Origin: an uncultured Candidatus Saccharibacteria bacterium
GTDB lineage: Bacteria > Patescibacteriota > Minisyncoccia > Phycocordibacterales > JAACPR01
Direction: 5' to 3'
Assembly (NCBI GenBank): GCA_964630375.1
Contig: CAZVRT010000003.1
Coordinates: 41,972 to 105,971, forward strand
Length of the DNA: 64,000 nucleotides
In this document: positions 1-64,000 of the stretch, piece after piece
How the letters are laid out: each line of letters begins with the position of its first letter
Numbering within the stretch: position 1 is the stretch's first letter
Translations under genes and position numbers: made by a program
Notes under the pieces: model-generated
What the model was told of the DNA's origin: nothing
Databases searched by the model: none
The model's input: the letters and a program-made list of their open reading frames with translations, nothing else

Positions 1-2730
1 GCAAAAACTTCGGGGCTTTTTCCATTGAATCAATAATTTCATCACTTGTTGGAAGTTTCTTTGTATATAGATATTCTCCAACTAATTGCTTTAATTTTTC
101 ATCTGAAATATTCTCTTCATTTGCAAGATTGTGAATCATTTTAAAACGTTCTGTATTCCAAAAACCATCAAAATAATTCTCAACGCTTGAATTTTGAGGA
201 ATATTTGGCAAATGATCTTCAATAAATTTTTTGATTAAATCTTTCTTTTTTCTAAGTTGAATATCTCTATCAAATATTTTCAAAATATCGTCTGTTTTCT
301 TTTTTCTAACATCATCAGAAGTAATATCTCTCAATCCTGCAATCAATTGTATGATATAATCAAAGTTAATTATATCTTTTAGAGTGAGTTCTATTTCAAA
401 ATCAATTTCATCTAAAATTGACTCTCTGTACCTTTCATCAGTTTTTCTTTCTTGATAAATGTCTAAATACTTACTTTGATAATCATAAAATTCTTGTTCA
501 GAAATTCCTAAATCATTAAAATTAAATTCTGCATAAGTTTCTAATGAAGATTTTATTCTCAATAAATCTCTAAAATCTTTAATAAAATCAGCTTTTTCTT
601 CTTCACCTCTTAAATCATCTACCGAATCAATTGTTGGAACTTTTTCTTTCAAAGATTTTAATTTCTCTTCAAAATCAATTTTCTGAGTTTCGTATGGTTT
701 TTTAAACACAACCTCTTTTGCATTCTCATCACCAAACAAAGCCAGCGCCTTATCTGTCGCCTCTTTTAAATTTCTAAAAGAAACAATATTTCCGTGAGGT
801 TTATCAGAACTTAGAAGTCTATTTGTTCTTGAATAAGCTTGAATCAATCCGTGATATTTTAAATTTTTATCAACATACAAAGTATTTAAAAACGGGCTAT
901 CAAAACCAGTCAGAAACATATTTACCACCAAAATTAAATCTATCTCTTTATTCTTAACTCGCTTTTGAACATCTCGATAATAATCATAAAAAATATTTGT
1001 AGAAAAATTAGTATTAAATTCTTGGTTATAATCCTTTATACAATCTTCAAGAAAATCTCTAGAATGTTGATTTATAGAATCTTCTTCGTCCAAGAAAATA
1101 TCGCCGTCCAACACATCAGGACTTTCATCTTCATTTGCTTGATATGTAAAAATTGTTGCGATTTTAAAATCATCAGACTTCAATTCTTTTAATTTTTTAT
1201 AATATTTTTTCAAAACATCTACGGACGAAACAGCAAATATTGCGTTAAACTTTCCATCTTTAGTTTTTCGATTCCAGTCACTCAAAATATATTCGGAAAT
1301 TTTTCCAATCCGCATATCACTTTCTAAAACTTCTCTTGAATTAATATCATCAACTAAAATATCTGTTTCAATCTGTTCATTTGAAATTATATCGGAATCT
1401 TTCTTTGTATATTTACCAACATACTCAACCGCAAAGCCAAGAACATTATTATCTGAAATTGCATTTGTAATAATATATTTATGCAAACAGTCACCAAAAA
1501 TATCTTTTGTTGTAGATTTTTGAATATTATTTTCAGCAAAAATTGGTGTTCCTGTAAATCCAAAAAGTTGAGATTGTGCAAAAAAGTTTTTTATCTTTGT
1601 GTGAGTTTTTCCAAAATGACCACGATGACATTCATCAAAAATAATCACAACTTTTTTATCTTTTAAATATTCAAGTTCTTTAGAAAATCTATTTTTACTT
1701 ACAGCCAATTCAAGCTTTTGTATAGTTGTAACAATAAGTTTTCGTTTTTGATCTTGCAATTGAGTCACAAGACTTCTTGTGTAATTTGTTCCATCAACAG
1801 AACCATCCGAAAATGAATTGAACTCTTTTGTTGTTTGAATATCTAAATCTTTTCTATCTACAACAAATAAAACTTTTTCAATTTCTGGCATCCTAGAAAG
1901 AATCTGGCTTGTTTTGTAAGAAGTAAGAGTTTTTCCCGAACCTGTTGTATGCCAAATATATCCATTTTTATTTGAATTTTTTACTCTTTCTTCTATGGCT
2001 TTTACCGCATAATATTGATATGGACGCAAAATCATTGGCGCTTGTTTCGCTTCTGCCAAAACAATATGTTCAGCTATAATTTCTGACAAAAAACATTTTT
2101 CCAAAAATACATTTGTAAACTCATTTAGATTTGTAATTTTTTTATTTTCTTTATCCGTCCAATAAAAAGTTTGTTCAAAATTTTGCTTTGGATTGTTTGA
2201 AAAATATTTTGTGTTTACTCCGTTTGAAATAACAAATATTTGTATGTATTCAAATAATGAATTTGAATATGAGTGTTTGTGATATCTTTGAATTTGATTA
2301 AAAGCCTCTTTCATTTCAAGTCCACGACGCTTCAATTCAATTTGCACCAATGGCAATCCGTTTATAAGTAATGTCACATCGTATCTGTTTGCATATCTTC
2401 CCTCTTGAGAAATTTGTTGAGCAACTTGATATTCATTTCTACACCATTGTTCGGTATTAAAAAATCTCATAGAAAAAGTTGTTTCGTTATCTCTTTTTAA
2501 ATTAAACCTATCTCGCAACGATTTTGCTTTGTAGAATCTGTCTCCTTTTAAAAGATGATTATAAATTTTCTCAAATTCCGGTTCAGAAAAAGTTGTTTCA
2601 TTAAAAATCTCGAGCTGTTTTTTAAGATTTTGCTCAAGGCTTTTTGAATCCGGCAAAACAACATACTCAAAACCACCTGTTTTAAGGTTTTCAATTAATT
2701 GCTGTTCGAGCTGTTGTTCGGATTGGGACA
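1..2730 (-). CDS. hsdR: Type I restriction enzyme R subunit (HsdR), N-terminal about 910 aa. The gene runs off the window start and is not in the ORF track.
   Basis: My own minus-strand translation starts with ATG at 2728-2730 (MSQSEQQLEQQ...). It contains Walker A HTTGSGKTLTS and the DEAD-box-like VVIIFDECHRG. No stop codon occurs before the window edge. Confidence 0.85.
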
Positions 2731-2735
2731 TATTT

Positions 2736-3068
2736 TTATTTTTTTAATATATCATTAACACGACTTTTGTCATTGTTAGCTTTATCTCCTTTGTAATACA
2801 TTTCTATAAAAAGAAGTTCTATTTTTTCGCAATCATATTTATAAATTACCCTAAAATCAGCGCCTTTTATAGATCTGCACATCATACGAACTTTAAATAT
2901 ACAAACCTCCTCATCTTGCGTTAATAAATTCCAGTGCCTTGTTCCGTCACCTTTTGGCTCTGCAGATATCGCACTTAAAAGAATATTAAAATCCCCTTCC
3001 AGAGTTGGATATTTTTTAGACAATCTTTTGAAATCTTTATTAAACTCATCCGTGCGGTAAACATTCAT
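2736..3068 (-). CDS. RelE/ParE-superfamily (HigB-like) type II toxin
   Basis: 110 aa. The C-terminal GADFRVIYKYDCEKIELLFIEMYYKGDKAN aligns with the RelE core (GDYRVIY..DDE..LVL..GHRKDVY). It lies 12 nt downstream of its partner on the same strand. Confidence 0.6.
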   Translation of the reverse strand: MNVYRTDEFNKDFKRLSKKYPTLEGDFNILLSAISAEPKGDGTRHWNLLTQDEEVCIFKVRMMCRSIKGADFRVIYKYDCEKIELLFIEMYYKGDKANNDKSRVNDILKK

Positions 3069-3080
3069 AATAAATTTACG

Positions 3081-3794
3081 CTACAACGGATCGTAATCTT
3101 TTACAGAAAACTCTTCCGAACGATAAAACACATGCTCGTACTCTAAATCTTCACCAAATTTTGCAGCTTTCCATGGCATATCACGATGCGAGATATCCGA
3201 TAATTGAGTGGCTGTTTTATCTGAATATCTATCAAGCACATCATCTATCATTTCAAGCTCTTGACCATTTAATAAACTTAGATCAGGTTTGGACAACGGC
3301 AAAAACTTCTTTTGGTCGTGAGAAAAAAATTTTGATTGAACAGCTACCAACTCTTCATTTGCAGCCATTGTTGCAACTACTTTTGTAAAATTTCTTGGAG
3401 CTGGACCGTGTGTATTTTTAAAATAAGTTAGCCCCATTAATTGTTTTTCGTATTTTTCATAATAATCAAAATCAATAAAGTATAGGAGTTTGTATAACAC
3501 AGTCATTCCCACATTTGGCTTTGCACCAACTTTTTCCAAAATATACAAGAGAACTTGTTTGAATTTTTCAATTTTTTCTTCTGGAACATTAAAACGAATT
3601 TGTTCCAGTTTTTCCTCCAACTCAAAAGACGCAAAAAAATCTTCAATTTTTTTGCTTTCTTCTCCTGTTAAATCTCGTTCTCCCTTTTCAATCTTTGCAA
3701 GTGTTTGTCTAGTTATTCCTAACACATTTGCCAACTGCTCTTGTGATACATCAAACTTCTTTCTTCTATTTTGAATTGATTGAACCATATACAA
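3081..3794 (-). CDS. HTH-XRE plus Panacea (DUF4065) domain antitoxin
   Basis: The N-terminus (QEQLANVLGITRQTLAKIEKGER) is a Cro/C1-type HTH. The central GMTVLYKLLYFIDFDYYEKYEKQLMGLTYFKNTHGPAP matches the Panacea LQKLLYFA..G.tY...yGPv core. It sits directly upstream of the RelE-like gene. Confidence 0.6.
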   Translation of the reverse strand: MYMVQSIQNRRKKFDVSQEQLANVLGITRQTLAKIEKGERDLTGEESKKIEDFFASFELEEKLEQIRFNVPEEKIEKFKQVLLYILEKVGAKPNVGMTVLYKLLYFIDFDYYEKYEKQLMGLTYFKNTHGPAPRNFTKVVATMAANEELVAVQSKFFSHDQKKFLPLSKPDLSLLNGQELEMIDDVLDRYSDKTATQLSDISHRDMPWKAAKFGEDLEYEHVFYRSEEFSVKDYDPL

Positions 3795-3907
3795 AACATC
3801 ATAACATTAAATGTTAAAATTAACAATAGTACATGTTAATAACTTGTTGTAGGATTAAAAGTGCCAAAAGACAACTTAGCAATGCTTTTGGTTTAATTAA
3901 AAATATT

Positions 3908-4111
3908 ATGCGTTATTATGTAAATAAAAATGCACAACCAAATGGTGACCATGAGGTTCATACATCTACTTGCAACTGGATTCCAAATTCAGAAAATAGA
4001 ATTTACTTAGGTGAATTTCTTTTCTGTTCAAGTGCTGTGTCTGAAGCTCGAAGGTACTTTAAACAATGTAATGGTTGCTACTACTGTGCAAATGCATGTC
4101 ATACATCGTAA
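3908..4111 (+). CDS. Small Cys/His-rich protein with a C-terminal CxxCxxCxxxC (ferredoxin-like) motif
   Basis: 67-aa ORF starting MRYYVNKN within track ORF 3833..4111. It ends ...CNGCYYCANACH. It is the only plus-strand gene in the locus and is followed by an intrinsic terminator. Confidence 0.3.
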   Translation: MRYYVNKNAQPNGDHEVHTSTCNWIPNSENRIYLGEFLFCSSAVSEARRYFKQCNGCYYCANACHTS

Positions 4112-4117
4112 AAAATA

Positions 4118-4160
4118 AAAGCCACTTTTCTTATCGCATTTGAAGAGTGGTTTTTATTTT
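4118..4160 (+). terminator. Rho-independent terminator after the small Cys-rich ORF
   Basis: 9-bp stem CCACTTTTC / GAAGAGTGG (4122-4130 with 4142-4150, one G-U pair), followed by a T-run at 4151-4155. Confidence 0.5.
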
Positions 4161-4205
4161 TTATTTACATAGTTAAACATTATTTAGATACGCTATCATA
4201 CTTAA

Positions 4206-5033
4206 TCATTTAAAATCTGAATCGTTAAAATAAACCAACACCACACCATGTTTGTCCACAACATTTTTTACAAAACTAATTTTCCTTTTAAAATTCTCAT
4301 TATCCGAGTAAGTATCTTTTGTCCATTCTTTGATCAAAATACCAAACGCACCCCTTACAAGCTCTCGTAAATCAATAGAAGATAACATAATTAGTGAACC
4401 ATTCTTTTTAGCAATAGCGCGTTTTTCCAACTGCATTACTCTGTCCCTATCTTGATTGGCGTAGATACCTATTGAATCCTTTGGCAATGAAAAGAAATGG
4501 ACTAAAGAATTACGAAGACGAATAATTTTACCAGAATCTAATTTTTTAAATCTATTCTTATGTAATTTATAATAATCATTATCTTCTGATAACAAAAACT
4601 TCTTAATAAATCCCTTCCTAAATTCAGGATCTTTCATTGCAATATTTCGTAAATCATTTTCACCATCGACCTCTTTTGAATACGCTATATACAAAAAATA
4701 CATGACCTCTAGCTGTGTAAACAAATGAATCATTTGAGTTCTTATGGGAATATGGTATTTCAAAACATCCGCAAAATTTCTAGGGTCTTTTTTTAAATTA
4801 TATGACCATCCTTCAACATTACTATCTTGTAAAGCCTTAGATAAACTCTCCGTTAATCCAAGTAATTCACTATAATATTCGCGTACTTCTTCAAGTCTTT
4901 TTTCAAACTCAAAGATAATATCAGACTCTCGTTCCATATCTATAAGAAAATCAAAAATTTTGCGAATATTTGGAGATATTTGTATATTTTTCCCATCAAA
5001 AACAATATGGGTACTTTCATTAAGTTTATTCAT
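4206..5033 (-). CDS. HEPN-motif (Abi_2/DUF4145-like) protein, a putative RM-linked abortive-infection RNase
   Basis: 275 aa. It contains RLRNSLVHF, which matches the HEPN Rx4-6H motif (RN..aH). It is located between hsdS and hsdR, the position PrrC/RloC-type genes occupy in other type I loci. Confidence 0.4.
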   Translation of the reverse strand: MNKLNESTHIVFDGKNIQISPNIRKIFDFLIDMERESDIIFEFEKRLEEVREYYSELLGLTESLSKALQDSNVEGWSYNLKKDPRNFADVLKYHIPIRTQMIHLFTQLEVMYFLYIAYSKEVDGENDLRNIAMKDPEFRKGFIKKFLLSEDNDYYKLHKNRFKKLDSGKIIRLRNSLVHFFSLPKDSIGIYANQDRDRVMQLEKRAIAKKNGSLIMLSSIDLRELVRGAFGILIKEWTKDTYSDNENFKRKISFVKNVVDKHGVVLVYFNDSDFK

Positions 5034-5044
5034 AATTCTTATTA

Positions 5045-6151
5045 TTATACAAACAACCTATATATCAAACCATTTTTCCATTCTTCTGCTTGGGTGATTT
5101 GTTCTTGTTTAGATTCTAGTAAGTAGTCAGCCAATGATAAAAATTCTGCGATTTTTTGTTGTTCTGATAATGATGGAACTAAAAAATTTCCCTTTTTAAG
5201 AATAGAAAAGTGCCTTTTATATCCTTCAGCCTGAATTGGATTTGACCATAGAAGATAATACAAAAATTTTATATTATCCTGATTTTTATTAACCAAAATC
5301 TTAGTTCCATCTGCCCCAATAACAAATTCAAAATCAATATATTTCAACATGGTCGTATGGTCGCCAAAAATAATTACGGGACTTTGTTTAAATAATTTTT
5401 TTGAATTATTTGAATATCCTGAAATTAAATCTTGTCCTTGATCAACTACTTTATATTTTCCTTCAACTAAAATCTCTGAGTTTTTGATTTGATATTCTTT
5501 TGTAGAAATATTTTTATAAAGTTCATCAAACCTCTTTTCTTCCCACTCTGCAAAATCATTTCCATTTTCGTCTTTAAAACGAATCTGCTTAGAAAAGATT
5601 TTTTGCATCAGACATTTTTTGTAGGATTCAAGGGATTTTTTCTGCTCTCGCAGATTTTCAATCCATTCATCCACACCACCCAAAAATGAAGCGATTTTTT
5701 GTTGTTCTGGGAGTTTTGGAAGATTTATTTTTATTTTTTCAATTGTAGTTTTTGAAAGGCTTGGAACTCCAGAAGCCTCATTGTACTTTTGCCAATTAAT
5801 TTTCTTGAAAATTGTTTCTGTAAATTTTGGAAGTATCCCATTAAAATCGTAAGTATAAAATAAAGTATCAACCGTCCAAAAATCCCCGTTATAATAAAAA
5901 GGTTTATCAATTGTTCCTTTCCGCCCAATCATCACAGACTCGCCTGAATAAAGCGACTCATCTACAGACAACATATAACCACCTGTACCAAAAACTGGAA
6001 TATCACCTTTTTTCAAATGCTTATAATCTCTTCCGTTTCCAATTTTTAGAACCTGCCCAATATTTTTCTCCTCCCACGCACCTTCAAAACCCGGAAAGCG
6101 AAGTTTGGGTATTTTGCTTTCAGTATTCTTTTGTATGCTGGTTTTTTGCAT
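5045..6151 (-). CDS. hsdS: Type I restriction-modification specificity subunit (HsdS)
   Basis: Two target-recognition domains separated by conserved regions LPKLPEQQKIASFLG and VPSLSEQQKIAEFLS..LIYRLF. Confidence 0.85.
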   Translation of the reverse strand: MQKTSIQKNTESKIPKLRFPGFEGAWEEKNIGQVLKIGNGRDYKHLKKGDIPVFGTGGYMLSVDESLYSGESVMIGRKGTIDKPFYYNGDFWTVDTLFYTYDFNGILPKFTETIFKKINWQKYNEASGVPSLSKTTIEKIKINLPKLPEQQKIASFLGGVDEWIENLREQKKSLESYKKCLMQKIFSKQIRFKDENGNDFAEWEEKRFDELYKNISTKEYQIKNSEILVEGKYKVVDQGQDLISGYSNNSKKLFKQSPVIIFGDHTTMLKYIDFEFVIGADGTKILVNKNQDNIKFLYYLLWSNPIQAEGYKRHFSILKKGNFLVPSLSEQQKIAEFLSLADYLLESKQEQITQAEEWKNGLIYRLFV

Positions 6152-6154
6152 ATC

Positions 6155-6247
6155 TAATTGCGGGTAATTGCGGGTAATAAAAGTAAAATGTATATTTCCA
6201 AAAAACCCTTATTTTTCAAGGTTTTTTGGCATTGTGGGTAATTGCGG
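6155..6247. repeat. Three copies of GGGTAATTGCGG: two in tandem at 6155-6178 and one at 6235-6247, flanking a terminator-like hairpin
   Basis: taattgcgggtaattgcgggtaat lies directly upstream of the hsdS start. tgggtaattgcgg overlaps the stop of the upstream gene. Confidence 0.4.
6200..6228 (-). terminator. Terminator-like hairpin after the AlbA_2/HATPase gene
   Basis: Stem AACCCTT / AAGGTTT with a loop, followed by a T-run on the minus strand. Confidence 0.4.
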
Positions 6248-7663
6248 TTAGAACTTTGCCTCATAATATGTGTTAATTGACTCCCCTTCTTGAGAAATAA
6301 GTCCGATATCTTTCATTTTTTTAAAGTCTGTCTTTATAGTTTCTGGAGACACTTCTGGAATTAAACCTTCAATTTCTCTTCTTGTTACTTTTCCTGATTC
6401 AATAACTTTTTCCCAAATCTTTAATTGACGAACATTAAGATGACTCAGTTTTTCTCCTGGCAAGATTACCTTAAAACTATTTGATGAGTTTTTAAAAATT
6501 GGCGGAAGTAACCCCCATTGAGACATTTCAGTAAATACAATATCAATACCTCGTCCATACTCTTCTAAATAATCTAAATCTTTTAACCGCCCTGCAATTA
6601 TTTTATTTCTACTCATCTGGGAATCTCGAATATTTTCAACAGTTACACCAAGTGGAAGATTTCCAGGATTATACACTTCGATACGGTCTTCAAAGATATT
6701 CACTTGAGTATATGTTTCAGTTATACGATAATCTCGGTGTATCACTGCATTTGCAACAATTTCACGAATTGCTTTTTCCGGATATTCATATTTTTCAATT
6801 CTCTTTGCTCCAATAATCTCAGCTCTCTTTTGAATATTTTTTAAAATAAAATGTTGCATTCCATCTATTTGTTCATCTAATGTTCCATCTAGATCAACAG
6901 AATCTAAAATATCTGAACTTACGCCAGAACCTTTATATCTAACACAACGAATTTTGTATCTTTCAAAAAATATTTTCTTTTGAGGTAGATCCTTTGCAAA
7001 AATAAGGAATCCAGCAATAGTTGGAACGAATGAACCATTATTATTTGTAATAATCCCTATGTTTTTTAGAGTTTCATTTTTTACTTCATTAAAATCTCGT
7101 TTTACCTTGTCTGCACTTTTAGCAAGAAAAAAATCAATTTTTTTAGTATCCAAATCATCCAACAAAGTATCTTCTGCTATCTTTTTATCATAGTCGTCAC
7201 CCTGTGCATTTTTAATAAAACTCTTCATTTCATCTTCTGTGATTTTTCTATCAGTATTTCCATCTCGAAGATACGCAGAACCCATGCCTGTTTTCTTTAA
7301 ATACACCGGTTTATCATGATTGCCTCTTTCAGGGACATATACAGCCAATACCTGTTTATTATTTAAATCTATAAAATAGAAATCAAGACGGATAACAACA
7401 CTCATATCATTACTTGTAAGTTGAGTTATTCTTTCTTGAATGTCAGCAAAATCAATTTCTACATGAGTTAATTTTCTCGTTTGCACATCTTCAGCAACAC
7501 CAAAAACAATAATACCTCCTTTTGTATTTGCAAAAGCAGAAATAGTATTACTTACAGGATCTTTTGAGAAACCACCCCGAGCATCTTTAAATTCTACAAA
7601 ATCCGTTTCTGTGTTTTGATGAATTGCTTGTTCTATTTGTTTTTTTATATTTTCTAAATTCAT
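6248..7663 (-). CDS. AlbA_2 (Schlafen-like 'divergent AAA') plus HATPase_c_4 domain protein, embedded in the type I RM locus
   Basis: N-terminal ...ETDFVEFK..ISAFANTKGGIIVFGV. C-terminal REIVANAVIHRDY...DRIEVYNPG, typical of the RecG-C-terminal-like ATPase domain. Confidence 0.65.
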   Translation of the reverse strand: MNLENIKKQIEQAIHQNTETDFVEFKDARGGFSKDPVSNTISAFANTKGGIIVFGVAEDVQTRKLTHVEIDFADIQERITQLTSNDMSVVIRLDFYFIDLNNKQVLAVYVPERGNHDKPVYLKKTGMGSAYLRDGNTDRKITEDEMKSFIKNAQGDDYDKKIAEDTLLDDLDTKKIDFFLAKSADKVKRDFNEVKNETLKNIGIITNNNGSFVPTIAGFLIFAKDLPQKKIFFERYKIRCVRYKGSGVSSDILDSVDLDGTLDEQIDGMQHFILKNIQKRAEIIGAKRIEKYEYPEKAIREIVANAVIHRDYRITETYTQVNIFEDRIEVYNPGNLPLGVTVENIRDSQMSRNKIIAGRLKDLDYLEEYGRGIDIVFTEMSQWGLLPPIFKNSSNSFKVILPGEKLSHLNVRQLKIWEKVIESGKVTRREIEGLIPEVSPETIKTDFKKMKDIGLISQEGESINTYYEAKF

Positions 7664-7696
7664 ATTATTTAAGTTATTCAGGATTTCTTAATAAGT

Positions 7697-7723
7697 GAGT
7701 TATCCGGAAATTCCGGATAACTC
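7697..7723. promoter_or_regulatory. 27-bp near-perfect palindrome between the hsdM stop and the AlbA_2 gene
   Basis: gagttatccggaa a ttccggataactc (13-bp arms). It lies immediately after the hsdM stop with no T-run, so it looks more like an operator or processing site than a terminator. Confidence 0.35.
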
Positions 7724-7724
7724 A

Positions 7725-9302
7725 TCAAAACGGCTTATCAATCCCCAACTCCTCACAAAAATTTGCCAGCTTTGATTGCAAAGATTTTTCTTCTTTTTGT
7801 AAAGTTTGTAAATTTTTAGCAACTGCCTCAATATCAATCTCCTCTTCCTCTTCAAATGTATCGACATACCTAGGAATATTTAAATTAAAATCATTTTCAA
7901 TTATTTCTTCTAGTTTTGCATTGTGAGAATATTTCTCGATTTCTTTTCGGTTTTTATAAGTATCAAAAATTTTATCAAGATGTTCATCTGAAAGTGTATT
8001 TTGATTTTTATTTTTCAAAAATCCCTTAGATGCATCAATAAACAAAATTGAATTATCTTTTTTACGACATTTTTTAAATACCAAAATTGTCGCGGGAATT
8101 GATGTTCCGTAAAATAAATTTGAAGGTAACCCAATGACAGTATCGAGGTAATTTTGCTTTTCAATTATATATCTTCGAATCACCGCTTCCGCACCAGACC
8201 TAAATAGCGCACCGTGCGGCAACACAACAGCCATCGTTCCATTTTCAGCCAAGTGATGCAACATATGTGTCACAAATGCATAATCAGCGGCGCTCTTTGG
8301 TGCCAATCTGCCGTATTGAGTAAATCTTTCGTCTTGAGCAAGCACAGGATCTTCATCTCCTTTCCATTTTGCAGAAAACGGAGGATTGGCAATAATAGCT
8401 TCAGCTCTTAAATCAGGGAACATATCCTCAACAAGTGTGTCACCTTGCATAATTGAAAAATTTCTAAAATTCACACCATGCAAAATCATGTTCATCCTCG
8501 CAAGGTTGTATGTTGTTTGATTCAACTCCTGCCCAAAATAATCAGAAACATTTGTATAATCTTTCATTCTCAATAACAAAGAACCAGATCCACAAGTCGG
8601 ATCGTAAACAGATTTAATTCTTTTTTTATCGTCTGAAACAATTCTTGCCAATAATCTAGACACTTGCACAGGAGTATAAAATTCTCCCCCCTTTTTTCCT
8701 GCTCCAGCAGCAAATTCTCCAATCAAATACTCATAAGCATCACCAAGAATGTCACTCTTTGGATTATCCAAATCAAAATCAATTTCATTTAACAAAGAAA
8801 ATATTTCTACAACAACTTCATTTTTTGCATTTTCTCTTGAACCTAATTTATTTGAATTTAAATCAATGTCTTCAAACAAACCTTTGAAGTCATCTTCGCT
8901 TTCTGTTCCTGAAGAAGTTTTTTCAATATGATTAAAGACTTTTTTAACATCTTCGATAATAAAAGTATCTTGCCCTTTGATTTTTCCTTTACCTTTCTGA
9001 ACAATATATGAAAATAATTCTTTTGGTTTCAAGAAAAAACCTAAATGCTCTAAACAAGCTTCTTGTATATGCTCAAGATATTCTTTTCCCTCTTTGGTTT
9101 TTTCATCAACTTCCTCAAACTTTAAACCCTCATCGTTAAGGAGTTTTTCATTAACATATCCTTCAAGTCTTTCAGATAGATATTTATAGAAAATGAATCC
9201 AAGAATATAGTTTTTATACTCATCAGCATTCATTTTGCCTCGAAGAATATTTGCCACCGCCCAAAGTTGTTTCTCTAAAATCTTCTTCTGATCTTCTGAC
9301 AT
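7725..9302 (-). CDS. hsdM: Type I RM N6-adenine DNA methyltransferase (HsdM)
   Basis: Motif I VYDPTCGSGSLLL and motif IV IIANPPFSAKWKG (NPPF). Confidence 0.9.
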   Translation of the reverse strand: MSEDQKKILEKQLWAVANILRGKMNADEYKNYILGFIFYKYLSERLEGYVNEKLLNDEGLKFEEVDEKTKEGKEYLEHIQEACLEHLGFFLKPKELFSYIVQKGKGKIKGQDTFIIEDVKKVFNHIEKTSSGTESEDDFKGLFEDIDLNSNKLGSRENAKNEVVVEIFSLLNEIDFDLDNPKSDILGDAYEYLIGEFAAGAGKKGGEFYTPVQVSRLLARIVSDDKKRIKSVYDPTCGSGSLLLRMKDYTNVSDYFGQELNQTTYNLARMNMILHGVNFRNFSIMQGDTLVEDMFPDLRAEAIIANPPFSAKWKGDEDPVLAQDERFTQYGRLAPKSAADYAFVTHMLHHLAENGTMAVVLPHGALFRSGAEAVIRRYIIEKQNYLDTVIGLPSNLFYGTSIPATILVFKKCRKKDNSILFIDASKGFLKNKNQNTLSDEHLDKIFDTYKNRKEIEKYSHNAKLEEIIENDFNLNIPRYVDTFEEEEEIDIEAVAKNLQTLQKEEKSLQSKLANFCEELGIDKPF

Positions 9303-9372
9303 AGTAGGTATATACTACCATTTTTCAAATGGTTGATAAATAAAGCCTAAATAAAGGTTTAAATTCAGGTTT

Positions 9373-9867
9373 TTAGTGTAAAAATATAAACTTTATAAAT
9401 GACTTGATACTTTGCCAAAACATCATTTTATTTTCAAAAGTCGGAGCGTGCCCATCTCCAAAAACTTTTTTCTCATTCTCAGTTAAAGGAGTTTCATGAT
9501 TTGGACTACAAAGAGAAGTTGAGTACTCGCCATCGTGTTCATAAACATAAACCAAATATTCCACACCAATTTCCGGAACCCAACCACAAGATGCACTATC
9601 TCGGGCTCCTTTTGTCGTAAACTTTTTTTCAATTTCTCCTTTGTATACAGTCCTAACATCAAAATCAATTTTCTCAGTTCTCATTGAAACTGATTCTGCT
9701 GTGCCAACAAAAACAATACTCGCATTTTCAACACTTTGCTGTATTCCTGATTCAGTTGTATCAATCATCAAACAAGAACACGCATTCGCCTGTTTCGGAC
9801 TAAAAAAATTTCCAATATTTCCTGCAACAAAAACAAATAACAAAGTAAAAATTATTGATTTCTTCAT
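9373..9867 (-). CDS. Secreted TIMP/NTR-like domain protein (putative metalloprotease inhibitor)
   Basis: The signal peptide ends AxA (..KQANA) directly before CSC. The mature Cys pattern is C1, C3, C65, C91, with VFVGTAESV and SASCGW resembling TIMP N-domain motifs. Confidence 0.4.
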   Translation of the reverse strand: MKKSIIFTLLFVFVAGNIGNFFSPKQANACSCLMIDTTESGIQQSVENASIVFVGTAESVSMRTEKIDFDVRTVYKGEIEKKFTTKGARDSASCGWVPEIGVEYLVYVYEHDGEYSTSLCSPNHETPLTENEKKVFGDGHAPTFENKMMFWQSIKSFIKFIFLH

Positions 9868-9886
9868 ATAATTTAATTATACCTCT

Positions 9887-10399
9887 TTATATTTGTGAAT
9901 ATAAATTACCTTTATCAATAAGCCGTTCAAGAATCGCTGATTCATCAGCATCTTCTCGTTGAATCCTTTGTCTTTGTTCTCTCATTGCCACAATAAGTTC
10001 TTCTGGTAACAAAAATCTTATTTCACTTGATGATTCCGGATCATCTTTTGTGCGAGTAGATTCATCTATGGAAATTAAATCACAAAGAAAATATAAAGTT
10101 GTTTTTTCTATAACAACATCACCCATTGAAAATTTCGCAACAATAGGTCCTAAGTATTCAACTACATTACCAATTGCTCCAAACTCTTCCTTGAGACCAC
10201 GCTTAAGTGTTTCCTCTATCGTTTCTCCTAATTCAGGAGTCTCTCTCATAAGAATATAAAAATCATCAAATTCTCCTATTGAAGGATGATTAAAATTTTT
10301 GAAGTAATGTACAGCAACTTCTCCTTTTTCATTACATAAAACAGCTCCTATCGAAAGATGATGTGGGTACTCTTTAGTTGCTTGAAAGTAGTTTCTCAT
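9887..10399 (-). CDS. Nudix hydrolase
   Basis: Nudix box GETIEETLKRGLKEEFGA (Gx5Ex7REUxEExGU). Confidence 0.8.
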   Translation of the reverse strand: MRNYFQATKEYPHHLSIGAVLCNEKGEVAVHYFKNFNHPSIGEFDDFYILMRETPELGETIEETLKRGLKEEFGAIGNVVEYLGPIVAKFSMGDVVIEKTTLYFLCDLISIDESTRTKDDPESSSEIRFLLPEELIVAMREQRQRIQREDADESAILERLIDKGNLYSQI

Positions 10400-10419
10400 A
10401 ATTACTAATAATTCAAAAA

Positions 10420-10863
10420 CTACCTCTCAGCAATCTCCTTGAGTTTATCCAATGCTCTTGGCCACATCTCTTCAAACATATCTTTCCATTCTGCTGGCAC
10501 AATCAAATCAACAATTACTTCAGTACCTTTCTCAGTATCCCTAAATGTATAATTTTCATAACCTTCTTGTCCTTCCACAACAGGCCATGGATTTTTCTCA
10601 CCATTTTTAAGTTCTCCCAAATGTTTTATTGATACAAATTCATACGGTCGATTTGCTGCGATGACTGCATACATACCAGAAACATTGCCATCTTCACTTG
10701 GTCCAATAAATTTTATTTCACTTCCTTCTTCCCAATTTCCATCATAAGTAGAACCTTCTTGAAATGGTGCTACCCACTCATTATAAGTATCTTTTTCAAG
10801 CATAGTGTTCCAAACTTTTTCTCTTGGTGCATTGATAATTGTGCTGAATGTAAGTTTTTCCAT
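10420..10863 (-). CDS. SRPBCC (AHSA1/polyketide-cyclase-like) domain protein
   Basis: 147 aa. The N-terminal FSTIINAPREKVWNTMLE pattern is typical of Aha1/SRPBCC proteins. Confidence 0.55.
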   Translation of the reverse strand: MEKLTFSTIINAPREKVWNTMLEKDTYNEWVAPFQEGSTYDGNWEEGSEIKFIGPSEDGNVSGMYAVIAANRPYEFVSIKHLGELKNGEKNPWPVVEGQEGYENYTFRDTEKGTEVIVDLIVPAEWKDMFEEMWPRALDKLKEIAER

Positions 10864-10949
10864 ATATGAATTTTAGCACGAAGATATAGATGAAACTATT
10901 GTAACAGACTAGTATCTCTCTACACACCGACAAATCTATCACATGACTG

Positions 10950-11020
10950 CTGCTCGACAGGGATTCGAACCCCGGTTCTTGGTGCCAGAAACCAATGTCC
11001 TACCACTAGACGATCGAGCA
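10950..11020 (-). tRNA. tRNA-Gln (anticodon CTG)
   Basis: Hand-folded cloverleaf. Acceptor TGCTCGA / TCGAGCA, T-loop TTCGAAT, anticodon loop TTCTGGC. Confidence 0.8.
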
Positions 11021-11083
11021 ATTATTGAATATTAACAGAAATTTATTAAAAATAAATTTTTCTTTATTTTTTAAAATTTGCAC

Positions 11084-12115
11084 TTATCCCTCAACTGGCA
11101 ATCCTGTAAACGGATCTATTGGTCCAGTTGGCTGAGGTGCGGGAGTTTGTTCTTGTTGTTGATTTTGATTTTGCAATTCTTGAAGAAGCATTTCGCTTTC
11201 AGTTACTTCTCCACTAGGTTGATTCAACATATAAAACCAATATAAAAATCCTCCTATCAATCCCAATAAAATTATTAAAACAAAAACTAACGGCCACGGA
11301 CTTTTTTCAATGTTTTTCGCTCGCTCTTCCGACATAACTTTCTCCATTTCTGGCATCCCTCCAAATCCAACATTTATATATTGCTGAGCTTGAACTTTCG
11401 TTGGCACAAAATCTTGTTGAACTTGTTGCACAACTTCCCCTTGAGCCAATCCTTGTTCATCCAAAACTTTTGGAGTTGTGTGTGCAGTTGTTGCTTGAGC
11501 AGTTTGATTTTCCAACTCACTTGGCAAAGGCACAGTTCCAGGCGCTGGAAGATTTTGTGCTGGCGTCGATACATTAGAAGCAAAATCAGATCCGACTTGA
11601 GTTTTAATTTCTTGTTCAATTTGCGAATCTGCTTGCAAATCTATTTTTGGCTCACCTGATACATTTGGCACAACTTCAGAAACAGGCTTAAAAACTGGTT
11701 CAGATATTGGTGCAGGTGTAGGTATTGTACGAACCTGAGCCTGAGATTCTGGTTTCAACAAAATATCTTTTGCTGTCTGAGTATTTGTTCCAACATTCAT
11801 AAATTTTTGAATGTCACCCTCAAGTGAAGATTGCGCACTTGATGATTCCGGCTTTTTTTCAAAACCAACTGGAACAAAATCTGGACGCACTTGTGGTTTT
11901 TCAAAATCACGACTATAAGGGTGAGAATATTTTGGTGCCTCAACAACAGTTGTCATTGGAGTCGGAGTAGCAGTACTTCGATATTGAGAAAACAAATCAC
12001 TAATGTCAGCATCTTGAAAACCTTGTTTCAAAAGAATGTCGCGAATATCTTCATAGTCACGCCCTTGCGCCAAACTACTTTCAATAACGACTTGTAATTG
12101 TTTTGTTAAAATCAT
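11084..12115 (-). CDS. Hypothetical Pro/Gln/Thr-rich protein with a C-terminal transmembrane anchor
   Basis: Long low-complexity ORF with one TM segment (WPLVFVLIILLGLIGGFLYWFY) near the C-terminus. No recognisable catalytic motif. Confidence 0.4.
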   Translation of the reverse strand: MILTKQLQVVIESSLAQGRDYEDIRDILLKQGFQDADISDLFSQYRSTATPTPMTTVVEAPKYSHPYSRDFEKPQVRPDFVPVGFEKKPESSSAQSSLEGDIQKFMNVGTNTQTAKDILLKPESQAQVRTIPTPAPISEPVFKPVSEVVPNVSGEPKIDLQADSQIEQEIKTQVGSDFASNVSTPAQNLPAPGTVPLPSELENQTAQATTAHTTPKVLDEQGLAQGEVVQQVQQDFVPTKVQAQQYINVGFGGMPEMEKVMSEERAKNIEKSPWPLVFVLIILLGLIGGFLYWFYMLNQPSGEVTESEMLLQELQNQNQQQEQTPAPQPTGPIDPFTGLPVEG

Positions 12116-12136
12116 TTAAATATTATAGTCTATTTT

Positions 12137-13774
12137 TTACTTTTTATTTTTTGCAGCTTTTACAAAAGCTGTAAAAAGTGGATGTGGCGATAAAGGTCGT
12201 GCTTTAAATTCCGGATGAAATTGCGCTCCCAACATAAACGGATGATCTTTTTTTGGCAGTTCAGCAATTTCCATCAACCTTTTATCTTTTGATGTTCCAG
12301 AAAAAATCAACCCAGCGTCTTCTAGTTGTGCTATATATTCTGGATTAACTTCATACCGATGTCTGTGTCTTTCCGTAATCAAAGATTGTCCGTACGCTTT
12401 TTCAGCAATTGTATCTCTTCGCAAAAAACAAGGATACGCGCCGAGTCTCATTGTTCCGCCAAATTCTCCACGAGCAATTTTTTCTTTTTGATCAGGCATC
12501 ATATCGATAACACAATGCTTTGCATCAGGATTTATCTCAGCAGTTTGTGCATTTTTCAAACCAACAACATTTCTTGCGTATTCAATTGTCATCAACTGCA
12601 TTCCATAACAAAGACCCAAATACGGAATTTTATTTTCACGCACAAATTTTATAGCAGCCATCTTCCCTTCAATTCCAGTTTCTCCGAATCCGCCCGGCAC
12701 GATAACACCATCAAAGTTCGCCAACTCTTTTACCAACTTTGGATTGTCATCATACTTTTTAGAATTTATCCAAGTTAATTCTGGTTTTACATTTTCATAA
12801 TACGCAGAATATTTTAGTGCCTCAATCACAGACAAATATGAATCCGACAAAACAAAATCTCCTGTATCAAAATATTTTCCAACTACTGCGATTTTCAAAA
12901 TTCCTTTTGTATTTTTTGTTTTTGTTAAAAACTTTTTCCAATCAGACAAATCAGGTTTTTTATTTTTTAGCTTCAACTTTTGAGCAATCATTTCGCCGAT
13001 TTTATCTTTTTCAAAATTTGTTGGTACGTCATAAATACTTTCAATATCCGGCGCAGAAATTACATTTTCTTTTCGCACATTACATTGAATTGCCAACTTT
13101 TCTTTTCTTCTTGAATCAAGTGGAACAGTACTTCTGGCAATAATAAAATCTGCTTGAATACCATAAGAATTTAATTGTCGTACTGCATTTTGAGTTGGTT
13201 TTGTTTTCATTTCTCCAAGTGTCCCCGGAACCGGCAAGTAACTCACCATGATAAACAAAACATCATCTGGTTGCTTTACTTTCAAAACTCTCGCAGCTTC
13301 CATAAACATGCTGTTTTGATAATCCCCGATTGTTCCTCCAATCTCCACAAGAGTTACATCTGATTTATTCAATTCACCAGATTTTTCGTATCGATAAATT
13401 ATTTCATCTCGAATATGCGGAATCGCTTCAACACACTTTCCTCCATATTTTCCCTGACGCTCTTTATCAATAACTTTTTTATAAACCATCCCAGAAGTCA
13501 GATAGTCAGCAGTAATCAAATCACGATTTAAAAATCTTTCGTAATTTCCCATGTCTTGATCAGTTTCGAGACCAGAATCCATAACAAAAGTCTCTCCGTG
13601 TTCAGTAGGATTCATTGTTCCTGCATCAACGTTCAAGTAAGGATCAACTTTCATCAAGTTCACCTTATTCCCCATAGATTGAAGAATAGTTCCGATCGAG
13701 GCCGTACTTATACCTTTGCCTACTCCTGACATCACTCCTCCGACAACAAAGATATATTTATGACCTTTCTTCAT
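12137..13774 (-). CDS. pyrG: CTP synthase
   Basis: N-terminal YIFVVGGVMSGVGKG synthetase domain, plus the C-terminal GATase motif with GLCYGMQ. Confidence 0.95.
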   Translation of the reverse strand: MKKGHKYIFVVGGVMSGVGKGISTASIGTILQSMGNKVNLMKVDPYLNVDAGTMNPTEHGETFVMDSGLETDQDMGNYERFLNRDLITADYLTSGMVYKKVIDKERQGKYGGKCVEAIPHIRDEIIYRYEKSGELNKSDVTLVEIGGTIGDYQNSMFMEAARVLKVKQPDDVLFIMVSYLPVPGTLGEMKTKPTQNAVRQLNSYGIQADFIIARSTVPLDSRRKEKLAIQCNVRKENVISAPDIESIYDVPTNFEKDKIGEMIAQKLKLKNKKPDLSDWKKFLTKTKNTKGILKIAVVGKYFDTGDFVLSDSYLSVIEALKYSAYYENVKPELTWINSKKYDDNPKLVKELANFDGVIVPGGFGETGIEGKMAAIKFVRENKIPYLGLCYGMQLMTIEYARNVVGLKNAQTAEINPDAKHCVIDMMPDQKEKIARGEFGGTMRLGAYPCFLRRDTIAEKAYGQSLITERHRHRYEVNPEYIAQLEDAGLIFSGTSKDKRLMEIAELPKKDHPFMLGAQFHPEFKARPLSPHPLFTAFVKAAKNKK

Positions 13775-13776
13775 GC

Positions 13777-14697
13777 TTATCTGATTCTTAAGTATCGTTT
13801 AATTGCTAAATAACTTGAAACCGAACCAATGAATATTCCAGAACCAACAATGATTAGGAACATTTGGAAGAATGAACCGATGTAGTATTCAAAAAGATTT
13901 GTTTGAACGAAGAATCTTTCTGTTATCGGACCAAGCCAAAATGTTACCGGCCAGAAAATAATTAGAGTCAGCACCGAAGAAACAATTCCATACATTGCAC
14001 CGGTAACCAAAAACGGACCTGTAATGTAGTTTCCAGAAGCACCAACAAGTTTCATTACATTAATTTCATCTCGAGAAATGTACATTGCAAGACGAATTGT
14101 ATTTAAAGTAATTAGAATTGAGATAATTATAAATACAATTGTTATAATCGCACCAAGTTTTTCTCCAGCTTCAATAATTTGACTCAATTGATTGATTGCA
14201 TTTTTGTTGTTGAAATAGTTTACATCTTCAACAAGACTTGTTCCCAAAGGATAATTTTGTTGAAGGAAATTTGCGACTCCTTCATATTGAGATGGTTGTT
14301 TTGCTTTGACATTCAACACAGCTCCCAGTGGATTATCATCAAGCTCGTTTAGAGCATCAAGAGTTTTTTGATCGTTCTTATGCCTTTCTCGGAAATTGTC
14401 TAAAGCAACATCTCTGGAGATATAAGTTACATAATCAACTTCAGGCAAGTTTTCAATAGATTCTTTAATCGCCAAAATTTCGTTTTCAGGCGCATCTGTG
14501 ACAAAGTAAACGTTGATATCAACTTTTTCTTCAATAGATACTAAAGATTTTTTCAACATTGCACTTGAGAAAATGACTGTACCAATTACAAACAAAGTTA
14601 TAACCATCACCAATACAGCAGACAAAGAGACTACCGCATTTCTCCAAAACTGTACGAAACCTGTTCTAAATATTCTTTTTAAATTTAACATCAACAT
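13777..14697 (-). CDS. ftsX: FtsX-like permease
   Basis: Four-TM FtsX-like permease topology, directly downstream of ftsE with a 3-nt gap. Confidence 0.8.
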   Translation of the reverse strand: MLMLNLKRIFRTGFVQFWRNAVVSLSAVLVMVITLFVIGTVIFSSAMLKKSLVSIEEKVDINVYFVTDAPENEILAIKESIENLPEVDYVTYISRDVALDNFRERHKNDQKTLDALNELDDNPLGAVLNVKAKQPSQYEGVANFLQQNYPLGTSLVEDVNYFNNKNAINQLSQIIEAGEKLGAIITIVFIIISILITLNTIRLAMYISRDEINVMKLVGASGNYITGPFLVTGAMYGIVSSVLTLIIFWPVTFWLGPITERFFVQTNLFEYYIGSFFQMFLIIVGSGIFIGSVSSYLAIKRYLRIR

Positions 14698-14699
14698 AA

Positions 14700-15380
14700 T
14701 TACAAAATATATTTACCTGAAAAATCATCACGAATAATTCTACCATTTTCAACCGTTACCACTCTCTTTTCAAGAGAATCGATAATGTGTTTGTTGTGAG
14801 TTGTCAAAATGACTGTTGTTCCAAGATCGTTAATCTTTTTTAGAATTTGAATAATATCTTGAGTGTTTACTGGATCCAAGTTTCCTGTTGGTTCGTCAGC
14901 AACCAAAATATCTGGTTGATTTACAATCGCTCTTGCAATTGCAACTCTTTGTTGTTCTCCACCAGAAAGTTCATTTGGAAAGTTCCAAGCTTTTTTTGTA
15001 AGCCCAACTAGTTCAAGAGCATGCGGAACATCTTCACGAATTTCTTCATCTGTTCTACCTGCAACCTCCATCGCAAAAGCAATGTTTTCAAAAACTGTCT
15101 TGTTTGAAATCAAACGAAAGTCTTGGAAAATTGTTCCGATATTTCGTCTAAGTTGGCAGACTTGATGGTGCTTCAAACAATGAATATCCAAAGATTCAAA
15201 TAAAACCTTTCCATCGCTTGGAAGTTCTTCCGCCAAAAGAAGTTTTATTAAAGTAGTTTTACCTGCTCCAGAGTGACCAACAATAGATACAAATTCACCT
15301 GGCTCAATCTTTAGATCAACATTTTCCAATGCAACCGTATCGTCTGAATATATTTTTGTAACGTTATCAAAGTAAATCAT
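14700..15380 (-). CDS. ftsE: FtsE ABC ATPase
   Basis: Walker A GHSGAGKTTL, signature LSGGEQQRVAIARA, Walker B ILVADEPTGNLD. Confidence 0.9.
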   Translation of the reverse strand: MIYFDNVTKIYSDDTVALENVDLKIEPGEFVSIVGHSGAGKTTLIKLLLAEELPSDGKVLFESLDIHCLKHHQVCQLRRNIGTIFQDFRLISNKTVFENIAFAMEVAGRTDEEIREDVPHALELVGLTKKAWNFPNELSGGEQQRVAIARAIVNQPDILVADEPTGNLDPVNTQDIIQILKKINDLGTTVILTTHNKHIIDSLEKRVVTVENGRIIRDDFSGKYIL

Positions 15381-16251
15381 TTTGTTTTGCTGATTCTATA
15401 AATTCGTCTAATTCTCCTCCTAAAATTTTCTCCACATCTCGAACTTCAAAATTTGTTCTGTGATCCTTTACCATTTGATAAGGATGTAAAACATAAGAAC
15501 GAATTTGGTTTCCCCATTTTGCGTCAGTCACTTTTGAAATTTGCATACCGCGTTCTTTTTCCAATCGTTCTTGTTCTCTAAGATTATACACTTTTCCTCG
15601 AATCAGTTCCAATGCTTTTTCCTTATTTTGCAACTGGCTTCTTTCAGAATCAATAAAAGCTGTTAATTTAGTTGGTTTATGCACGACACGCACCGCAGTT
15701 TCTCTTTTATTTACATTTTGTCCTCCTGGACCGCTTGATTTTGTAAAATCAATTTCTAGTTCATCTTCAGGAATTTCAAAGTCAGTAATTTTTTCCATTT
15801 TTGGAATTACTTCAACCATAACAAAAGAAGTGTGTCTTTGTGATGCGGAATTGAAAGGTGAAATGCGAACAAGTCGGTGAACGCCGGACTCATATTTCAG
15901 CGTGCCATAAACATTTTTACCATCAATCTCATAGGTCAAATTTCTGTATCCGCCGACCGTGTTTTTATTTTCATGCAAAAGAGTTACGCTCCAATTTTTT
16001 GACTTCGCAAAAGAAAAATACATTTCTGCCAACATTCGCGCAAAATCTTCAGCATCATCACCTCCTGCACCTGCAAAAATTGTTAAGTGAGCTCCGCCTC
16101 TGTCATATTTTCCAAAACCTTGTAGCTCGTCTTTGAGTTCTTGCAACTCGCGAATCATTTGTTGCGCCGCATCTTTATCAGACCAAAAATCACCTTGCAT
16201 CATCGCAGATTCAATTTCTTTTATTCGAGCATCTATTTCAGATTTTTGCAT
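15367..16251 (-). CDS. prfB: Peptide chain release factor 2, a short form. Start set at MQKSEID; the track's N-terminal extension overlaps tRNA-Thr.
   Basis: SPF tripeptide (ISPFNSASQRHTSF) and GGQ motif (SGPGGQNVNK). Domain 1 is about 70-85 aa shorter than in E. coli RF2. No CUU UGA frameshift site is visible. Confidence 0.8.
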   Translation of the reverse strand: MQKSEIDARIKEIESAMMQGDFWSDKDAAQQMIRELQELKDELQGFGKYDRGGAHLTIFAGAGGDDAEDFARMLAEMYFSFAKSKNWSVTLLHENKNTVGGYRNLTYEIDGKNVYGTLKYESGVHRLVRISPFNSASQRHTSFVMVEVIPKMEKITDFEIPEDELEIDFTKSSGPGGQNVNKRETAVRVVHKPTKLTAFIDSERSQLQNKEKALELIRGKVYNLREQERLEKERGMQISKVTDAKWGNQIRSYVLHPYQMVKDHRTNFEVRDVEKILGGELDEFIESAKQNDLL

Positions 16252-16277
16252 ATTAAAAGATAGTATCACAAATCTTG

Positions 16278-16349
16278 AGCCGTTACCGAGGATTGAACTC
16301 GAGACCTCTTCATTACCAATGAAGTGCTCTACCACTGAGCTATAACGGC
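16278..16349 (-). tRNA. tRNA-Thr (anticodon GGT)
   Basis: Acceptor GCCGTTA / TAACGGC, D-loop AGTGGTA, anticodon loop TTGGTAA, T-loop TTCAATC. Confidence 0.8.
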
Positions 16350-16397
16350 GTAAAAGTATATTACATAATTTTTAAGAAAGAAGAAATTAAAAAATTT

Positions 16398-16436
16398 AAA
16401 AGAAAAAAGCGCGTCGACAAAGTCGACGCGCTTTGA
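16398..16436 (-). terminator. GC-rich perfect palindrome terminator after the SLT-like gene
   Basis: AAAGCGCGTCGAC AA GTCGACGCGCTTT, followed by a T-run on the minus strand. Confidence 0.6.
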
Positions 16437-16455
16437 ATTGTTGATTGTTATCCCC

Positions 16456-17679
16456 TCACCTAGTCGCTACATAGCTCGTAGATTCAGGAGTGTGATGTTG
16501 TGGTACAGCCTGACCAGGCCAAAGCACAGCCAGGCCACCGATGGATTCAAGAGAAGTCTCTCCTTCATCCCACGAAGGAAGTTCGAACTTTGCACCTCCC
16601 GCTTTTGAATACTGAGACTCAAGAGTTTCTGCTTCTTTTGCTCCGGCAGGACCAAAGAACACCAAGCCGTCTTGATCGGGGTTTTGAATCCCGAGAGTGG
16701 TAAGAAGCTTGTCTCCCCCCTTCTCGTCATACCCTTTAACCGAAGGAAGGTTTTGCACCACCTGTTCAAGATACTGCTTTACCCCCTTCCGGTTATCACC
16801 ATGGAAGTAGCCGTAGGCACGCTTATATTTCAAAGCACCGGTAGGACCGGCATTCCAACAGCGGGAAATCCACTCGAAGTTTTGTCCCTGACAGTGCTCG
16901 AAAACCCAAGCTTGGAAAACAAGCTCCGAAAGAGCCAGATCTCCGTGAAAGTCTGGTCCGATCAAGCCAAAACCTTTAACAGCATCCACCGAGCGATAAG
17001 CCCGTTGAGAAATCTGCAATGGTCCATGAGCTTTCTCGTATCCTTTCATACTGCGGTCACCCAAGCAAGTCAGATTGATCATCCCCTTTTTGTCATCATC
17101 GCAAGTTTCCCTGCAAATGATAGCCACAATTTCTTGCGGCGAAAGAAGGCGCCGGTACTTACCACTCTCGAAAAGTGCATTGAGATGCTCTTTGGCATCC
17201 ACAACTCGCTTCTCGACATTTTTCAGAGCAGTCGGCTCAAAGAATCCGGGAGTGGTAAGCCACTTGAAAACATTGTCTGCGGTTACCCGAACAGGATTCC
17301 GTTTCTGAGCATTACTTTTCTCCCTTTCCGGGTATTCCCCAAGAAAGTTTTGCTCTTCTTCAAGCCTCCGCTTTTCAGCGGCTTCTTGAAAAAGTTGCTC
17401 ACGGGACACAGTTCGGACAATGACCCTAGGAAGGGATTGCACCGCTTCTTCTTGCGGAACCAGCTGGCTGAAAACCCGCTCCTCTTCTTCATGAAGAATC
17501 TGGGGCTTCTCGAGAATCCTTGAATTGTCGTAAAACAAAACTTCGACAGCCTCGCTCTTGGACACAGAATTCAGAGAATTCATCTTGTGCTTCACCAGCA
17601 CTCCGAGGACTCCACAAAAGAATCCCGTGAGGCTGACAAGAAACACAACAACAATCTTGTTTGAAAAGAACTTTTCCAT
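16456..17679 (-). CDS. Membrane-anchored SLT-domain (GH23-like) lytic transglycosylase, compositionally foreign
   Basis: N-terminal TM segment. Motifs ICRETCDD...GPLQISQRAY...CWNAGPTG resemble SLT E...GLMQ...AYNAG. The gene is about 50% GC against about 30-35% in its neighbours. The plus-strand ORFs inside it are GC artefacts. Confidence 0.5.
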   Translation of the reverse strand: MEKFFSNKIVVVFLVSLTGFFCGVLGVLVKHKMNSLNSVSKSEAVEVLFYDNSRILEKPQILHEEEERVFSQLVPQEEAVQSLPRVIVRTVSREQLFQEAAEKRRLEEEQNFLGEYPEREKSNAQKRNPVRVTADNVFKWLTTPGFFEPTALKNVEKRVVDAKEHLNALFESGKYRRLLSPQEIVAIICRETCDDDKKGMINLTCLGDRSMKGYEKAHGPLQISQRAYRSVDAVKGFGLIGPDFHGDLALSELVFQAWVFEHCQGQNFEWISRCWNAGPTGALKYKRAYGYFHGDNRKGVKQYLEQVVQNLPSVKGYDEKGGDKLLTTLGIQNPDQDGLVFFGPAGAKEAETLESQYSKAGGAKFELPSWDEGETSLESIGGLAVLWPGQAVPQHHTPESTSYVATR

Positions 17680-17803
17680 TTCTCTTATCTTTCTATATTT
17701 TGGTTTTGAGGTTTGAAATTTGATTTCCCGTCTATTTTAGCATATTTTTTGACAAAAGTCAACCTATATTGTGCTATAAAAACCATGTTTGAAGCCCTAA
17801 AAC

Positions 17804-17835
17804 AAAAAAGCCTCTTAAAAGAGGCTTTTTTGTTT
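17804..17835 (-). terminator. Terminator hairpin after the giant surface protein gene
   Basis: aaaaaagcctcttaaaagaggctttttt: stem AGCCTCTT/AAGAGGCT flanked by A and T runs. Confidence 0.6.
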
Positions 17836-17851
17836 ACTTTAGTTTTCTGGT

Positions 17852-20800
17852 TTATTGCTCCCTAATATCTGGATTTACCAAACAAGTTACAGGACCAGAA
17901 GTTTGTGTTGTTTGATTTGCGCCCTCTCCACTTACACAAGTCATGGTATAAGTTCCAGGCTGAACACCCATATTCCCTTCTATTCTTTCAGGTTCCGGAT
18001 TACTGTTTCCTATTCCGGGACCAAATATTTGCATAGGGGAATTATTTCTATAAAGAGTACATGTGTGAGCCATATCCACATTCCAAGACAAATTACACGT
18101 TCCTCCTTTATTTATTACATTTTGATCAAGAGTCAGATTTTTGTTAAATATCGGTATTGGAAGAGTACACATTCCTGTTAAATTGTTGCAGATATTTTCT
18201 CCAGGACACTCATCGTTTGTCATACATTCTCTAATAAATATTGAACAAGAAGCACTAGCTTCGTTGTTGCTTGCATCCTTCACTACAACAGTCGTTGTTA
18301 CAGTTTGTCCTTTTCTATAATTATGAGTATCTAATAATATACCAGAAGTATATTTGTTTTCATGCCAAGTTAACTTACCATTAACAAACCACTTGTAAGT
18401 TAGAGTGCCTTCTGCCGGATCTTGAACATCAACACCCCAGATAACTGACTCCATCAAACTAAATACATTTTTTGGACTATTATTTGCAATAGCATCTTGA
18501 TTTGCATATGCATAACACCTTGGAACCATTGGCGCAACATTCATAGAACATCGAGCGGTATTAGAAACTTTTTCTCCTTGATAATTTTTTGCATAAACAT
18601 CCATGACATAAGTTTTATTTCCTGCCGAAGGATAATTTATGTTGAATCTACCGCCATTATTTGTTCCGGGTCTTTCTGCATTATTAGGTGTAGAATAACC
18701 AACTGCATTCCAAACGAAAATTAAACCATTTACATCGTATTCTCGAGAAGCCGCTCCAACTTGAGGAATCCAAGAAACTGTCGGACTTTCTTCTTTTGTA
18801 TTTTTTGGACTAGCACTACACGCCAACTCAACCGGACAATTTTCACAACCTCCTTCTTCTCCCCCTCTCATCACACCAATTCTGGCACGAATAGTGTCAT
18901 TTGGCTTCATTCCTTGGAATCCTTGATCATCTCTTACCCAAACATTATCTATTAAATATTCAACGCCTGTTTTAATCCAACCAAAAGAATTTTCAGAGTC
19001 AAGTTCAACTCTATGAGAGCTTGTAGACATTAGCAAAGCTCCAAAGTATGGAATACTTACCCCGCCATATGTAGTTTCACATTCCGATGGTGGCAATCCA
19101 CTAAAAGCAACATTCCCTTTATTATCTCTAACTAATCCCAAAAGAGAACTTGGTTGACCTGCTCCGCAAACTCTTAAAGGTGATCGCAAATATATTTCAT
19201 CAATATTCTTATTTCCATCAAAGTTTTCGTCCACATAGAAACTAGCTCGCACACCTGTTGGATATGTACAATGACGCTCTCCTTTTACAAATTCAACTCC
19301 TATATCTGCATCACAATAAGCGGCAGAGAAACTTGTATTAGCTAAAATCGCAAAATCTTGATAATACTCTCCATCTGAATCTGCCAATTCTTTTATAATG
19401 TCTCCTTCTTCATAATTTTCAAAACAAAATTCAAAAATGTAAGGACCATAGACCCATTCATTCACAACATCGTTGGCTGCAACAGGCACCCCAGCTAAAC
19501 CATAAGAATCGGCTGGCTTTAAATCATGATCAAGAACATATTCTGAAGTTTTATCAGCAACCACAATCCAATAACGATAGCTCACTCTTTTATCAAGTTG
19601 ACCGATGTTAATACTTTCTTGTCTTGATATCTCACTTAAGTATTCACTTCCTTTCCAATTATTAAAATATTTTATTTGAACATTATCAGCTCCGTTTAGA
19701 CATTGCTTACATTGAACTTTGATATAAACAGTTACCTTATCACAATCTTCGGTACAAATACCTTTATACTCTATGGGCAGAAAGTCACTTTGAATATCCA
19801 AAAGAGTTTTATCTATTTTAGGAGTATTTGGACCGTTTTCATAAGGCAAACAATAATCACCTCCCATTGCACCCGGTTCGAAATAATACCCTTCTGGACA
19901 AGGAGAGTCACATTCATCTCCCCAATAACCATTAATTCCACAAATATATTCTACTGGAGGATACTCACAAGGAGCAGGCTGCCAATAGTTCGAGGCACTA
20001 GGATTATCACACAATTCTGGCTGATTATTAGGATCTGCTCCGGGATTAGTATAATAAGTACAAGGAAGAGGTGTTCCTGGGCTGTCAGCGTTTATGTCCG
20101 TACAAACATTACCATCACCAGTGCCACCAGAGTCCCCCGGATTGTTGTTATACTCACAACCTCCTCCGTCCATATTTGCATACGGATTGAAGTTTGCCGC
20201 AGTTGGGTCCATGCAACCATAGATATAATCATCTACAGGACCTTGATAACAGGACATGTAATCACAAGTCCAATCTTCCATATTTGCTGAAGAATTGTAG
20301 TTACATGCACCAGGATCTGTACATCCATAAGTGTATTCCCACTCTTGTGCTGACACATACTCTTGTCCAGAAAACATAATTGCTCCACCGATAAGAGATG
20401 CTGCTATCAAAATACTTGCAACAGTGAAATTTACTTTCTTTCTAAAAAACGCGAGTCCGCCTAGAACAATTAACAAAACTACCAATGTGATAATTGTGTT
20501 TCTTAATAAATTAGATTCTTTAGGGTACTCAAAAATTTGAGTGGTATCCATTGTTATAACTTGCTCATCTAAAACAGTTCCATCTTCAGAAGTTAAAATA
20601 ACTTGGACTTCATCAATTAAAGTTTTTGATTTTATTTTTGTATCAGCAAAACTTACATTCACATCAATTCCATAATAATCACCATTCATTGGAATTTCCT
20701 TTTGTTCTTCTTGTACAACTTCACCTTCGTTTTTGAAAATTGCTTTTAGAAAAATTTTCTGCACATCAGAATCACCTGCAGCCACAATATTTGCTACAAG

Positions 20801-21766
20801 ATTTATCGGTTCTCCTTTTCTGTATGAGTTAATATTTGTTTCTAAATCAAAAATACGTCCAAGCAATCCTTTATACAAAAGTCTAACTGCTATACTTTCA
20901 GAAATCTGCACACCTCGACTGTCTTTAAAATCAAGTGTTGCATTATGAGGACCAGATTGCATATTTTCCCAAGGTTCTATTTTGAATTCCAAACCACCAC
21001 CAACAACTAAACTACTTAACGGAATGTTTAATTTTTCGTAAACAATTTTTGTGTAATCGTTTGCATGAGTAACTTTATAATCAACAAATATTTCTTCACG
21101 ATTCAATGCATTAAACAACTGCTCATTCATTTCTCTTGGAAAAGCAATCAAATACTCTCCGTCTTTTTCAAGATTTGGTCCTTGTTTAAGTCCATACACC
21201 TCCTTATTCTTCATATCAATAAGTGCCGCTTCTTTACTCAAGATAAAACGATTTAAGCCCGTTAGCCTTACAGGTTCTTTAGTATATGTAACTCCATAAA
21301 TAGAAAGTTCTTCATTATAAATTGTTCCTCTTATAAAATATGATCCGCCAGGTATTGTGTCTGGTACTTGATATTCAATTGTTTTTCTTAAAACTTGATT
21401 TGGAGCAAGTCTTTCAAGAGAATCAGAAGTAGAAAACACATACTGCAAATCTTCAAAAAGTAATCCAGTTTCTTTTAAAGCCTCCCCTTGATGAAACTCA
21501 AAATTATATCTCAAATTGTCCACAAATCTGTTTGATTTGTTTGCAATGTTAAAATTTATACTAACAGTTCTATTTTCATTTGAATAAATAACATTGTTGA
21601 TTGTTATAACCAAAGGAACTTCATTTTCATTTACAACATCTGTGATTACAGAACTGTCGTTGCTAGTTATCTGAGCAAATAAAGTATTGAATGGAAAAAT
21701 TAGAGCTAATAAAAACAAAAAAACTGATAAAACCTTAAAACAAAAAAACTGATTTGCAATTTTCAT
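17852..21766 (-). CDS. Giant (about 1,304 aa) cysteine-rich surface protein with signal peptide and internal TM segments
   Basis: Start placed at MKIANQFFCFKVLSVFLFLLALIF (a signal peptide); the track's extension overlaps the upstream gene. Repeated YGCxDPxAxNxNxxANMxxxxCxY motifs; TM helix TIITLVVLLIVLGGLAFF. Confidence 0.55.
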   Translation of the reverse strand: MKIANQFFCFKVLSVFLFLLALIFPFNTLFAQITSNDSSVITDVVNENEVPLVITINNVIYSNENRTVSINFNIANKSNRFVDNLRYNFEFHQGEALKETGLLFEDLQYVFSTSDSLERLAPNQVLRKTIEYQVPDTIPGGSYFIRGTIYNEELSIYGVTYTKEPVRLTGLNRFILSKEAALIDMKNKEVYGLKQGPNLEKDGEYLIAFPREMNEQLFNALNREEIFVDYKVTHANDYTKIVYEKLNIPLSSLVVGGGLEFKIEPWENMQSGPHNATLDFKDSRGVQISESIAVRLLYKGLLGRIFDLETNINSYRKGEPINLVANIVAAGDSDVQKIFLKAIFKNEGEVVQEEQKEIPMNGDYYGIDVNVSFADTKIKSKTLIDEVQVILTSEDGTVLDEQVITMDTTQIFEYPKESNLLRNTIITLVVLLIVLGGLAFFRKKVNFTVASILIAASLIGGAIMFSGQEYVSAQEWEYTYGCTDPGACNYNSSANMEDWTCDYMSCYQGPVDDYIYGCMDPTAANFNPYANMDGGGCEYNNNPGDSGGTGDGNVCTDINADSPGTPLPCTYYTNPGADPNNQPELCDNPSASNYWQPAPCEYPPVEYICGINGYWGDECDSPCPEGYYFEPGAMGGDYCLPYENGPNTPKIDKTLLDIQSDFLPIEYKGICTEDCDKVTVYIKVQCKQCLNGADNVQIKYFNNWKGSEYLSEISRQESINIGQLDKRVSYRYWIVVADKTSEYVLDHDLKPADSYGLAGVPVAANDVVNEWVYGPYIFEFCFENYEEGDIIKELADSDGEYYQDFAILANTSFSAAYCDADIGVEFVKGERHCTYPTGVRASFYVDENFDGNKNIDEIYLRSPLRVCGAGQPSSLLGLVRDNKGNVAFSGLPPSECETTYGGVSIPYFGALLMSTSSHRVELDSENSFGWIKTGVEYLIDNVWVRDDQGFQGMKPNDTIRARIGVMRGGEEGGCENCPVELACSASPKNTKEESPTVSWIPQVGAASREYDVNGLIFVWNAVGYSTPNNAERPGTNNGGRFNINYPSAGNKTYVMDVYAKNYQGEKVSNTARCSMNVAPMVPRCYAYANQDAIANNSPKNVFSLMESVIWGVDVQDPAEGTLTYKWFVNGKLTWHENKYTSGILLDTHNYRKGQTVTTTVVVKDASNNEASASCSIFIRECMTNDECPGENICNNLTGMCTLPIPIFNKNLTLDQNVINKGGTCNLSWNVDMAHTCTLYRNNSPMQIFGPGIGNSNPEPERIEGNMGVQPGTYTMTCVSGEGANQTTQTSGPVTCLVNPDIREQ

Positions 21767-21803
21767 ACTTAAAAATTTTACCACAATAAAGTTGTATAAA
21801 ATT

Positions 21804-23579
21804 TTATTCTTGTTGGATATCCACAAGTGTAGTATATGCAGGACAAGTATTGTAAAGTTTTTGGTGAGGACCGATTCCAGCAACTTTTCCATTTTCAAGA
21901 CAAATTATTTTGTCAGCATGTCTGACAGTCGAAAGTCTGTGCGCAATAACAATAACAGTTCTATTTTTAAAAGATTCTTTCATCGCCTCGTGAATTGCTT
22001 TTTCATTTTCTCCATCAAGCGAGCTTGTGGCTTCATCAAAAATTAAAATTTCCGGATTTACTGAAAGTGCGCGTGCAATTCCAACTCTTTGTCTTTGCCC
22101 TCCAGAAAGTTTAATTCCTCTTTCTCCGACTATTGCGTCAAAAGGCTTTTCGCCAAGTCTTTCAAAAAACTGATCGATTCGTGTAATTTTTGCCAATTCA
22201 ATTAATTTTTCATCAGTCCATTTTTCTTTTTCTTCGTCAGAAAGTCCAAACAAAATATTTTCACGCAAAGTTGTATTTTGCAAAATAACTTCTTGCTCCA
22301 CAATTCCGATATTTTTTCGATGTGCTTCAAGAGAAAGTTCTTTCAAATCTACTCCTTCAATTTTTATATTTCCAGAATCAGGATCAAATGCTCGCAAAAG
22401 CAAATTGATTATTGTAGTTTTTCCGGCACCAGAACGACCCACAATCGCACAAACTTCACCTGCGTTTATTTTGAAAGAAATATCATCCAAAGCTTTCAAG
22501 TTTCCTTTTTCTTCATCATCATTTGTATGAGAAAAAGTAATGTTTTCAAATTCTATTGAATAACCACCTTCTTTTGATTCTAAAATTTTTGGCTCCGCAA
22601 TTTCTTTAATATCATTTTCAATCGCTAAAATTTCAAAGAATTTTTCGACTTGCGGCCATTGAAATGCGAGACGGCGAAAAGTATGATAAACACTTTCAAC
22701 AATCCCATTCATCCTCAATCCATAAGTCAAAAGAGTTACTGCTGCACCGACAGTCATTACATTCCAAGATGTTACCGACAAAATAGACAATGCGACAATC
22801 GTAACTAATCCAATGTCGCCAATAATAGAAACCGTACCCGTTTTTATTTCATAAGGAACCCAAGTTTTTTGAAAATGCTTTGTTAAGTCATCTAGTTTTT
22901 TATTTTGTTCAGACAAAACCTTCTTTTCAGCCCCTCGAAAAATCACCGACGTTACAACTCTAATCATTTCAGAATTCCACCGATTAACCTCAAGCCTGTG
23001 ATCTCTAAATTTTCTCCACTGTTCTAATTGTCTAATATTTATAAATTGATAAACAGAAAATTGAAAAATACTAATTATTAAAATCACAATACCGATCAAA
23101 GGCGAAATGAAAATCATTGCAGATATAATAAAAAGGAATCTAAAAAAGTTTGGGAGAATATCATAATTTAAACTAAAAAATATTTGTCCGACAGCACTTC
23201 TTCCTTGATCTAAAACACTTTGTTTAAATCCGCTATCATTTTTAACGTGTTGTCCCACAGAAATCTCTGTCATCTTTTTTAAAGAAACTTCATCCAAAAT
23301 ATTATCAGCTTGTTTCTGAATATTTCGCATTTCATTAACATTTCTAATCAAAATTAATAATGAAGTTGCAAATATTGAACAAATCAAAAATATCAAATTG
23401 TCTTTGAGTTCAAAAATATTTTTCCCAGATGTAATTCCATCGATTATCTTTCCAAAATAGTAAGGCCAAATTAAAGCAACAGCAGAAAAAATAATGATTA
23501 AAATCATTTGAAAAGCAATCGCCTTTCTGAGCGGTTTAAAAAATTTGAATATTTTAATTAAATTTGATGTTAGATTCAT
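21804..23579 (-). CDS. ABC exporter, fused permease and ATPase (MsbA/MdlB-like)
   Basis: Six TM segments, Walker A GRSGAGKTT, signature LSGGQRQRVGIARAL, Walker B ILIFDEATSSLD. Confidence 0.85.
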   Translation of the reverse strand: MNLTSNLIKIFKFFKPLRKAIAFQMILIIIFSAVALIWPYYFGKIIDGITSGKNIFELKDNLIFLICSIFATSLLILIRNVNEMRNIQKQADNILDEVSLKKMTEISVGQHVKNDSGFKQSVLDQGRSAVGQIFFSLNYDILPNFFRFLFIISAMIFISPLIGIVILIISIFQFSVYQFINIRQLEQWRKFRDHRLEVNRWNSEMIRVVTSVIFRGAEKKVLSEQNKKLDDLTKHFQKTWVPYEIKTGTVSIIGDIGLVTIVALSILSVTSWNVMTVGAAVTLLTYGLRMNGIVESVYHTFRRLAFQWPQVEKFFEILAIENDIKEIAEPKILESKEGGYSIEFENITFSHTNDDEEKGNLKALDDISFKINAGEVCAIVGRSGAGKTTIINLLLRAFDPDSGNIKIEGVDLKELSLEAHRKNIGIVEQEVILQNTTLRENILFGLSDEEKEKWTDEKLIELAKITRIDQFFERLGEKPFDAIVGERGIKLSGGQRQRVGIARALSVNPEILIFDEATSSLDGENEKAIHEAMKESFKNRTVIVIAHRLSTVRHADKIICLENGKVAGIGPHQKLYNTCPAYTTLVDIQQE

Positions 23580-23587
23580 AAAAATTT

Positions 23588-23830
23588 TTATATATTATTA
23601 TAAGTTTTGTCACTTCGTTTTCCGATATGTAAAATAATAACTATATTATTAGTTGTTTTAAATATAATTCGATAACTACCAACTCTGACCCTAAAAATAT
23701 CTTTGTGTCCTTTCAGTCTTTTAACATCAAGCTCTTGTAAATCACCTTTTACAATTAATTCAATTATACCCACAATCTTTAGAGCCTCTTTGGAGTTAAG
23801 TTTCTGAATAGCTTTGGAAACTTTATCCAT
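23588..23830 (-). CDS. RelE/ParE family type II toxin
   Basis: 80 aa. IFRVRVGSYRIIFKTTNNIVIILHIGKRSD matches the RelE consensus. It overlaps the upstream antitoxin by 8 nt. Confidence 0.7.
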   Translation of the reverse strand: MDKVSKAIQKLNSKEALKIVGIIELIVKGDLQELDVKRLKGHKDIFRVRVGSYRIIFKTTNNIVIILHIGKRSDKTYNNI

Positions 23831-24071
23831 GCAATGATCTTATGGCTTTTATAATATCTTTTGCAGGAACACCTTCTTTATTAATTTCAGTGAAATCAAT
23901 AACGGTTTCCCAAACTTCATCGACACCAACAGGAGTCAATTTAAATACGGGAGTAGATCTTCTAAGCACAGTAAAAACTTCTCCTTTATTAACTAAGGAA
24001 ATATATTTATCTGCATTCAATCTAAATTCCTTAAGTCCAATAATATTTGATTTTTTACTTGTGCTTTTCAT
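23823..24071 (-). CDS. Phd/YefM-like antitoxin
   Basis: 82 aa. NIIGLKEFRLNADKYISLVNKGEVFTVLRRSTPVFKLTPV resembles the Phd N-terminus. Translationally coupled to the toxin. Confidence 0.5.
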   Translation of the reverse strand: MKSTSKKSNIIGLKEFRLNADKYISLVNKGEVFTVLRRSTPVFKLTPVGVDEVWETVIDFTEINKEGVPAKDIIKAIRSLHG

Positions 24072-24128
24072 AACACACTAAGTTTACCTTAAGGTAAACT
24101 TAGTGTCAATTAGATATCATTTTTAAAT

Positions 24129-25931
24129 TTATATGAACTTAATGGAATTAAAAATTTCTCTTTGTACAGGGTGATCAGGGTAATCAATATAAAAATTATT
24201 ACCTTTATGTTCAACAAAAATTACAGATCTATCCAATCCTACGGCTGTGGAGTGTATTAACAAATTAGCCTTTTTCCCATCAATTATAAATTCTTTTTCT
24301 TCAATAATTTTTGAATATTCCTCCGGTTGATTCACAGCTTCTCTAAATTCTTCGTAAGTCATCTCTGTTAAAGTTATAGAAACACCTCCTAAACCATCTC
24401 GAGCTGCAGTCCATTCTGGATAATCAACCTTTACATAATCCCTTTCAGGGATTTCTTTAACAATATAATTAGAAGGATATTCAAATTGAATTCCCCAATC
24501 TTTATTTTCATATCTACTTATTTCATTTGAAGCTTTCACAACACCATATGAATCGAACTCTAAATCTTCCAGCATAGATACATGTGCCAAAATTCCTTTT
24601 GTAGTGTAACTATAATCCAACAAATTTATTTCAAATATAATTTCATTTGGATTATGTTCAGTTTTTAAAACAACAGCAGTGTTGTTGTTTTTAAATTCCA
24701 CAGACATAGAGTCAGTTTCTATATTAAAAATTTTAATTTCATTACCGCTCAAATCTGTAATCACAAATTTTCTAAAATCCCAACCATTGAATGTAGATTT
24801 AAAATACAACTCTCCTTTATCATAGTTAGCACCCAATAATTCAAGGTACGGAGAATTTTCACTTAACTTCTTTATATGTTGAATATTTTCTCCATCAACA
24901 TCCGAAGAATACAAATTGAAATTTACAACTTGGGGCATTTCTGAATAGTCTTTAAATTCAAAAGCATCGTAAGTCGTAAAAAATCTTTTTTTCCTATCAA
25001 ACGAAATAGCGTCTGAATATACATATCCTTGGCTTAAATATTCTATAGGTCTGTTTTCATAAATCTCTGTCTTATTTATTTTTTTCAATAATTCATGCCA
25101 AAATTCTTCTCTTGAATAAGTTTTAAATTCGTTATCAATTTCCTGAACTTGCAAATCGATTCTGAATTTTTTGTTTATCTCTTCAAAACTTTGGTCATTT
25201 GGAATGAAACCTAGTTTGTGCATATAATCATCAGCATAACCGGTAAACAATCTTGAATAATGAAATGGCACACTGCCCTTTTTGGTTCGGTTCGCAGAAT
25301 CCATTAAAAGGTTTGTGCAGTTTGATGTCAGTGTGTTGTAAAATTTAGCTTTTGTTTCAAGTTCTTGCGCTTGTTGTGCTAAATCCAAAAATAAATTTCT
25401 GCTTGCTTCTTTAGAAATCAAAAGAGGATACATATTCAACTCGTGATCTTCATAATGTACTGCTCTTCTGGTTATAAAATCTGCGGCACTTCCATACGCA
25501 TACCACAACTCATATTTATTAAACAAACCTTTTATCGAATTAAATTCCTCATCTTTTTCCCGCCGTGCTTCAATAGAAACAGAAATTACTTTTCCATCAG
25601 AAAATTCAAACAAAAAGAAAGAGTGTCCGACGCCATCCCATTTTCCAAAAGGATTAAACAACAAATATGTTTTTTCAACTTCATCTAGATTAAAAGTTTC
25701 ATCATAATAATCTTTCGACAAAACTTTCTCAGAATCATATCGCCAATCTCGAATATTTTTTATTTCAATAATATTTTCATTTATAGAAATGCTTGGCAAA
25801 ATTTTTGAATCTTCAGACCAATCTCTATCGAGTGACGGAATTTTTAATTTGTTAGAAATGAAAATTACTAAAATGAGAACAATAATAAAAACTATTATTC
25901 CTAATATTATTTTTAAAATTTTCTTTGTCAT
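24129..25931 (-). CDS. Membrane-anchored hypothetical protein, possibly DUF4105-like
   Basis: N-terminal TM, then WDGVGHSFFLFEFSDG...SIEARREKDE..YELWYAYG. Family assignment is from memory only. Confidence 0.3.
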   Translation of the reverse strand: MTKKILKIILGIIVFIIVLILVIFISNKLKIPSLDRDWSEDSKILPSISINENIIEIKNIRDWRYDSEKVLSKDYYDETFNLDEVEKTYLLFNPFGKWDGVGHSFFLFEFSDGKVISVSIEARREKDEEFNSIKGLFNKYELWYAYGSAADFITRRAVHYEDHELNMYPLLISKEASRNLFLDLAQQAQELETKAKFYNTLTSNCTNLLMDSANRTKKGSVPFHYSRLFTGYADDYMHKLGFIPNDQSFEEINKKFRIDLQVQEIDNEFKTYSREEFWHELLKKINKTEIYENRPIEYLSQGYVYSDAISFDRKKRFFTTYDAFEFKDYSEMPQVVNFNLYSSDVDGENIQHIKKLSENSPYLELLGANYDKGELYFKSTFNGWDFRKFVITDLSGNEIKIFNIETDSMSVEFKNNNTAVVLKTEHNPNEIIFEINLLDYSYTTKGILAHVSMLEDLEFDSYGVVKASNEISRYENKDWGIQFEYPSNYIVKEIPERDYVKVDYPEWTAARDGLGGVSITLTEMTYEEFREAVNQPEEYSKIIEEKEFIIDGKKANLLIHSTAVGLDRSVIFVEHKGNNFYIDYPDHPVQREIFNSIKFI

Positions 25932-25983
25932 TAAATTATTTTATCACCAAAAAATAAAAACACTTCTTCCGAAGTGTTGTTTG

Positions 25984-26057
25984 CGCGAGTGATGGGACTC
26001 GAACCCACGGCCTTCCGCGTGACAGGCGGACGCTCTAACCAGCTGAGCTACACCCGC
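25984..26057 (-). tRNA. tRNA-Asp (anticodon GTC)
   Basis: Acceptor GCGGGTG / CACTCGC, anticodon loop CTGTCAC, T-loop TTCGAGT. 74 nt. Confidence 0.85.
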
Positions 26058-26155
26058 AATATTTCGCTAAATATCGCGTTCCAGTACTTTATCAAATTTG
26101 ACGAAGTTTATCAATATTAAACCAAACTTGTCCCGAGGGGCAGAATTGAACTGCC

Positions 26156-26229
26156 GACCTTAGCTTTATGAGTGCTACGCTCTAACCAACTGAGCTACCT
26201 CGGGGTGCATTTAATCAATGCAAAAACAC
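26156..26229 (-). tRNA. tRNA with a CAT anticodon (elongator Met or Ile2)
   Basis: Acceptor CCCGAGG / CCTCGGG, anticodon loop CTCATAA, T-loop TTCAATT. 74 nt. Confidence 0.75.
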
Positions 26230-26249
26230 TATAATATATTGGGCTGATT

Positions 26250-27092
26250 TTACAAGCCTAACTTTTTAGGTTCTTCTTCGTATTCTTTAACTCTTTTTTC
26301 CAAAGCATCTTGCGCCCTGCTTCTTATAGATTCAATTTTGTTTATCACCGAAACATCATCTTCATTTTCCAAATTATCAGTCTCAGAATTCACAGAAAGT
26401 GAAATCTCTGCGGTAGTTGTTGAAATCGAAGTTGAAGTTGCGTTTGTATCTTCTGCATTATTATCTTCATCCTCTTCCTCAACCAAATCAACTTTCTCTG
26501 GTTTTGTATCTTCCTCGTCTTCTTCAATTTTAGCAGACGCAGATTTCAGAATTTCTTCATTTATTACCAATGTTGCCACTACAGCTTGATGATTATTTAA
26601 AATTTCTTGTTCAGAATTTTTTGAATTTTCCAAAACCGTTAAAGTTGCTGTCACATTATTTTCTAACGCAATTTCAAAATCATCTATGGCATTCTTTTTT
26701 ACTTCTCCTTTTTCAACCAAGGCTTTTATCTCTTCAGTTCTTCTCACCAACAAAGATTGATAATAATCATCTTTCTTTTCTTCTGGAACAAATATTGCGA
26801 CAATCTCTTCGTTAATCTTTGTCTTCACATCATAAAGAAAATCTCCTGGCAAACTTTTTTCAGCAGCAAAAGAAATTGGAGCTCCGATAACAGCAAACAA
26901 AAGTACCAACGCAGAAGCTGTTTTAAAATAAAATGAAAATTGTAAAAATGGAGAAACGACAGGTTTTTTCTTTTCTTCAATTTTTGAAAAAATATTATTC
27001 TTCAATTTTTGTCTTTCTTCCAATGACAAAGAAACTTGGCTGTAACCAGTTTTTAAGTCTTCTATATTTTTTTGAAACCTATCGTTATTCAT
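26250..27092 (-). CDS. Putative anti-sigma factor (membrane-anchored, DUF5667-like)
   Basis: Overlaps the ECF sigma gene by 8 nt. One TM segment, followed by the PGDFLYDVK motif typical of DUF5667 anti-sigma-like proteins. Acidic low-complexity C-terminus. Confidence 0.45.
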   Translation of the reverse strand: MNNDRFQKNIEDLKTGYSQVSLSLEERQKLKNNIFSKIEEKKKPVVSPFLQFSFYFKTASALVLLFAVIGAPISFAAEKSLPGDFLYDVKTKINEEIVAIFVPEEKKDDYYQSLLVRRTEEIKALVEKGEVKKNAIDDFEIALENNVTATLTVLENSKNSEQEILNNHQAVVATLVINEEILKSASAKIEEDEEDTKPEKVDLVEEEDEDNNAEDTNATSTSISTTTAEISLSVNSETDNLENEDDVSVINKIESIRSRAQDALEKRVKEYEEEPKKLGL

Positions 27093-27648
27093 TTGTAGTT
27101 TTGCTATCGTGATTATATATCTCTTCTAGTTTTGAAATAGCTCTATGAAGTCTAACAGAAAGTGCGTTTTCTGAAATATTATATATCTCAGAAATTTCTT
27201 TTACCGAAAAACCTTCAATGTATTTTAATAAAATTATTTCAGCATCTTTTTTAGACAATTGACTTATTGCTTGATACAAATCTCTGACATCAAAAATTTT
27301 TTGAAAATCATTAGCAGTATCTTTTACCTCGAAACCTTCTTCTGACATTTCATCTAGAGAATAATAAGAAATATCTCTTTGGTAACTATTAACAAGTAAA
27401 TTGTGTGCGACTTTATATAAAAGAGCCTTCGGAAAATCCAAACTATTCCCTTTTGATAAATATGATTGCCAAACACGGATAAAAACTTCTTGAGTTAAAT
27501 CAAGTGCTTTTTCTCGGTTTCTGATTCTGAATTGTATATACCTAAAAATATCATCAACATATTGATCGTATAACAATTCCATATTTTCTCTGTTTTGAGA
27601 ATCCATTGATTGTTTGGTGCTTCTGGCTTTATTAACCCATAAAAACAC
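27085..27648 (-). CDS. ECF-type RNA polymerase sigma factor
   Basis: Sigma-70 region 2 (DLTQEVFIRVWQ) and a region 4 HTH (SVKEISEIYNISENALSVRLHRA). Confidence 0.85.
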   Translation of the reverse strand: MFLWVNKARSTKQSMDSQNRENMELLYDQYVDDIFRYIQFRIRNREKALDLTQEVFIRVWQSYLSKGNSLDFPKALLYKVAHNLLVNSYQRDISYYSLDEMSEEGFEVKDTANDFQKIFDVRDLYQAISQLSKKDAEIILLKYIEGFSVKEISEIYNISENALSVRLHRAISKLEEIYNHDSKTTNE

Positions 27649-27788
27649 TTTTTCTTACATGTAAGATTTTTAGATTTCCTGTGTTACCAGTAGCAGAACC
27701 CCGTGTACCCTGACAATTTAATATAAAAATAGTCAAAATACGGAGTTATTACAGTTAACACATTATTCAAATTATAACAAACATTATT

Positions 27789-29768
27789 ATGAATAAATTT
27801 AAAAATTCCATAGTTCGGTATTTTGCTGGACTGGTTATGGCAGCGATGGTTGCCGTTCCTTCAGTTCACGCATTAACACTGAGCGATGTAGAACTACTAA
27901 TTTCACTTGGCATAATTCCTGCTGATAAAGCTACTGCAGCAAGAGCTGCTGTTTCAGGAAATCAAACAGGCAACGTCTGTGGAGCCTTCACTAGAGATTT
28001 AACTCTGGGAAGCACAGGTTCCGACGTTGTTGCTCTGCAAACATTTCTTGAATCAAGAGGAATGTTGGTGATGCCGGTTGGTGTTGCAAAAGGATATTTT
28101 GGAACAATAACCAGAAGTGCTTTAGCTAGATATCAAGCTTCGGTTGGGATCTCTCCAGCTGCTGGATATTTTGGACCGATAACCCGAAGCGATGTTTCAT
28201 CAAAGTGTACTCCAACTACACCCACTCCTCCACCAACAACTGATCCTGATCAAGAATTAAGAGGAGGTGAAGCAAGTATCAGAAACTACACGACTCTTTC
28301 AACTTACTCAAATGAAGATCTTGAAGAAGGTGAATCAGGAAAAGTATTCGCTTCAAGATTCCGAGTTGAAGATGGTGATATAAGAATCGAAAGAGTTTCT
28401 GTAAGACTTGAAGCTGTGTCACAAAACAACGAAGACGAGCCATGGAAGCATATTGAATCTATGGACTTGTACGTTGGTGGACGAAGAGTTGCAAGTGCTG
28501 ACGTAGACAGTCAAAGTGACTGGTCACGAGGAGAAAGTACTGATAACTCAGTTGCAGGTACAAGATCTTATGAAATGAGATTTTCAAACTTGAGAGAAGT
28601 TATCGAACGAGGTAGTAACGGAGAAATTGAAATTCTTGTTCAAACATCGGACCGAATTGATAATTCAGATCTTCCACAACGATGGAAAGTTTGGATTCCA
28701 CGAGACGGAATAAGAGCACTTGATGCAAGAAACGTTCAACACTACATTGGTTCAGACAGCGATTCTCGATTCTTCAATATCGAAAACGCAGGTGACGGTG
28801 AAGTAAGAATCCGAGAAAGCGACCGAGATCTTGATCCAACAATTTTAATTGTTGATTCAAGTAGCCGATCTCCTTCTTATGAAGTATTCAGATTTGTCGT
28901 AGATAATACAGACAATGCTGATGTGTTGTTAAATACAATGACACTGGTTGCCTCAACTTCTCACAATAACATTCAAAATGTTATTTCAGATTTGTCAGTA
29001 AGAATTGGTGGAAAAAACTACCAATATGACAATGCCTCAACAACATCAAATCTAGGAGAATACCTATTTGATTTTGAAGACAACAACGATCAAATTTCTA
29101 TTGATAGAAATGAACGAGTTGAAGTTGTAGTTTCAGCTAGATTCAATAGACTAAACGGAAATTATCCAGATGGTACTCAAATTCAATTTGGTATCGGAAG
29201 AATAAATGGTGATAATTACGGCACTGAATTTGGAATCGAAGCAGAAGGTGAATCTACAGGTGACAGATCTACAATTAGCGGAAGACAAGAAGGTTCAGTA
29301 CACACTCTACGAACTCAAGGAGTTAATGTTACAACTACTTCAAGAGGAACATTCGTATACAGAGAAAACACTTCATCTACATTATCAGATGACGAAGGTG
29401 AATACAGATTCACAGTGAGAGTAACTGCATTCGAAGAAGATGCTTGGATTGAAAACAGTGTATCAGTAACAGCATCAAGTACAGTTGGTTTTGTAACAGA
29501 GATTACTGGAGATGCATTTTCTGGAATTAGCAACGCGCGAATTGCAGACACATCAGCCAGAACTCTTACAAACAACAGATACAGAATTCCGGAAGGAGCA
29601 ACAGAAACCTTTGAAATCGTAGTAAGACTAGACCCAGATGCAAGAGGAGCTTTCGGACTAAGATTGACTGACATCAACTTTGCCGACAGTTCAACAGGTA
29701 CACCAACAAGCTACGTTGTACCAAACACTCAAGAGTTTAGAATTCCTACTTACACAATTCAAAACTAA
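27789..29768 (+). CDS. Secreted protein with a peptidoglycan-binding (PG_binding_1-like) domain
   Basis: Signal peptide. GSTGSDVVALQTFLESRGML...GYFGTITRSALARYQASVGISP...GYFGPITRS. The rest is Ser/Thr/Asp/Arg-rich. GC is higher than in neighbouring genes. Confidence 0.55.
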   Translation: MNKFKNSIVRYFAGLVMAAMVAVPSVHALTLSDVELLISLGIIPADKATAARAAVSGNQTGNVCGAFTRDLTLGSTGSDVVALQTFLESRGMLVMPVGVAKGYFGTITRSALARYQASVGISPAAGYFGPITRSDVSSKCTPTTPTPPPTTDPDQELRGGEASIRNYTTLSTYSNEDLEEGESGKVFASRFRVEDGDIRIERVSVRLEAVSQNNEDEPWKHIESMDLYVGGRRVASADVDSQSDWSRGESTDNSVAGTRSYEMRFSNLREVIERGSNGEIEILVQTSDRIDNSDLPQRWKVWIPRDGIRALDARNVQHYIGSDSDSRFFNIENAGDGEVRIRESDRDLDPTILIVDSSSRSPSYEVFRFVVDNTDNADVLLNTMTLVASTSHNNIQNVISDLSVRIGGKNYQYDNASTTSNLGEYLFDFEDNNDQISIDRNERVEVVVSARFNRLNGNYPDGTQIQFGIGRINGDNYGTEFGIEAEGESTGDRSTISGRQEGSVHTLRTQGVNVTTTSRGTFVYRENTSSTLSDDEGEYRFTVRVTAFEEDAWIENSVSVTASSTVGFVTEITGDAFSGISNARIADTSARTLTNNRYRIPEGATETFEIVVRLDPDARGAFGLRLTDINFADSSTGTPTSYVVPNTQEFRIPTYTIQN

Positions 29769-29807
29769 CAAACTTTGTTAAGTTTTAGAGGATTGTTAAA
29801 GCAAAAC

Positions 29808-29835
29808 AAAAAGCCGCCCAAAGGGCGGCTTTTTG
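29808..29835. terminator. Bidirectional intrinsic terminator
   Basis: aaaaagccgccc aaa gggcggcttttt. It serves both the plus-strand gene ending at 29768 and the minus-strand tRNA-fMet gene. Confidence 0.7.
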
Positions 29836-29853
29836 TTTTGCTCTATTTTCTTG

Positions 29854-30138
29854 TTGCGGGGCCCGGAATTGCACCGGGGTCTAGAGGTTATGCTTACTAC
29901 TATGATTTTCATCACCACAATTGTGTTTGTAGTCTGGACTATGCCATCACCCTCTTTTTAAAAGTAGGGTGTCTACCGTCTAGTCTCTACACCTTCAAGT
30001 CATTTAGACAAGCTTGGCTCGGCATTGCCAACCTGTATAAGGTAAGGTTTCACCGAATTTGGCAGATTCTCAATAAAAATTTCTTTTTATTGGGCCCTTA
30101 AATTTGAGCCTCTCGAGGTACTACTCCTCCACCCCGCG
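29854..30138 (-). tRNA. Initiator tRNA-fMet (CAT) gene split by a group I intron. Exon 1 is 30107-30138, exon 2 is 29854-29892.
   Basis: Joined exons give CGCGGGGTGGAGGAGTAGTACCTCGAGAGGCT|CATAACCTCTAGACCCCGGTGCAATTCCGGGCCCCGCAA. C1-A72 mismatch, A11:U24 pair, anticodon loop CUCAUAA. The 5' exon is very similar to E. coli tRNA-fMet. Confidence 0.75.
29893..30106 (-). mobile_element. Group I self-splicing intron (214 nt) in the tRNA-fMet anticodon loop
   Basis: 5' splice site after a U; IGS GGGCC; P2 hairpin. P element AAATTCGG (30047-30060) and Q element AATGCCGAGCC (30016-30026). R element GAGACTAGACGG (29976-29987), P8 hairpin CACCCT..AGGGTG, S element CATAGTCCAGAC (29932-29943). P7 pairs GACUA with UAGUC. 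Terminal omega-G. Confidence 0.7.
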
Positions 30139-30169
30139 ATATTTCATCCAACTAAAATGGATATGCAAG

Positions 30170-30178
30170 ATTATAACA
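30170..30178 (-). promoter_or_regulatory. Extended -10 element (TGTTATAAT) upstream of the tRNA-fMet gene
   Basis: The minus strand reads tgTtaTAATc about 31 nt upstream of tRNA position 1. This implies a processed leader. Confidence 0.3.
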
Positions 30179-30255
30179 CTATTTTTTATAAACGCAACAT
30201 TCTTTTATACAAATAAATTAAATATAATAGTTTTACCTGCAATCCCTAGTTCAAT

Positions 30256-30936
30256 ATGTCTGATACCAAAAATAAAGAAAAAGCAATCTATTTAAGAAAA
30301 CAAGGTTTTAGCATTAACGATATATCTAAAAAATTAAACAAAAATAAAAGCACTATCAGTTATTGGTGCAGAGACATTAAACTAACAAATAAACAAATTA
30401 AAATTATTCAAGAAAAAATAATTACAGGAGGACAAAAAGGTTCATTGATCAGATCAAAGAAACTGCAAATTGACAGAAAAATTAAAAACAAAAAATATTC
30501 AGATTTAGGCAAATCAGATTTGGGAAAAATATCAAAAAGAGATTTGTTTATGATTGGATTGGCTTTGTATTGGGGTGAAGGATATAAAAAAGGAAATTAT
30601 GAATTTGGTTTTACAAACAGTGATCCTAGAATTATAAAAACATTTTTAACATGGTTAAAAGAAATTTATGAAATATACGAAGATAAGTTTATTCTTAGGG
30701 TTTCTATAAATCAATTACACAAACATAGAGAAAAACAAATCATCAATTTTTGGCAAAAAATTACAAAAACTCAGAAATCACAATTTACAAAAACTAGTTT
30801 TATAAAAACTGAACCTAAAAAACAATATAAAATAAACAATGACTATTATGGAACTTTGAGAGTAAAAGTTCGTAATGGCGCAAATTTACGCAGGAGAATA
30901 ATGGGCTCACTAGAAAAAATTTCAGAAATTATTTAA
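30256..30936 (+). CDS. Free-standing LAGLIDADG-type homing endonuclease with an N-terminal HTH
   Basis: The dodecapeptide-like motif LFMIGLALYWGEGYKKG, followed by YEFGFTNSDPRIIKTFLTWLKEIY, resembles single-motif LAGLIDADG enzymes. The N-terminal IYLRKQGFSINDISKKLNKNKSTISYW is a resolvase-type HTH. Confidence 0.55.
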   Translation: MSDTKNKEKAIYLRKQGFSINDISKKLNKNKSTISYWCRDIKLTNKQIKIIQEKIITGGQKGSLIRSKKLQIDRKIKNKKYSDLGKSDLGKISKRDLFMIGLALYWGEGYKKGNYEFGFTNSDPRIIKTFLTWLKEIYEIYEDKFILRVSINQLHKHREKQIINFWQKITKTQKSQFTKTSFIKTEPKKQYKINNDYYGTLRVKVRNGANLRRRIMGSLEKISEII

Positions 30937-31940
30937 ATGAAATAAAATTCTTCAAAGACTTGCCGATACAAATCAATTACTCTTTCAGCTTCAGATTTTG
31001 AAAATAGAAAATCCCCTCCTCTGTGCGCAATGTGATTTCTAATTTTGTGAGCTTCCCAAGCTTTATTCAAAGTAATAAAGTCACTTTCTTCAATTTTCTT
31101 CAGCCTATCACCAATTGAGTCGCCTTCGTATCCCATTCTGATAAGCATTTCATCAAGAATAATATCAGCTTCAATAATTGCCTGTCGCCAATCACTTGAA
31201 GATGAAGATTGAATCAAATTTTGTACACGCACCCATCTTTCATTTTTTGGACCAGTTGGAGTTTGTTCTTCAACTTCAAAAGAAAATCCTAATGCACTTG
31301 CATCTCCTGTCGGCAAATTTTCAGGCAATCCCAAACTCGCCAAACTAACAGGCTCAGATTCTTGTTGATATTTTTCTTTCATCTTTCTTTCCAAAGATAA
31401 TTCTTGAAGTTCTTTTTTACTATTTATCAAAGAAACTGCTTTCTTTTGTTTTTTAGAAATATGATAAATCAACAACAAAAATATTAGAGCCAAAATCAAA
31501 CCAATCGGTCTAAAAATATCCAAGAAAATTGGAAAAATATTTAAAGCTCGAAACAAACCAACATTACTTGTGATATCTTTCGCCTCTACCCAACCATCAG
31601 GAATTTTTTGATAATCAATTCGATACCAATGTCTTCCAAAAGCTTCAACAGGACCTTCCAAAATTTGTCCGATGGCTCTTTTTGATTGCTCACCAATTAT
31701 TGCACCGGCTGGCACTTGTCGAACTTTTATATCTGTAATATTTGCAATTCTTTTTCCTATTGCTAAATCACCAACTGGCAAAATTCTTAAATCACTTGAG
31801 GTGTTTCCAATTTCTAAATTTTGCTCTTCAACTTTTGAATTAAATTTATCAACATAAAATCCAAGAAGAAACACAATGAAAATCATTGCGTAAACACCAT
31901 ATATCAATCCGTTATCAGCACCAGTTGGTTTGTCTGCCAT
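30933..31940 (-). CDS. Two-TM membrane protein with a C-terminal HEPN/DUF4145-like motif
   Basis: TM segments IYGVYAMIFIVFLLGFY and IGLILALIFLLLIY. The C-terminus has AWEAHKIRNHIAHRGG (RN..aH, Rx4H). Confidence 0.35.
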   Translation of the reverse strand: MADKPTGADNGLIYGVYAMIFIVFLLGFYVDKFNSKVEEQNLEIGNTSSDLRILPVGDLAIGKRIANITDIKVRQVPAGAIIGEQSKRAIGQILEGPVEAFGRHWYRIDYQKIPDGWVEAKDITSNVGLFRALNIFPIFLDIFRPIGLILALIFLLLIYHISKKQKKAVSLINSKKELQELSLERKMKEKYQQESEPVSLASLGLPENLPTGDASALGFSFEVEEQTPTGPKNERWVRVQNLIQSSSSSDWRQAIIEADIILDEMLIRMGYEGDSIGDRLKKIEESDFITLNKAWEAHKIRNHIAHRGGDFLFSKSEAERVIDLYRQVFEEFYFI

Positions 31941-33350
31941 CTACCTTATTGTCTCAAATTTTTTACCAATCTCAAATAGTTTTTTCTCATTATAATGGCT
32001 CGAAATAAATTGAATACCTACAGGAAGTTTTTTTCCATCTCTTTCAACTTCTTTTCCAGGAACAGAGATTGCCGGAACTCCTGCAACATTGGCAACTACT
32101 GTAAAGATATCGTTTAGATACATTTTCAAAGGATCATTTGATTTTTCACCGATTTTAAAAGCTGGAGTAGGCGCAACTGGCATTGCAATAATATCAACAC
32201 CTTTAAAAACTTCATCAAGATTTTGGCGAATAATATTTCGAACTTGCCAAGCTTTTCGGTAGAATTGATCAGCATAACCAGCAGATAAAACATAAGTTCC
32301 CAACATTATTCTTCGTTTCACTTCTGCTCCCAAAAGTTGCCCGCGAGTTTTCATATATGTATCAAGCAAATCTTTTCCTTCAATTCTTTCTCCAAATTTC
32401 ACTCCATCATATCGAGACATATTTGATGAAACTTCTGCTGGTACCAAAACATAATAAACCGCAAGAGAATATTCCACGCTCGGAATTTTAATATCTTTGA
32501 TTTCATATCCAGCTTCTTTTAGTTTTTGAATTCCGTCATTAAAAGATTGCAAAACATCTTCATCAATTCCTTCTTTCAAAAAACCATAAGGCACTCCGAT
32601 TGTTTTTACACTTCCGTCATTATTTAAATGACTGTGACTTGTTGAATCCAATTTATCTTCACCTCGTACTGCATCAAAAAGAATTTCTACATCATCAACT
32701 GTTTTTGCAGTTGGACTTATTACATCAAAAGAACTTGCCATTGCAATCAATCCATATCTAGAAACGCTTCCGTATGTTGGCTTCAAACCAACAACTCCAC
32801 AAAAACTTGCAGGCTCTCGAATAGAACCACCAGTATCAGAACCAAAAGAACCCAGGGCCATGTCGGCAGCTATAGAAGCAGTCGCACCTCCTGAAGAGCC
32901 GCCAGCAACTCTTTCTGTGTCAACTGGATTTTTTGTTACACCAAAAGCACTGTTTTCTGTTGAAGCTCCTTGTGCAAATTCATCAGTATTTGTTTTTCCT
33001 AAATACACAGGCTTATGCTCATCTAATTTCAAAATTGCAGTAGCAGAATATGGAGCAAAATAATTTTCTAAAATTTTAGAACCGGCAGTTGTCTTTCGAC
33101 CTGTCATACACATATTGTCTTTAATAGAAATTGGAATACCTGTCAGCAAAGTCGCTTCGCCTGCGTCAATTTTTTTCTGCGCTTCTTCAGCTTGCGAGAT
33201 AACATCATCAAAAACAGTTATATATGCATTTATGTCAGAATTTTTTTCTTGAATATTTTTCAAATACGCATTTGCCAAATCAACTGCTGAAATTTCTTTC
33301 GCAACCAATTTTTCATGAGCTTCTTTTATTGTCAGTTTAGTTAGATCCAT
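31941..33350 (-). CDS. gatA: Glu-tRNA(Gln)/Asp-tRNA(Asn) amidotransferase subunit A
   Basis: Amidase signature GGSSGGATASIAADMALGSFGSDTGGSIREPASF. Confidence 0.9.
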   Translation of the reverse strand: MDLTKLTIKEAHEKLVAKEISAVDLANAYLKNIQEKNSDINAYITVFDDVISQAEEAQKKIDAGEATLLTGIPISIKDNMCMTGRKTTAGSKILENYFAPYSATAILKLDEHKPVYLGKTNTDEFAQGASTENSAFGVTKNPVDTERVAGGSSGGATASIAADMALGSFGSDTGGSIREPASFCGVVGLKPTYGSVSRYGLIAMASSFDVISPTAKTVDDVEILFDAVRGEDKLDSTSHSHLNNDGSVKTIGVPYGFLKEGIDEDVLQSFNDGIQKLKEAGYEIKDIKIPSVEYSLAVYYVLVPAEVSSNMSRYDGVKFGERIEGKDLLDTYMKTRGQLLGAEVKRRIMLGTYVLSAGYADQFYRKAWQVRNIIRQNLDEVFKGVDIIAMPVAPTPAFKIGEKSNDPLKMYLNDIFTVVANVAGVPAISVPGKEVERDGKKLPVGIQFISSHYNEKKLFEIGKKFETIR

Positions 33351-33645
33351 TGTTGTCGTTGTTTAGAATTTTTTGTACTTGAATAAAATTATCTTTTGTT
33401 TTTGGAGCACAATCTAAAATTGCTTTTGTATTAGTTTCTGGCTCATCCGGATTTTCATCTTCTCGGAAAATATTTCTAGCATCAGAACTTTCAATAATGT
33501 CTGAAGAATTGTCAGAAACGGCAGTATTTATTTGTTCAATATATCCCAAAATAGAACCAATTTCTTGACTATATTTCCCTACTTCTTCATCTGTAAGCTC
33601 CAGTCGAGCCAATTTAGCGAGATCTAAAATTTGTTCTTTATTCAT
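33337..33645 (-). CDS. gatC: Amidotransferase subunit C
   Basis: 102 aa. ILDLAKLARLELTDEEVGKYSQEIGSILGYIEQ. Overlaps gatA. Confidence 0.8.
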   Translation of the reverse strand: MNKEQILDLAKLARLELTDEEVGKYSQEIGSILGYIEQINTAVSDNSSDIIESSDARNIFREDENPDEPETNTKAILDCAPKTKDNFIQVQKILNNDNNGSN

Positions 33646-33660
33646 AAAGGCTATACTAGC

Positions 33661-35670
<2,010 letters not shown>

Positions 35671-36249
35671 CTATGAACGATACTGTAACACAAGACCTCT
35701 CTGTACTGCACGTGCATCATTTTCTGGCTCACAGCTGTTTAAACCTTGAGATGTAATTGTAGTTGTTATCCTGCCCTGTGAATCAATTTCCTTACCAACC
35801 GTCACTTCAGCACAATAAAGTATATTGTCTAAATTACTTATAGTGTTTGCTAAAGCAATTCGAAAAACAGTTTTACCAGACTGAGTTATATCCCAAGGTT
35901 TTGTATAAGTTTGTTGAATAAAAGAAGAATTTCCATTTGCAATATTTGTTCCTGCACAATCTAAATAACCAGTTTCATTTATTCTTGCAAAGCTTGAACT
36001 TGGTGGAAAAACATAAGCAACGCTTCCATTATTATTCACCACAGACCCATTTAGATCCCAATACAAAGCACATTCAAGTCCTGTGTTCGCAGCATAAAAT
36101 GCAAACTGAGATTCTCTACCAGCACCAGAAAGAACAACTTGCTTCAATGCAATATTGATAATAGAAGCACCCACAGCCAAAATCATAATAGAAACAAGAA
36201 TTGCAAACAAAAGTGTAAATCCTTTTTTGTCTGATATTTTTTTGTTCAT
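35671..36249 (-). CDS. Pseudopilin-like protein (prepilin-type N-terminus without Glu5)
   Basis: Start set at MNKKISDKKGFTLLFAILVSIMIL: a class III leader-like KGFTLL with Phe at +5. Confidence 0.5.
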   Translation of the reverse strand: MNKKISDKKGFTLLFAILVSIMILAVGASIINIALKQVVLSGAGRESQFAFYAANTGLECALYWDLNGSVVNNNGSVAYVFPPSSSFARINETGYLDCAGTNIANGNSSFIQQTYTKPWDITQSGKTVFRIALANTISNLDNILYCAEVTVGKEIDSQGRITTTITSQGLNSCEPENDARAVQRGLVLQYRS

Positions 36250-36265
36250 AAATATTTTCATAATT

Positions 36266-36850
36266 TTAATTTGAATCAACTCTTGGTACCCAATTATAAA
36301 TATTTTCTTGAACCACAATTCTTGAACCTCCAACTCTCACATTTGATGTCCAAGAAACTTCCACAACAATTTGTAATTCTCTTCCAGAAATAGATTCCGT
36401 CAGATAAACACTTCTTCTAAATCTTGAATCATTTGATTGTCCCAAAGGAAAATCATAACCAAAAAAACCAGTCGAGGTGTCAGTTTTTAAATTTGAACAA
36501 GTTCCTGAAACACATTCATTTATAGCAGGAGGATTGGTTGTTGTATCAATTGTTATTAAACAATTATCACTGAAACCTGGAGCACAGACCATAATCCCTT
36601 CAAGCCAATCTGCTTTCCCTTGCAAAGAATTATCATCACGAATATTTTTTATTGTCTCAATTGCATCTTGTGCCAAGAAAAAAGCAGTAATTTGATCTCT
36701 TGCTAAAAATGCAGTTCTCAATCCAGATTGTGCAAAAACCATTGGACCCGTCACAGACAAGACCAAAATAAATATAGCAACTAAAGTTTCCAAAACAGTA
36801 AATCCTTTTGTTCGTTTTTCTTGTATGATTTTTTTAATAAAATTTTTCAT
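36266..36850 (-). CDS. Type IV pilin-like (minor pilin or pseudopilin)
   Basis: N-terminus KGFTVLETLVAIFILVL (prepilin cleavage/methylation motif). Confidence 0.65.
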   Translation of the reverse strand: MKNFIKKIIQEKRTKGFTVLETLVAIFILVLSVTGPMVFAQSGLRTAFLARDQITAFFLAQDAIETIKNIRDDNSLQGKADWLEGIMVCAPGFSDNCLITIDTTTNPPAINECVSGTCSNLKTDTSTGFFGYDFPLGQSNDSRFRRSVYLTESISGRELQIVVEVSWTSNVRVGGSRIVVQENIYNWVPRVDSN

Positions 36851-36854
36851 ATTT

Positions 36855-37466
36855 TTAATTTACTGAACTAGTTTCAGAGCCTGTTAAGTTTAGTCGTCTC
36901 TGAGAGACTGTTGTTTGTAATGAAAAAGCTGAGGAAATATCATCACTTACTTTAACACTTCCTTCAATTAGCATTAATGTTCTGGGTTGCCTGTTATCAT
37001 TTGTTGTTCCACCATGAACCACCATAAGTTGGAATTTCTCTACAACCACCGCTTCTGATGTTATCGGAATCCAGTTAGAGGCCGAATCACAATTATTACT
37101 TCCTACTGAAGAAACACATTGTTCAATTCTTTTATTTAACTCAGACAATCTATAAGAAGTTCTTTCCCGTTGAAAACCTTCTCTATCCAAAATAATTGCA
37201 TCAACATGTAAAACTCCATTACTTGTATTCAAAACAGGCTCCACACCAGTTTTAAGCGACCGCGTCATCATTTCAACAGTAAAATTTAAGTTATTCATCA
37301 CTTCAGTTAAAGTTCTAGCTTTTCTGTTTGCGTCCAAGATAGTCAAAATAGCACCAAGTGTAATCAAAACCACGATAGAAAAAATTGCCACAGAAACCAA
37401 CATTTCCACCAAAGTGTACCCTCTGTTATTTTGATTTATTTTTTTGTTAATTAACTTCTTATGCAT
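36855..37466 (-). CDS. Type IV pilin-like (minor pilin)
   Basis: N-terminus RGYTLVEMLVSVAIFSIVVL. Confidence 0.65.
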   Translation of the reverse strand: MHKKLINKKINQNNRGYTLVEMLVSVAIFSIVVLITLGAILTILDANRKARTLTEVMNNLNFTVEMMTRSLKTGVEPVLNTSNGVLHVDAIILDREGFQRERTSYRLSELNKRIEQCVSSVGSNNCDSASNWIPITSEAVVVEKFQLMVVHGGTTNDNRQPRTLMLIEGSVKVSDDISSAFSLQTTVSQRRLNLTGSETSSVN

Positions 37467-38146
37467 ATATCATCTTGAGATACAGAAATTTGCCCGGTTT
37501 TTCTTATCAAAACATAACTAGGATTGATTCCAGAATTTGGAGCTTCAACTTTTATTTGAGTAAATCCATAACCTTGCCCACCGTTATTGTCTCTAGTATT
37601 TTGAATACCAATCCTTGCCTCTGGACTTGGTCTTTTAAATGAAATAGCAACCGAAGCAATTTGTCCGATATTTGCACACTGTTCGTTACCAACACGAAGT
37701 TCCGTCATTCTAATATTTCTTTGCAAAGTTAACTGATCTAGACACTCGTCACCTTGTTGGCAAATACAAGGATTATTACCTGTACTATTTAAACTACAGT
37801 ACCAATCATTATCTCTATCTACAAATAAAATAAAATTCCTGCTCTCTCCTACACCTCCTGAGCTTCCATCTAAAAGATTAAAATAAACTCCATATGGGTA
37901 ATCAAAACTAACTCCTTCACCATCAACAGCTCCGCGCACACCCACTCCAAAAACTTGCGCTTGTCTTACAGTCAAAGCTATTTCGTATGCCATGTTTGAA
38001 ACTAAAAGATTTGAAGTAAAATCTCCGTATTTAAAAACAACAACTGCTGTTAGAATTCCAAAAATTGCAGCCACGATTGTCATTTCCGCAAGAGTAAAAC
38101 CTCTTCGAGTAGATGAATGTATTTTTTTAGTTAATTTTCTAAACAT
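37451..38146 (-). CDS. Type IV pilin-like (minor pilin)
   Basis: N-terminus RRGFTLAEMTIVAAIFGILTAVVV. Confidence 0.65.
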   Translation of the reverse strand: MFRKLTKKIHSSTRRGFTLAEMTIVAAIFGILTAVVVFKYGDFTSNLLVSNMAYEIALTVRQAQVFGVGVRGAVDGEGVSFDYPYGVYFNLLDGSSGGVGESRNFILFVDRDNDWYCSLNSTGNNPCICQQGDECLDQLTLQRNIRMTELRVGNEQCANIGQIASVAISFKRPSPEARIGIQNTRDNNGGQGYGFTQIKVEAPNSGINPSYVLIRKTGQISVSQDDICIRS

Positions 38147-38966
38147 TTAAATTAAAGAAAAGTGCGAGACCTAAAACATCTAGAGGAACAAAAAACAAAA
38201 TCAGTGTTCCAATAATTAAAAACGGCGCGAAAGGAATCTCAGACTTAATTGTAATATTATGACCCTTGATATTCAATCGAGAAACTAACATAAGCAAAAT
38301 TGCATAAATTGCTCCAATCCAAAAAGCTAAAATAATTGCAGAGAGACCAGAAACAAAACCTAAAAGAAAACCGATACCAATAGCTAATTTCCCATCGCCC
38401 AACCCAATCCATCTTCCGCCAGAAAAAAACCACAACAAAAAGAAAGGGATAAAAAATATGAACCCGGCAAACACATCAAAATAATAAGGAAATTTAAGCC
38501 AAAAATCGTAAGGAATTGTTATCAAAGTCAAAACAAAAGCCAAACTGCTAAAAACATAAACCAGAGAATTTGGAATTATAGTATGACGCAAATCATAAAC
38601 AAAAATCACAACTAAAATACTCCAGATTATTAAATAAAAAATTAATTGAATTATTCCTAAAACAGGAACATTTTCTATAATTGGCAATTGTTTCAAAAAA
38701 ACTCCAAAGAAAATTAAAGCTGTCGAAATTTCAACCAAGGGATATTGCCAAGAGACTTTTGACTTACAACCAGCGCATCTGGTTTTAAGTGCAAAGAAAG
38801 AAACAACCGGAATTAATTCATGCCAGTGAAGTTGTTTGTTGCAACTCAAGCAACCAGATCGTCCGTTTAATCCTCGACCTGTATTCATTCTTAAAATAAC
38901 AACATTCAAAAAACTTCCAATTATCGCACCAAGTATTAAAAAGAAAATTGAAAATATAATAGTCAT
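38139..38966 (-). CDS. Prepilin peptidase (A24 family, PilD-like)
   Basis: Zn-binding CLSC...CAGC box and a multi-TM body, directly downstream of the pilin genes. Confidence 0.8.
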   Translation of the reverse strand: MTIIFSIFFLILGAIIGSFLNVVILRMNTGRGLNGRSGCLSCNKQLHWHELIPVVSFFALKTRCAGCKSKVSWQYPLVEISTALIFFGVFLKQLPIIENVPVLGIIQLIFYLIIWSILVVIFVYDLRHTIIPNSLVYVFSSLAFVLTLITIPYDFWLKFPYYFDVFAGFIFFIPFFLLWFFSGGRWIGLGDGKLAIGIGFLLGFVSGLSAIILAFWIGAIYAILLMLVSRLNIKGHNITIKSEIPFAPFLIIGTLILFFVPLDVLGLALFFNLNV

Positions 38967-39374
38967 TTAATTACAATTAGAACCCGTGATCGCATCTTCA
39001 AGATCGTCATATGATTTTGCAGCACCATTTGCATCCACACAAAAAGCTCCAGATGAAATAGCTGAAGCAATTGCCCAACTTGAAGTATCATCCGTACAAA
39101 CAACATCTTCTCCACCATTTAAACTTTCTACTTCTGAAATTGCATTTTGAATTGAAGAGTTGTCACAAACATTTGAAAATCCGGAACCAGGCGCATAAAG
39201 CAATTCTGCTTGTGTTCTCATATTCACTAAGTTTGATTTAATCGCTGCATCATTTCCTTTTCCTCTAGCACTCGACAACGAAGCTAAGACCACTGAACTT
39301 AAAACTCCTATGATAGCAATAACAACCAAAAGTTCGATAAGAGTAAAGCCTTTGTTGTTGCTTAATTTTGTCAT
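38967..39374 (-). CDS. Type IV pilin (PilA-like)
   Basis: NKGFTLIELLVVIAIIGVLSSVVLASL. Confidence 0.8.
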   Translation of the reverse strand: MTKLSNNKGFTLIELLVVIAIIGVLSSVVLASLSSARGKGNDAAIKSNLVNMRTQAELLYAPGSGFSNVCDNSSIQNAISEVESLNGGEDVVCTDDTSSWAIASAISSGAFCVDANGAAKSYDDLEDAITGSNCN

Positions 39375-39407
39375 ACTAAATTTTATTAAATAATTATAAC
39401 ACAGGCC

Positions 39408-39623
39408 AAAAATCTATTATTAGTTAACTAATTTATTTAAATAAATATATGAATAGAAATAGAGGTTTTACATTGATTGAATTGCTTGTAGTGATCGCTA
39501 TCATCGGTATTCTTTCTTCAGTTGTGTTGGCTTCATTGAACACAGCTCGAGGTAAAGGAGAAGATGCTGCAAAGAAAGCGAACCTTTCAAACGCAAGAGC
39601 ACAGGCTGAACTTTATTATGATA
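39408..39623. repeat. Left arm of a perfect 216-bp inverted repeat (promoter region plus the first 58 codons of a pilin gene)
   Basis: Hand-checked identical to the reverse complement of 40161-40376. Confidence 0.8.
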
Positions 39624-39850
39624 GTCATAGTAATAGTTATGCGGGAGTTTGTGGAAGTGAAGGAATAGAAGCTAATGTTTCTGCAGCAGGTGGAACATGT
39701 ACTGCTGATGCAGATGGATGGACTGCGACTACTGCATTGTCATCAGGTAGTTTCTGTGTGGATAGCACAGGAGCAGCTACTGTAGCTTCTTCTACAGTTT
39801 CGAATGGAACAACTTGGACAGTGGGCACTCATGATTGTGCTTCTCTGTAA
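39449..39850 (+). CDS. Type IV pilin (PilA-like), variant A
   Basis: MNRNRGFTLIELLVVIAIIGILSS... The first 58 aa are identical to the convergent gene at 39925-40335. Confidence 0.8.
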   Translation: MNRNRGFTLIELLVVIAIIGILSSVVLASLNTARGKGEDAAKKANLSNARAQAELYYDSHSNSYAGVCGSEGIEANVSAAGGTCTADADGWTATTALSSGSFCVDSTGAATVASSTVSNGTTWTVGTHDCASL

Positions 39851-39867
39851 TCACTTTTAGTGTAAAA

Positions 39868-39898
39868 ACAAAAAAACCGACGTTAGCCGGTTTTTTTG
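39868..39898. terminator. Bidirectional terminator between the two convergent pilin genes
   Basis: aaaaaaaccgacgttagccggttttttt. Confidence 0.6.
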
Positions 39899-39924
39899 TT
39901 TTTTTGAATCAACCTAAACTAAAT

Positions 39925-40335
39925 CTAGTTACACAAAGATGCTGCCATTGTAGTTGAAGCAACTCCGGCAAATCCTGTACTATCCACACAAAAAATACCG
40001 TTTGATCCGCTCAAGTTTGCTTTTGCAACCCAAGTAGATTCATTAGCCCAACATTGTCCACCAGCTGCATCAACAGCAGCTCCAATTGTATCAGCCCCTG
40101 TTCCACATACTCCAGAATTTTCTGTTAAAGAAGATTGGTCTGAGTATTCATTATCATTATTATCATAATAAAGTTCAGCCTGTGCTCTTGCGTTTGAAAG
40201 GTTCGCTTTCTTTGCAGCATCTTCTCCTTTACCTCGAGCTGTGTTCAATGAAGCCAACACAACTGAAGAAAGAATACCGATGATAGCGATCACTACAAGC
40301 AATTCAATCAATGTAAAACCTCTATTTCTATTCAT
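39925..40335 (-). CDS. Type IV pilin (PilA-like), variant B
   Basis: The same 58-aa N-terminus as variant A, with a different C-terminal globular domain. Confidence 0.8.
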   Translation of the reverse strand: MNRNRGFTLIELLVVIAIIGILSSVVLASLNTARGKGEDAAKKANLSNARAQAELYYDNNDNEYSDQSSLTENSGVCGTGADTIGAAVDAAGGQCWANESTWVAKANLSGSNGIFCVDSTGFAGVASTTMAASLCN

Positions 40336-40376
40336 ATATTTATTTAAATAAATTAGTTAACTAATAATAGATTTTT
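40161..40376. repeat. Right arm of the 216-bp inverted repeat
   Basis: Reverse complement of 39408-39623. Confidence 0.8.
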
Positions 40377-40440
40377 AAAGCAAAATCTACTGGTTTTAAT
40401 TATAGACCCACAAATAGGGCTACAGGCTTCTTATCCACAA

Positions 40441-41346
40441 TTAATTTTCAATGGCTTTTTCAGCTAATTTTTTTGCTCCACCCAAACTCTTTGCCACAGC
40501 CAAAAATAACCCTCGATGACAAAATACCGCATCTTCCACACCAGAAACTTTTTGCAATTCTTCATCTCGCAAACCTCCCCACTCCGCAGGAAATTGTTTT
40601 CTCACAGGAAAATCGTCAATTTTTATTCTAATTCCTTTCACACTCCATTGATCACTTTCTTCTCGGTATCTTATAGAAAATAAAACATCCGTTTTTTCAA
40701 ACAATACTCTTGAAACATCTTCATCTGAAAATTGCCACTCTTTATCCAAAACAACAATTCTTTTATCTTCTGCTTTTTCATACGCTTTCAAAACAAATTC
40801 TTCAGCTTCAAATGAATGTGTTGCTCTTAAAATTTCTCGCTCCAAAATCTGCTTCACAAATTTTACCGCTTTAAAAAACGCTTCATCGAAATCTTCTTTT
40901 TCTTTCCAACTTGGCATAAAAGAATAAAGCATTGATTGTGCTAAATAAGGAGAAACACCGTAAGTTTCATTGATTGAAAATGTTGTGATGCCGTTGTCGC
41001 CGGCGTCGATTGATTGGACGATTTTGTTTTCGATGTACTGCCAAACGCGGTCGTTGCAGAGCCGGCGACCGAAATGTTTCCAAATCAAACCGAAACTCGC
41101 ATACGGAATTCCATTTTCTCTCACACCCGCCCCTTCTTTTTGATGATGATCAAATCTATTTTTTTCAGCATCATAAACATTACCAACATCCAAAACAATA
41201 TCCGCTTTCTCTATCAATTCTTCATCTCGAGTTCTTGTAACTTTTATTTTTCCATCAAAAGCTAAATCCAAAGTCGCAACAGCAAAAACATCATCAGCAT
41301 GAAATCTAGAATTATGCGTAACAACTTTTATTTTCTTTCCAAACAT
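40441..41346 (-). CDS. MYG1/UPF0160 family metal-dependent hydrolase
   Basis: VVTHNSRFHADDVFA...DHHQ. Confidence 0.8.
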   Translation of the reverse strand: MFGKKIKVVTHNSRFHADDVFAVATLDLAFDGKIKVTRTRDEELIEKADIVLDVGNVYDAEKNRFDHHQKEGAGVRENGIPYASFGLIWKHFGRRLCNDRVWQYIENKIVQSIDAGDNGITTFSINETYGVSPYLAQSMLYSFMPSWKEKEDFDEAFFKAVKFVKQILEREILRATHSFEAEEFVLKAYEKAEDKRIVVLDKEWQFSDEDVSRVLFEKTDVLFSIRYREESDQWSVKGIRIKIDDFPVRKQFPAEWGGLRDEELQKVSGVEDAVFCHRGLFLAVAKSLGGAKKLAEKAIEN

Positions 41347-41353
41347 TTTTATT

Positions 41354-42517
41354 TTATCTATTCAAAGAATTACCCCAACGAACTTTTTCATACAAATAAA
41401 CCCAAATCGCACCGAACGCCGCCAAAATAAATACAAATCTTGTAGCATCACCTAATGTCGGTACAAACTGAAGCAAAGTCAAAAATGTTATACCAATAGC
41501 CGCTGTCTGAAATGAAACTTCAATGTTGTCACTTTTAGAAAATGCTTTTTTCATAAACGCTCCTAGTGCAATTCCCGCAATCGAATTTGAAATTATAAAA
41601 GCTCCCAAATAAATCATAAAAATCAAACCTCCGACCGGCAGCAAAATCAAACTAATCAATGAAATCACAACAATTATCGGAATAAAAATCAAACAAACCA
41701 AACCAACCAACAGACTTTTCCAAAATGATTTTAGTGTCTGAGTCGCTGTTTTTTGTGAGAAAATCTTGAACACATACACAAGAATGAATGTCAGCACTAA
41801 TGAAGTTATAAATCTAAACAACATCCAAAAATTTAAGAAACTTACAATTGAATGTTTAACCAAACCATTTTCTCTCAATGAATCTACTTTATTAAAATTT
41901 ATTGAACCGCTAACTTTTGCACCATCCTCCACATGAGCTTGTCGTGGAGAAAAATAACTCATCTCTCCACTAACTTCAGCATCTTTCAAAACTTGAATAT
42001 TCTCAGAAGTAATATTTGCAGTTCCTAAAACTTTTCCAGAAATAATTGTAGATCGAGAAACAATTCTGATGTGTCTTTCAGAAGTGTTATTCAAATGAAC
42101 AATTCCTCCAATCAAAATAATATCTCCTCCAATTTTTACATTTTCATTTAGAGTGATGTTTCCACCGATAACAACCAAATCTCCAGAAACATCATTTTCA
42201 ATTATCACATCACCACCAATAAGCCTTACATCACCATTGATTTTTCCGGTAGTTTTTATATCCGCACCAAATGACAAAAAGTCTCCGTTGATATTTCCGA
42301 CAGCCTCAACTTTATTTCCAGTAGCAAAAACATCACCATTTACCATTCCGGCAATTTTTGGATCAGTTCCAACCAGATACACATTTTCAGATAAAACCTC
42401 CTGTCCAGAAACACTGGCGTTTTTATCTGTTCTTATTGTTGCTGCGCTAGAGTTTTGAGGTGCAAATAATATGCAAAATAGAATCATTAAAGCCAAAACT
42501 AGAGAAGTTTTTCGCAT
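41354..42517 (-). CDS. Beta-helical repeat (bactofilin/DUF4097-like) protein with signal peptide and a C-terminal 4-TM anchor
   Basis: Tandem repeats NGDVRLIGGDVIIENDVSGDLVVIGGNITLNENVKIGGDIILIGG, then four hydrophobic helices. Confidence 0.4.
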   Translation of the reverse strand: MRKTSLVLALMILFCILFAPQNSSAATIRTDKNASVSGQEVLSENVYLVGTDPKIAGMVNGDVFATGNKVEAVGNINGDFLSFGADIKTTGKINGDVRLIGGDVIIENDVSGDLVVIGGNITLNENVKIGGDIILIGGIVHLNNTSERHIRIVSRSTIISGKVLGTANITSENIQVLKDAEVSGEMSYFSPRQAHVEDGAKVSGSINFNKVDSLRENGLVKHSIVSFLNFWMLFRFITSLVLTFILVYVFKIFSQKTATQTLKSFWKSLLVGLVCLIFIPIIVVISLISLILLPVGGLIFMIYLGAFIISNSIAGIALGAFMKKAFSKSDNIEVSFQTAAIGITFLTLLQFVPTLGDATRFVFILAAFGAIWVYLYEKVRWGNSLNR

Positions 42518-42549
42518 GAAAATAATATATCACTATATTTATTTATTTT

Positions 42550-45045
42550 CTAGTTCTTCAAAACCCAACCTTCTTTAAGCATTTCTTCTGCTTTTTTCCA
42601 TTTTACTTCTCGAACTTCGCCATCTTTTTCCATTTTCACAATTTCATTTCTACCAAAAGCTTGTACCGAAACCGAAGAATCAGTTTCGCTCGTGATTTGT
42701 TGAGCCTTTTGCATTGTTTGTTTCAACTTTTCTTCTTCTCTTGCAAAAGCACCAGCACCGATATGTGGCAAGTGATTTATGATATTTTGATCAACTCCAG
42801 CAAGCATGTCGTTGTAAAGTCTCAAACCCTCTTTTTTATATTCAATTAAAGGATCTCTCTGACCATAAGCACGCAAGTTTACACTTGATCTCAAGTAGCT
42901 CATCATTTCCAAATGCTCAATCCAGAAGTTATCAATTGATTGCAACATCAATCTTCGCACTGCTCCAATCCATTCATCTTCGCTCATTGAAGATTTTTTA
43001 GATTCAATCACAATCGCACAATTACCATCAACTTTTACAAGTCTTTCCAATTCTGAATTGATGTACGTAACATCACCCAAAAGAAGTTTTCTTCTTCGTT
43101 CGTAAATTGATTTTCTTTGTGTGTTCAATACGTTATCAAATTCCAAAATATGCTTTCTAGCATCAAAGTTGAAACCTTCAATTTTTGTTTGTGCTGACTC
43201 CAAAGATCGAGTAATCATTTTATTTTCAATAGGTTGATCTTCCGGCAATCCCAATTTACCCATCAAAGTTTTAATTCCTGAGTTTGCAAAAATTCTCATC
43301 AATGAATCATCCAGAGAAACAAAGAATTGTGTCTCTCCTGGATCACCTTGCCGTCCCGAACGACCTCGCAATTGATTATCAATTCTTCTTGCTTCGTGTC
43401 TTTCAGTTCCCATCACAAACAAACCTCCCAAATCTTTTACTTCTTTATATTTTTCTTCATCATACGGAGCACCTCCTAAAATAATATCGACTCCTCTACC
43501 GGCCATATTTGTCGCAATTGTCACTCCGCCTTTTCTACCGGCTTGCGCAACAATTTGCCCTTCTTGTTCGTGATTCTTTGCATTCAAAACTTGATGTGGA
43601 ATTCCTTGGCTCGCCAAAAATCCAGAAAGAAGCTCGTTTGTTTCGATTGAAACTGTACCAATCAGGATTGGTTGTCCTTTTGAGTGAACTTCTTTTACTT
43701 TATTTGCAATAGCAGCAAATTTACCTTTTTGAGTTTGGAAAATTAAATCATCTCTATCAAATCTTATTGTTGGTGTATTTGGCGGAACGGTTACAACATC
43801 AAGATTATAAACTTTCAGAAATTCTTCGGCATTTGTTTTTGCAGTACCTGACATACCAGAAAGTTTTTTATACATTCTGAAATAATTTTGATATGTAATT
43901 GAAGCGTAAGTTCTTGATTCTTGTTGAATTTTTACACCTTCTTTTGCTTCAATTGCCTGGTGAAGACCTTCAGACCATCTTCGTCCTGGTTGCATTCTTC
44001 CAGTAAATTCATCAACAATAATTACTTCATTGTCACGAACAACATATTGCTTATCATTTTTAAACAAAGCCTTGGCTCTAATAGCTGTCTCGAGATGATG
44101 AACATACTTCACACCCATTTCTGTATAAATATTTTCAATACCCAAAGATTTTTCTGCTTTATCAATTCCGGCATCAGTAATAGAAATTGCTTTCAATTTT
44201 TCATCTACAGTAAAATCTTCATCTTCTTTCATTTGTTCTGCGATTCGCGCAAATACTTGATACAAATCTTGAGAATCATTTGCAGGTGCAGAAATAATAA
44301 GAGGGGTTCTAGCTTCATCAATCAAAATAGAGTCAATTTCATCAACAACAGCAAAGTTATGTTCTCGTTGTCTTAAAGATGAAACATTGTATTCAATATT
44401 GTCTCGCAAATAATCAAAACCAAATTCGCTGTTTGTTCCATAAGTAATGTCAGCAAGATAAGCTTCTCTTCTTGAAACTGGTCTCAAAAATTCGTGAACA
44501 ATCTTGAAAGAACCTTTTTCATCTCTTTCTTCATCTAAATTCCTGTGATTAGGGTCGTACAAGAAAGAACCAGATTGTGTTATTACACCAACACTTAATC
44601 CAAGTGCATCGTGAATTTGTCCCATCCACACAGCATCTCTTTGAGAAAGATAATCGTTTACAGTAACAACATGAACTCCTTTTTCTTCTAGTGCATTCAA
44701 ATATGAAGGCAAAGTCGCCATAAGAGTTTTTCCTTCTCCTGTTCTCATCTCTGCAAGGTTTCCATCGTTAAGAATCATTCCTCCGATCATTTGAACATCA
44801 AAATGTCTTTTTCCTAAAACTCTTTTAGAAGATTCTCTTACCAAAGCAAAAGCTTCTGGCAAAATATCATTTAGAGTATTTCCTTTTTTTAGTTTTTCTT
44901 TTAACTCCAGAGTCTTTGCTTTTAATTCTTCAGCTGTTAATTTCTCAAAATCTTCCTCAAAAGAATTTATAACTGGAAGAAGCCCTCGATACTTATCAAG
45001 CATCTTTTCGTTTTCATTCTTGAATATTTTACTTAAAAAACTCAT
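42550..45045 (-). CDS. secA: Preprotein translocase ATPase SecA
   Basis: Start taken at MSFLSKIF. DEAD-like motor, preprotein cross-linking domain and helical scaffold; the GxGKT motif MRTGEGKTL is present. Confidence 0.95.
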   Translation of the reverse strand: MSFLSKIFKNENEKMLDKYRGLLPVINSFEEDFEKLTAEELKAKTLELKEKLKKGNTLNDILPEAFALVRESSKRVLGKRHFDVQMIGGMILNDGNLAEMRTGEGKTLMATLPSYLNALEEKGVHVVTVNDYLSQRDAVWMGQIHDALGLSVGVITQSGSFLYDPNHRNLDEERDEKGSFKIVHEFLRPVSRREAYLADITYGTNSEFGFDYLRDNIEYNVSSLRQREHNFAVVDEIDSILIDEARTPLIISAPANDSQDLYQVFARIAEQMKEDEDFTVDEKLKAISITDAGIDKAEKSLGIENIYTEMGVKYVHHLETAIRAKALFKNDKQYVVRDNEVIIVDEFTGRMQPGRRWSEGLHQAIEAKEGVKIQQESRTYASITYQNYFRMYKKLSGMSGTAKTNAEEFLKVYNLDVVTVPPNTPTIRFDRDDLIFQTQKGKFAAIANKVKEVHSKGQPILIGTVSIETNELLSGFLASQGIPHQVLNAKNHEQEGQIVAQAGRKGGVTIATNMAGRGVDIILGGAPYDEEKYKEVKDLGGLFVMGTERHEARRIDNQLRGRSGRQGDPGETQFFVSLDDSLMRIFANSGIKTLMGKLGLPEDQPIENKMITRSLESAQTKIEGFNFDARKHILEFDNVLNTQRKSIYERRRKLLLGDVTYINSELERLVKVDGNCAIVIESKKSSMSEDEWIGAVRRLMLQSIDNFWIEHLEMMSYLRSSVNLRAYGQRDPLIEYKKEGLRLYNDMLAGVDQNIINHLPHIGAGAFAREEEKLKQTMQKAQQITSETDSSVSVQAFGRNEIVKMEKDGEVREVKWKKAEEMLKEGWVLKN

Positions 45046-45067
45046 AGAACAGCATATTAACATAAAA

Positions 45068-45101
45068 CACCCTCTACGGCGACATAGAGGGTGTTTTATT
45101 T
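45068..45101 (-). terminator. Terminator after the lysine-rich gene
   Basis: aaaacaccctctacggcgacatagagggtgtttt. Confidence 0.5.
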
Positions 45102-45121
45102 AATTAGACTAAGCTCGATAA

Positions 45122-45301
45122 CTATCGGCTCTTTTTTGTTGTCTTCTTTTTTGTAGCCGGTCGTTTTGTTGCTTTTTTTACAGTCTTCTTAGCAGCTTTC
45201 TTTACTGGTTTTTTTGCTGCCTTCTTCACTGTTTTTTTCACAACTTTTTTAGTAGCTTTTTTTGGAGCTGCTTTTTTTGTTGTCTTTTTTCTTGCTGGCA
45301 T
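45122..45301 (-). CDS. 59-aa lysine/alanine-rich histone H1/HU-tail-like basic protein (below the ORF-track size cut-off)
   Basis: My own translation: MPARKKTTKKAAPKKATKKVVKKTVKKAAKKPVKKAAKKTVKKATKRPATKKKTTKKSR. ATG at 45299-45301, stop at 45122-45124. Confidence 0.5.
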   Translation of the reverse strand: MPARKKTTKKAAPKKATKKVVKKTVKKAAKKPVKKAAKKTVKKATKRPATKKKTTKKSR

Positions 45302-45467
45302 GTGACTTTTGAATTATTTTTTTTAAATAATAATCGACCTCTATGTATTTAATTATCTGATACAAAAAAATACTTACAATATTTTTTTTAAAAAAAGTGT
45401 GGATAAACTTTTTTAAAATTTTTTCAAAAATTTTTTTTAAAAAAAAATATTTTTTGATTACGACACA

Positions 45468-45539
45468 AAAAATAATTACTAAAATTTTTTCCAGTCCTCG
45501 GCTTTGCCTGCGGAAGAAAAAATTTTAGTAATTATTTTT
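45468..45539. repeat. Perfect 23-bp inverted repeat around a 26-nt GC-rich core
   Basis: aaaaataattactaaaatttttt [ccagtcctcggctttgcctgcggaag] aaaaaattttagtaattattttt. Confidence 0.6.
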
Positions 45540-45582
45540 ATTTATTAAAGTAATAATAATTTTTGAAAATTATAAATAAAAA

Positions 45583-45612
45583 AACTTCGCAATTTTGTTT
45601 GCGAAGTTTTTT
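45583..45612. terminator. Terminator-like 10-bp hairpin flanked by A and T runs
   Basis: aacttcgcaa ttttgt ttgcgaagtt. Confidence 0.45.
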
Positions 45613-45880
45613 AATTTTTTTGTTCACGACACGACACGACCGACAGGTACGAAACTCCAAATTGAATATCTTATGTGAGTGCAGCTGTCGGTCATGTCGA
45701 ATAACGAACTTTATAAATTATACAAAAAGAATTTTTTTTAACAACATACAGACAAGCCAATAAATTTAATCGAAATTTTACTTTTATTTTATTTGTTGTT
45801 TATCAGAAGTATTTAAGATAAAAAATGGTTTAAATATAGATACGGGATAAGGGGATAATATGTATAGTATATAATAAGAG

Positions 45881-45908
45881 AAAAGCCCCGCCGAAGGCGG
45901 GGCTTTTC
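45881..45908 (-). terminator. Terminator after the O-antigen-ligase-like gene
   Basis: aaaagccccgccgaaggcggggctttt. Confidence 0.65.
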
Positions 45909-45985
45909 AGTGATATTCATTTGGATGTCGCGTACCGCAACACTCACAACATATATACTAACATGTTTTAAAAATATTGCAAGTA

Positions 45986-48142
45986 TTAAAATATCTCTTC
46001 ACCTGCCTTTATCTTATTAATGATCAAATCAGTCTGTTCTTTAGATTGTGGAAATAATTTAGATAGTTCTTCTAAAAGAACTATCGCTCTCTCTGAATCT
46101 CCTAATCTGTAATATGTTACAGCCAGAGAGGCATAAGCTTGAGGATTATTTAGATTAGATCGTAAATTCTTTTCTGCCAACTCAATTACTCTATTTCCTC
46201 TATTTGCTCTAAAGGCTTCTTCTATTAACTCTTCTGATAATTTTACATCTCCAGCTTGTTCGGCAATATAAATATAATTATTCCAAAAATAATCATTATC
46301 AGGATTTATTTCATAAACTTCTTTTGCAATTTTCATAGCCTCATCATTTCTTCCTTGTTTCATATAAGACAATATCAACGGTGTGTACATAAATTGCTTT
46401 TTAGGAGAAATTTCTATTGCTTTCTGAAAATATTCAATAGCCAAATTAAACTCTCCTATGTTCACAAAAAACTGACCTCCTAACAAAAACATTTTTGAAT
46501 CATCAGGATTGTTAAAAAGATAATAATCCAATTCTTGTATTGATAGTTCAATAAAAGCAATCTTTGTTTGATCATCTACGCCTTCAGATCGAACAACTTT
46601 AGCTGCAGTATCAAGGAGCATAGACAAAGCCTCTTGAGCTCCAAAAGTTCTTCTGTTCATTCCCTCTGCAAAGATAGTTCTTGCACCTTCAAAGTCTGAT
46701 TGGAAATTTGCTTTCTTCAAAGCATTAGTAATAGATTTATTTTGAAAATAACTATTTGAATTGATACCCCAAACTGTAAAAGGTATAGCAACAAATATTG
46801 CAATCATAAGTACTTGTGCAATATTTTTTGAGAAATTAGCTTTTCCAAAGATATTAAAGTCTTTAGCAACTCTTGAGTGAACATAAGCAAAAACCAAGAA
46901 CAAAATCATGTAACTAGTTAAGCTGTCGAACACAAAGAATGTATGAATAAAGTATCCTGCAAAAAATGAAGTGATAAATACTTTTTCTATATTTGAAAAT
47001 CCACAAGAAGGTTTCCAAACATAATAAAGAGTTGAAGCAACAATTGCTAGATAGGATAATAACCCAATAAACCCTGCAGCAATTGTCCAATCAAAAAACA
47101 AATTGTGAACTCTATCGAAATATTGTTCTTGGTTCCACATCCTCACATCATAATTTGTATCAAAAATTGTTGAATAATTTCCTTGTCCATAACCAAGTAA
47201 AGGCCTTTCTTTTATTGCATTCCAAGCAATCCCCCAGTTTATAAACCTGGCTTTTACTGTTCCACTATCAAGAGAGATTTCAGAAATTCTTCTCAGTGAA
47301 ACTGTATCTTGCACAAAAGAAGATTCTTTAAATCCAAAAACAACCGAAACAAATAAAATAATTACAGCCAGAAATCCTGAAACGCTCCATCGTAAATATT
47401 TTTTCTTTGGTTCCAGAATTGCATAGACCAAGACCGCCACAAAAGATCCAGCAAATAAAGCGATTATCGAACCTCTTGTTGCTGATAGAAATACTGAGAT
47501 AATCTGCAAAATCAAAGCGATTATATAAAAGTAAGGAAAGAAACTATCTTTCTTGAATTTATTTTCTGCAATATTTTTAATAAACAAAAATAAAGTTACA
47601 AAAAAACTAAACAGCATAAAAGCTGCAAAATAAGTTGCATTACCAAAAGTTCCGTCGATACGATCCGTAGAAAGACCAATTTTTAATTTTCCACTAACTT
47701 GCAACAGCGCATAAAAACCTTGAATAACAGACGCAACAACTAATGTATTTAGAAAATAATTCCAAATTTTTTGAGTATTAAATATGGTACCAACAACAAT
47801 AAAGTATGCGAACAAGTGTAACAAAGTTATATATCCTTCCATTCGCTCATAGTTACTCCAAAAACTATAAGAAGGATTTGTTCCTAAAAGATTTGCAATC
47901 AACACAATCGCCAGAAAAGAAATTAAACTCCACAAAACACAAGATTTTTTTGGACGAGCTTCTTTATCAAAAATAGCAAGCACCAACCACAAGCCAAACA
48001 ACACCTCCACTAAAACTCTAAAAACATACGCTTTCCCAACTATAAATGGAAAATAAAGATCTTTGGCTACAACAAAAGGAACGATCAAAGAAGCAAAAAT
48101 ACCTCCTATTAGTATCCGCCTCAAAATTATTGTGTTTTTCAT
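45986..48142 (-). CDS. O-antigen ligase/polymerase-like (Wzy_C) multi-TM protein with C-terminal TPR repeats
   Basis: At least 10 TM helices; a large loop with the GxxxxGxxxG-like IGLSTDRIDGTFGNATYF; C-terminal TPR-like repeats. Confidence 0.55.
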   Translation of the reverse strand: MKNTIILRRILIGGIFASLIVPFVVAKDLYFPFIVGKAYVFRVLVEVLFGLWLVLAIFDKEARPKKSCVLWSLISFLAIVLIANLLGTNPSYSFWSNYERMEGYITLLHLFAYFIVVGTIFNTQKIWNYFLNTLVVASVIQGFYALLQVSGKLKIGLSTDRIDGTFGNATYFAAFMLFSFFVTLFLFIKNIAENKFKKDSFFPYFYIIALILQIISVFLSATRGSIIALFAGSFVAVLVYAILEPKKKYLRWSVSGFLAVIILFVSVVFGFKESSFVQDTVSLRRISEISLDSGTVKARFINWGIAWNAIKERPLLGYGQGNYSTIFDTNYDVRMWNQEQYFDRVHNLFFDWTIAAGFIGLLSYLAIVASTLYYVWKPSCGFSNIEKVFITSFFAGYFIHTFFVFDSLTSYMILFLVFAYVHSRVAKDFNIFGKANFSKNIAQVLMIAIFVAIPFTVWGINSNSYFQNKSITNALKKANFQSDFEGARTIFAEGMNRRTFGAQEALSMLLDTAAKVVRSEGVDDQTKIAFIELSIQELDYYLFNNPDDSKMFLLGGQFFVNIGEFNLAIEYFQKAIEISPKKQFMYTPLILSYMKQGRNDEAMKIAKEVYEINPDNDYFWNNYIYIAEQAGDVKLSEELIEEAFRANRGNRVIELAEKNLRSNLNNPQAYASLAVTYYRLGDSERAIVLLEELSKLFPQSKEQTDLIINKIKAGEEIF

Positions 48143-48211
48143 ATGGCTGAAACTATATCAAAAAACTAGTCAGAAAAATAGCTTAGTGTAATATGAAAGC
48201 TGTTCAAAACT

Positions 48212-49480
48212 ATGGAAAAAATTAGATCAAAAATCTACAACACCCTCCGAAAAAGCGAGAAATATACTCAAACTGATATGGTTTATTTGGCAAAAGGTGG
48301 TTTTTGGTTGTTTCTATCTCAAATAGTATCTGCAATGTCTTCTTTCATATTAGCAATAATATTTGCTAACTTTTTACCCATTGAAACATATGGTAATTAC
48401 AAGTTTATTCTTTCTGTCTCTGCGGTACTAGCAATTCCAACTTTAACTGGCATAAATACTTCGCTAACAAAAAGCATTGCACAAGGTAAAGATGGCTCTA
48501 CCATTACGGCCTTTAAACAAAAAATTTATTGGGGTTCTCTATCTTCAATAGCATCAATTATTACTTCTTTTTACTTCCTTCAAACACAAAACATTGAATT
48601 TTCTATTTCTTTTTTAATAATTGCAATCTTTTTACCTTTCTTTGATTCATTCACAATTTACCAATCTATACTAAATGGTAAAAAGAAGTTTTACGAACTT
48701 TCAAATTATAATTCAGCAATCACATTAATAAGTCTGCTTTCAATACTTACAACTTTATTCTTTACACAAAGCCTACCAATTGTCGTAGCTTCTTATTTTA
48801 TACCTTATACAATCTTAAGATTTATAGCATTTAAGCAAACCACTAAAAAATACTTAGAAAATAAAGAAATTGACTCAAATACAATAAAGTACGGAAAACA
48901 TTTAACTGTAATTAATATTATGTCTACTCTTTCGACACATGTAGATAAAATTTTTATTTTCAACATGCTGGGACCAGCTCAGGTGGCAATTTATAGTTTT
49001 GCAATTGCTTTCCCAGAACAAATTCGAGGTCTATGTAAAATAGTTTCATCTATCGCTTTTCCAAAATTTTCTGAGTCTAAAATTTCAGATTTAGAAAAAA
49101 GTATTTGGAAAAAATTAAAATTATTTTCTTTATTGCTTTTAATAACAACATTTTTATATATAATTAGCGCAAAATTATTATTCCAACTATTTTTCCCTAT
49201 TTATGCAGAATATGTTATTTACTCCCAATTATTTGCTTTATCAATTATGAGTTTTTCTCAAATCATATTAAACGATATTTTAAATGCTCATGAACAAACA
49301 AGAAAACTGTATATTCTAAATTTAATCAACTCAATTACAAAAATATTATTTATAATAATATTTACTTATTATTTTGGATTAACAGGAACTATCTTCGCTT
49401 GGATAATAAACAGATATTTAATACTTATAATTTCAATAATATTAGTTAGAAGTTTTTTCAAAAATAACAAAGTATCCTAA
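48212..49480 (+). CDS. Wzx-like oligosaccharide flippase (MOP superfamily)
   Basis: 12-TM polysaccharide biosynthesis protein topology. Confidence 0.6.
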   Translation: MEKIRSKIYNTLRKSEKYTQTDMVYLAKGGFWLFLSQIVSAMSSFILAIIFANFLPIETYGNYKFILSVSAVLAIPTLTGINTSLTKSIAQGKDGSTITAFKQKIYWGSLSSIASIITSFYFLQTQNIEFSISFLIIAIFLPFFDSFTIYQSILNGKKKFYELSNYNSAITLISLLSILTTLFFTQSLPIVVASYFIPYTILRFIAFKQTTKKYLENKEIDSNTIKYGKHLTVINIMSTLSTHVDKIFIFNMLGPAQVAIYSFAIAFPEQIRGLCKIVSSIAFPKFSESKISDLEKSIWKKLKLFSLLLLITTFLYIISAKLLFQLFFPIYAEYVIYSQLFALSIMSFSQIILNDILNAHEQTRKLYILNLINSITKILFIIIFTYYFGLTGTIFAWIINRYLILIISIILVRSFFKNNKVS

Positions 49481-50071
49481 AGGAATTGTTTGAGTAAGTT
49501 TTGAATATTTTTTTACAATTTTTAATAAAACCTTATCTAAGTTAATTGAAATTGACTTAAAAAATTCTTTTAGAAAATTTATACGAATAACCCCTCCTGC
49601 TGTTTGAAAGATTAAAGAAAATAGACCGTATCCCAAAGGTTTAATGTAAATCAATTTACAATCATATTTTTCTGATAATTTAAAAAAAGCAGATTTAGTG
49701 TATCTTAAATAATCATCTGGCGAACCATGAATATGGTGTACAAAAGGAGTTGCAATGACAATTTTTCCACCAACTTTAATACATCGTAAAGATTCTCTGA
49801 AAGCATTTTCAAACTCAAATAAGTGCTCCAAGACATTTAAACAAACAACATGATCAAATGAACCATTCTCAAAAGGAAATTTCTTTTCTAAATCAACAAA
49901 AGTATCTGGTTCACAATTTTCATCTAAATTTACCACATGCCAAGAGTTTTGACCTTTTACCTTTTTGTTATATCCAGATTTTTTACTTCCTCCAACATCT
50001 AAAATAGCACCGTTTAATTCAACCTTTGATAATTCATCGTATTCTGCTTCTCTTAAAATTGAATGCCCCAT
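49442..50071 (-). CDS. Class I SAM-dependent methyltransferase
   Basis: Motif I LDVGGSKKSG, plus a LNVLEH post-I region. Confidence 0.65.
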   Translation of the reverse strand: MGHSILREAEYDELSKVELNGAILDVGGSKKSGYNKKVKGQNSWHVVNLDENCEPDTFVDLEKKFPFENGSFDHVVCLNVLEHLFEFENAFRESLRCIKVGGKIVIATPFVHHIHGSPDDYLRYTKSAFFKLSEKYDCKLIYIKPLGYGLFSLIFQTAGGVIRINFLKEFFKSISINLDKVLLKIVKKYSKLTQTIPLGYFVIFEKTSN

Positions 50072-50715
50072 TAATTTTTAGGCTTAGATACAATAACTAA
50101 AGTTTCATAATATTTATCAGTGAATATACTTAAAAACTTATAGATTACATTTAAAAATTTCTTTTTCAGACTTTCTTTAAATTTATAGTCCAAAGTATAC
50201 ATAAAACCAAATTTTTCTACTTCCCAACCACTTTTTTCCAATAAAACATTTAAGGTTTTAATATTGAAATAACAAGTATGATCAGAATTAACAACTGGTT
50301 CTCTATTCATAATTTTTCCAGCTAAAACATACAAGTTGAAAGCATTTGGTGTAGTAATAATTAATCTTCCGTTTTCTTCTAAATGTTTTTTTGAACAATC
50401 TAAAAATAAACCCGGATTAACTAAATGTTCAATTAAATCCCCTGCAAAAATTGCACTGAATTTTTTACTTAAATTAAAGTCATCTGCAGAAGCAATAAAA
50501 TATTTATCATGATCTTCTTTTGGAATTTTTGAAAAATCACATTCCAAATCAATACCATAAATTTCTTCTACTTTATTTTTAATTAATCGATGTGGCCAGT
50601 TTTCATCTTCTATTTTTCTTCCTTGTCCCCAAAAATCAACATCTAAAACAACATCTTTTTCTGAAAAAAGTTTACTAATTAATTCTTTTTTATTATAGAA
50701 GGTTTCTTTTTTCAT
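50071..50715 (-). CDS. Probable class I SAM-dependent methyltransferase
   Basis: VVLDVDFWGQG and GDLIEH-type motifs, flanked by two clear MTases. Confidence 0.45.
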   Translation of the reverse strand: MKKETFYNKKELISKLFSEKDVVLDVDFWGQGRKIEDENWPHRLIKNKVEEIYGIDLECDFSKIPKEDHDKYFIASADDFNLSKKFSAIFAGDLIEHLVNPGLFLDCSKKHLEENGRLIITTPNAFNLYVLAGKIMNREPVVNSDHTCYFNIKTLNVLLEKSGWEVEKFGFMYTLDYKFKESLKKKFLNVIYKFLSIFTDKYYETLVIVSKPKN

Positions 50716-51350
50716 TTATTTTTTACTGCAAACATTAAATCATGTGCAAATAGAAAAGGAAAAATTTTGCTCAGAATTCGATATCTCGGAGGAATATACC
50801 CATGAATTTCAATTATATCAAATTTTTCGCTTAAAAGCTTCTTAAACTCTTTATATGAAAAATGATTAATATGAGTCGGATCTTCAAGCGGAGTTCCTCT
50901 TTTAATTCCTAATAAAAATTTTATTCTCGACTGAAGACTATATGCATGAGGAATTGTTCCGACAAAAATACCATCACTTTTTAAAATTTTTTTAACTTTT
51001 TCAAAAACAACTTTTGGGAAATATATGTGTTCTAAAAACTCACAAGCAACAACAACCTCAAAATGACTACTGTCAAACGGCCACTCGTCATTTAAGTCCA
51101 AATGAACCGTACTAATATTCAATCTTGCTTTTGCTTTATTAAGTGCATTACTATCAATATCTGATCCTGTAACAAAATTACCTTTGTAATACTCTGAAGT
51201 TAATTGTCCATCTCGACAACCAATATCCAAAATTTTCTTTCCGGATCCAATATGTTTTCTTAAAAAATCTCCCCTTTCTTTTAGTAAAATAGCAAAAGAA
51301 TCTCCTCTGCTTTTATGATGTTGATTATAAACCGTTTCTAGACCTTTCAT
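50712..51350 (-). CDS. Class I SAM-dependent methyltransferase
   Basis: Motif I ILDIGCRDGQLT; ACEFLEHI. Confidence 0.7.
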   Translation of the reverse strand: MKGLETVYNQHHKSRGDSFAILLKERGDFLRKHIGSGKKILDIGCRDGQLTSEYYKGNFVTGSDIDSNALNKAKARLNISTVHLDLNDEWPFDSSHFEVVVACEFLEHIYFPKVVFEKVKKILKSDGIFVGTIPHAYSLQSRIKFLLGIKRGTPLEDPTHINHFSYKEFKKLLSEKFDIIEIHGYIPPRYRILSKIFPFLFAHDLMFAVKNK

Positions 51351-51375
51351 AAATTATGAATAAAAATAATAGCAT

Positions 51376-52374
51376 TTATTTTTCTAAAATAAAAATGATT
51401 TTTGATATCAGGTTCTGCATACTATGATTTTTAACAACAAATTCCCTAGCCTGTAAATTTAATTTATTTTGATCTATATTTTTTATAATACTGACTATTT
51501 TGTCTTTATCAAAATTTTCAATAAATTCTATATTTTCAAGCTCTCTAGCAGATTTATTTGTTGTAACTATATGCAAACCACAAGACATTGCTTCCAGAAT
51601 AACTTTGTCCAAACTTCCTGTATCGCTTAAATTGATAAAAATATTAGCTTGATTATATTTTTTGGGCAAATTTTCTTGATTTACAGAACCAGAAAAAATT
51701 ATATTTTCCTTAAGGCTTAAATCTTTTATTTTTATTTTTAATTTTTCGTTATAAGCAAAATCATTTTGATATATAGGGATGCCAACGATATCTAAATAAA
51801 AATCATTTAAATCCTCTAGAATATCAATAATTTTATCTACATTTTTTATCACAGAAATTCTTCCAACTGTTATTAGTCTATTATTTTCTTTTTCAAAAAT
51901 ATTTGGTTTAAATAATTCTGTATCAATACCTTGTCCAACAATTCTTCGTTTTTTCGTTTGTAAATTTAAACCATTCTCAGTGGAAGTAAAAATATAACGA
52001 CAAAATAAGTTGGCTATTTTTAGTGAAAATGAAACTTTACCGTGAGCATACCACAAGGAAATTTTCTTTCTCATTAAAAACCAAGGCAACCAACATAAAA
52101 TGACATAAATTTGATTCATGTGAACAAATACTGCATCATAGTCTTTTCGATACTGCCAAATGTATTTATAGAGCCGGAAAACTCTAACGAGTTTTCCGGC
52201 TCCTTTTTCTTTCCCCAATGAGAGTACTCTCATTGGCAAGCTATGCTTGCCTTCTTCCAAACAAATTACAGTAACCTCATCAGCTTGTTTAGCAAATTCT
52301 TCAATCCATCTTATGAAAAACCCCAGAACTGAATCATCTTTATTAACTTTTTGAGTAATTATTAAAATTTTCAT
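51376..52374 (-). CDS. Glycosyltransferase (GT4-like)
   Basis: C-terminal GT-B-like half with EAMSCGLHIVTT. Confidence 0.55.
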   Translation of the reverse strand: MKILIITQKVNKDDSVLGFFIRWIEEFAKQADEVTVICLEEGKHSLPMRVLSLGKEKGAGKLVRVFRLYKYIWQYRKDYDAVFVHMNQIYVILCWLPWFLMRKKISLWYAHGKVSFSLKIANLFCRYIFTSTENGLNLQTKKRRIVGQGIDTELFKPNIFEKENNRLITVGRISVIKNVDKIIDILEDLNDFYLDIVGIPIYQNDFAYNEKLKIKIKDLSLKENIIFSGSVNQENLPKKYNQANIFINLSDTGSLDKVILEAMSCGLHIVTTNKSARELENIEFIENFDKDKIVSIIKNIDQNKLNLQAREFVVKNHSMQNLISKIIFILEK

Positions 52375-52379
52375 ATTTT

Positions 52380-53486
52380 TTAAATAAAACTTTTTTTCAT
52401 TTGTTCTAAATATTCTTCAAAACTTTTTTTCTTAGTTTCAGAACTTTCAAAACAATTATTTTTAACTTCTGAAAACAAATTTTTATCTTCAATTAATCTC
52501 AATACTTTTTCGTAAAAATCATCTATATTATTTATTTCAGCAATTAAACCTTCTTTTCCATCAAACAAAAATTCTCCTGCACAACCCACATCCGTCATCA
52601 CAACCGGCGTGCCACACACAACAGATTCAACGACAGTCAGTCCCCAACCTTCGTACAAAGATGGCAGTAAAAATAAATCAGCAGTTTTCATGTAAGAAAA
52701 AATATCTTCGCACCAATTTTCAAAAAATATATTTGAAATATTGTTCTCTTTTACATATTTTTTTATTTCTCTTTCTTCCGGACCAGATCCAACAATAACC
52801 AAACAAGAATCAGGATGTTTCTCTAAAATTCTCTCAAACGCCTTTATTCCAATCAAAATCCCTTTTTGTTTAACCAGCCGAGAAGCCATCAACAAAACAT
52901 TTGAATATTTGTATTTGTCTTTCAGATTATTTTTTATTTCAGATCTTTTAATAAAATCAAAGTCAGTAAATACCGGCAAAACATAAACTTTATCCTCCTT
53001 AATCTTCAATTCTGAAATTAAATAATTTTTTATTTTATTAGAAACAACTCTAATGTTATCAGCTCTCTTTAAAATAAACGGACCAACCAAAACTTGCAAA
53101 AATTGTTTCAAAGATTCTTTTTTATAATAAGGACTAAAAAAATCTATATGAACTTGAGATTGAAATTTTGTTTTTAAAAATATTTTGGAAAACAGAGCGA
53201 CAAGACCTGTCTCAAAAGGATCTTGAGAAGAAACGATAAAATCTTTCTGCTTCTTGATTATTTTCTTAACTTTAAAAAATGCGTCTGAAATATAAAATAG
53301 CTTCCCCAAAGAATTAGTAGGATGAACAAAAACATTCTCTGTAATTTTTGTATCAGCACAACCCTTTTTTGTAAAAACAACAAAGTGCAATTCATCAAAA
53401 ATTTTTCCATAACTAGCCAAACGATTCTGTGTTCTACTTCCAGAATTAAAAATTCCTCTGTCTGTTGAGATCATTATTACTTTCAT
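52380..53486 (-). CDS. Glycosyltransferase family 4
   Basis: EGWGLTVVESVVCGTPVVMTDVG (E-x7-E). Confidence 0.8.
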   Translation of the reverse strand: MKVIMISTDRGIFNSGSRTQNRLASYGKIFDELHFVVFTKKGCADTKITENVFVHPTNSLGKLFYISDAFFKVKKIIKKQKDFIVSSQDPFETGLVALFSKIFLKTKFQSQVHIDFFSPYYKKESLKQFLQVLVGPFILKRADNIRVVSNKIKNYLISELKIKEDKVYVLPVFTDFDFIKRSEIKNNLKDKYKYSNVLLMASRLVKQKGILIGIKAFERILEKHPDSCLVIVGSGPEEREIKKYVKENNISNIFFENWCEDIFSYMKTADLFLLPSLYEGWGLTVVESVVCGTPVVMTDVGCAGEFLFDGKEGLIAEINNIDDFYEKVLRLIEDKNLFSEVKNNCFESSETKKKSFEEYLEQMKKSFI

Positions 53487-54598
53487 ACACTTCTTAATTC
53501 CATTACCGTATCAACCACCATTCTTTCTAAAGAAAATTCTTTTACAGAATTTTTTCCATTTTGAATAAATTTATGAACCATCTCTCTGTCATTCAAAATT
53601 TTCCGGATCGCTGATTTAATTTCTTCTTTATCATCGTAATTTACCAGCAAACCATTTTCTCCGTCCTTGATAATTTCAGGATTACCACCAATATTTGTAG
53701 TTACGATTGGTACCCCTAGAGCCAGCACTTCCAAAAGTTGATGAGAAAATCCTTCATAACCAGTATTTAAAACAAACAAATCCCCAGCCGAAATATACTT
53801 AAATAAATTTGTTCTATCCATTGCACCTGTGATTAAAACATTTTTAAATAAATGATTTTTTGAAACTATTTTTTCCAACTTATATTTATCAGGACCAGAA
53901 CCAATAATCACCAATTTCAAATATTTAATTTCTTCTTTCAATTCATCAACAACAGAAATTAAAGTTTCAAAACCTTTCCAAGGAACAAGTCGTCCAACCG
54001 TAATTATTGTTGGCCCCACAAAACCAACTTCGTCGCGCAAACTTTCACGATTATCTGGAATTTCTAAAATACCTTCAAACGCATTAAAAACTACATTTAT
54101 TTTGTTTTCATTTATTCCCCACTGTCCAACAATCTTTTTCAAATATCTAGATGGAACAATAATTTTGTCAGCACTTTCTGCAACTTTCTTTTGAATTTTT
54201 TTCATTCGTATAACACGCGAATGATACTCTCGCATGTCTTTCACAAAATCATCTAACAGATCATCAACGCCAAATCTTTGAACTCCCTGCTCCCAAGCAT
54301 AATCACCAACTATTTTTAAAACAAACTTTTTCTTTAAAATTTTTGCCGCCCACATTGCTGGATATCCCACAGAAACTGGATCTTGAGCATAAATTAAATC
54401 TTTTCCAATTCCGTCAATTAAAAGTTTAATGAAATAAAGAAAATGCCTAATACCAATTGGCAAACTTCTCAAATCATCAAAAGAAGCCACAGCAACCTCA
54501 ATATCATGCTTTGGAAGATTATCGTATAAGAATTTTGAATATGTCGCAGGACCACCTACAGACGGCGGATATATGCCAGTCGCAATTAAAACTTTCAT
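53483..54598 (-). CDS. Glycosyltransferase family 4
   Basis: EGFSHQLLEVLALGVPIVTTNIGG. Confidence 0.8.
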   Translation of the reverse strand: MKVLIATGIYPPSVGGPATYSKFLYDNLPKHDIEVAVASFDDLRSLPIGIRHFLYFIKLLIDGIGKDLIYAQDPVSVGYPAMWAAKILKKKFVLKIVGDYAWEQGVQRFGVDDLLDDFVKDMREYHSRVIRMKKIQKKVAESADKIIVPSRYLKKIVGQWGINENKINVVFNAFEGILEIPDNRESLRDEVGFVGPTIITVGRLVPWKGFETLISVVDELKEEIKYLKLVIIGSGPDKYKLEKIVSKNHLFKNVLITGAMDRTNLFKYISAGDLFVLNTGYEGFSHQLLEVLALGVPIVTTNIGGNPEIIKDGENGLLVNYDDKEEIKSAIRKILNDREMVHKFIQNGKNSVKEFSLERMVVDTVMELRSV

Positions 54599-54613
54599 TA
54601 TCCAAATGATACG

Positions 54614-55807
54614 CTAATTGATGGTTTTAGTTAAGACTTGCTTCATTTGCTCAGTTATATTGTTCCAATCGTACTTTTCAGCCACCATTTGCCTAGCATT
54701 ATCAACGATTTTTTGTCTTAAAATGGTGTCCGACATCAATAATTTAGTTTTTTCTACCACATCATCAATATTGTCTATTCCAACTTCCAGACCATTTTCA
54801 TTATCAAAAAGAAAATCTTTAATTCCTCCAGCCGTTGTGGCAATCACCGGAATTTCTGCTGCCATTGCCTCAACAAAAGAATTTCCAAATCCCTCTGTTC
54901 TTGATGGACGAATAAAAGCATCAGAAGCTCGCAGATAATTTGGCAAATCAGTGTGAGAAATTTGTCCAAGAAAAATAACTCGATCAGAAACATTTAAATC
55001 TTTTGATAAATTCTCCAACTTTTCTTTATCAGGACCAATACCGGCAATAATAAATTTCACATTCTCTGGAAGTTTTGCGAGTGCAGAAATTACAATATCA
55101 TTTGCATTTTTTTGAACCAAACGAGATGCGGTAAAAAGCCAAAAATCATTTTCTTGTTTTTGAAGATTATTTTTTATTTCAGAAACTCGATTTGAATCAA
55201 AAGTAGAAAACTTTTTATAATCCACTCCATTTGGAACAATAGATATTTCTCCAGCGTATCCCATTTGTTTTGCAAAATCCGCAAGATAATTTGAAATAGA
55301 TTGAATATGTTTTGGAATCTTAAAAATTCTTTTGAAAATTGGCATTACGACTTTAATACGTGCACGCCCAGCAATAACCTCAATTGGATCACCGTCTTGC
55401 AAAGTTAAAAGCACAGGAATTTTTGGTTTAAAAAAATTAAATAAAACAATCGGAAAACCTGCATAGGCCATCATTCCCCAAATCAAATCGTATTTATGTT
55501 TTTTATTTAGTTTCAAAGCTTTAATAAAAGCAGAAATTGGAAAAAGAATTTTTGTAAAATACATCGGAAACTTTAAAAGCTCTTCAGGAGTTGGATTTCT
55601 TTTTGAAAAACCAACTCGATGCACATTTACATTTCCAAACTTCTCAAACTTCGGCTGATTCTTATCCAATCTCAAAGTTATCAAATCAAAAATAAAATCT
55701 TTGTTAGAAATTCTGTCTGTGATTTCTTTCAAAGCCACACCATCGCCTCCTACAAATTTCGGATAATAAGTCAGAGCAAAAATTAAAACTCTTTTAGGAT
55801 TATTCAT
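54614..55807 (-). CDS. Glycosyltransferase family 4
   Basis: EGFGNSFVEAMAAEIPVIATTAGG. Confidence 0.8.
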   Translation of the reverse strand: MNNPKRVLIFALTYYPKFVGGDGVALKEITDRISNKDFIFDLITLRLDKNQPKFEKFGNVNVHRVGFSKRNPTPEELLKFPMYFTKILFPISAFIKALKLNKKHKYDLIWGMMAYAGFPIVLFNFFKPKIPVLLTLQDGDPIEVIAGRARIKVVMPIFKRIFKIPKHIQSISNYLADFAKQMGYAGEISIVPNGVDYKKFSTFDSNRVSEIKNNLQKQENDFWLFTASRLVQKNANDIVISALAKLPENVKFIIAGIGPDKEKLENLSKDLNVSDRVIFLGQISHTDLPNYLRASDAFIRPSRTEGFGNSFVEAMAAEIPVIATTAGGIKDFLFDNENGLEVGIDNIDDVVEKTKLLMSDTILRQKIVDNARQMVAEKYDWNNITEQMKQVLTKTIN

Positions 55808-55825
55808 TTAACCTTTTTACATTAT

Positions 55826-57589
55826 CTATTGATTTACATCAAGCACATCTCGTAATTCTTCTATCGAAATCTCATCTGAATTTTGAGCCGTATTTTGTGG
55901 CTTATTTTCAGGCTCATTTTGCTTATCATCTGTTTGATTATTTTCCGGTAAATTTCCCAAAACAGACGCCAGTGCATTTTTCAAGCTATTTTTATTCTCT
56001 TCACTAATTTTTTTTGGATCGTTTTGTACAACTTTTCTTTTCTCCAATTGCTTCAATGAAAGTCGCTCGTTTTCAATATCATTCAAATCATTTTCCCCTT
56101 CATCAATAATTTGTTTCTTCAAAGCCAACTCAAGCTCTCGTCGAGATTTTTCATCAATAACAGGTTTACTTCGTTCTTGTTTATTATCTTGATTCTGTTG
56201 ATTGTTTTTTTGAAAATTATTATTTGATTGATTATTATTCTTTGATTTATTTTGTGATTTCTTATTTTCAGATTTTTTACTGTCATTATTTTCTTCACGA
56301 CCAGATTCCAAAAGTTCTCGAACTCTTTTTTCAACCTCATCTCTTGGTTTTGCATAAGTCTGTCTTGAAGCCTCAATAATTTCTTGAACATAATTTACAT
56401 CTCCCTTTGCAATCGGTGGCAAAGTTTTTGCAGAAAAAGGTTGCGAACCAATTCCGTCAATCATCAAACGAAGATAAATTTGCGTAAACCCTAAGTTAAC
56501 AATATCTTCCGCTAAAAATACCGGGGCAAATTCTTTTTCTATATATTCCGCATCTGCCGCACCAACTCTAAAACTAACGAAAGTCCCGACGTTTCCAAAA
56601 ACAGCCGAACGCACTTCTTCCGGCATCTGATCAATGTATTGGTGAGTAATTGTAAGATTCAATTTATACTTTCTAGCTTCAGACAAAATATCTGCAAAAG
56701 ATTCGTTAGCAAAAGACTGAAACTCATCCACAAAAAGATAGAAGTTTGGAAGCTTAGCAAGAGTAGCCTCATCAGCATCAGCACGACTCATTGCTGCAAG
56801 ATAAATTTTTGTCACAATCATACTTCCAAGAAGCTGTGCATTTACTTCACCAACTCTTCCTTTTGATAAGTTGATAATCACAATTTTTCTTTCATCCATC
56901 AACTCACGAATATCAAAACTAGATTTTGGTTGCCCAACAATATTTCTAATCAATGGATTTGAAGTAAATTGTCCAATCTTATTTTGAATAGCGGGCGTAG
57001 CTTCTGCGGCAAATCTGTCGGTATATTTTGCAAACTCATCAACCCAAAAAGACTTCACCGACATATCAGTAATATTTTCAACAACTTTTTCTCGAAAACT
57101 TTTATCAGAAAGCATTTTGTTTACCGAAAGCAAAGTTGAGTCTGGATATTCCAAAAGTGCCAACAAAGTGTTTGAGAGAATGTACTCCATTCTGGCTGAC
57201 CATGCATCTTGCCAAATCTTTTTAAAAGTCGACATCAAACCTGAAACAACAAGGTGTCGTTTGTCATATCCAACATCTTCCATCACGTTAAAAGAAATCG
57301 GATAATCTGTATCGAAAGGAGCAAAATACAAAACATCTTTTATTCTTTCCTTTGGCACATATTCCAAAAGCAAATCAGCTGTTTTTCCGTGAGGGTCAAT
57401 AAAGCAAACCCCATTTCCATTTTTCAAATCTTGAACAGCAATATTTTCAAGCAAAGTAGATTTACCCATACCAGTCTTTCCTATTACATACATGTGTCGC
57501 GAACGATCTTTTGCTTTTATTCCAAACGGAATCCGTTTGTTTCGCGCATCAGTTTCTGCAAAGTATGAAATTTGTTCTGGGTTTTCCAT
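55826..57589 (-). CDS. P-loop NTPase of the VirD4/TraD/DUF87 (HerA-like) type with an Asn/Lys/Gln-rich C-terminal tail
   Basis: Start taken at MENPEQ. Walker A VIGKTGMGKSTLL, Walker B YLFVDEFQSF. No N-terminal TM. The roughly 150-aa tail is low-complexity K/N/Q/E-rich. Confidence 0.4.
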   Translation of the reverse strand: MENPEQISYFAETDARNKRIPFGIKAKDRSRHMYVIGKTGMGKSTLLENIAVQDLKNGNGVCFIDPHGKTADLLLEYVPKERIKDVLYFAPFDTDYPISFNVMEDVGYDKRHLVVSGLMSTFKKIWQDAWSARMEYILSNTLLALLEYPDSTLLSVNKMLSDKSFREKVVENITDMSVKSFWVDEFAKYTDRFAAEATPAIQNKIGQFTSNPLIRNIVGQPKSSFDIRELMDERKIVIINLSKGRVGEVNAQLLGSMIVTKIYLAAMSRADADEATLAKLPNFYLFVDEFQSFANESFADILSEARKYKLNLTITHQYIDQMPEEVRSAVFGNVGTFVSFRVGAADAEYIEKEFAPVFLAEDIVNLGFTQIYLRLMIDGIGSQPFSAKTLPPIAKGDVNYVQEIIEASRQTYAKPRDEVEKRVRELLESGREENNDSKKSENKKSQNKSKNNNQSNNNFQKNNQQNQDNKQERSKPVIDEKSRRELELALKKQIIDEGENDLNDIENERLSLKQLEKRKVVQNDPKKISEENKNSLKNALASVLGNLPENNQTDDKQNEPENKPQNTAQNSDEISIEELRDVLDVNQ

Positions 57590-57621
57590 CTCATTAATTA
57601 TATCAAACAAGTAAAAAATAG

Positions 57622-58809
57622 TTGAGCTTGATAAATGATATAATCGTAAACATGAATGGAGGAAAAGTAAGATTACTTGGTTTGACAACATATATGCCAG
57701 ATGTAGCATTTTTATCAATTGATGAGTTTATTAAAAAATACACCAGCAATAATAATGGAAATTTGGTATACACTTATGCTTTGGCACAAATATTAGACAT
57801 AGGACCAATGTCAATTAGATGGCGTCGTTTCTCAAAAGAACAGTATCCTGAAGTTGAGATTTTGATTTTACCTTTAGCAAACCAGCTTGGATCCCACATA
57901 GATTTAAGCGACATTGCAGAAGCGTTCAAAAAAATTGATATTCCAATAGTTGCAGTAGGGCTTGGATATCAATGTTCATTTGATGGGATTGAACCTAAAG
58001 ACATTCCACAAGGTACATGGAATTGGTTTGATGAAATTACCAAGCATGCTCAAGGCAATAATCCAAACATATCTTTAAGAGGACAAGGAACTTATGATTT
58101 GATATCAAAACGTAATAAAGAAAAACATTGCATAGTGACAGGCTGCCCTTCAAATTTTATAAATCCGTCGACAAACTTAGGGTTTGAAATTTCAAAAAAA
58201 GAAATTCCCGATAACCCAAGATTTGCTGTTGCTGCTGGAAACCCTTATCACGTTGATTTTAAACCTATAGAACAATCATTAGTTAAAATGGTAAACGAAT
58301 CAGACGGATTATACATATGCCAAAATCCGGAAGTATTTATGAAACTTTCAAGACAAGAAATAGATAGCATTCCTAAAAAAGAATACATAGCCGCAAAATC
58401 TTACTTGTCCCCATCATCAACAAAAGAAGAATTTGAACGTTGGTTTAAAAATAAATCTCATGTTTTTTTTGATGTACCAGAATGGTTGGAAACAATAAAG
58501 CGATTTGATATTGTAGTCGGAGCAAGAATCCATGGAACATTAATTGGGATACAAGCTGGGATACCTTCATTGTGTATATGCACAGATTCTAGAACACTTG
58601 AACTATGTCAAATAATGCATATCCCACACATTAACGCTCGAAATTATTTAAATGGAATAACCAAAGAAGAAATTATAAAAATTATTCGAGATTGGGATTG
58701 GCAAAAATATGATGAAACTAGAAAACACCTAGCTTCAATACTATTGGATTTCTTTGAAAAAAATAATGTACCTGTAGCAAACTATTTCCGAGAAATTGCC
58801 ACATCTTAA
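57622..58809 (+). CDS. Polysaccharide pyruvyl transferase-like protein
   Basis: GNPYHVDF and ARIHGTLIGIQAGIPSL resemble the CsaB/WcaK pyruvyl transferase core. The true start may be MNGGK, 10 codons in. Confidence 0.45.
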   Translation: MSLINDIIVNMNGGKVRLLGLTTYMPDVAFLSIDEFIKKYTSNNNGNLVYTYALAQILDIGPMSIRWRRFSKEQYPEVEILILPLANQLGSHIDLSDIAEAFKKIDIPIVAVGLGYQCSFDGIEPKDIPQGTWNWFDEITKHAQGNNPNISLRGQGTYDLISKRNKEKHCIVTGCPSNFINPSTNLGFEISKKEIPDNPRFAVAAGNPYHVDFKPIEQSLVKMVNESDGLYICQNPEVFMKLSRQEIDSIPKKEYIAAKSYLSPSSTKEEFERWFKNKSHVFFDVPEWLETIKRFDIVVGARIHGTLIGIQAGIPSLCICTDSRTLELCQIMHIPHINARNYLNGITKEEIIKIIRDWDWQKYDETRKHLASILLDFFEKNNVPVANYFREIATS

Positions 58810-58825
58810 TATTTAATTAAATACT

Positions 58826-60088
58826 TTATTGATTCAACAAAGCTCCTCTTGTATAAATGTTTGAAGGTGCCCAAATCATCCAAGAAGTTAGTCCAACATC
58901 GTAAGTAGCTTGAATCTGATCACGCACTTCTTTTGGACCATAATCTCCTCCATAATCAAAATCTTGAATCCAAGTTCGTAATTGTTGCTTATCTAATTTC
59001 TCACGAATATATTCTGGAGTTGTTGAAGAATTTTTCATTTCTTCAACACGACGAACACCTGAACCCATAACAAAATGAATCAATTCGTAAACATGGTGAT
59101 TTGGATTTGACCAACCATTAAATCCATTTGGATAGTGAGATGGATAAACCATCGGTGCAACATAATCAAAGTACGGAAGAGTTCTTTCCAAAACTTGTCC
59201 GATATTTAAATCATCTGTATTTGTTGTTGTCATACCAAACAAGTCGGCAGAAATGATTGGTCGCTTTGATGAATCAGCGGGAATATCTCCACGCAATTCT
59301 TTATCTAAAAATTTGAAAAATTCTTCCAAAGCAACTTGCTTCCCTTTCGCTCCGTTTGCGACAATAATATCGTTTGAATGCTCAAAGAAAATATCCTTCA
59401 TATTTCCATCTGACGGAAATCGAACATAATCAAAATTTAATTCATCAAAACCAATTTCGTAAGTCTCTCGAGATAATTCCAAAATGTAATCCCAATATCT
59501 TTTTGCACCAACGTCAACAAAAGATAGTCCCTTGTAATCTTTCCACACCCCTCTATCACTTGCTCTTTTCACAGCATCTTCAGGATGATTTTTTGTATAG
59601 AAAGGATCTTGAAAAACAGTAATTCGAGCTATCACAAAAATTCCTTTCTCATGAAGTTGTGCGATAAATTCTTTCATATCAGAAGTTCCACAATTTGCTG
59701 CTTGCCAAGCTGGTTTCAATCTTTCGCTTTGTGGTGAAAATGAAATTGTTCCAGAAAAATCTTTAACATCAATCACAACAGAGTTAACTTCTGTTGTATC
59801 AATCAAATCCACAAGTCTTTGACGAAAATCCTTTGTTCCAACAACACAAGAAGTCATATAAATTGCTTTTACCGAATCAGGCAAAGGAACATGTTTTACA
59901 ACTTCTTTTGGTTGCTCTTTCTTTTCTTCTACAACTTCGCCGTTCTCATCATTCAAAACAATATTTTTGTCATAACTAGTCGCAAAAATTTTTGGACCTA
60001 AAAACAAGAGGGCGAATAAAATAAAAAACACAAAAACTAAAGCAACGATAATTACAATATTATTTTTATTTTTATTTTTTTGAGGCAT
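58826..60088 (-). CDS. Putative glycoside hydrolase (GHL10/DUF4015 TIM-barrel-like), membrane-anchored
   Basis: N-terminal TM, then VKAIYMTSCVVG..VNSVVIDVKD...GFDELNFDYVRFP, typical of DUF4015. Confidence 0.5.
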   Translation of the reverse strand: MPQKNKNKNNIVIIVALVFVFFILFALLFLGPKIFATSYDKNIVLNDENGEVVEEKKEQPKEVVKHVPLPDSVKAIYMTSCVVGTKDFRQRLVDLIDTTEVNSVVIDVKDFSGTISFSPQSERLKPAWQAANCGTSDMKEFIAQLHEKGIFVIARITVFQDPFYTKNHPEDAVKRASDRGVWKDYKGLSFVDVGAKRYWDYILELSRETYEIGFDELNFDYVRFPSDGNMKDIFFEHSNDIIVANGAKGKQVALEEFFKFLDKELRGDIPADSSKRPIISADLFGMTTTNTDDLNIGQVLERTLPYFDYVAPMVYPSHYPNGFNGWSNPNHHVYELIHFVMGSGVRRVEEMKNSSTTPEYIREKLDKQQLRTWIQDFDYGGDYGPKEVRDQIQATYDVGLTSWMIWAPSNIYTRGALLNQ

Positions 60089-60248
60089 TATATTTTTTAA
60101 CCTGACTTCTGATAAATAACGCCTGCGATGTTAAGAACATTCCAACTATGAATAAAATTATTTCTTTCCAAAAAAGAGGCACCCCGATAAATGGTAACAA
60201 AATTAAAATTAAGCCTATCCATAAAAGCGAATTATAACCACCTATCAT
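60072..60248 (-). CDS. Possible 58-aa two-TM small membrane protein (not in the track)
   Basis: My own translation: MIGGYNSLLWIGLILILLPFIGVPLFWKEIILFIVGMFLTSQALFIRSQVKKYNASKK. It overlaps the next gene's start by 17 nt. Confidence 0.2.
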   Translation of the reverse strand: MIGGYNSLLWIGLILILLPFIGVPLFWKEIILFIVGMFLTSQALFIRSQVKKYNASKK

Positions 60249-60268
60249 GTAGTTATTATAAACACTTT

Positions 60269-60943
60269 TTATTCAGAAACAATCACAACAAACTCTCCCC
60301 GAACTTCGTCTGGGTTTTCATCATAGTATTGCAAAACTTCTGCTGGTCTTCCACGAGTCAGAGTTTCATAAATTTTTGTAATTTCTCGAGCGATAGTAAT
60401 ATTTTTTTCCGGACAATGCTTTGCCAGTGATTCTAAAGTTTTCAATATTCGGTGCGGAGATTCATAAAAAACTTTTGTAGTCTCAGATGCGGCGATTTCT
60501 TTGAAAATGGTTTCTCGGCCTTTTTTATGAGGCAAAAAACCTAAAAACTCAAATCGAGCACTCGGTGCCCCAGCAACAGAAATCGCCGCCGTCAACGCAC
60601 TTGCTCCAGGAACAGCCAAAACTCTAGCACTTTCAACTCTTTTATAAATCTCAGAAACAAGCTGAACTCCTGGATCAGAAATCGCAGGAGTCCCAGCATC
60701 AGAAACCAAAGCCAAATTCTTCCCCTCCTCAAGAAGTTCAAGAATTTTTTCTAGTTTGGTTAATTTTGAATTCGCATGATATGAAATTGTTGGAGTTTTA
60801 ATATCATAATGCGACAAAAGTTTTTTTGTAACTCGTGTATCTTCACACAAAACAAAATCTACTTCGCTCAAAACACGAATTGCTCTCAAAGTAATATCTT
60901 CTAAATTCCCAATCGGGGTCGCAACGACATATAGAGTGGACAT
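60269..60943 (-). CDS. rsmI: 16S rRNA (cytidine1402-2'-O)-methyltransferase
   Basis: Tetrapyrrole-methylase fold; LYVVATPIGNLEDITLRAIRVLSEVDFVLCEDTR. Confidence 0.85.
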   Translation of the reverse strand: MSTLYVVATPIGNLEDITLRAIRVLSEVDFVLCEDTRVTKKLLSHYDIKTPTISYHANSKLTKLEKILELLEEGKNLALVSDAGTPAISDPGVQLVSEIYKRVESARVLAVPGASALTAAISVAGAPSARFEFLGFLPHKKGRETIFKEIAASETTKVFYESPHRILKTLESLAKHCPEKNITIAREITKIYETLTRGRPAEVLQYYDENPDEVRGEFVVIVSE

Positions 60944-60959
60944 ACAATGAGATTATACT

Positions 60960-62360
60960 CTATTTACTCAAAGCTTGTGCAACAGTAACCACGTTTACAT
61001 CAAATGAGTTTTTATCTTCATCATCTGAGTTCACAACAACAATTCTATCTTCTTGTGAAAGCTCAATTTGTGACAAACCTTTTTTCAACAAATCCGCACA
61101 TGAACTACCTTCAACAAATTTTGAGTGAACACCGTATGACATTCGCAATGATCGCACAACTCTCTTATCTGAAGAAAATGCAAAAATTGGAGTATCTGGT
61201 CGAAATACTGAAAGCACTTGTGCGATTTTTGCATCTACACAAGGAACAACGATTGCTTTTGCATCTGAAGCATCAGCAGTAAATACAACAGACTCAGCAA
61301 CAACATGCAATGGATGTGTTGAGAAAGGTCTAGCTTCAGTGAAGTTTAATTCTCCTCGGTGCGCTTCTGTATTTTTCATAATTCGTGACATTGCATTCAC
61401 AGCTTCCAAAGGATATTTACCATAAGCTGTTTCACCTGACATAGAAACAGAGTCTGCTCCGTCCAAAATAGAGTTAGCAATATCTGAAACCTCAGCTCGT
61501 GTTGGTCGCGGGTTTTCGATCATTGTGTGCAAAGCTTGAGTTGCAACAATCGCAATTTTCCCGTGTTGAATTGCTTTTTCAACCATAATTTTTTGCATAA
61601 AAGGAACTTCTTCAAATGGAACTTCTACTCCTAAGTCTCCTCGAGCAACCATCAGTCCTTCACAGTTTTCTAAAATTTCATCAATGTTTTCAAAACCTTC
61701 TCGGTTTTCAATTTTTGCAATAATTTTTACTCCGTGGTTTTCATATTGATTCAAAATTTCTTTAATTTCATCAATATCTTTTTTGTTTCTTACAAATGAG
61801 TGAGTGATGTAATCGATTTCATTTTTTGCACAGAAATGCACAAAGCCTTTATCTTTTTCAGAAAGAGCCGGTAATTCAATATGAACTCCTGGAATGTTAA
61901 TACTTTTTTTGTTTTTAATTTTTCCGTCGTTTCCTGCAACACAAATTAGTTTTGTTCCTTCAATAGATTTTACATTACATGCGAATTCTCCATCATCAAT
62001 TAGAATCATTGTCCCAACTGGAACTTCTGCTGCAAGATTTTCATAAGCTGCAAAAACAACTTTGTCTCCTGTTACAGAAAGATCTCCAGTGATAATAAAT
62101 TCTTCACCAGCCTTAACCTCGATTGGTTCTTCGATATTTTTTGTTCGAATTTCCGGACCTTTTGTATCGATCAAAACTGGAACTTCATCTGAAAATTCTC
62201 TAACTTTTTTCAAAACTTCCAAAGTTGCAGCTTCGTCTTGGTGAGCGGTGTTAAACCATGCAACATCTACCCCAGTATCAAAAAGAGCCTTGATAAAATC
62301 TGGTTCAGCGTTGTTATCAGCAATTTTTCCTACAATCTTCGCATTTCGTAATGTGTTCAT
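60960..62360 (-). CDS. pyk: Pyruvate kinase
   Basis: IVGKIADN..., VPVLIDTKGPEIRT, MVARGDLGVE. Confidence 0.9.
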   Translation of the reverse strand: MNTLRNAKIVGKIADNNAEPDFIKALFDTGVDVAWFNTAHQDEAATLEVLKKVREFSDEVPVLIDTKGPEIRTKNIEEPIEVKAGEEFIITGDLSVTGDKVVFAAYENLAAEVPVGTMILIDDGEFACNVKSIEGTKLICVAGNDGKIKNKKSINIPGVHIELPALSEKDKGFVHFCAKNEIDYITHSFVRNKKDIDEIKEILNQYENHGVKIIAKIENREGFENIDEILENCEGLMVARGDLGVEVPFEEVPFMQKIMVEKAIQHGKIAIVATQALHTMIENPRPTRAEVSDIANSILDGADSVSMSGETAYGKYPLEAVNAMSRIMKNTEAHRGELNFTEARPFSTHPLHVVAESVVFTADASDAKAIVVPCVDAKIAQVLSVFRPDTPIFAFSSDKRVVRSLRMSYGVHSKFVEGSSCADLLKKGLSQIELSQEDRIVVVNSDDEDKNSFDVNVVTVAQALSK

Positions 62361-62414
62361 ATATCCATTGAATTAATTTAAATTAAGACTGCTAATTTAC
62401 CATAAATAAATAAA

Positions 62415-62446
62415 AAACCCAACGCCTGCGCCGCTGGGTTAAAAAA
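62415..62446 (-). terminator. Terminator after the kinase/nucleotidyltransferase gene
   Basis: aacccaacgcctgcgccgctgggtt, followed by a T-run on the minus strand. Confidence 0.45.
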
Positions 62447-62533
62447 TTTACCATTCTTCAGATTGTTCACCGCCAAAGTATGGGCGAGTATTGAAAATAA
62501 TCCACCTAAATCCAGAACTACATAAACAAAGCA

Positions 62534-63322
62534 CTATGTCAATTCACCTCTTTCTCTCAATTCTGCTCGCTTTTTTGTGGCAGAAACACTTTCTAATTCT
62601 TCTCCCAAAAATTCCTGTTCAATTTTATATCCGACAGTTCGCCCGTAAGTTATATGAACCAGATTCGGCACCAACTGAATTTTATAATCCACATCTTCTT
62701 CAAACTTATCCGCTAAATCAGCTCTAATACGCGAAGCAGCAGTCTCAAAATCAAAAGGATTATCGCCAACTCCCTGAACATCCCGAATCATCAGAAAAAC
62801 CTGACCTGTTTTTTCTATAGCTCTTTCAAACAAAGCTCGGTGCCCTTCATGCCAAGGTTGCCACCGACCAAGAAGTTGCGTCGTCGGAGATTTTGAATCC
62901 CAACCAGTTTTTAAAATTCTTTTTGAAATATAAGTCGACCAAAAATCTGCATTCTGACTCGTAATTCTAAAATCAAATTCTTCTGGCGCTGTAAAAATTT
63001 TATTCGTATCTTCAAATCGCCCTTCTGAAATTGTATCCAACCAAATCACAATATCCGGAGCAAAAATCTCACGGCTTTCTTTTGTTGGAGAAACAAAATC
63101 AGCTACAACAAAATTTCCCTTTTTAATTTCTTCATCAGCTAAATCACGCATTCTTTTAGCTTGTCTCAATCTTCCCTCTTCTGAAAAATCCCAATCGTTA
63201 AACTTCTCCCGAATTTTATCAGCATTTAAATGTACAGCATTTATTTTTGGAACAAATCTCTCAGCGAAATAAGTTTTTCCTGCACCAGGCAGTCCCATTA
63301 CAAGTATTTTCTTTGCACTCAT
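62534..63322 (-). CDS. Fusion of an N-terminal P-loop kinase and a C-terminal cytidylyltransferase-like (HxGH) nucleotidyltransferase
   Basis: Start at MSAKKILVMGLPGAGKTYF (Walker A). C-terminal GRWQPWHEGHRALF is the HxGH signature of the nucleotidyltransferase alpha/beta fold. Confidence 0.5.
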   Translation of the reverse strand: MSAKKILVMGLPGAGKTYFAERFVPKINAVHLNADKIREKFNDWDFSEEGRLRQAKRMRDLADEEIKKGNFVVADFVSPTKESREIFAPDIVIWLDTISEGRFEDTNKIFTAPEEFDFRITSQNADFWSTYISKRILKTGWDSKSPTTQLLGRWQPWHEGHRALFERAIEKTGQVFLMIRDVQGVGDNPFDFETAASRIRADLADKFEEDVDYKIQLVPNLVHITYGRTVGYKIEQEFLGEELESVSATKKRAELRERGELT

Positions 63323-63365
63323 TTTATTTATTTTTATTAATTTTAATTTGCCAAACAATAACTAA

Positions 63366-63400
63366 ACAAAAAGCCAGCTCCTGTTCAGCTGGCAATCTTT
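63366..63400 (-). terminator. Terminator after the epimerase gene
   Basis: gccagct cctgttc agctggc, followed by TTTTT on the minus strand. Confidence 0.6.
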
Positions 63401-63522
63401 TATATTTAAAAAATGAGGAGAAATTTTATACAAGAATACAAGCTAAACACAATTGTTTGCTTGTACAACAAGTATTATTTTTTGAAAAAATATTTTTCAT
63501 ATTTTTATTGAACAAAAGTATA

Positions 63523-64000
63523 CTATCGACTTTCAAACCATTCAATAGTCTTTTTCAACCCTTGTTCAAAGTTAAACTTCGGCTTGTATCCCAAAACTCT
63601 TTTGGCTTTAGAAATATCAGCACAAGTATGCTTCACATCAGCTGCACGATCAGGTCTTTTTTCCAAATCTAATTTCTGTCCAGTTATTTTTTCAATCATT
63701 TTTCTAACTTCATTCAAAGTTGTTCTTTCACCGTGTGCAATGTTGAAAGCATCTCCATTCAATTTCTTTTTAGATTTCATTGCCAAAATATTTGCATCTA
63801 CAACATTATCTATATAACAAAAATCTCTAGACTGACTTCCATTTCCTTCTATAAAACCTTTTTTATTTTTTGGAAAATAAAGTGATTCAAGCCAAGCTGC
63901 AATAACAGTTATATAAGCATCATCTCCATATTGACCAGGGCCAAAAACTGTAAAATATCTCAAACAAACTGTATCCAAGTCAGATATAGAACTAAAATTT
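63523..64000 (-). CDS. NAD-dependent epimerase/dehydratase, C-terminal part. The gene continues past the window end.
   Basis: YFTVFGPGQ...FIEGNGSQSRDFCYIDNVVDAN is typical of the SDR-extended UDP-sugar epimerase C-terminal half. The reading frame stays open to position 64000. Confidence 0.7.
   Translation of the reverse strand, partial: NFSSISDLDTVCLRYFTVFGPGQYGDDAYITVIAAWLESLYFPKNKKGFIEGNGSQSRDFCYIDNVVDANILAMKSKKKLNGDAFNIAHGERTTLNEVRKMIEKITGQKLDLEKRPDRAADVKHTCADISKAKRVLGYKPKFNFEQGLKKTIEWFESR

Follow-up and report, generated by a model that had tools for sequence, protein, structure and literature searches.

Invertebrate-type (i-type) lysozymes and destabilase (PF05497, CAZy GH22 i-type), exemplified by Hirudo destabilase (PDB 8bbu) and the enzymes of Tapes japonica (2dqa) and Meretrix (3ab6), appear to be the nearest known relatives of the protein described here; they are small, secreted, disulfide-rich enzymes, and the catalytic dyad of destabilase is Glu34/Asp46 (PMC10126035). 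GH23/SLT lytic transglycosylases (PF01464), such as Escherichia coli MltE/EmtA and Slt70 and Pseudomonas aeruginosa Slt and MltF, have a lysozyme-like fold as well. At the level of the locus, polymorphic toxin/effector loci (Rhs, CDI) and modular bacteriocins and endolysins arrange conserved delivery or anchor modules around an interchangeable enzymatic module, and polymorphic toxins display unrelated catalytic domains in near-identical strains via recombination in conserved flanks. tRNA-associated genomic islands, in turn, combine atypical composition, a tRNA neighbor, and a patchy distribution. The locus analyzed in this study, located in a 64,000-nucleotide stretch of DNA (the window), bears likenesses to these systems and departs from them in several respects.

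Considering the evidence presented below, the gene is probably one allele of a self-contained, polymorphic accessory cassette in Candidatus Paceibacterota (CPR/Patescibacteria), encoding a surface peptidoglycan-hydrolase effector. A single gene with a strong palindromic promoter and a terminator that is likewise strong would make up the cassette (Table 1), and its protein would be held at the membrane by an N-terminal anchor followed by a linker of ~90 residues, a lysozyme-like domain, and a conserved tail. Either the whole CDS or the central catalytic module alone would be replaced between conserved flanks, the cassette may be absent altogether, and the effector would be under diversifying, target-driven selection, e.g., against the cell wall of a host or competitor.

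Table 1. Coordinates of the cassette, its neighbors, and the parts of its protein in the window.
Feature	Coordinates	Strand	Description
tRNA-Thr(GGT)	16277..16349	-	5' end towards cassette; then prfB-ftsE-ftsX-pyrG
Intrinsic terminator of cassette	16396..16434	-	13-bp perfect stem, 3-nt loop, T-tail
Cassette CDS	16456..17679	-	407 aa: anchor, linker, lysozyme-like domain, C-terminal tail
C-terminal tail	16459..16734	-	residues 316-407; conserved motif GG.KF.LPSWD; long tail variant here
Antisense ORF, 283 aa	16672..17523	+	by-product of TTA, CTA, TCA codon avoidance; not a gene
Catalytic lysozyme-like domain	16735..17301	-	residues 127-315; predicted from profile and AF2/Foldseek
Asp208 codon	17056..17058	-	candidate second catalytic carboxylate
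Glu191 codon	17107..17109	-	predicted catalytic acid
N-terminal transmembrane anchor	17593..17658	-	residues ~8-29, Kyte-Doolittle
Cassette promoter	17734..17762	-	-35 TTGACT, 17-nt spacer, extended -10 TGcTAAAAT
Terminator of upstream 1348-aa surface-protein gene	17800..17835		left edge of cassette unit; -20.6 kcal/mol

The cassette promoter is the best sigma-70-like site of the region (10 of 12 matches plus the TG), and its -35 element sits inside the palindrome TTGAC-TTTT-GTCAA (17749-17762). Across nine aligned loci (alignment A7), 23 of the 30 positions of the promoter block were invariant, and the motif occurred as a single copy in the window and in each of the 12 fetched cassette loci (L006 excepted) and was missing from 81 further loci; a regulator may bind TTGACTTTTGTCAA. 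At the opposite end, the terminator palindrome AAAGCGCGTCGAC/GTCGACGCGCTTT (16406-16434) contains eight GC pairs among its 13 bp and folds with an energy of -21.8 kcal/mol (z = -6.8), while the terminator of the neighboring surface-protein gene has 16 pairs, of which just five are GC, in agreement with the initial annotation, which had singled out a perfect GC-rich palindrome unlike the terminators around it. The terminators of orthologues have other sequences and are likewise GC-rich. A structured RNA behind the GC-rich stretch was also considered and rejected, the tRNA being the sole match to pass in Rfam and no Rfam family being found within the CDS.

The same annotation had described a GC island that spans exactly one gene, and the composition of the window bears this out. 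The cassette CDS has a GC content of 48.5% (0.485) and a GC3 of 0.480, compared with means of 0.333 (SD, 0.039) and 0.223 (SD, 0.044) for the remaining 50 open reading frames (ORFs) of the window (z = 3.9 for GC and 5.8 for GC3), with GC per 1224 nt never exceeding 0.41 outside positions 15000-18500. The 5' untranslated region with the promoter (17680-17797) has a GC content of 0.30 and the segment from the terminator to the tRNA (16350-16405) one of 0.125; the shift ends at the edges of the CDS and concerns the translated region only. Moreover, the GC3 of the cassette CDS lies ~0.16 to 0.36 above that of its flanks in each locus, which holds for both catalytic types described below, and the codons TTA, ATA, and AGA are under-used in cassette alleles generally. 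The allele of the window has no TTA, ATA, AGA, or ACA codon at all, a pattern with a probability of 9e-19 given host usage. Because TTA and CTA codons are missing from the CDS, the opposite strand carries a long antisense ORF, whose codon-aligned frame is open over 304 aa in the window allele vs 54 to 118 aa in orthologues; an antisense gene of 283/304 aa was rejected on account of this lack of conservation, and the long opposite-strand ORFs are spurious, as had been supposed.

Silent sites are saturated among the alleles (excess identity, ~0), while the flanking genes retain an excess of 0.25 to 0.40. Since all alleles are GC3-rich despite this saturation, their high GC is no evidence of recent arrival. 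Furthermore, in several AT-rich genomes, alleles that diverged long ago all show the GC excess, which ends with the start and stop codons. A factor beyond ancestry maintains the excess, perhaps translational selection or a bias linked to recombination. Across host genomes, the CDS has kept its GC-rich usage with few A-ending codons, which is thus not a fresh foreign signature. An explanation of the composition alone, which we regard as unlikely, is that the cassette family evolves in a GC-richer reservoir that has not been sampled (a mobile element or other lineages) and that each copy is a recent import from there, so that the excess would be foreign each time. Replacement by recombination demonstrably happens, the alleles are much older than their flanks, and GC-rich bacteria such as Bradyrhizobium have short relatives of the domain, all of which would suit such a reservoir; however, 13 of the 13 observed contexts were the same chromosomal site in AT-rich or moderately AT-rich Paceibacterota with no other context found, the AT-rich promoter is conserved together with the cassette, the shift in composition obeys the CDS boundaries, and L002 is the outgroup in the lysozyme-type allele tree as it is in the host tree.

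On one side of the cassette site is a large surface-protein gene, accompanied in some cases by an epimerase gene, and on the other is the cluster tRNA-Thr(GGT)-prfB-ftsEX-pyrG. The position of the cassette is identical in L001, L002, L003, L006, L089-L091, and L093, and all cassette-bearing relatives with sequenced flanks, including an outgroup with 74 to 84% housekeeping identity, carry it at this site. The tRNA gene adjoins the cassette in L001, L002, L003, L006, and L089 and adjoins an empty site in L007, a locus that is among the nearest by housekeeping proteins (PyrG, 90%) and has neither cassette nor GC island nor promoter motif. Gapped alignment of L007 with L004/L005 revealed no clean junction and no target-site duplication. 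In addition, the cassette was lacking from the pyrG locus of the nearest reference species and from 79 further such loci of Patescibacteria (0 of 80), and a first scan of species-representative genomes yielded no relative of the protein, with searches of 5.8 billion and 1.8 billion proteins returning ~9 lysozyme-type and 3 alternative alleles. The comparison loci are all metagenomic contigs, some shorter than 2 kb, and the key patterns were seen again in samples and assemblies independent of one another. The gene is accessory, being kept, lost, or swapped among relatives.

These observations bear on the initial reading of the locus as a textbook tRNA-adjacent insertion, taken here to mean that a GC-richer donor recently supplied a GH23/SLT lytic transglycosylase gene by integrase-type, tRNA-targeted transfer and that the gene remains as un-ameliorated foreign DNA. 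Consistent with that reading, the gene stands out strongly in composition and is indeed bounded by tRNA-Thr, the nearest reference species is without it, the empty site of L007 gives it the patchy distribution of tRNA-associated islands, its E...GPLQIS...WNAGP pattern is GH23-like, and its top structural neighbors are lytic transglycosylases. Nevertheless, the island, unlike those associated with tRNAs, is a single gene on the 5' side of the tRNA, its neighbors are the surface-protein gene and tRNA/prfB, and no integrase or recombinase was found. No repeat of the tRNA (16277-16349) occurs anywhere in 15800-18300, and 17700-17850, where a direct repeat derived from its end had been envisaged, contains none; a 14-nt repeat at 16397/17798 was rejected as an att site because it merely reflects the similar T-tails of two terminators. 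The cassette is, moreover, swapped by homologous recombination at a site that is fixed even in the outgroup, its GC is no arrival clock given saturated silent sites in uniformly GC3-rich alleles, the change in GC does not extend beyond the CDS, and the protein has no PF01464 match vs a profile link to destabilase at E 4e-20. Considering these points, recent tRNA-targeted acquisition is very improbable. What survives of the proposed horizontal acquisition is that horizontal exchange occurs at the locus and that the gene is accessory; a textbook tRNA-targeted insertion is unsupported, and GC does not show the arrival to be recent.

A prophage endolysin remnant or another phage-derived lysis gene, also raised initially, is even less credible and can be considered hardly tenable. 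Phages typically carry lysozyme-like enzymes, and one of the weak structural matches is phiKZ gp144, but the protein matched no PHROG family at E ≤ 0.1, had 0 relatives in 2.9 million viral contigs, and combines an N-terminal anchor, a long linker, and a tail in a manner that is not endolysin-like; in addition, the flanks contain no phage genes and the chromosomal site is conserved.

Analysis of the protein upheld the N-terminal transmembrane anchor that had been proposed, which reaches a 19-residue Kyte-Doolittle maximum of 2.59, is the sole strongly hydrophobic segment, and was found in 10 of 10 relatives. An AF2 model based on a five-sequence alignment (pLDDT, 35) placed a helix at residues 2-35 and a short charged helix in the linker at residues 93-106. 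The motifs reported at the outset (E...GPLQIS...AYR...WNAGP) are present as RE191TC, G219PLQIS, AYR, and W275NAGP. Glu191 showed no variation among the 13 close members of the family or among the 71 of the wider set, and it aligned with the catalytic Glu of destabilase in the combined profile (A5). Asp208 was invariant in the alignments of the window-protein family (A3) and of a short bacterial family (A4) and conserved at ≥90% in A5; it shares a loop with destabilase Asp46 at an offset of 2 to 3 alignment positions, with a Glu-Asp spacing of 17 residues in the window protein vs 12 in destabilase, and may be the equivalent of Asp46. The catalytic domain holds just four Cys residues, and the Cys pattern of the animal enzymes is absent. 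The tail motif GG.KF.LPSWD is retained in alleles that carry another catalytic module. Among orthologues, dN/dS was 0.06 to 0.15 where dS could be estimated, indicating purifying selection, with dS saturated in most pairs.

The family of the catalytic domain was assigned through the short bacterial family. The window protein alone gave no meaningful match in Pfam, NCBIfam, or PDB sequence models (matches to DUF3654, E 0.04, and uL13, E 1.2, were dismissed as chance level), and direct profile tests of A3 were weak (E ~1 against PDB; 19% probability against destabilase). However, hhalign aligned A3 with A4 at a probability of 99.9 (E 3e-32), A4 matched the i-type lysozymes 8bbu, 2dqa, and 3ab6 in PDB at E 1e-17 to 1e-11/7e-11 (the best being 8bbu at 1e-17) vs E 0.07 for the SLT enzyme MltE, and the combined profile A5 matched destabilase at a probability of 99.3 (E 4e-20). 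The PF01464 (SLT) model gave no match to the window protein at E ≤ 10, nor did NCBIfam give one; sub-threshold SLT matches appeared in 7 of 40 distant relatives. A second AF2 model, of the domain and built on an alignment deepened with the short family, reached a pLDDT of 91.7, and the top 26 Foldseek matches to it were nearly all lytic transglycosylases or lysozyme-like enzymes, including MltE, Slt, MltF, phiKZ gp144, and Bdellovibrio DslA, at weak levels (E ≥ 0.011; TM 0.3 to 0.4), with i-type lysozymes absent among the structural matches listed. A word-index search with the domain alignment returned three proteins.

Taken transitively, these profile links suggest that the domain is a very divergent relative of i-type lysozyme/destabilase. 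As in i-type lysozymes, the predicted catalytic Glu lies in (V/R)E(S/T), the G-P-x-Q-I motif and the (W/H)N(G/A)GP.G loop align, and the loop of the catalytic Asp contains an acidic residue downstream of the Glu. Unlike them, the window protein alone falls below the Pfam model, is a bacterial protein of 407 aa without a disulfide-rich framework, has a 6- to 7-residue insertion between Glu and Asp, and adds ~60 residues N-terminal to the core as well as the anchor, linker, and tail. Compared with SLT enzymes, it shows a similar motif pattern (E-(S/T), G-x-x-Q, (Y/W)-N-x-G), membrane attachment as in MltE, and probably a lysozyme-like fold, these enzymes being the best, albeit weak, structural neighbors of the AF2 model; it differs in lacking a PF01464 match, in the preference of the short-family profile for i-type enzymes, and in its invariant Asp, a residue for which lytic transglycosylases with a single carboxylate have no need. 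Of the earlier assignment to SLT/GH23 lytic transglycosylases, membrane anchoring and membership of the lysozyme-like superfamily stand, while the family itself gives way to a transitive profile link with i-type lysozyme/destabilase. The most likely activity, assuming an extracellular topology, would be to cut the glycan strands of peptidoglycan beyond the membrane, and the candidate second carboxylate (the invariant Asp208) would favor hydrolysis over lytic transglycosylation.

Comparison of alleles revealed replacement at two scales. In one sample, the flanks of L004 and L005 are 85 to 93% identical and their CDSs ~55%, and the divergent segment runs from the start codon to the terminator, which comes directly after the stop codon. 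L003 and L087, which come from different samples, share 97 to 100% identity in the flanks and in the first ~290 nt and approximately the last 65 nt of the CDS, with 77 to 94% identity across the ~90 nt preceding that final segment, whereas the central 620 to 740 nt are unrelated, the catalytic module having been swapped in frame. Correspondingly, the proteins P0002 and P0012 have identical N-terminal 95 aa, near-identical tails, and unrelated central domains; P0016 occupies the same locus. The alternative central domain gave one sub-threshold Pfam match, to DPBB (E 0.005), and none in a profile search against PDB; we tentatively suggest that this catalytic module is weakly DPBB-like. The cassette content conflicts with the housekeeping tree, and the cassette protein evolves ~5 times faster than the flanking genes. 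The site is a hot spot of exchange by homologous recombination among related strains.

Its neighborhood also suggests another function, that of an own-wall autolysin of the division machinery, in which a tethered glycosidase would remodel the cell's own peptidoglycan, perhaps under FtsEX control, as do PcsB, CwlO, EnvC, and RipC elsewhere. All loci have the cassette in the same place, two genes ahead of ftsE-ftsX, and the membrane anchor and the short charged helix of the linker (residues 93-106) would be in keeping with such a role. Yet the gene is dispensable, as the empty site of L007 indicates, it has its own promoter and terminator with the tRNA and prfB intervening before ftsEX, and ~5-fold faster evolution with swaps of alleles and folds between near-identical strains would be unusual for a divisome component; we therefore doubt that the protein is an autolysin. 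The exchange pattern suits a target-driven effector better than it does a housekeeping enzyme or a foreign island newly inserted at a tRNA, and a role in host interaction is suggested; the episymbiotic or predatory lifestyle mentioned in the initial annotation is a possible setting for it. This surface effector would resemble polymorphic toxins and modular bacteriocins in its organization and in the way in which its variants arise, but it differs from Rhs and CDI in that the module that varies lies in the middle of the protein and not at its C terminus, the predicted target is peptidoglycan rather than an intracellular one, and no association with a secretion system was seen. Neither an immunity gene nor orphan cassettes were found; the terminator and tRNA-Thr follow directly downstream in all loci, with no conserved additional small ORF.

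It is possible, and we propose it with reserve, that Paceibacterota (CPR) carry a previously undescribed polymorphic cell-wall-attack locus, in which a tethered effector undergoes in-frame exchange of modules (i-type-lysozyme-like vs unrelated and possibly DPBB/RlpA-like) behind a palindromic promoter/operator, with a GC-rich code that may be regulatory (through particular tRNAs or tRNA modifications), as a determinant of host range or killing. If this is true, the locus could be a natural target of bacterial i-type lysozyme inhibitors (PliI). The locus is also a clean counterexample to equating atypical GC with recent horizontal transfer, and its catalytic domain would add a divergent bacterial subfamily, so far without annotation, to the lineage of i-type lysozyme and destabilase. 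Little is known of the means by which ultra-small CPR/Patescibacteria interact with other cells' envelopes, and a strain-variable, anchored, putative peptidoglycan hydrolase with swappable modules is a concrete candidate for a determinant of host interaction or competition.

The window has an overall GC content of 33.1% and carries nearly all of its genes on the minus strand. The 407-aa cassette ORF reaches a GC content of 0.485 and a GC3 of 0.480, while the 50 other ORFs of the window average 0.333 (SD, 0.039) and 0.223 (SD, 0.044), respectively, which corresponds to z values of 3.9 (GC) and 5.8 (GC3). Outside the cassette neighborhood, no 1,224-nt stretch of the window exceeded a GC of 0.41. 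The jump, which the initial annotation had confined to one gene, indeed tracked the translated region: GC3 was already 0.57 within the first 40 codons, with GC values of 0.30 in the 5′ UTR and promoter and 0.125 in the terminator-to-tRNA spacer. The long ORFs opposite the gene exist but are spurious, as suspected, being without conservation in orthologues. The tRNA was the sole Rfam match at the locus. Within the coding sequence lies a perfect inverted repeat of 13 nt (CGAGAGTGGTAAG/CTTACCACTCTCG), its arms separated by 453 nt, together with a third, imperfect copy; it could reflect chance or an element for recombination or RNA structure.

The cassette is an autonomous transcription unit. Its near-consensus promoter forms a 30-nt block (TTGACTTtTGTCAAnAnAnATGnTAnnATA) with 23 positions invariant across nine loci and unconserved surroundings, and its terminator is the GC-rich perfect palindrome first described. 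The promoter palindrome TTGACWWWWGTCAA had a single copy in the window and in each of 12 fetched cassette loci, with the related contig L006 lacking one, and was absent from all of 81 other loci. Next to the cassette, a 322-aa GTG ORF overlapping the tRNA is an artefact; the true prfB-like gene, with its start at Met 16251, codes for a short RF2-type factor of 294 aa with an SPF motif, of equal length in all relatives and with no space for the usual N-terminal part or frameshift site.

Features of the cassette locus, the window, and related contigs
Feature	Position	Strand	Description
Artefactual ORF	15367-16335	-	322 aa, GTG start
tRNA-Thr(GGT)	16277..16349	-	
Intrinsic terminator	16406-16434		GC-rich palindrome, 13-bp perfect stem; -21.8 kcal/mol, z = -6.8
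Cassette ORF	16456..17679	-	407 aa
Tail of window allele	16459-16734		residues 316-407
Inverted-repeat copies in CDS	16692-16704 / 17158-17170 / 17247-17259		
Near-consensus promoter	17762..17734		TTGACT, 17 nt, TGcTAAAAT
Upstream protein	17852-21898	-	1348 aa
Plus-strand block	27789-30936	+	
Small protein with pilin-like motif	39449-39850	+	
Tandem GC-rich gene pair, L002	7025-9270		
Tandem GC-rich gene pair, L006	680-3062		
Probable tandem GC-rich gene pair, L093			

In this Candidatus Paceibacterota (CPR) bacterium and in every relative with sequenced flanks, the cassette occupies an identical site, in the order large surface protein (with or without an epimerase), cassette, tRNA-Thr(GGT), prfB, ftsE, ftsX, and pyrG, which holds even in the outgroup L002, with only 74 to 84% housekeeping-protein identity. 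The GC island beside tRNA-Thr had been interpreted as a textbook horizontal acquisition; however, a recent tRNA-island insertion is very unlikely, given this common site, the 5′ end of the tRNA facing the cassette, and searches that found neither an integrase at the locus nor, near the cassette, the direct repeat of the tRNA-Thr end that had been proposed as a check. The suggestion of a phage-derived remnant is more improbable still, since the protein matched no PHROG family and no relatives were found in the viral contigs searched. The upstream protein, with TM segments and Cys-rich repeats and no Pfam family, is syntenic in relatives and fast-evolving (42% amino acid identity to L001; dN/dS, ∼0.38); it is a possible surface protein or adhesin with a functional link to the cassette.

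A single hydrophobic anchor lies at the N terminus of the encoded protein (Kyte-Doolittle mean over 19 residues, 2.59), as annotated and as in all relatives. Pfam and NCBIfam searches returned no family, SLT included, and a PDB sequence search returned no relative; among 5.8 billion proteins, only four homologues (49 to 56% identity) were detected. Profile searching of 1.8 billion representatives yielded a small number of further close members, followed by a large family whose proteins are short and secreted (motif, VES.GN..GD...KAYGPLQIRQ..VDDVN...ELS...AY..Y...FE..ARIHNGGP.G...YW.KV). This family comprises 673 proteins, of which many come from Pacebacteria, Taylorbacteria, and other Patescibacteria; its members match Destabilase (PF05497) and SLT weakly and have Destabilase or SLT among their precomputed Pfam domains. 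The alignment of the window-type catalytic domain matched that of the short family with 99.9% probability (E = 3e-32), and the latter matched solved i-type lysozymes (E = 1e-17 for destabilase 8bbu, 1e-14 for 2dqa, and 7e-11 for 3ab6), with an E value of only 0.07 for the SLT enzyme MltE. When the window domain headed a combined profile, the match to the destabilase sequence had a probability of 99.3% (E = 4e-20). The destabilase catalytic dyad is Glu34/Asp46 (PMC10126035); Glu191 aligned with its catalytic Glu, and the invariant Asp208 lies in the loop of its catalytic Asp, but 2 to 3 alignment positions off. An AF2 model of residues 120 to 330 was confident (pLDDT, 91.7; pTM, 0.89), and its best PDB neighbors were almost all lysozyme-like-fold enzymes, including MltE, Slt, MltF, phiKZ gp144, and Bdellovibrio DslA, all weak matches (E ≥ 0.011).

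The cassette product is thus an anchored protein whose lysozyme-like domain carries a conserved Glu and Asp; its nearest characterized family appears to be the i-type lysozymes/destabilases. The homology chain and the model uphold the earlier call of a wall-cleaving enzyme of the lysozyme superfamily, while the narrower GH23/SLT assignment finds no support. The second conserved carboxylate favors predicted hydrolysis over lytic transglycosylation. The catalytic domain of the window allele is nearest the type of two relatives' proteins, P0003 and P0004 (76% identity), and its tail, containing ..GGLAVLWPGQAV.., resembles the long L002/L006 tails, whereas its nearest relatives have a short ..IASNP end; this suggests a mosaic allele.

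Comparisons, all drawn from metagenomic contigs, point to repeated exchange. The window and L001 cassette proteins share 57% identity, compared with 83 to 89% for prfB, ftsE, ftsX, and pyrG, and composition-corrected four-fold-site identity does not exceed chance for the cassette (excess, ∼0) but does so by 0.25 to 0.40 in the flanks; the alleles are old. L004 and L005, two contigs from one sample, share 85 to 93% identity across the end of the upstream gene, the promoter almost as far as the start codon, the terminator, and the tRNA, and only ∼55% across the coding sequence; the divergence sets in at the start codon and ends with the terminator immediately after the stop, as expected of whole-CDS replacement. 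L003 and L087, from independent samples, are 97 to 100% identical in the flanks and in the first ∼290 and last ∼65 nt of the coding sequence, 77 to 94% over the preceding ∼90 nt, and unrelated in the central 620 to 740 nt. Proteins P0012 and P0002 likewise share an identical 95-residue anchor and linker and a common tail (GPQG..KF.LPSWD..IASNP) around different central domains, that of P0012 being weakly DPBB-like (E = 0.005). Catalytic-module replacement would explain this pattern. A third alternative-type allele, P0016, occupies this locus as well, in three JGI contigs that are independent of one another.

In L007, which its housekeeping proteins place with the nearest relatives (PyrG, 90%), the epimerase is followed directly by tRNA-Thr(GGT), with cassette, GC island, and promoter motif all absent; the gene was likewise found in 0 of 80 Patescibacteria pyrG neighborhoods. 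Cassette content is incongruent with host relatedness: empty-site L007 is closest to L089 (alternative domain), and lysozyme-type L003 and alternative-domain L087 are nearly identical as strains. In the outgroup lineage, two GC-rich genes stand in tandem at the locus. In L002 and L006, the long anchored gene is directly preceded by one for a short secreted i-type-like lysozyme (209/217 aa, with 51% identity between the two genomes), an arrangement judged from the identical promoter region to recur in L093; the L002 pair sits between tRNA-Thr(CGT) and tRNA-Thr(GGT). Judged from these alignments, the locus is polymorphic and recombining, and the cassette is accessory and exchanged, though no textbook tRNA island.

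Every cassette gene, of both catalytic types, is GC3-rich relative to its own flanks.

GC3 of cassette genes and their flanks
Locus	Cassette GC3	Flank GC3
Window	0.48	0.22
L001	0.36	0.20
L002	0.49 / 0.53	0.29
L003	0.46	0.14-0.34
L004	0.35	0.15
L005	0.39	0.14
L006	0.56 / 0.64	0.28
L087	0.50	0.15
L088	0.39	0.18
L089	0.43	0.19-0.26

Codons favored by the host are unused in the window gene (AGA, 0/21; TTA, 0/38; ATA, 0/13; ACA, 0/16), a pattern with a probability of 9e-19 given host usage, and the same avoidance occurs in the lysozyme-type cassette genes examined. Because silent sites are saturated between alleles, a passively inherited foreign composition should, by a two-state amelioration argument, have decayed to host equilibrium; the excess must therefore be either maintained in place or renewed from an unsampled GC-richer reservoir. 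Its confinement to the coding sequence beside an AT-rich conserved promoter favors a putative coding-level cause. The avoided codons (TTA, AGA, ATA, AAA, GAA, and CAA) are those decoded by U34-modified or lysidine tRNAs, which may be coincidence or translational control. Of the threonine codons in the cassette (ACT, 10; ACC, 4; ACG, 2; ACA, 0), most would be decoded by tRNA-Thr(GGT), whose gene directly follows the cassette, and here too coincidence or translational control may be at work.

Elsewhere in the window, a plus-strand block in the otherwise minus-strand stretch encodes a PG_binding_1-domain protein of 659 aa (GC, 0.395), a 108-aa ORF that is the only other GC3 outlier (0.44), and a 226-aa AT-rich HTH/Terminase_5-like protein, and may be a second insertion, cell-wall-related or mobile. 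A small protein carries an N-terminal methylation motif like that of type IV pilins; published work implicates type IV pili in the episymbiosis of CPR bacteria.

PF05497 already has uncharacterized bacterial members in Pfam, and a bacterial and viral metagenomic branch was noted but left out of a previous study (PMC10126035). The long, anchored subfamily has no annotation and is extremely rare. Among the papers ranked highest in our literature searches, none connected destabilase-like enzymes with CPR bacteria, and the same literature yielded no report of in-frame module swapping at a fixed site or of maintained GC-rich codon usage. The locus, with its predicted function, may be likened to known lysozyme-like hydrolases and polymorphic effector loci. 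The main alternative, an autolysin of the cell's own wall tied to the neighboring ftsEX, is considered unlikely. We propose instead that the domain is extracellular and would cleave peptidoglycan glycan strands, and that the repeated replacement of alleles and even folds, with anchor and tail retained, would reflect selection by an external target that varies, possibly host or competitor cell walls or the lysozyme inhibitors of those cells.

Follow-up and report, generated by a model that had tools for sequence, protein, structure and literature searches.

In a 64,000-nucleotide stretch of DNA from an uncultured Candidatus Saccharibacteria bacterium (here called the window), positions 29854 to 30138 of the minus strand carry what resemble the two parts of an initiator tRNA, separated by 214 nucleotides. 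The questions raised by this locus are whether the block is an interrupted tRNA gene, what interrupts it, and whether the interrupting sequence is still likely to be removed. We consider it very probable (about 0.9) that a CPR/Patescibacteria organism has its initiator tRNA gene here, and that a compact, ORF-less group I ribozyme with IC3-type architecture splits this gene between U33 and C34. This intron arrangement is already known, and the window adds one more case of a 33/34 intron in tRNA-fMet. The part worth following is the open reading frame (ORF) that lies beside it.

The interrupted tRNA gene and its surroundings

The locus comprises the following elements, in the coordinates of the window.

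29800-29842, minus strand (placed on the plus strand by the scan): symmetric hairpin resembling an intrinsic terminator, AAAAAGCCGCCC-TTT-GGGCGGCTTTTTGTTTT
29854-29892, minus strand: 3' exon of tRNA-fMet, positions 34-73, 39 nt, CATAACCTCTAGACCCCGGTGCAATTCCGGGCCCCGCAA; CAU anticodon, 3' half of the anticodon stem, variable loop of 4 nt, acceptor strand and A73
29893-30106, minus strand: ORF-less group I intron, 214 nt, beginning CAAATTTAAGGGCC and ending TAGTAGTAAG (RF00028, P1-P9, covariation)
30107-30138, minus strand: 5' exon of tRNA-fMet, positions 1-33, 32 nt, CGCGGGGTGGAGGAGTAGTACCTCGAGAGGCT; acceptor strand (C1), D-arm (A11:U24), 5' half of the anticodon stem, then C32 and U33
30170-30178, minus strand: possible extended -10 element, TGtTATAAT, read by eye
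30256-30936, plus strand: divergent 226-aa ORF, 117 nt from the 5' end of the tRNA; helix-turn-helix at the N-terminus, LAGLIDADG-like domain (GLALYWGEGYK) at the C-terminus

An earlier note on this DNA had interpreted the block as a gene for tRNA-fMet with a group I intron of 214 nt inside it, and two observations agree with it. The covariance-model search that the note had proposed finds Intron_gpI (RF00028) at 29915-30116 on the minus strand, over model positions 1-253 (the full model), with 76.8 bits and E=9.7e-18, above the gathering score of 50. Moreover, when the exons are joined at 30107/29892, ARAGORN recognizes the spliced sequence as a 72-base tRNA-Met(cat) with a C1xA72 mismatch. 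The T-arm, CCCGG-TGCAATT-CCGGG, lies in the 3' exon, which does not encode CCA and is identical to that of another Patescibacteria metagenome-assembled genome (MAG), L099. An identical copy of the locus is present in an independent assembly (L001).

The terminator-like hairpin begins 12 nt past the 3' end of the tRNA. On the other side, the possible -10 element is located 32 nt upstream of tRNA position 1, and a consensus scan found no full sigma-70 promoter site. The gene order ligA-gatC-gatA-335-aa gene-tRNA-fMet is common to about 20 CPR MAG loci, and those homologues of the neighbouring ORF that carry a name are from Patescibacteria, Parcubacteria or Paceibacterota. Both observations bear out an earlier suggestion that pointed to CPR bacteria.

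Structure of the intron

Every element that the earlier note had listed was found at its minus-strand position. The P, Q, R and S elements, the P7 pairing GACUA/UAGUC, the P2 and P8 hairpins, the IGS and omega-G all kept their places when the fold was re-derived as helices P1 to P9, as follows.

30093-30110, minus strand: P1, in which exon G30-G31-C32-U33 and intron C1 pair with the guide GGGCC (30093-30097) across an 8-nt loop
30072-30091, minus strand: P2 hairpin of 8 bp with a GAAA tetraloop at 30080-30083; compensatory changes at 8 of 8 pairs
30061-30066, minus strand: 5' strand of P3, partner 29972-29977; 99.7% of cells paired, compensatory changes at 4 of 6 pairs
29992-30057, minus strand: P4-P6 span (Rfam and covariation, helices 4-7), with P4 formed by 30052-30057 and 30018-30023; contains the P element (AAATTCGG) and the Q element (GCCGAGCC)
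30028-30047, minus strand: P5/P5a hairpin
29992-30017, minus strand: P6/P6a hairpin
29981-29985, minus strand: 5' strand of P7, GACUA, inside the R element GAGACTAGACGG; 100% paired, partner UAGUC at 29937-29941 inside the S element
29949-29970, minus strand: P8 hairpin; compensatory changes at 9 of 9 pairs, outer five pairs well kept
29896-29933, minus strand: P9 three-way junction, composed of P9 (ACUAC/GUAGU) and the P9a and P9b hairpins (covariation, helices 10-12); GAAA tetraloop of P9b at 29907-29910
29893, minus strand: omega-G (G214), the last intron nucleotide; G in all parsed family members

In the window copy, all 63 pairs of this hand-drawn structure are canonical, and all core nucleotides that are invariant in the alignment are kept. 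P7, the guanosine-binding helix, is pseudoknotted with P3, and its last pair varies among AU, UA, GC and CG.

Covariation was assessed by using 54 homologous sequences with pairwise intron identity of at most 88%. The 13 drawn helices fit these homologues: 91.1% of cells pair, compared with 33-44% when the partners are slid by one to three columns, and compensatory changes occur at 41 of the 63 pairs. The covariation score is 0.447, versus 0.08-0.11 for the slid partners (1-3 columns) and 0.173 for shuffled ones; none of 500 shuffles attains 0.447.

The splice-site wobble U33.G11 lies in P1, where U.G is present in 54 of 54 aligned homologues, as is C-G. Because U.G marks the 5' splice site and a G terminates the intron, the junction is fixed uniquely. 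The earlier note had advised that its U33/C34 junction be compared with known tRNA-fMet introns. The same junction occurs in 112 of 112 parsed public initiator-tRNA loci, in the form ...GGCT / intron...G / CATAAYC, and these loci include at least 30 CPR (Patescibacteria) genomes. The published survey concurs, with 33/34 the common insertion site in tRNA-fMet (Nakagawa et al. 2026, PMC13011429).

Relatives and subgroup

As the earlier note had said, group I introns in tRNA-fMet are established in cyanobacteria and some other bacteria, and the arrangement seen here is well documented. The cyanobacterial examples (Synechocystis PCC 6803, Scytonema, Gloeobacter) are attributed to Biniszkiewicz et al. 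(1994) and to Paquin et al. (1997), both cited in PMC8450103 and PMC13011429. They share with the window intron the host gene, the 33/34 site, the core sequence and the P9 three-way junction, and cyanobacterial members (from Nostoc, Scytonema, Trichodesmium, the loci L047, L064 and L066, and others) align over the whole core. However, the cyanobacterial copies have an additional hairpin placed after the 5' splice site and before the guide, giving an L1 of about 50 nt rather than 8 nt, and a P10 of two or three base pairs rather than one. Some of them also encode the PD-(D/E)XK endonuclease I-Ssp6803I, whereas the window intron is ORF-less. The highest identity to the window copy among the sampled relatives is about 72%.

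The IC3 introns of Azoarcus tRNA-Ile and Anabaena tRNA-Leu resemble the window intron in their size (about 200-250 nt), in their GNRA tetraloops on P2 and P9 and in the absence of P5abc. As a lead only, the core strings CAAAUUCGG.GAAACC, GCCGAGCCAAGC and GAAGGUGUAGAGACUAGACGG are presumably common to these introns and the window copy. They differ in host tRNA and insertion site: the Azoarcus tRNA-Ile intron is inserted at 36/37, not 33/34. The tRNA-Leu intron site is 34/35 (PMC13011429).

The 3' domain of the window intron looks IC3-type. P2 is present and P5abc absent, GNRA tetraloops cap P2 and P9, and P9 forms a three-way junction. The P9/P9a/P9b layout is that of the introns labelled IC3 in Table S5 of PMC13011429, and the junction with its GAAA loop is common to the window intron, at least 30 CPR MAG introns and those IC3-labelled introns. 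Global identity to the labelled introns fails to separate subgroups (0.75-0.79 for IC3, 0.72-0.76 for IA or other), and the subgroup reading therefore rests on 3'-domain architecture.

In the survey of 95 complete genomes, no Patescibacteria tRNA intron was IC (PMC13011429). That survey reported two Met(CAU) 33/34 introns in Microgenomatia, which sets the base rate of interrupted initiator genes at 2 of 95 complete genomes. They have a simple P9 hairpin, unlike the P9/P9a/P9b junction of the window intron. The Patescibacteria tRNA introns of the survey share the phylum-level host of the window intron. With draft genomes included, our results extend the survey: introns with IC3-type architecture are present in tRNA genes of Patescibacteria, in at least 30 CPR MAGs.

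The neighbouring open reading frame

More than 700 proteins make up the unannotated CPR family of which the ORF at 30256-30936 is a member. Homologues adjoin an intron-bearing tRNA-fMet gene in nine CPR genome loci, and the presence of the ORF is patchy (9 of about 34 intron-carrying CPR loci). Among metagenome sequences, all 70 informative loci have a homologue next to an initiator tRNA gene, and 67 of these 70 genes are interrupted. A stem-based parser recovered 13 loci that had escaped ARAGORN, so the two sets were merged. In the 59 divergent loci, the median distance between ORF and tRNA is 95 nt. The ORF accompanies introns at 33/34 and at 36/37, as well as three uninterrupted genes, all three of which have C33. 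The earlier note had overlooked this tie between the adjoining ORF and the split tRNA gene.

The C-terminal domain of the ORF is homologous to ORFs inside 33/34 introns (hhalign probability 97.7%, E=1.9e-12). E108, in the GEG of YWGEGYK, is invariant in 43 sequences, and the intron-encoded relatives carry TEGD. The fold may bear a weak resemblance to LAGLIDADG, with the secondary-structure order a-b-a-b-a-b-b-a in place of the textbook a-bb-a-bb-a, and the position of the helix-turn-helix at the N-terminus distinguishes the ORF from LAGLIDADG endonucleases and WhiA. Sequence searches of Pfam, NCBIfam, PHROGs and PDB matched only helix-turn-helix families, with no LAGLIDADG profile match, and a Foldseek search of PDB gave no significant match.

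We tentatively propose, at somewhat less than even odds, that the ORF is a free-standing homing endonuclease from the family of some 33/34-intron ORFs. Such an enzyme could spread an ORF-tRNA-intron unit, with the intron shielding the host copy. A fuller proposal, which we hold with the same reserve, is that the intron and the ORF form a two-part mobile element. The ORF product, probably a homodimeric LAGLIDADG-like protein, would cleave an uninterrupted tRNA-fMet gene at the pseudo-palindromic DNA of its anticodon stem-loop, and a 33/34 or 36/37 intron, or C33, would protect against it. Its putative target would be an intron-less tRNA-fMet gene, for example CTCGAGAGGCTCATAACCTCTAGAC.

Alternatively, the ORF might encode a transcription factor similar to WhiA, with the initiator tRNA gene under its control and the link to introns reflecting only a lineage effect. 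We regard this explanation as unlikely, given the homology of the C-terminal domain to ORFs within group I introns and the invariance of the acidic residue at the LAGLIDADG catalytic position. Two aspects of distribution also speak against it: presence among syntenic CPR loci is patchy, and the ORF moves with the tRNA gene into other neighbourhoods (for example, L167 versus L161).

The proposed two-part element resembles collaborative homing, in which an ORF-less intron is found with an endonuclease-like gene adjoining the interrupted gene, and other genomes encode relatives of that gene within the same intron. Known cases of collaborative homing concern phage protein-coding genes, whereas here the host is a cellular tRNA gene and the arrangement recurs in hundreds of CPR genomes. 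If the proposed element is real, CPR genomes would retain every stage of the proposed route toward a mobile intron. Bare introns are present at loci L099 and L085. An intron accompanied by a free-standing ORF occurs in the window and in the 67 metagenome loci noted earlier. At loci L048, L082, L108, L113 and L122, the ORF domain is located inside intron loop L1 in antisense orientation, with its stop codon across the 5' splice site. The ORF would then represent a new endonuclease family with a defined and universally conserved target, and the loci would provide a natural series for studying how free-standing endonucleases and ORF-less introns fuse into mobile introns. The survey in PMC13011429 sought endonuclease genes inside introns only, and free-standing ones are not mentioned there.

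Proposed splicing pathway

From the observed sequence, family membership, covarying structure and insertion site of the intron, we infer that splicing takes place, and that it does so without protein. The precursor would consist of about 285 nt plus a leader and would end at the downstream hairpin terminator. The intron would fold into P1-P9, with the GAAA tetraloops of L2 and L9b presumably docking on P8 and P5 in the manner of the Azoarcus intron. Pairing of the guide GGGCC with the exon end GGCU would bring the U33.G11 wobble into the active site, and a free guanosine bound by P7 would attack 3' of U33. G214 would then occupy the guanosine site, and the freed 3'-OH of U33 would attack beyond G214, ligating U33 to C34 and restoring the loop CUCAUAA. 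RNase P, 3' trimming and CCA addition would finish the tRNA.

In the window, P10 consists of G10-C34 alone, whereas most relatives have two or three pairs. Since P10 is weak, the exons are probably aligned by the anticodon stem, as in the Anabaena pre-tRNA-Leu intron. Exon alignment through the anticodon stem is attributed to the Azoarcus tRNA-Ile and Anabaena tRNA-Leu introns (Zaug et al. 1993, as cited in PMC3984707), and Patescibacteria tRNA group I introns self-splice in vitro (PMC13011429).

It is conceivable that splicing occurs only with the assistance of a protein, and that the LAGLIDADG-like ORF is a maturase instead of, or besides, a DNA endonuclease. LAGLIDADG maturases of group I introns are established (I-AniI and bI3), the ORF nearly always adjoins an interrupted tRNA gene, and the weakness of P10 would fit a need for assistance. 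We nonetheless judge this quite improbable, because roughly three quarters of the CPR loci with the same intron type are without the ORF. Also, the ORF occurs with two different introns and with three uninterrupted genes, a pattern that is easier to reconcile with a protein that recognizes the tRNA gene than with one that recognizes a single ribozyme. IC3 tRNA introns are, in addition, generally self-sufficient in vitro; splicing of one served as the positive control in PMC13011429.

A further explanation is that the intron is a decayed, non-splicing remnant within a tRNA pseudogene, with another initiator gene elsewhere in the cell. Points in its favour are the weak P10, the replacement of the near-universal U55 by G55 in the T-loop and an anticodon stem with no more than two G-C pairs, and the view is limited to 64 kb of the genome. 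However, all helices are intact, all family-invariant nucleotides are kept, and ARAGORN and an Rfam scan found no second initiator tRNA within the 64-kb window. In 11 of 11 relatives, G55 changes together with the D-loop, which makes it a lineage trait that looks functional and not a sign of decay. We therefore consider decay highly improbable and retain the reading of an intact intron that probably splices itself.

Identity of the tRNA and its annotation

The tRNA carries a C1xA72 combination that is not a Watson-Crick pair, together with A11:U24 in a D-stem of GAGG/CCUC, and after splicing, its CAU anticodon would sit in the 7-nt loop CUCAUAA. The C1xA72 mismatch and A11:U24 are marks of bacterial initiators. 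A third feature departs from the pattern of E. coli tRNA-fMet, in which three G-C pairs close the anticodon stem: the consecutive pairs 29-31:39-41 of the window gene are A29-U41, G30-C40 and G31-C39, and only two of them are G-C. The same two-G-C stem is found in several CPR relatives (for example, L045 and L085) and is a lineage variant, so the gene is classified as an initiator by its other marks. That the exons instead belong to an elongator tRNA-Met or a tRNA-Ile2(CAU) is scarcely credible: although the CAU anticodon is common to all three tRNA classes and the base of the anticodon stem has just two G-C pairs, the two initiator marks are present, the acceptor CGCGGGG/CCCCGCA agrees with initiators from every phylum sampled, and a separate tRNA(CAU) with a paired 1:72 is located at 26131-26204.

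The earlier note had also raised the possibility that an alternative fold, such as tmRNA, would score better. An Rfam gathering scan of the whole window returns Intron_gpI and four tRNAs only, which disposes of tmRNA and of other RNA families.

Taken by itself, the intron is ordinary, and its practical worth lies in annotation. In intron mode on the unspliced DNA, ARAGORN finds the same tRNA body and a 214-nt intron, but sets the intron at position 36 and calls the gene Leu(caa). We rejected this splice site: the intron would end in T and a Leu(CAA) anticodon would stand on an initiator body, contrary to the U/omega-G rule and to the 112 homologues. ARAGORN missed or mis-called the window gene in both modes. 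Since standard tRNA finders treat the gene in this way, genomes of the lineage will seem to be without an initiator tRNA, and their completeness scores will drop. A Patescibacteria Met(CAU) gene with a 33/34 intron was likewise mis-called as Leu(CAA) by ARAGORN (PMC13011429, Table 1).

Splice junction and tRNA identity

The observation of an initiator tRNA-fMet gene split by a group I intron is confirmed, and its interpretation in the earlier note is supported. In itself the intron is ordinary, one more case of a known arrangement; the interest, which is moderate, lies in a linked ORF family and in an IC3-type intron in the candidate phyla radiation (CPR, Patescibacteria). The gene is divided as follows.

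30138-30107, minus strand: 5' exon, CGCGGGGTGGAGGAGTAGTACCTCGAGAGGCT
30106-29893, minus strand: 214-nt intron, beginning CAAATTTAAGGGCC and ending TAGTAGTAAG
29892-29854, minus strand: 3' exon, CATAACCTCTAGACCCCGGTGCAATTCCGGGCCCCGCAA

The Rfam group I intron model matches at full length at 29915-30116 (76.8 bits, gathering score 50, E=9.7e-18), and the Rfam scan of 29854-30138 gave no other family. Default ARAGORN detected no tRNA in this block. The joined exons, however, are recognized as tRNA-Met(cat) with a C1xA72 mismatch, a D-stem GAGG/CCUC (A11:U24), and the anticodon loop CUCAUAA and T-arm CCCGG-TGCAATT-CCGGG that had been read by eye. CCA is absent from the encoded gene. In group I introns, the 5' exon ends in a U paired with G, and the last intron nucleotide is G. 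Because both are required, the junction U33|C34 is uniquely fixed. ARAGORN's intron mode finds the same tRNA body and a 214-nt intron, but shifts the junction and reports Leu(caa), a mis-call also made for a Patescibacteria Met(CAU) gene (Nakagawa et al. 2026, PMC13011429 Table 1).

In a second tRNA(CAU) of the window, at 26131-26204 (-), positions 1 and 72 (1:72) pair, while the base of the anticodon stem contains the mismatch A31xA39, flagged as non-canonical in the Rfam alignment.

Insertion site and distribution

Relatives were sought with the pattern AGTCCRGACYACAAA-N25-55-GCATAAYC-N20-30-CCCGC, which returned at least 120 genome loci. Among the 120 listed, 112 were parsable, and all 112 read ...GGCT, then an intron ending in G, then CATAAYC. 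The survey PMC13011429 likewise gives 33/34 as the usual tRNA-fMet site and tabulates two Microgenomatia Met(CAU) introns there. Since parsed loci and survey concur, the U33|C34 junction, which the earlier note had wanted compared with known tRNA-fMet introns, is canonical. Introns of this type account for "missing" fMet genes in tRNAscan-SE output (PMC8450103). Hosts among the listed loci include Cyanobacteria (Nostoc, Scytonema, Trichodesmium), Nitrospirales, Omnitrophota, Rhodothermales and other Bacteroidota, Chloroflexota and Planctomycetia, together with at least ~30 CPR MAGs (Paceibacterota, Yanofsky-, Nomura-, Kaiser-, Vogel-, Harrison- and Berkelbacteria, and "Saccharibacteria").

Intron structure and covariation

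Helices P1-P9 were hand-drawn, guided by the Rfam alignment and the layout of IC3 introns.

P1: exon GGCU and intron C1 with guide GGGCC; U33.G11 wobble; 8-nt loop
P2: 8 bp, GAAA loop
P3: UCUGCC/GGUAGA
P4: UUCGGU/GCCGAG
P5/P5a: hairpin
P6/P6a: hairpin
P7: GACUA/UAGUC, pseudoknotted with P3
P8: hairpin
P9: three-way junction, P9b capped by GAAA, followed by AA and omega-G214

The drawing recovers the previously proposed P7, guide-exon pairing, P2 and P8 hairpins and omega-G, and all 63 drawn pairs are canonical in the window copy. This structure was projected onto a MAFFT alignment of 54 sequences, comprising the window and 53 relatives (introns of at most 290 nt, mutual intron identity below 88%; highest identity to the window within this set ~72%). 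Pairing is possible in 91.1% of cells, compared with 33-44% when partners are slid by 1-3 columns, and 41 of the 63 pairs show changes on both sides. The covariation score is 0.447, against 0.08-0.11 for slid and 0.173 for shuffled versions; none of 500 shuffles reaches it. Covariation involves P2, P3, P5, P6a, P8, P9a and P9b, and P7 is constant save for its last pair, which alternates AU/UA/GC/CG. Deriving the structure from one of the aligned sequences favors it over slid versions, but the gap to the controls and the compensatory changes far exceed that bias.

The 3' domain runs from AGACUACAAA through two hairpins, a small one and one capped by GAAA, to GUAGUAAG. It agrees with that of introns labelled IC3 in Table S5 of PMC13011429, whereas the two Microgenomatia Met introns have a simple P9 hairpin in place of the three-way junction. 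Because global identities do not separate IC3-labelled introns from other classes, the assignment to IC3, by architecture, is a structural call only. The survey found zero IC-type tRNA introns in 95 complete Patescibacteria genomes; given the window and the CPR MAG loci, sampling may explain this absence.

A linked ORF family

Divergent from the tRNA gene, and starting 117 nt from its 5' end, lies a 226-aa ORF.

30256-30936, plus strand: 226-aa ORF
30933-35667, minus strand: conserved stretch ligA-gatC-gatA-335-aa gene
Further family members among the compared public loci: L161-L248, L045, L056, L081, L098, L109, L116, L132, L139, L149

At its stop, the 335-aa gene shares 4 nt with the 3' end of the ORF; its protein, of unknown function, has no family match. 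The order ligA-gatC-gatA-335-aa gene-tRNA-fMet is common to ~20 CPR MAG loci (GatA identity 50-59%), and some syntenic relatives (for example, L099 and L085) have no ORF homologue. Judged by this synteny and by the named homologues of the ORF, the window probably belongs to a Parcubacteria/Paceibacteria-like member of the CPR.

Among the matches listed, a homologue adjoins an intron-bearing tRNA-fMet in 9 of ~34 CPR genome loci. An unbiased, protein-based metagenome scan gave 80 loci, 70 of them informative (at least ~400 nt upstream). An initiator tRNA gene adjoins the homologue in 70/70, and 67 of these genes carry a group I intron, 47 at 33/34 and 20 at 36/37. The 59 divergent metagenome pairs lie a median of 95 nt apart. 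In complete Patescibacteria genomes, Met(CAU) genes are interrupted at a base rate of 2/95 (PMC13011429). Each of the three uninterrupted partner genes carries C33, in the loop CCCAUAA.

U33 is near-universal in tRNAs. Ten initiator-type genes with CCCAUAA (L223, L225, L226, L232, L236, L238, L241, L242, L245, L246) lie upstream of an ORF homologue and share its strand; all but three, which are uninterrupted, have a 36/37 intron. This different intron (~250-290 nt, after U36, with R/S-like elements ..TTCAGAGACTATAATGG.. and ..ATAGTCCGGC..) occurs in CPR initiator genes at L167 (2527-2887, minus strand), where RF00028 at its gathering threshold missed it, and in L173, L179, L192, L203, L204, L206, L210, L216, L217, L222 and L233. 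Near a family copy in L221, ARAGORN reports a tRNA-Thr(GGU) at 1284-1595 (-) with a 236-nt intron at ~36/37, resembling the divergent Thr introns of PMC13011429. In 39 viral contigs (L002-L040, IMG/VR), IC3-type introns at 33/34 split tRNA(CAU) genes whose acceptor ends are not of the initiator type, and in L035 a partial ORF homologue adjoins the tRNA.

The family comprises over 700 proteins of about 225 aa, in which YWGEGYK, FTNSD, LRVSIN, QFTKTS and GTLRIKVR are invariant; named homologues belong to Patescibacteria, Parcubacteria, Lloydbacteria and Paceibacterota. Pfam finds an N-terminal HTH in the 226-aa protein and nothing else. The AlphaFold model (pLDDT 88) has HTH helices, a long helix and an alpha/beta domain, and a Foldseek search of it against PDB gave no significant match. 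This unannotated CPR family combines an N-terminal HTH with a domain that weakly resembles LAGLIDADG. A WhiA-like regulator would be an unlikely identity for the protein, and a maturase a very improbable one. We tentatively predict an endonuclease, with a probability of about 0.45.

Intron-encoded relatives bear on the endonuclease reading. Five 33/34 introns (L048, L082, L108, L113, L122) contain an antisense ORF of 152-158 aa (IGLxLWxTEGDKTQLSLANGNPxII...YWSxITNIPxSRFTKPYIKKD...GILRI), which hhalign matches to the C-terminal domain of the free-standing family (97.7% probability, E=1.9e-12, 107 columns). Its TGA stop lies opposite U33 and the two intron bases that follow, so the ORF occupies loop L1. 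In collaborative homing, an ORF-less intron adjoins an endonuclease-like gene whose relatives reside within the same intron elsewhere (PMC3984707); the window has the same pattern. PMC13011429 searched for endonucleases inside introns only and judged transfer limited.

Most long 33/34 introns carry a sense-strand I-Ssp6803I-like ORF. These ORFs (~150 aa, MDTKLKGDIAEQ..GDRLPYDL..VQVK, in introns of ~630-700 nt) look like I-Ssp6803I-type PD-(D/E)XK endonucleases and are spread over many phyla, including CPR (L055, L079, L101, L141; further loci L041, L043, L059, L062, L065, L069, L070, L074, L086-L088, L100, L111, L114, L124, L128, L133, L136, L144, L151, L159). In complete genomes, tRNA-fMet introns with such ORFs come from Cyanobacteriota only (PMC13011429).

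Proposed expression and splicing

Transcription probably starts from an extended -10-like TGtTATAAT at 30170-30178, read by eye (a promoter scan gave no sigma-70 site), and should end at a hairpin at 29800-29842. The putative ribozyme should perform the two standard transesterifications. P1 takes up G30 and G31, which puts it in competition with the lower part of the anticodon stem before splicing. P10 is G10-C34 only in the window; most relatives have UG or AUG ahead of GGGC. The exons would probably be aligned by the anticodon stem, a role established in the pre-tRNA-Leu intron of Anabaena (Zaug et al. 1993, as cited in PMC3984707). That the window intron splices, and that it needs no protein to do so, we infer.

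A tRNA elbow variant

U55 is near-universal in tRNAs. The window initiator has G55, with T-loop TGCAATT (29861-29867) and D-loop AGTAGTA (30119-30125). The D-loop is AGYAGYA without the GG18-19 doublet in 11/11 distinct initiators with a TGC T-loop, and the doublet is kept in all 66 with TTC. This looks like tertiary covariation within a CPR subgroup, with G18:U55 at the elbow replaced by A18:G55. Other loci with the TGC T-loop are L051, L098, L099, L105, L106, L122, L132, L139, L150 and L156.

Follow-up and report, generated by a model that had tools for sequence, protein, structure and literature searches.

Group I introns in bacterial tRNA genes usually carry no open reading frame (ORF), and their spread and persistence have long been a puzzle. 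In the window, by which we mean the whole 64,000-nucleotide stretch of DNA analysed here, an initiator tRNA gene split by an intron of this kind lies next to a gene that a preliminary description had taken for a free-standing LAGLIDADG homing endonuclease, positioned outside the intron and antisense to the tRNA. This arrangement raises the question of whether the gene and the intron belong together and, if so, what the protein might do for the intron that it accompanies.

A split initiator tRNA gene and its neighbour

The locus consists of the following elements.

29800 to 29842, no strand assigned: 20-bp hairpin with T-runs at both sides, a bidirectional terminator between the tRNA and a convergent gene for a 659-aa protein
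29854 to 29892, minus strand: tRNA-fMet 3′ exon, CAUAACCUCUAG...CCCCGCA plus discriminator A (sequence parse)
29893 to 30106, minus strand: ORF-less group I intron of 214 nt, between U33 and C34 of the anticodon loop (Rfam RF00028)
30107 to 30138, minus strand: initiator tRNA-fMet 5′ exon, CGCGGGGTGGAGGAGTAGTACCTCGAGAGGCU, ending at U33 (sequence parse)
30139 to 30255, no strand assigned: divergent intergenic region of 117 bp, from the tRNA 5′ end to the ORF start (sequence)
30256 to 30936, plus strand: candidate free-standing homing endonuclease ORF (226 aa; helix-turn-helix (HTH), long helix and conserved C-terminal alpha/beta domain)
30933 to 31940, minus strand: conserved neighbour gene at the end of a ligA-gatC-gatA-hyp cluster, convergent with the ORF and overlapping it by 4 nt

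The geometry first described for the ORF (226 aa, plus strand, convergent with the downstream gene with a 4-nt overlap) was correct in every position, and the distance to the tRNA, given there as about 120 bp, measured 117 bp, with the tRNA on the minus strand. The intron has the sequence features of a bacterial group I intron in a tRNA anticodon loop. It scored 76.8 bits against Rfam RF00028 (gathering score 50), the 5′ exon ends in U and the intron in G, and P1 pairs GGCU with GGCC. Splicing at the junctions GGCU/C...G/CAUAACC would leave a normal anticodon loop, CUCAUAA. The CCA at the 3′ end of the tRNA is not encoded, and the intron makes ARAGORN blind to this tRNA. The 117-bp spacer presumably holds both promoters; a consensus promoter scan of this spacer gave nothing beyond chance.

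The ORF, which starts with ATG, is a real gene. A word-indexed search retrieved 717 homologues of its protein at E ≤ 1e-3, the family comprises 3309 cluster representatives at E ≤ 1e-10, and dN/dS was ~0.1 (one clade only). On balance, we place the product in a large protein family, so far unnamed, that is homing-endonuclease-like and aimed at tRNA genes.

Linkage of the gene to tRNA genes and their introns

Gene-bearing loci were collected through the protein. About 80 related Paceibacteria loci include upstream sequence, and in essentially all of them the gene adjoined an intron-split tRNA-fMet. The tRNA 5′ end lay about 70–160 bp from the gene start, usually in divergent orientation and on the same strand in three loci (L027, L075 and L086). 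The claim that the gene is free-standing, outside the intron and tightly and specifically linked to the intron-bearing tRNA-fMet is well supported. A comparison of split with intronless alleles, proposed in the preliminary description, pointed the same way: gene and intron co-occur in these loci, and a family member was found near an intronless tRNA-fMet in none of 80 sampled metagenome loci. Among these 80, co-oriented, syntenic empty sites were provided by L109 compared with L019 and by L168 compared with L064, with exon identities of 91–100%; for L109 and L019, the homology ends about 13 nt upstream of the tRNA. Another locus, L131, is syntenic with the window and has an intronless tRNA-fMet and no gene; as this tRNA points the opposite way from that of the window, we did not count L131 as a clean empty site.

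The same pattern might be produced if an ordinary lineage-specific gene happened to lie beside tRNA-fMet in an intron-bearing clade, with no function connecting the two. The gatCA synteny is widely conserved, with gatA preserved nearby in 69 related loci, and vertical inheritance alone would hold such neighbours together. This account is already strained, and we consider it highly improbable, as the linkage persists through changes of orientation and in L003, where the neighbours are different, syntenic relatives lack the gene and the intron together, and paralogues repeat the tRNA-adjacent pattern at other tRNAs.

The intron itself is less constant than its presence. In the parsed loci it lies between U33 and C34 in 68 and between U36 and A37 in 12; both kinds reach the Rfam gathering score, and on the protein tree they are interleaved, with switches of intron type. 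What is constant is therefore some anticodon-loop intron rather than one particular intron. Two origins had been offered for the arrangement: the co-occurrence favours trans-acting, or collaborative, homing of the neighbouring intron, and nothing suggests the other, that the gene left the intron. Because the gene stands beside split copies and, in the 80 sampled loci, never beside unsplit ones, gene and intron would travel as one unit, most likely as a single selfish 'homing' element.

Signals of mobility were mixed. Within clades, protein identity correlated weakly with the identity of the neighbouring GatA (r between −0.11 and 0.49), and identities in one clade were 69–79% for the protein and 54–79% for GatA; these sequence comparisons suggest partial decoupling from the host. 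The nucleotide-identity profile rose modestly over the cassette, with no sharp boundary of recent transfer, and a dS comparison with GatA is not decisive, being near saturation. No homologues were found on phages, plasmids or viral contigs. Occasional decay of the gene beside a retained intron (L047, L063 and L077) agrees with a homing endonuclease. Most family copies are intact (4 of 86 are disrupted), however, and this, together with the dN/dS value, the higher conservation of the protein than of GatA in one clade and the stable synteny, makes the gene more host-gene-like than a typical short-lived selfish endonuclease gene.

Members of the wider family also lie at other tRNA genes. The 'mini' paralogues overlap the 5′ end of tRNA-Thr(GGU); this tRNA is intronless in L061 and has an intron between U36 and A37 in L041, L211 and L212. 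In L040 and L007, a second paralogue overlaps a tRNA-Met that has no intron, and actinobacterial homologues adjoin tRNA-Gln. Canonical LAGLIDADG endonuclease genes occupy comparable sites in related genomes: double-motif LAGLIDADG_3 genes (Pfam, 1e-17) run into tRNA-Asp so that the stop codon falls within its 5′ end. This tRNA is found with or without an intron, and some of these genes persist as fragments only. The paralogues share this tRNA-flanking position with canonical LAGLIDADG genes, which counts in favour of an endonuclease.

These observations also bear on whether the protein could be a trans-acting, maturase-like splicing cofactor, which would bind pre-tRNA or intron RNA, be required for the initiator tRNA to be spliced efficiently and be kept by the host for that purpose. 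Maturase activity is known for LAGLIDADG proteins, I-AniI and bI3 among them. Such a role would agree with a gene that accompanies the intron almost without exception and is missing from intronless alleles, and also with the strong purifying selection on mostly intact ORFs, the stable synteny and the second subfamily beside intron-bearing tRNA-Thr. We nevertheless consider it unlikely. Relatives lie beside intronless tRNA-Met, tRNA-Thr (L061) and tRNA-Gln, and the initiator tRNA intron is still present where the gene carries a stop at W166 (L047) or a frameshift (L077) or has lost its HTH (L063), in an initiator tRNA that is presumably single-copy and essential. A maturase gene would be found only beside introns and would be indispensable there, and the distribution of the family and its disrupted copies speak against both. 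Moreover, introns at both insertion sites are accompanied by a single protein clade, the HTH at the N terminus is of a typical DNA-binding kind, and the introns fit the complete group I model of Rfam, as do self-splicing bacterial tRNA introns.

Domain architecture and the LAGLIDADG assignment

The protein is divided as follows.

30256 to 30375, plus strand: N-terminal HTH DNA-binding domain, residues 1–40 (Pfam HTH_38, HTH_23 and HTH_7; three short helices in the AF2 model)
30388 to 30519, plus strand: single long helix, residues 45–88, linking the HTH to the C-terminal domain (AF2 secondary structure, alignment)
30535 to 30933, plus strand: C-terminal domain, residues 94–226 (alignments, AF2 model)
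30544 to 30594, plus strand: motif LFMIGLALYWGEGYKKG, residues 97–113 (LAGLIDADG-like pattern, aligning with the second motif of I-DmoI, GLYVAEGDK)

The N-terminal HTH of resolvase type that had been claimed is supported by Pfam, with sub-threshold to threshold matches among 40 members to HTH_38 in 39, to HTH_23 in 38 and to the resolvase HTH_7 in 26. The linker helix (residues 45–88) is missing from the 'mini' paralogues in the alignment. In the AF2 model, the C-terminal domain runs helix, (hairpin), strand, helix, strand, helix, strand, strand, helix. Residues W106, E108, G109, K111, N121, D123, W166, Q176, F177 and G199 are invariant across the family, giving the signature W-x-E-G-x-K ... 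N-x-D, and no Pfam family matched this domain in scans of the window protein and 40 homologues.

The LAGLIDADG-like motif quoted in the preliminary description is present as LFMIGLALYWGEGYKKG. Its E108-G109 pair is invariant in 40 homologues and in all subfamilies, and E108 aligns with the second-motif Glu of I-DmoI. The GLALYWGEG motif helix, with a conserved acidic E108 followed by Gly, is thus the feature expected of a LAGLIDADG protein, and motif helices of LAGLIDADG enzymes (LAGLIDADG_3, I-DmoI and I-ShaI) likewise end in an invariant acidic residue and then Gly. Further into the domain come a strand-turn-strand and an 'N-S-D-P-x-I-I...W-L' helix, which align with residues 96–147 of I-DmoI. 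Like LAGLIDADG enzymes, the family has both single-domain and tandem-fused forms; the tandem-fused relatives, of 504–591 aa, consist of two complete HTH + domain units, keep the YWCEGxK and NSDP signatures in both halves and occur as single chains in Actinomadura. Both halves keep E-G-x-K, and these fusions imply that the protein works as a dimer. Unlike LAGLIDADG enzymes, the window protein has an added N-terminal HTH and an extra ~45 residues (helix, strand) between the third and fourth core strands.

Despite these resemblances, the assignment to the LAGLIDADG family is not confirmed. The curated thresholds of PF00961, PF03161 and PF14528 were reached by no member, the window protein had no LAGLIDADG match, and LAGLIDADG profiles were absent among the Pfam matches listed for 40 close homologues. 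Three of 40 'mini' paralogues, all in one subfamily, matched LAGLIDADG_3 (PF14528) below threshold at E ≥ 0.13, P0388 among the 'mini' paralogues scoring 12.9 bits against a cut-off of 22.5 bits. Scanned against Pfam and NCBIfam, the protein, 40 homologues, the actinobacterial branch and the 40 'mini' paralogues gave HTH families and, besides these, only the LAGLIDADG_3 matches just described. I-DmoI was the top PDB match of two diverse family profiles, at sub-significant E values of 0.018 and 0.14, and hhalign gave weak matches of the family to I-DmoI (E = 4.5e-4, probability 33%) and to nine real CPR LAGLIDADG_3 proteins (E = 0.005, probability 7%) and none to I-CreI. PDB sequence and profile searches with the close family returned chance-level matches only, and the 'mini' profile returned zero matches in the PDB. 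Foldseek searches of the PDB with two confident AlphaFold models (monomer and tandem) recovered neither a LAGLIDADG structure nor any other known nuclease fold, and a search of BFVD matched the HTH only.

Foldseek also returned OmpA-like, IspF and YjgF structures, with target-normalised TM-scores of at most about 0.44 and r.m.s.d. of roughly 4.5–12 Å; we took these weak matches to reflect a generic beta-alpha-beta-alpha-beta-beta topology rather than homology. The strings E-x-x-K and G-Y...Y-x-G can be read as PD-(D/E)XK and GIY-YIG motifs; both readings were dropped because spacing and predicted secondary structure did not fit and PDB support was absent.

The lack of a significant match to a recognised nuclease family in Pfam, NCBIfam or PDB profiles, and of a known nuclease fold in Foldseek, counts against an endonuclease. 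The C-terminal domain may nevertheless form an unrecognised homing-endonuclease catalytic family, either diverged from LAGLIDADG beyond the reach of profiles and fold search or with a separate fold, which drove and maintained tRNA introns across Patescibacteria. This proposal, which we put forward tentatively, takes in thousands of members specialised on tRNA genes, with introns in the initiator tRNA and tRNA-Thr.

WhiA combines LAGLIDADG-like domains with an HTH and so offers a precedent for a domesticated regulator, in which an HTH is joined to a catalytically dead endonuclease-like domain and controls the divergent tRNA-fMet, or its own gene, from the 117-bp spacer. The divergent arrangement with its short shared intergenic region, the HTH domain, and the high conservation of both sequence and position are what such a regulator would show. 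We think this role rather improbable, since it leaves unexplained why the gene is absent from every sampled intronless allele and why paralogues overlap the 5′ ends of other tRNAs as canonical LAGLIDADG genes do. In addition, the orientation relative to the tRNA flips in L027, L075 and L086, and E108, K111, N121 and D123 are invariant over very distant subfamilies in an active-site-like manner. WhiA shares with the window protein an HTH and an endonuclease-like domain, but in reversed order, and has lost its catalytic residues, whereas an acidic/basic set has stayed invariant in the family of the window protein. The Pfam model for WhiA was matched by none of the family members scanned and only by the canonical LAGLIDADG gene of L212 (E 1e-4).

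A proposed model of collaborative homing and its precedents

We lean towards a model in which an uncharacterised homing-endonuclease-like family targets the anticodon-arm DNA of tRNA genes and the intron provides immunity, amounting to collaborative homing in a cellular genome; we infer that the protein is a nuclease, which site it targets and in which direction transfer runs. A protein dimer would bind the uninterrupted anticodon-arm DNA of the initiator tRNA gene, a natural near-palindrome, and would cut it. A group I intron in the anticodon loop (between U33 and C34 here and between U36 and A37 in some relatives) would split the site and shield the carrier genome, while self-splicing of the intron would keep the essential tRNA working. 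When carrier DNA meets an intronless allele, the break would be mended from the carrier copy, and in this repair the intron would be co-converted along with the 117-bp spacer and the gene for the endonuclease. Such a process is collaborative, or trans, homing.

Such homing is known from cyanophage S-PM2, where the free-standing F-CphI is paired with an ORF-less intron in psbA, and from T4, where mobE is paired with the nrdB intron (PMC3984707, PMC6083498, PMC2790892). The window locus has the same defining layout, with a gene outside, yet adjacent to, an ORF-less 214-nt intron and 117 bp from the tRNA; in both settings the intron lies at the expected (here putative) endonuclease cut position, and co-conversion would carry intron and gene together. 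The phage systems concern protein-coding genes and Endo VII-type or HNH enzymes, whereas the candidate described here lies on a Patescibacteria chromosome, has a tRNA gene as its presumed target, belongs to an unclassified protein family with putative cleavage activity, and is paired with introns at two positions in about 80 species-level genomes. We found no description of this gene-intron-tRNA pairing in the literature searched.

Individual elements of the model have counterparts elsewhere. I-Ssp6803I is a PD-(D/E)XK homing endonuclease with the restriction-enzyme fold. It is encoded inside the tRNA-fMet intron of Synechocystis (cited in PMC3984707). The host gene is again an initiator tRNA and the intron again lies in the anticodon loop, and I-Ssp6803I, which targets the anticodon region in intronless tRNA-fMet genes, shows that homing into this DNA is workable. 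By contrast with that intron-encoded enzyme, the window protein comes from a gene that is antisense to the intron and lies outside it; it carries an HTH and showed no PDB sequence match to I-Ssp6803I. T4 SegB, a free-standing GIY-YIG homing endonuclease in a phage tRNA gene cluster, promotes inheritance of the adjacent tRNA region; the window candidate resembles it as a free-standing gene among tRNA genes and differs in that SegB is a phage GIY-YIG enzyme with which no intron is involved. In the CPR, LAGLIDADG enzymes of rRNA introns exist, such as I-ShaI (PMC11270868).

If the protein cuts intronless tRNA-fMet DNA, it would be the first example of collaborative homing both for cellular chromosomes and for tRNA genes, would explain why introns are frequent in Patescibacteria tRNA genes and would define a large new family of sequence-specific DNA enzymes. 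Should its C-terminal domain prove to be an unrecognised catalytic family, collaborative homing would be widespread among cells and not just a curiosity of phages. If the protein is instead a splicing or regulatory factor, it would mark a protein-controlled step in the production of initiator tRNA in organisms with minimal genomes.

Anatomy of the split initiator tRNA locus

The 226-amino-acid open reading frame (ORF) starts 117 bp from the 5′ end of the initiator tRNA gene (tRNA-fMet), on the opposite strand, and overlaps the convergent downstream gene by 4 nt; its coordinates, strand, distance from the tRNA and overlap are all as placed in the preliminary description. The intron that splits the tRNA scores 76.8 bits against the Rfam group I model (gathering score 50), and because the gene is interrupted, ARAGORN did not call it.

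Features of the tRNA-fMet locus in the window
30256–30936, plus strand: ORF, 226 aa
30138–30107, minus strand: initiator tRNA 5′ exon, CGCGGGGTGGAGGAGTAGTACCTCGAGAGGCU, ending in U33
30106–29893, minus strand: group I intron (Rfam group I model), 214 nt, last base G
29892–29855, minus strand: initiator tRNA 3′ exon, CAUAACCUCUAG...CCCCGCA
29800–29842: strong bidirectional hairpin terminator, 3′ of the tRNA

A P1 helix is possible between GGCU of the exon and GGCC just within the intron, and joining of the exons restores the loop CUCAUAA. The D-loop is shortened and CCA is not encoded in this tRNA (29854–30138) and its parsed relatives. Many initiator tRNAs of the group begin with A or U, not C, with the 1:72 mismatch kept, and their third anticodon-stem pair is A29:U41 in place of the usual G:C. 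Both flanking genes (30933–31940 and 27789–29768) are kept in relatives. The first closes a ligA–gatC–gatA cluster and encodes a membrane-anchored product with a C-terminal ‘W-E-A-H-K-I-R-N-x-I-A-H’ domain, for which no Pfam match is on record; the second encodes a secreted 659-aa protein with a PG_binding_1 domain.

Linkage of the gene to an anticodon-loop intron

Gene-bearing loci came from GTDB genomes scanned at one per species (80 loci) and from contig look-ups (six). In essentially every locus with sufficient upstream sequence, an intron-split initiator tRNA adjoins the gene, usually divergently, with ~70–160 bp between the gene start and the tRNA 5′ end. Gene and tRNA share a strand in three loci (L027, L075 and L086), and most loci without a tRNA have too little sequence 5′ of the gene (L002, L053, L054). 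Of the parsed loci, 68 have the intron between U33 and C34, the position seen in the window, and 12 have it between U36 and A37; both kinds reach the Rfam gathering score. Since the two kinds are interleaved in the protein tree and either is found among loci with identical exon sequences, what stays constant is the presence of an intron in the anticodon loop, at one site or the other. Contigs with the Patescibacteria-type cassette of gene, tRNA and intron also occur in bins whose record titles name Nitrospira, Burkholderiales and Azotimanducaceae (L078, L083, L036), which probably reflects mis-binning or contamination of MAGs.

Scanning metagenomes for initiator tRNAs that have no intron and carry the A29:U41 anticodon stem yielded 80 loci, in none of which a family member is encoded. 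In this comparison of intronless alleles, proposed in the preliminary description, gene and intron co-occur, and relatives that lack the intron and carry the gene far from tRNA-fMet are not what was seen. Alongside this record, adjacency without functional meaning seems to us very improbable.

Three of the 80 intronless loci (L109, L168 and L131) are syntenic with gene-bearing ones. L109 shares the neighbour gene, the tRNA orientation and a 100% identical 3′ exon with the gene-bearing locus L019, and homology ends ~13 nt upstream of the tRNA. The place of the HTH gene, between tRNA-fMet and the conserved neighbour gene, is taken by an unrelated 148-aa ORF (L109:2342–2788), so that the two loci differ by a replacement rather than by a simple indel. 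This ORF has a J-domain-like stretch. L168, intronless and gene-free, is syntenic with L064 and L043. L131 keeps the gatA cluster of the window next to an intronless tRNA-fMet, and was not counted as a clean empty site because its tRNA is inverted relative to the window.

The protein domain and its tRNA-flanking relatives

The ORF is a real, conserved gene. A word-indexed search returned 717 homologues of its product, and an exhaustive search returned 6187 cluster representatives at E ≤ 1e-3, 3309 at ≤ 1e-10 and 433 at ≤ 1e-30; all source-named homologues are Patescibacteria (Paceibacteria/Parcubacteria). Across 40 homologues (~50% identity), 28 positions are invariant, including Y105, W106, E108, G109, Y110, T120, N121, R148, N152, W166, Q176 and F177. 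The AlphaFold2 model is confident (pLDDT 85.8) and has three parts.

Parts of the AlphaFold2 model (residues)
1–40: three-helix HTH
45–88: single long helix
94–226: C-terminal alpha/beta domain, with helix 94–106, strand 118–121, helix 124–138, strand 145–152, helix 153–170, strands 181–183 and 200–205, and helix 209–225

The gene had been labelled HTH-LAGLIDADG. The HTH half of the label stands, as Pfam and NCBIfam match the N-terminal helix-turn-helix (HTH_38, HTH_23, HTH_28, resolvase HTH_7) and recognise no family in the C-terminal 130 residues. The LAGLIDADG half found no support at Pfam thresholds, which no scanned family member reached, or in Foldseek, and some weak profile signals point towards the LAGLIDADG enzyme I-DmoI. 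A PDB search with the close-family profile gave HTH noise only, and hhalign against I-CreI gave nothing. Foldseek/PDB results contained no LAGLIDADG structure for the monomer model or for that of a tandem-fused relative (pLDDT 81.7); the top fold matches were OmpA-like domains (YfiB, E = 0.035, target-normalised TM 0.42), IspF and YjgF, and kinship with these was rejected, the topology being a generic beta-alpha-beta-alpha-beta-beta sandwich. With profiles of distant subfamilies, I-DmoI ranks first among 177,635 PDB sequences (E = 0.018 for profile A3, 0.14 for A4), in an alignment that pairs the family's GLALYWGEGYK with GLYVAEGDK, the second catalytic motif of I-DmoI, and NSDPRIIKTFLTWL of the family with NKNKALLEIVSRWL of that enzyme. 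The hhalign comparison gave E = 4.5e-4 and 33% probability with I-DmoI, and E = 0.005 and 7% against nine genuine CPR LAGLIDADG_3 proteins; three ‘mini’ paralogues touched PF14528 (LAGLIDADG_3) with E of at least 0.13. Compared with the LAGLIDADG core, the family's order of elements fits only with a ~45-residue insert (helix plus strand) between the third and fourth strands. There is a realistic, though less than even, chance that the domain belongs to an endonuclease family that is either new or too diverged to be recognised.

The wider family is a tRNA-gene-flanking one. Its ‘mini’ subfamily (565 proteins of ~200–215 aa, lacking the long helix) stops 8 nt short of the 5′ end of tRNA-Thr(GGU) or runs into it; this tRNA has a group I intron between U36 and A37 in three of the four contexts examined.

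Relatives beside tRNA-Thr(GGU) and tRNA-Gln(UUG)
L041:8880–10036, minus strand: ‘mini’ gene and intron-split tRNA-Thr
L211:3001–3925: ‘mini’ gene and intron-split tRNA-Thr
L212:3001–3880: ‘mini’ gene and intron-split tRNA-Thr
L061:8432–9153: ‘mini’ gene and intronless tRNA-Thr
L087:5001–6801, L088:5001–6071, L090:5001–5991: actinobacterial homologues beside tRNA-Gln(UUG), near glmU–prs

For 26 of 120 ‘mini’ members, the C-terminal peptide tail is encoded by the tRNA 5′ exon. In L212 and L041 the reading frame ends within the tRNA or intron, so that RNase P processing would strip the stop codon from the mRNA. In L040 the partner of a second paralogue is an intronless tRNA-Met(CAU), whose 5′ end the gene overlaps; in L007 this paralogue is flanked by tRNA-Met and tRNA-Asp. 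A high-GC branch (Actinomadura, Streptosporangiales, soil metagenomes) is found 0–119 bp from intronless tRNA-Gln(UUG), in varying orientation; the tRNA-Gln set comprises cultured Actinomadura and the metagenomic contigs L088 and L090. Some high-GC members are single-chain tandem fusions of two full HTH-plus-domain units with both signatures intact, which implies that the family works as dimers.

Exactly this tRNA-flanking position is also held, in related genomes, by canonical double-motif LAGLIDADG_3 genes (Pfam 1e-17), whose stop codons lie within the 5′ end of tRNA-Asp(GUC) (for example, L212:1350–2330). In L212, L043 and L047 this tRNA is split by a group I intron, placed between U35 and C36, and it is intronless in L019, L039, L045 and L046; the LAGLIDADG_3 gene is reduced to decayed fragments in L005, L034 and L064. 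The same genomes hold a second pairing of a free-standing endonuclease with a tRNA, and the unnamed family is thus found in the same genomic setting as bona fide homing endonuclease genes. In the window, the tRNA-Met(CAU) and tRNA-Asp(GUC) pair (25983–26204) is intronless with no endonuclease-like gene flanking it, an ‘empty site’ relative to L007/L040 (second paralogue) and L212/L043 (LAGLIDADG_3).

Possible selfish mobility or host function

Host function is favoured by a gene that is intact in nearly all copies, by purifying selection (dN ~0.17, dS ~1.7 in one clade) and by gatA still lying nearby in 69 loci. A domesticated regulator is one such function, and we hold it to be unlikely. A trans-acting splicing cofactor is another, slightly less unlikely. 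Four damaged copies favour a selfish element: in L047 a stop codon replaces the invariant W166, in L077 the frame is shifted, and the HTH has been lost from L063 and L068. That L047, L063 and L077 retain the intron fits poorly with a splicing factor that an essential tRNA could not do without, although errors in MAG sequencing may account for the damage. Loose coupling between the divergence of the protein and that of the neighbouring GatA also favours a selfish element (r = 0.51 overall, −0.11 to 0.49 within clades); in a Nomurabacteria-like clade, protein identity is 69–79% and GatA identity 54%–79%. Nucleotide identity across the tRNA-gene cassette is just modestly above that of the flanks, with no sharp boundary in the profile, so any horizontal exchange does not appear to be recent. 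Searches of phage, plasmid and viral-contig collections found no copy.

Group I introns in Patescibacteria tRNAs have been mentioned anecdotally (PMC8172020), and LAGLIDADG enzymes within CPR rRNA introns have been characterised in a study that nowhere mentions tRNA (PMC11270868); our literature search turned up neither an account of this protein family nor one of its association with tRNA introns. From the observed anatomy, linkage, empty sites, paralogue habitats and dimer evidence we infer, with somewhat more confidence than doubt, collaborative homing by a dimeric, HTH-assisted endonuclease, including its catalysis, target and transfer. The putative enzyme would recognise an uninterrupted initiator tRNA gene at the anticodon arm, whose DNA is nearly palindromic. 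The loop intron would part the half-sites and so protect the carrier, and its self-splicing would preserve tRNA function. Repair of a broken intronless allele from the carrier would copy intron, spacer and gene together. The proposed role of the ORF product would have a functional parallel in I-Ssp6803I, encoded within the tRNA-fMet intron of Synechocystis. Collaborative homing is known for the phage pairs F-CphI with psbA and mobE with nrdB (PMC3984707, PMC6083498, PMC2790892), whereas the case proposed here would concern a tRNA gene on a cellular chromosome.
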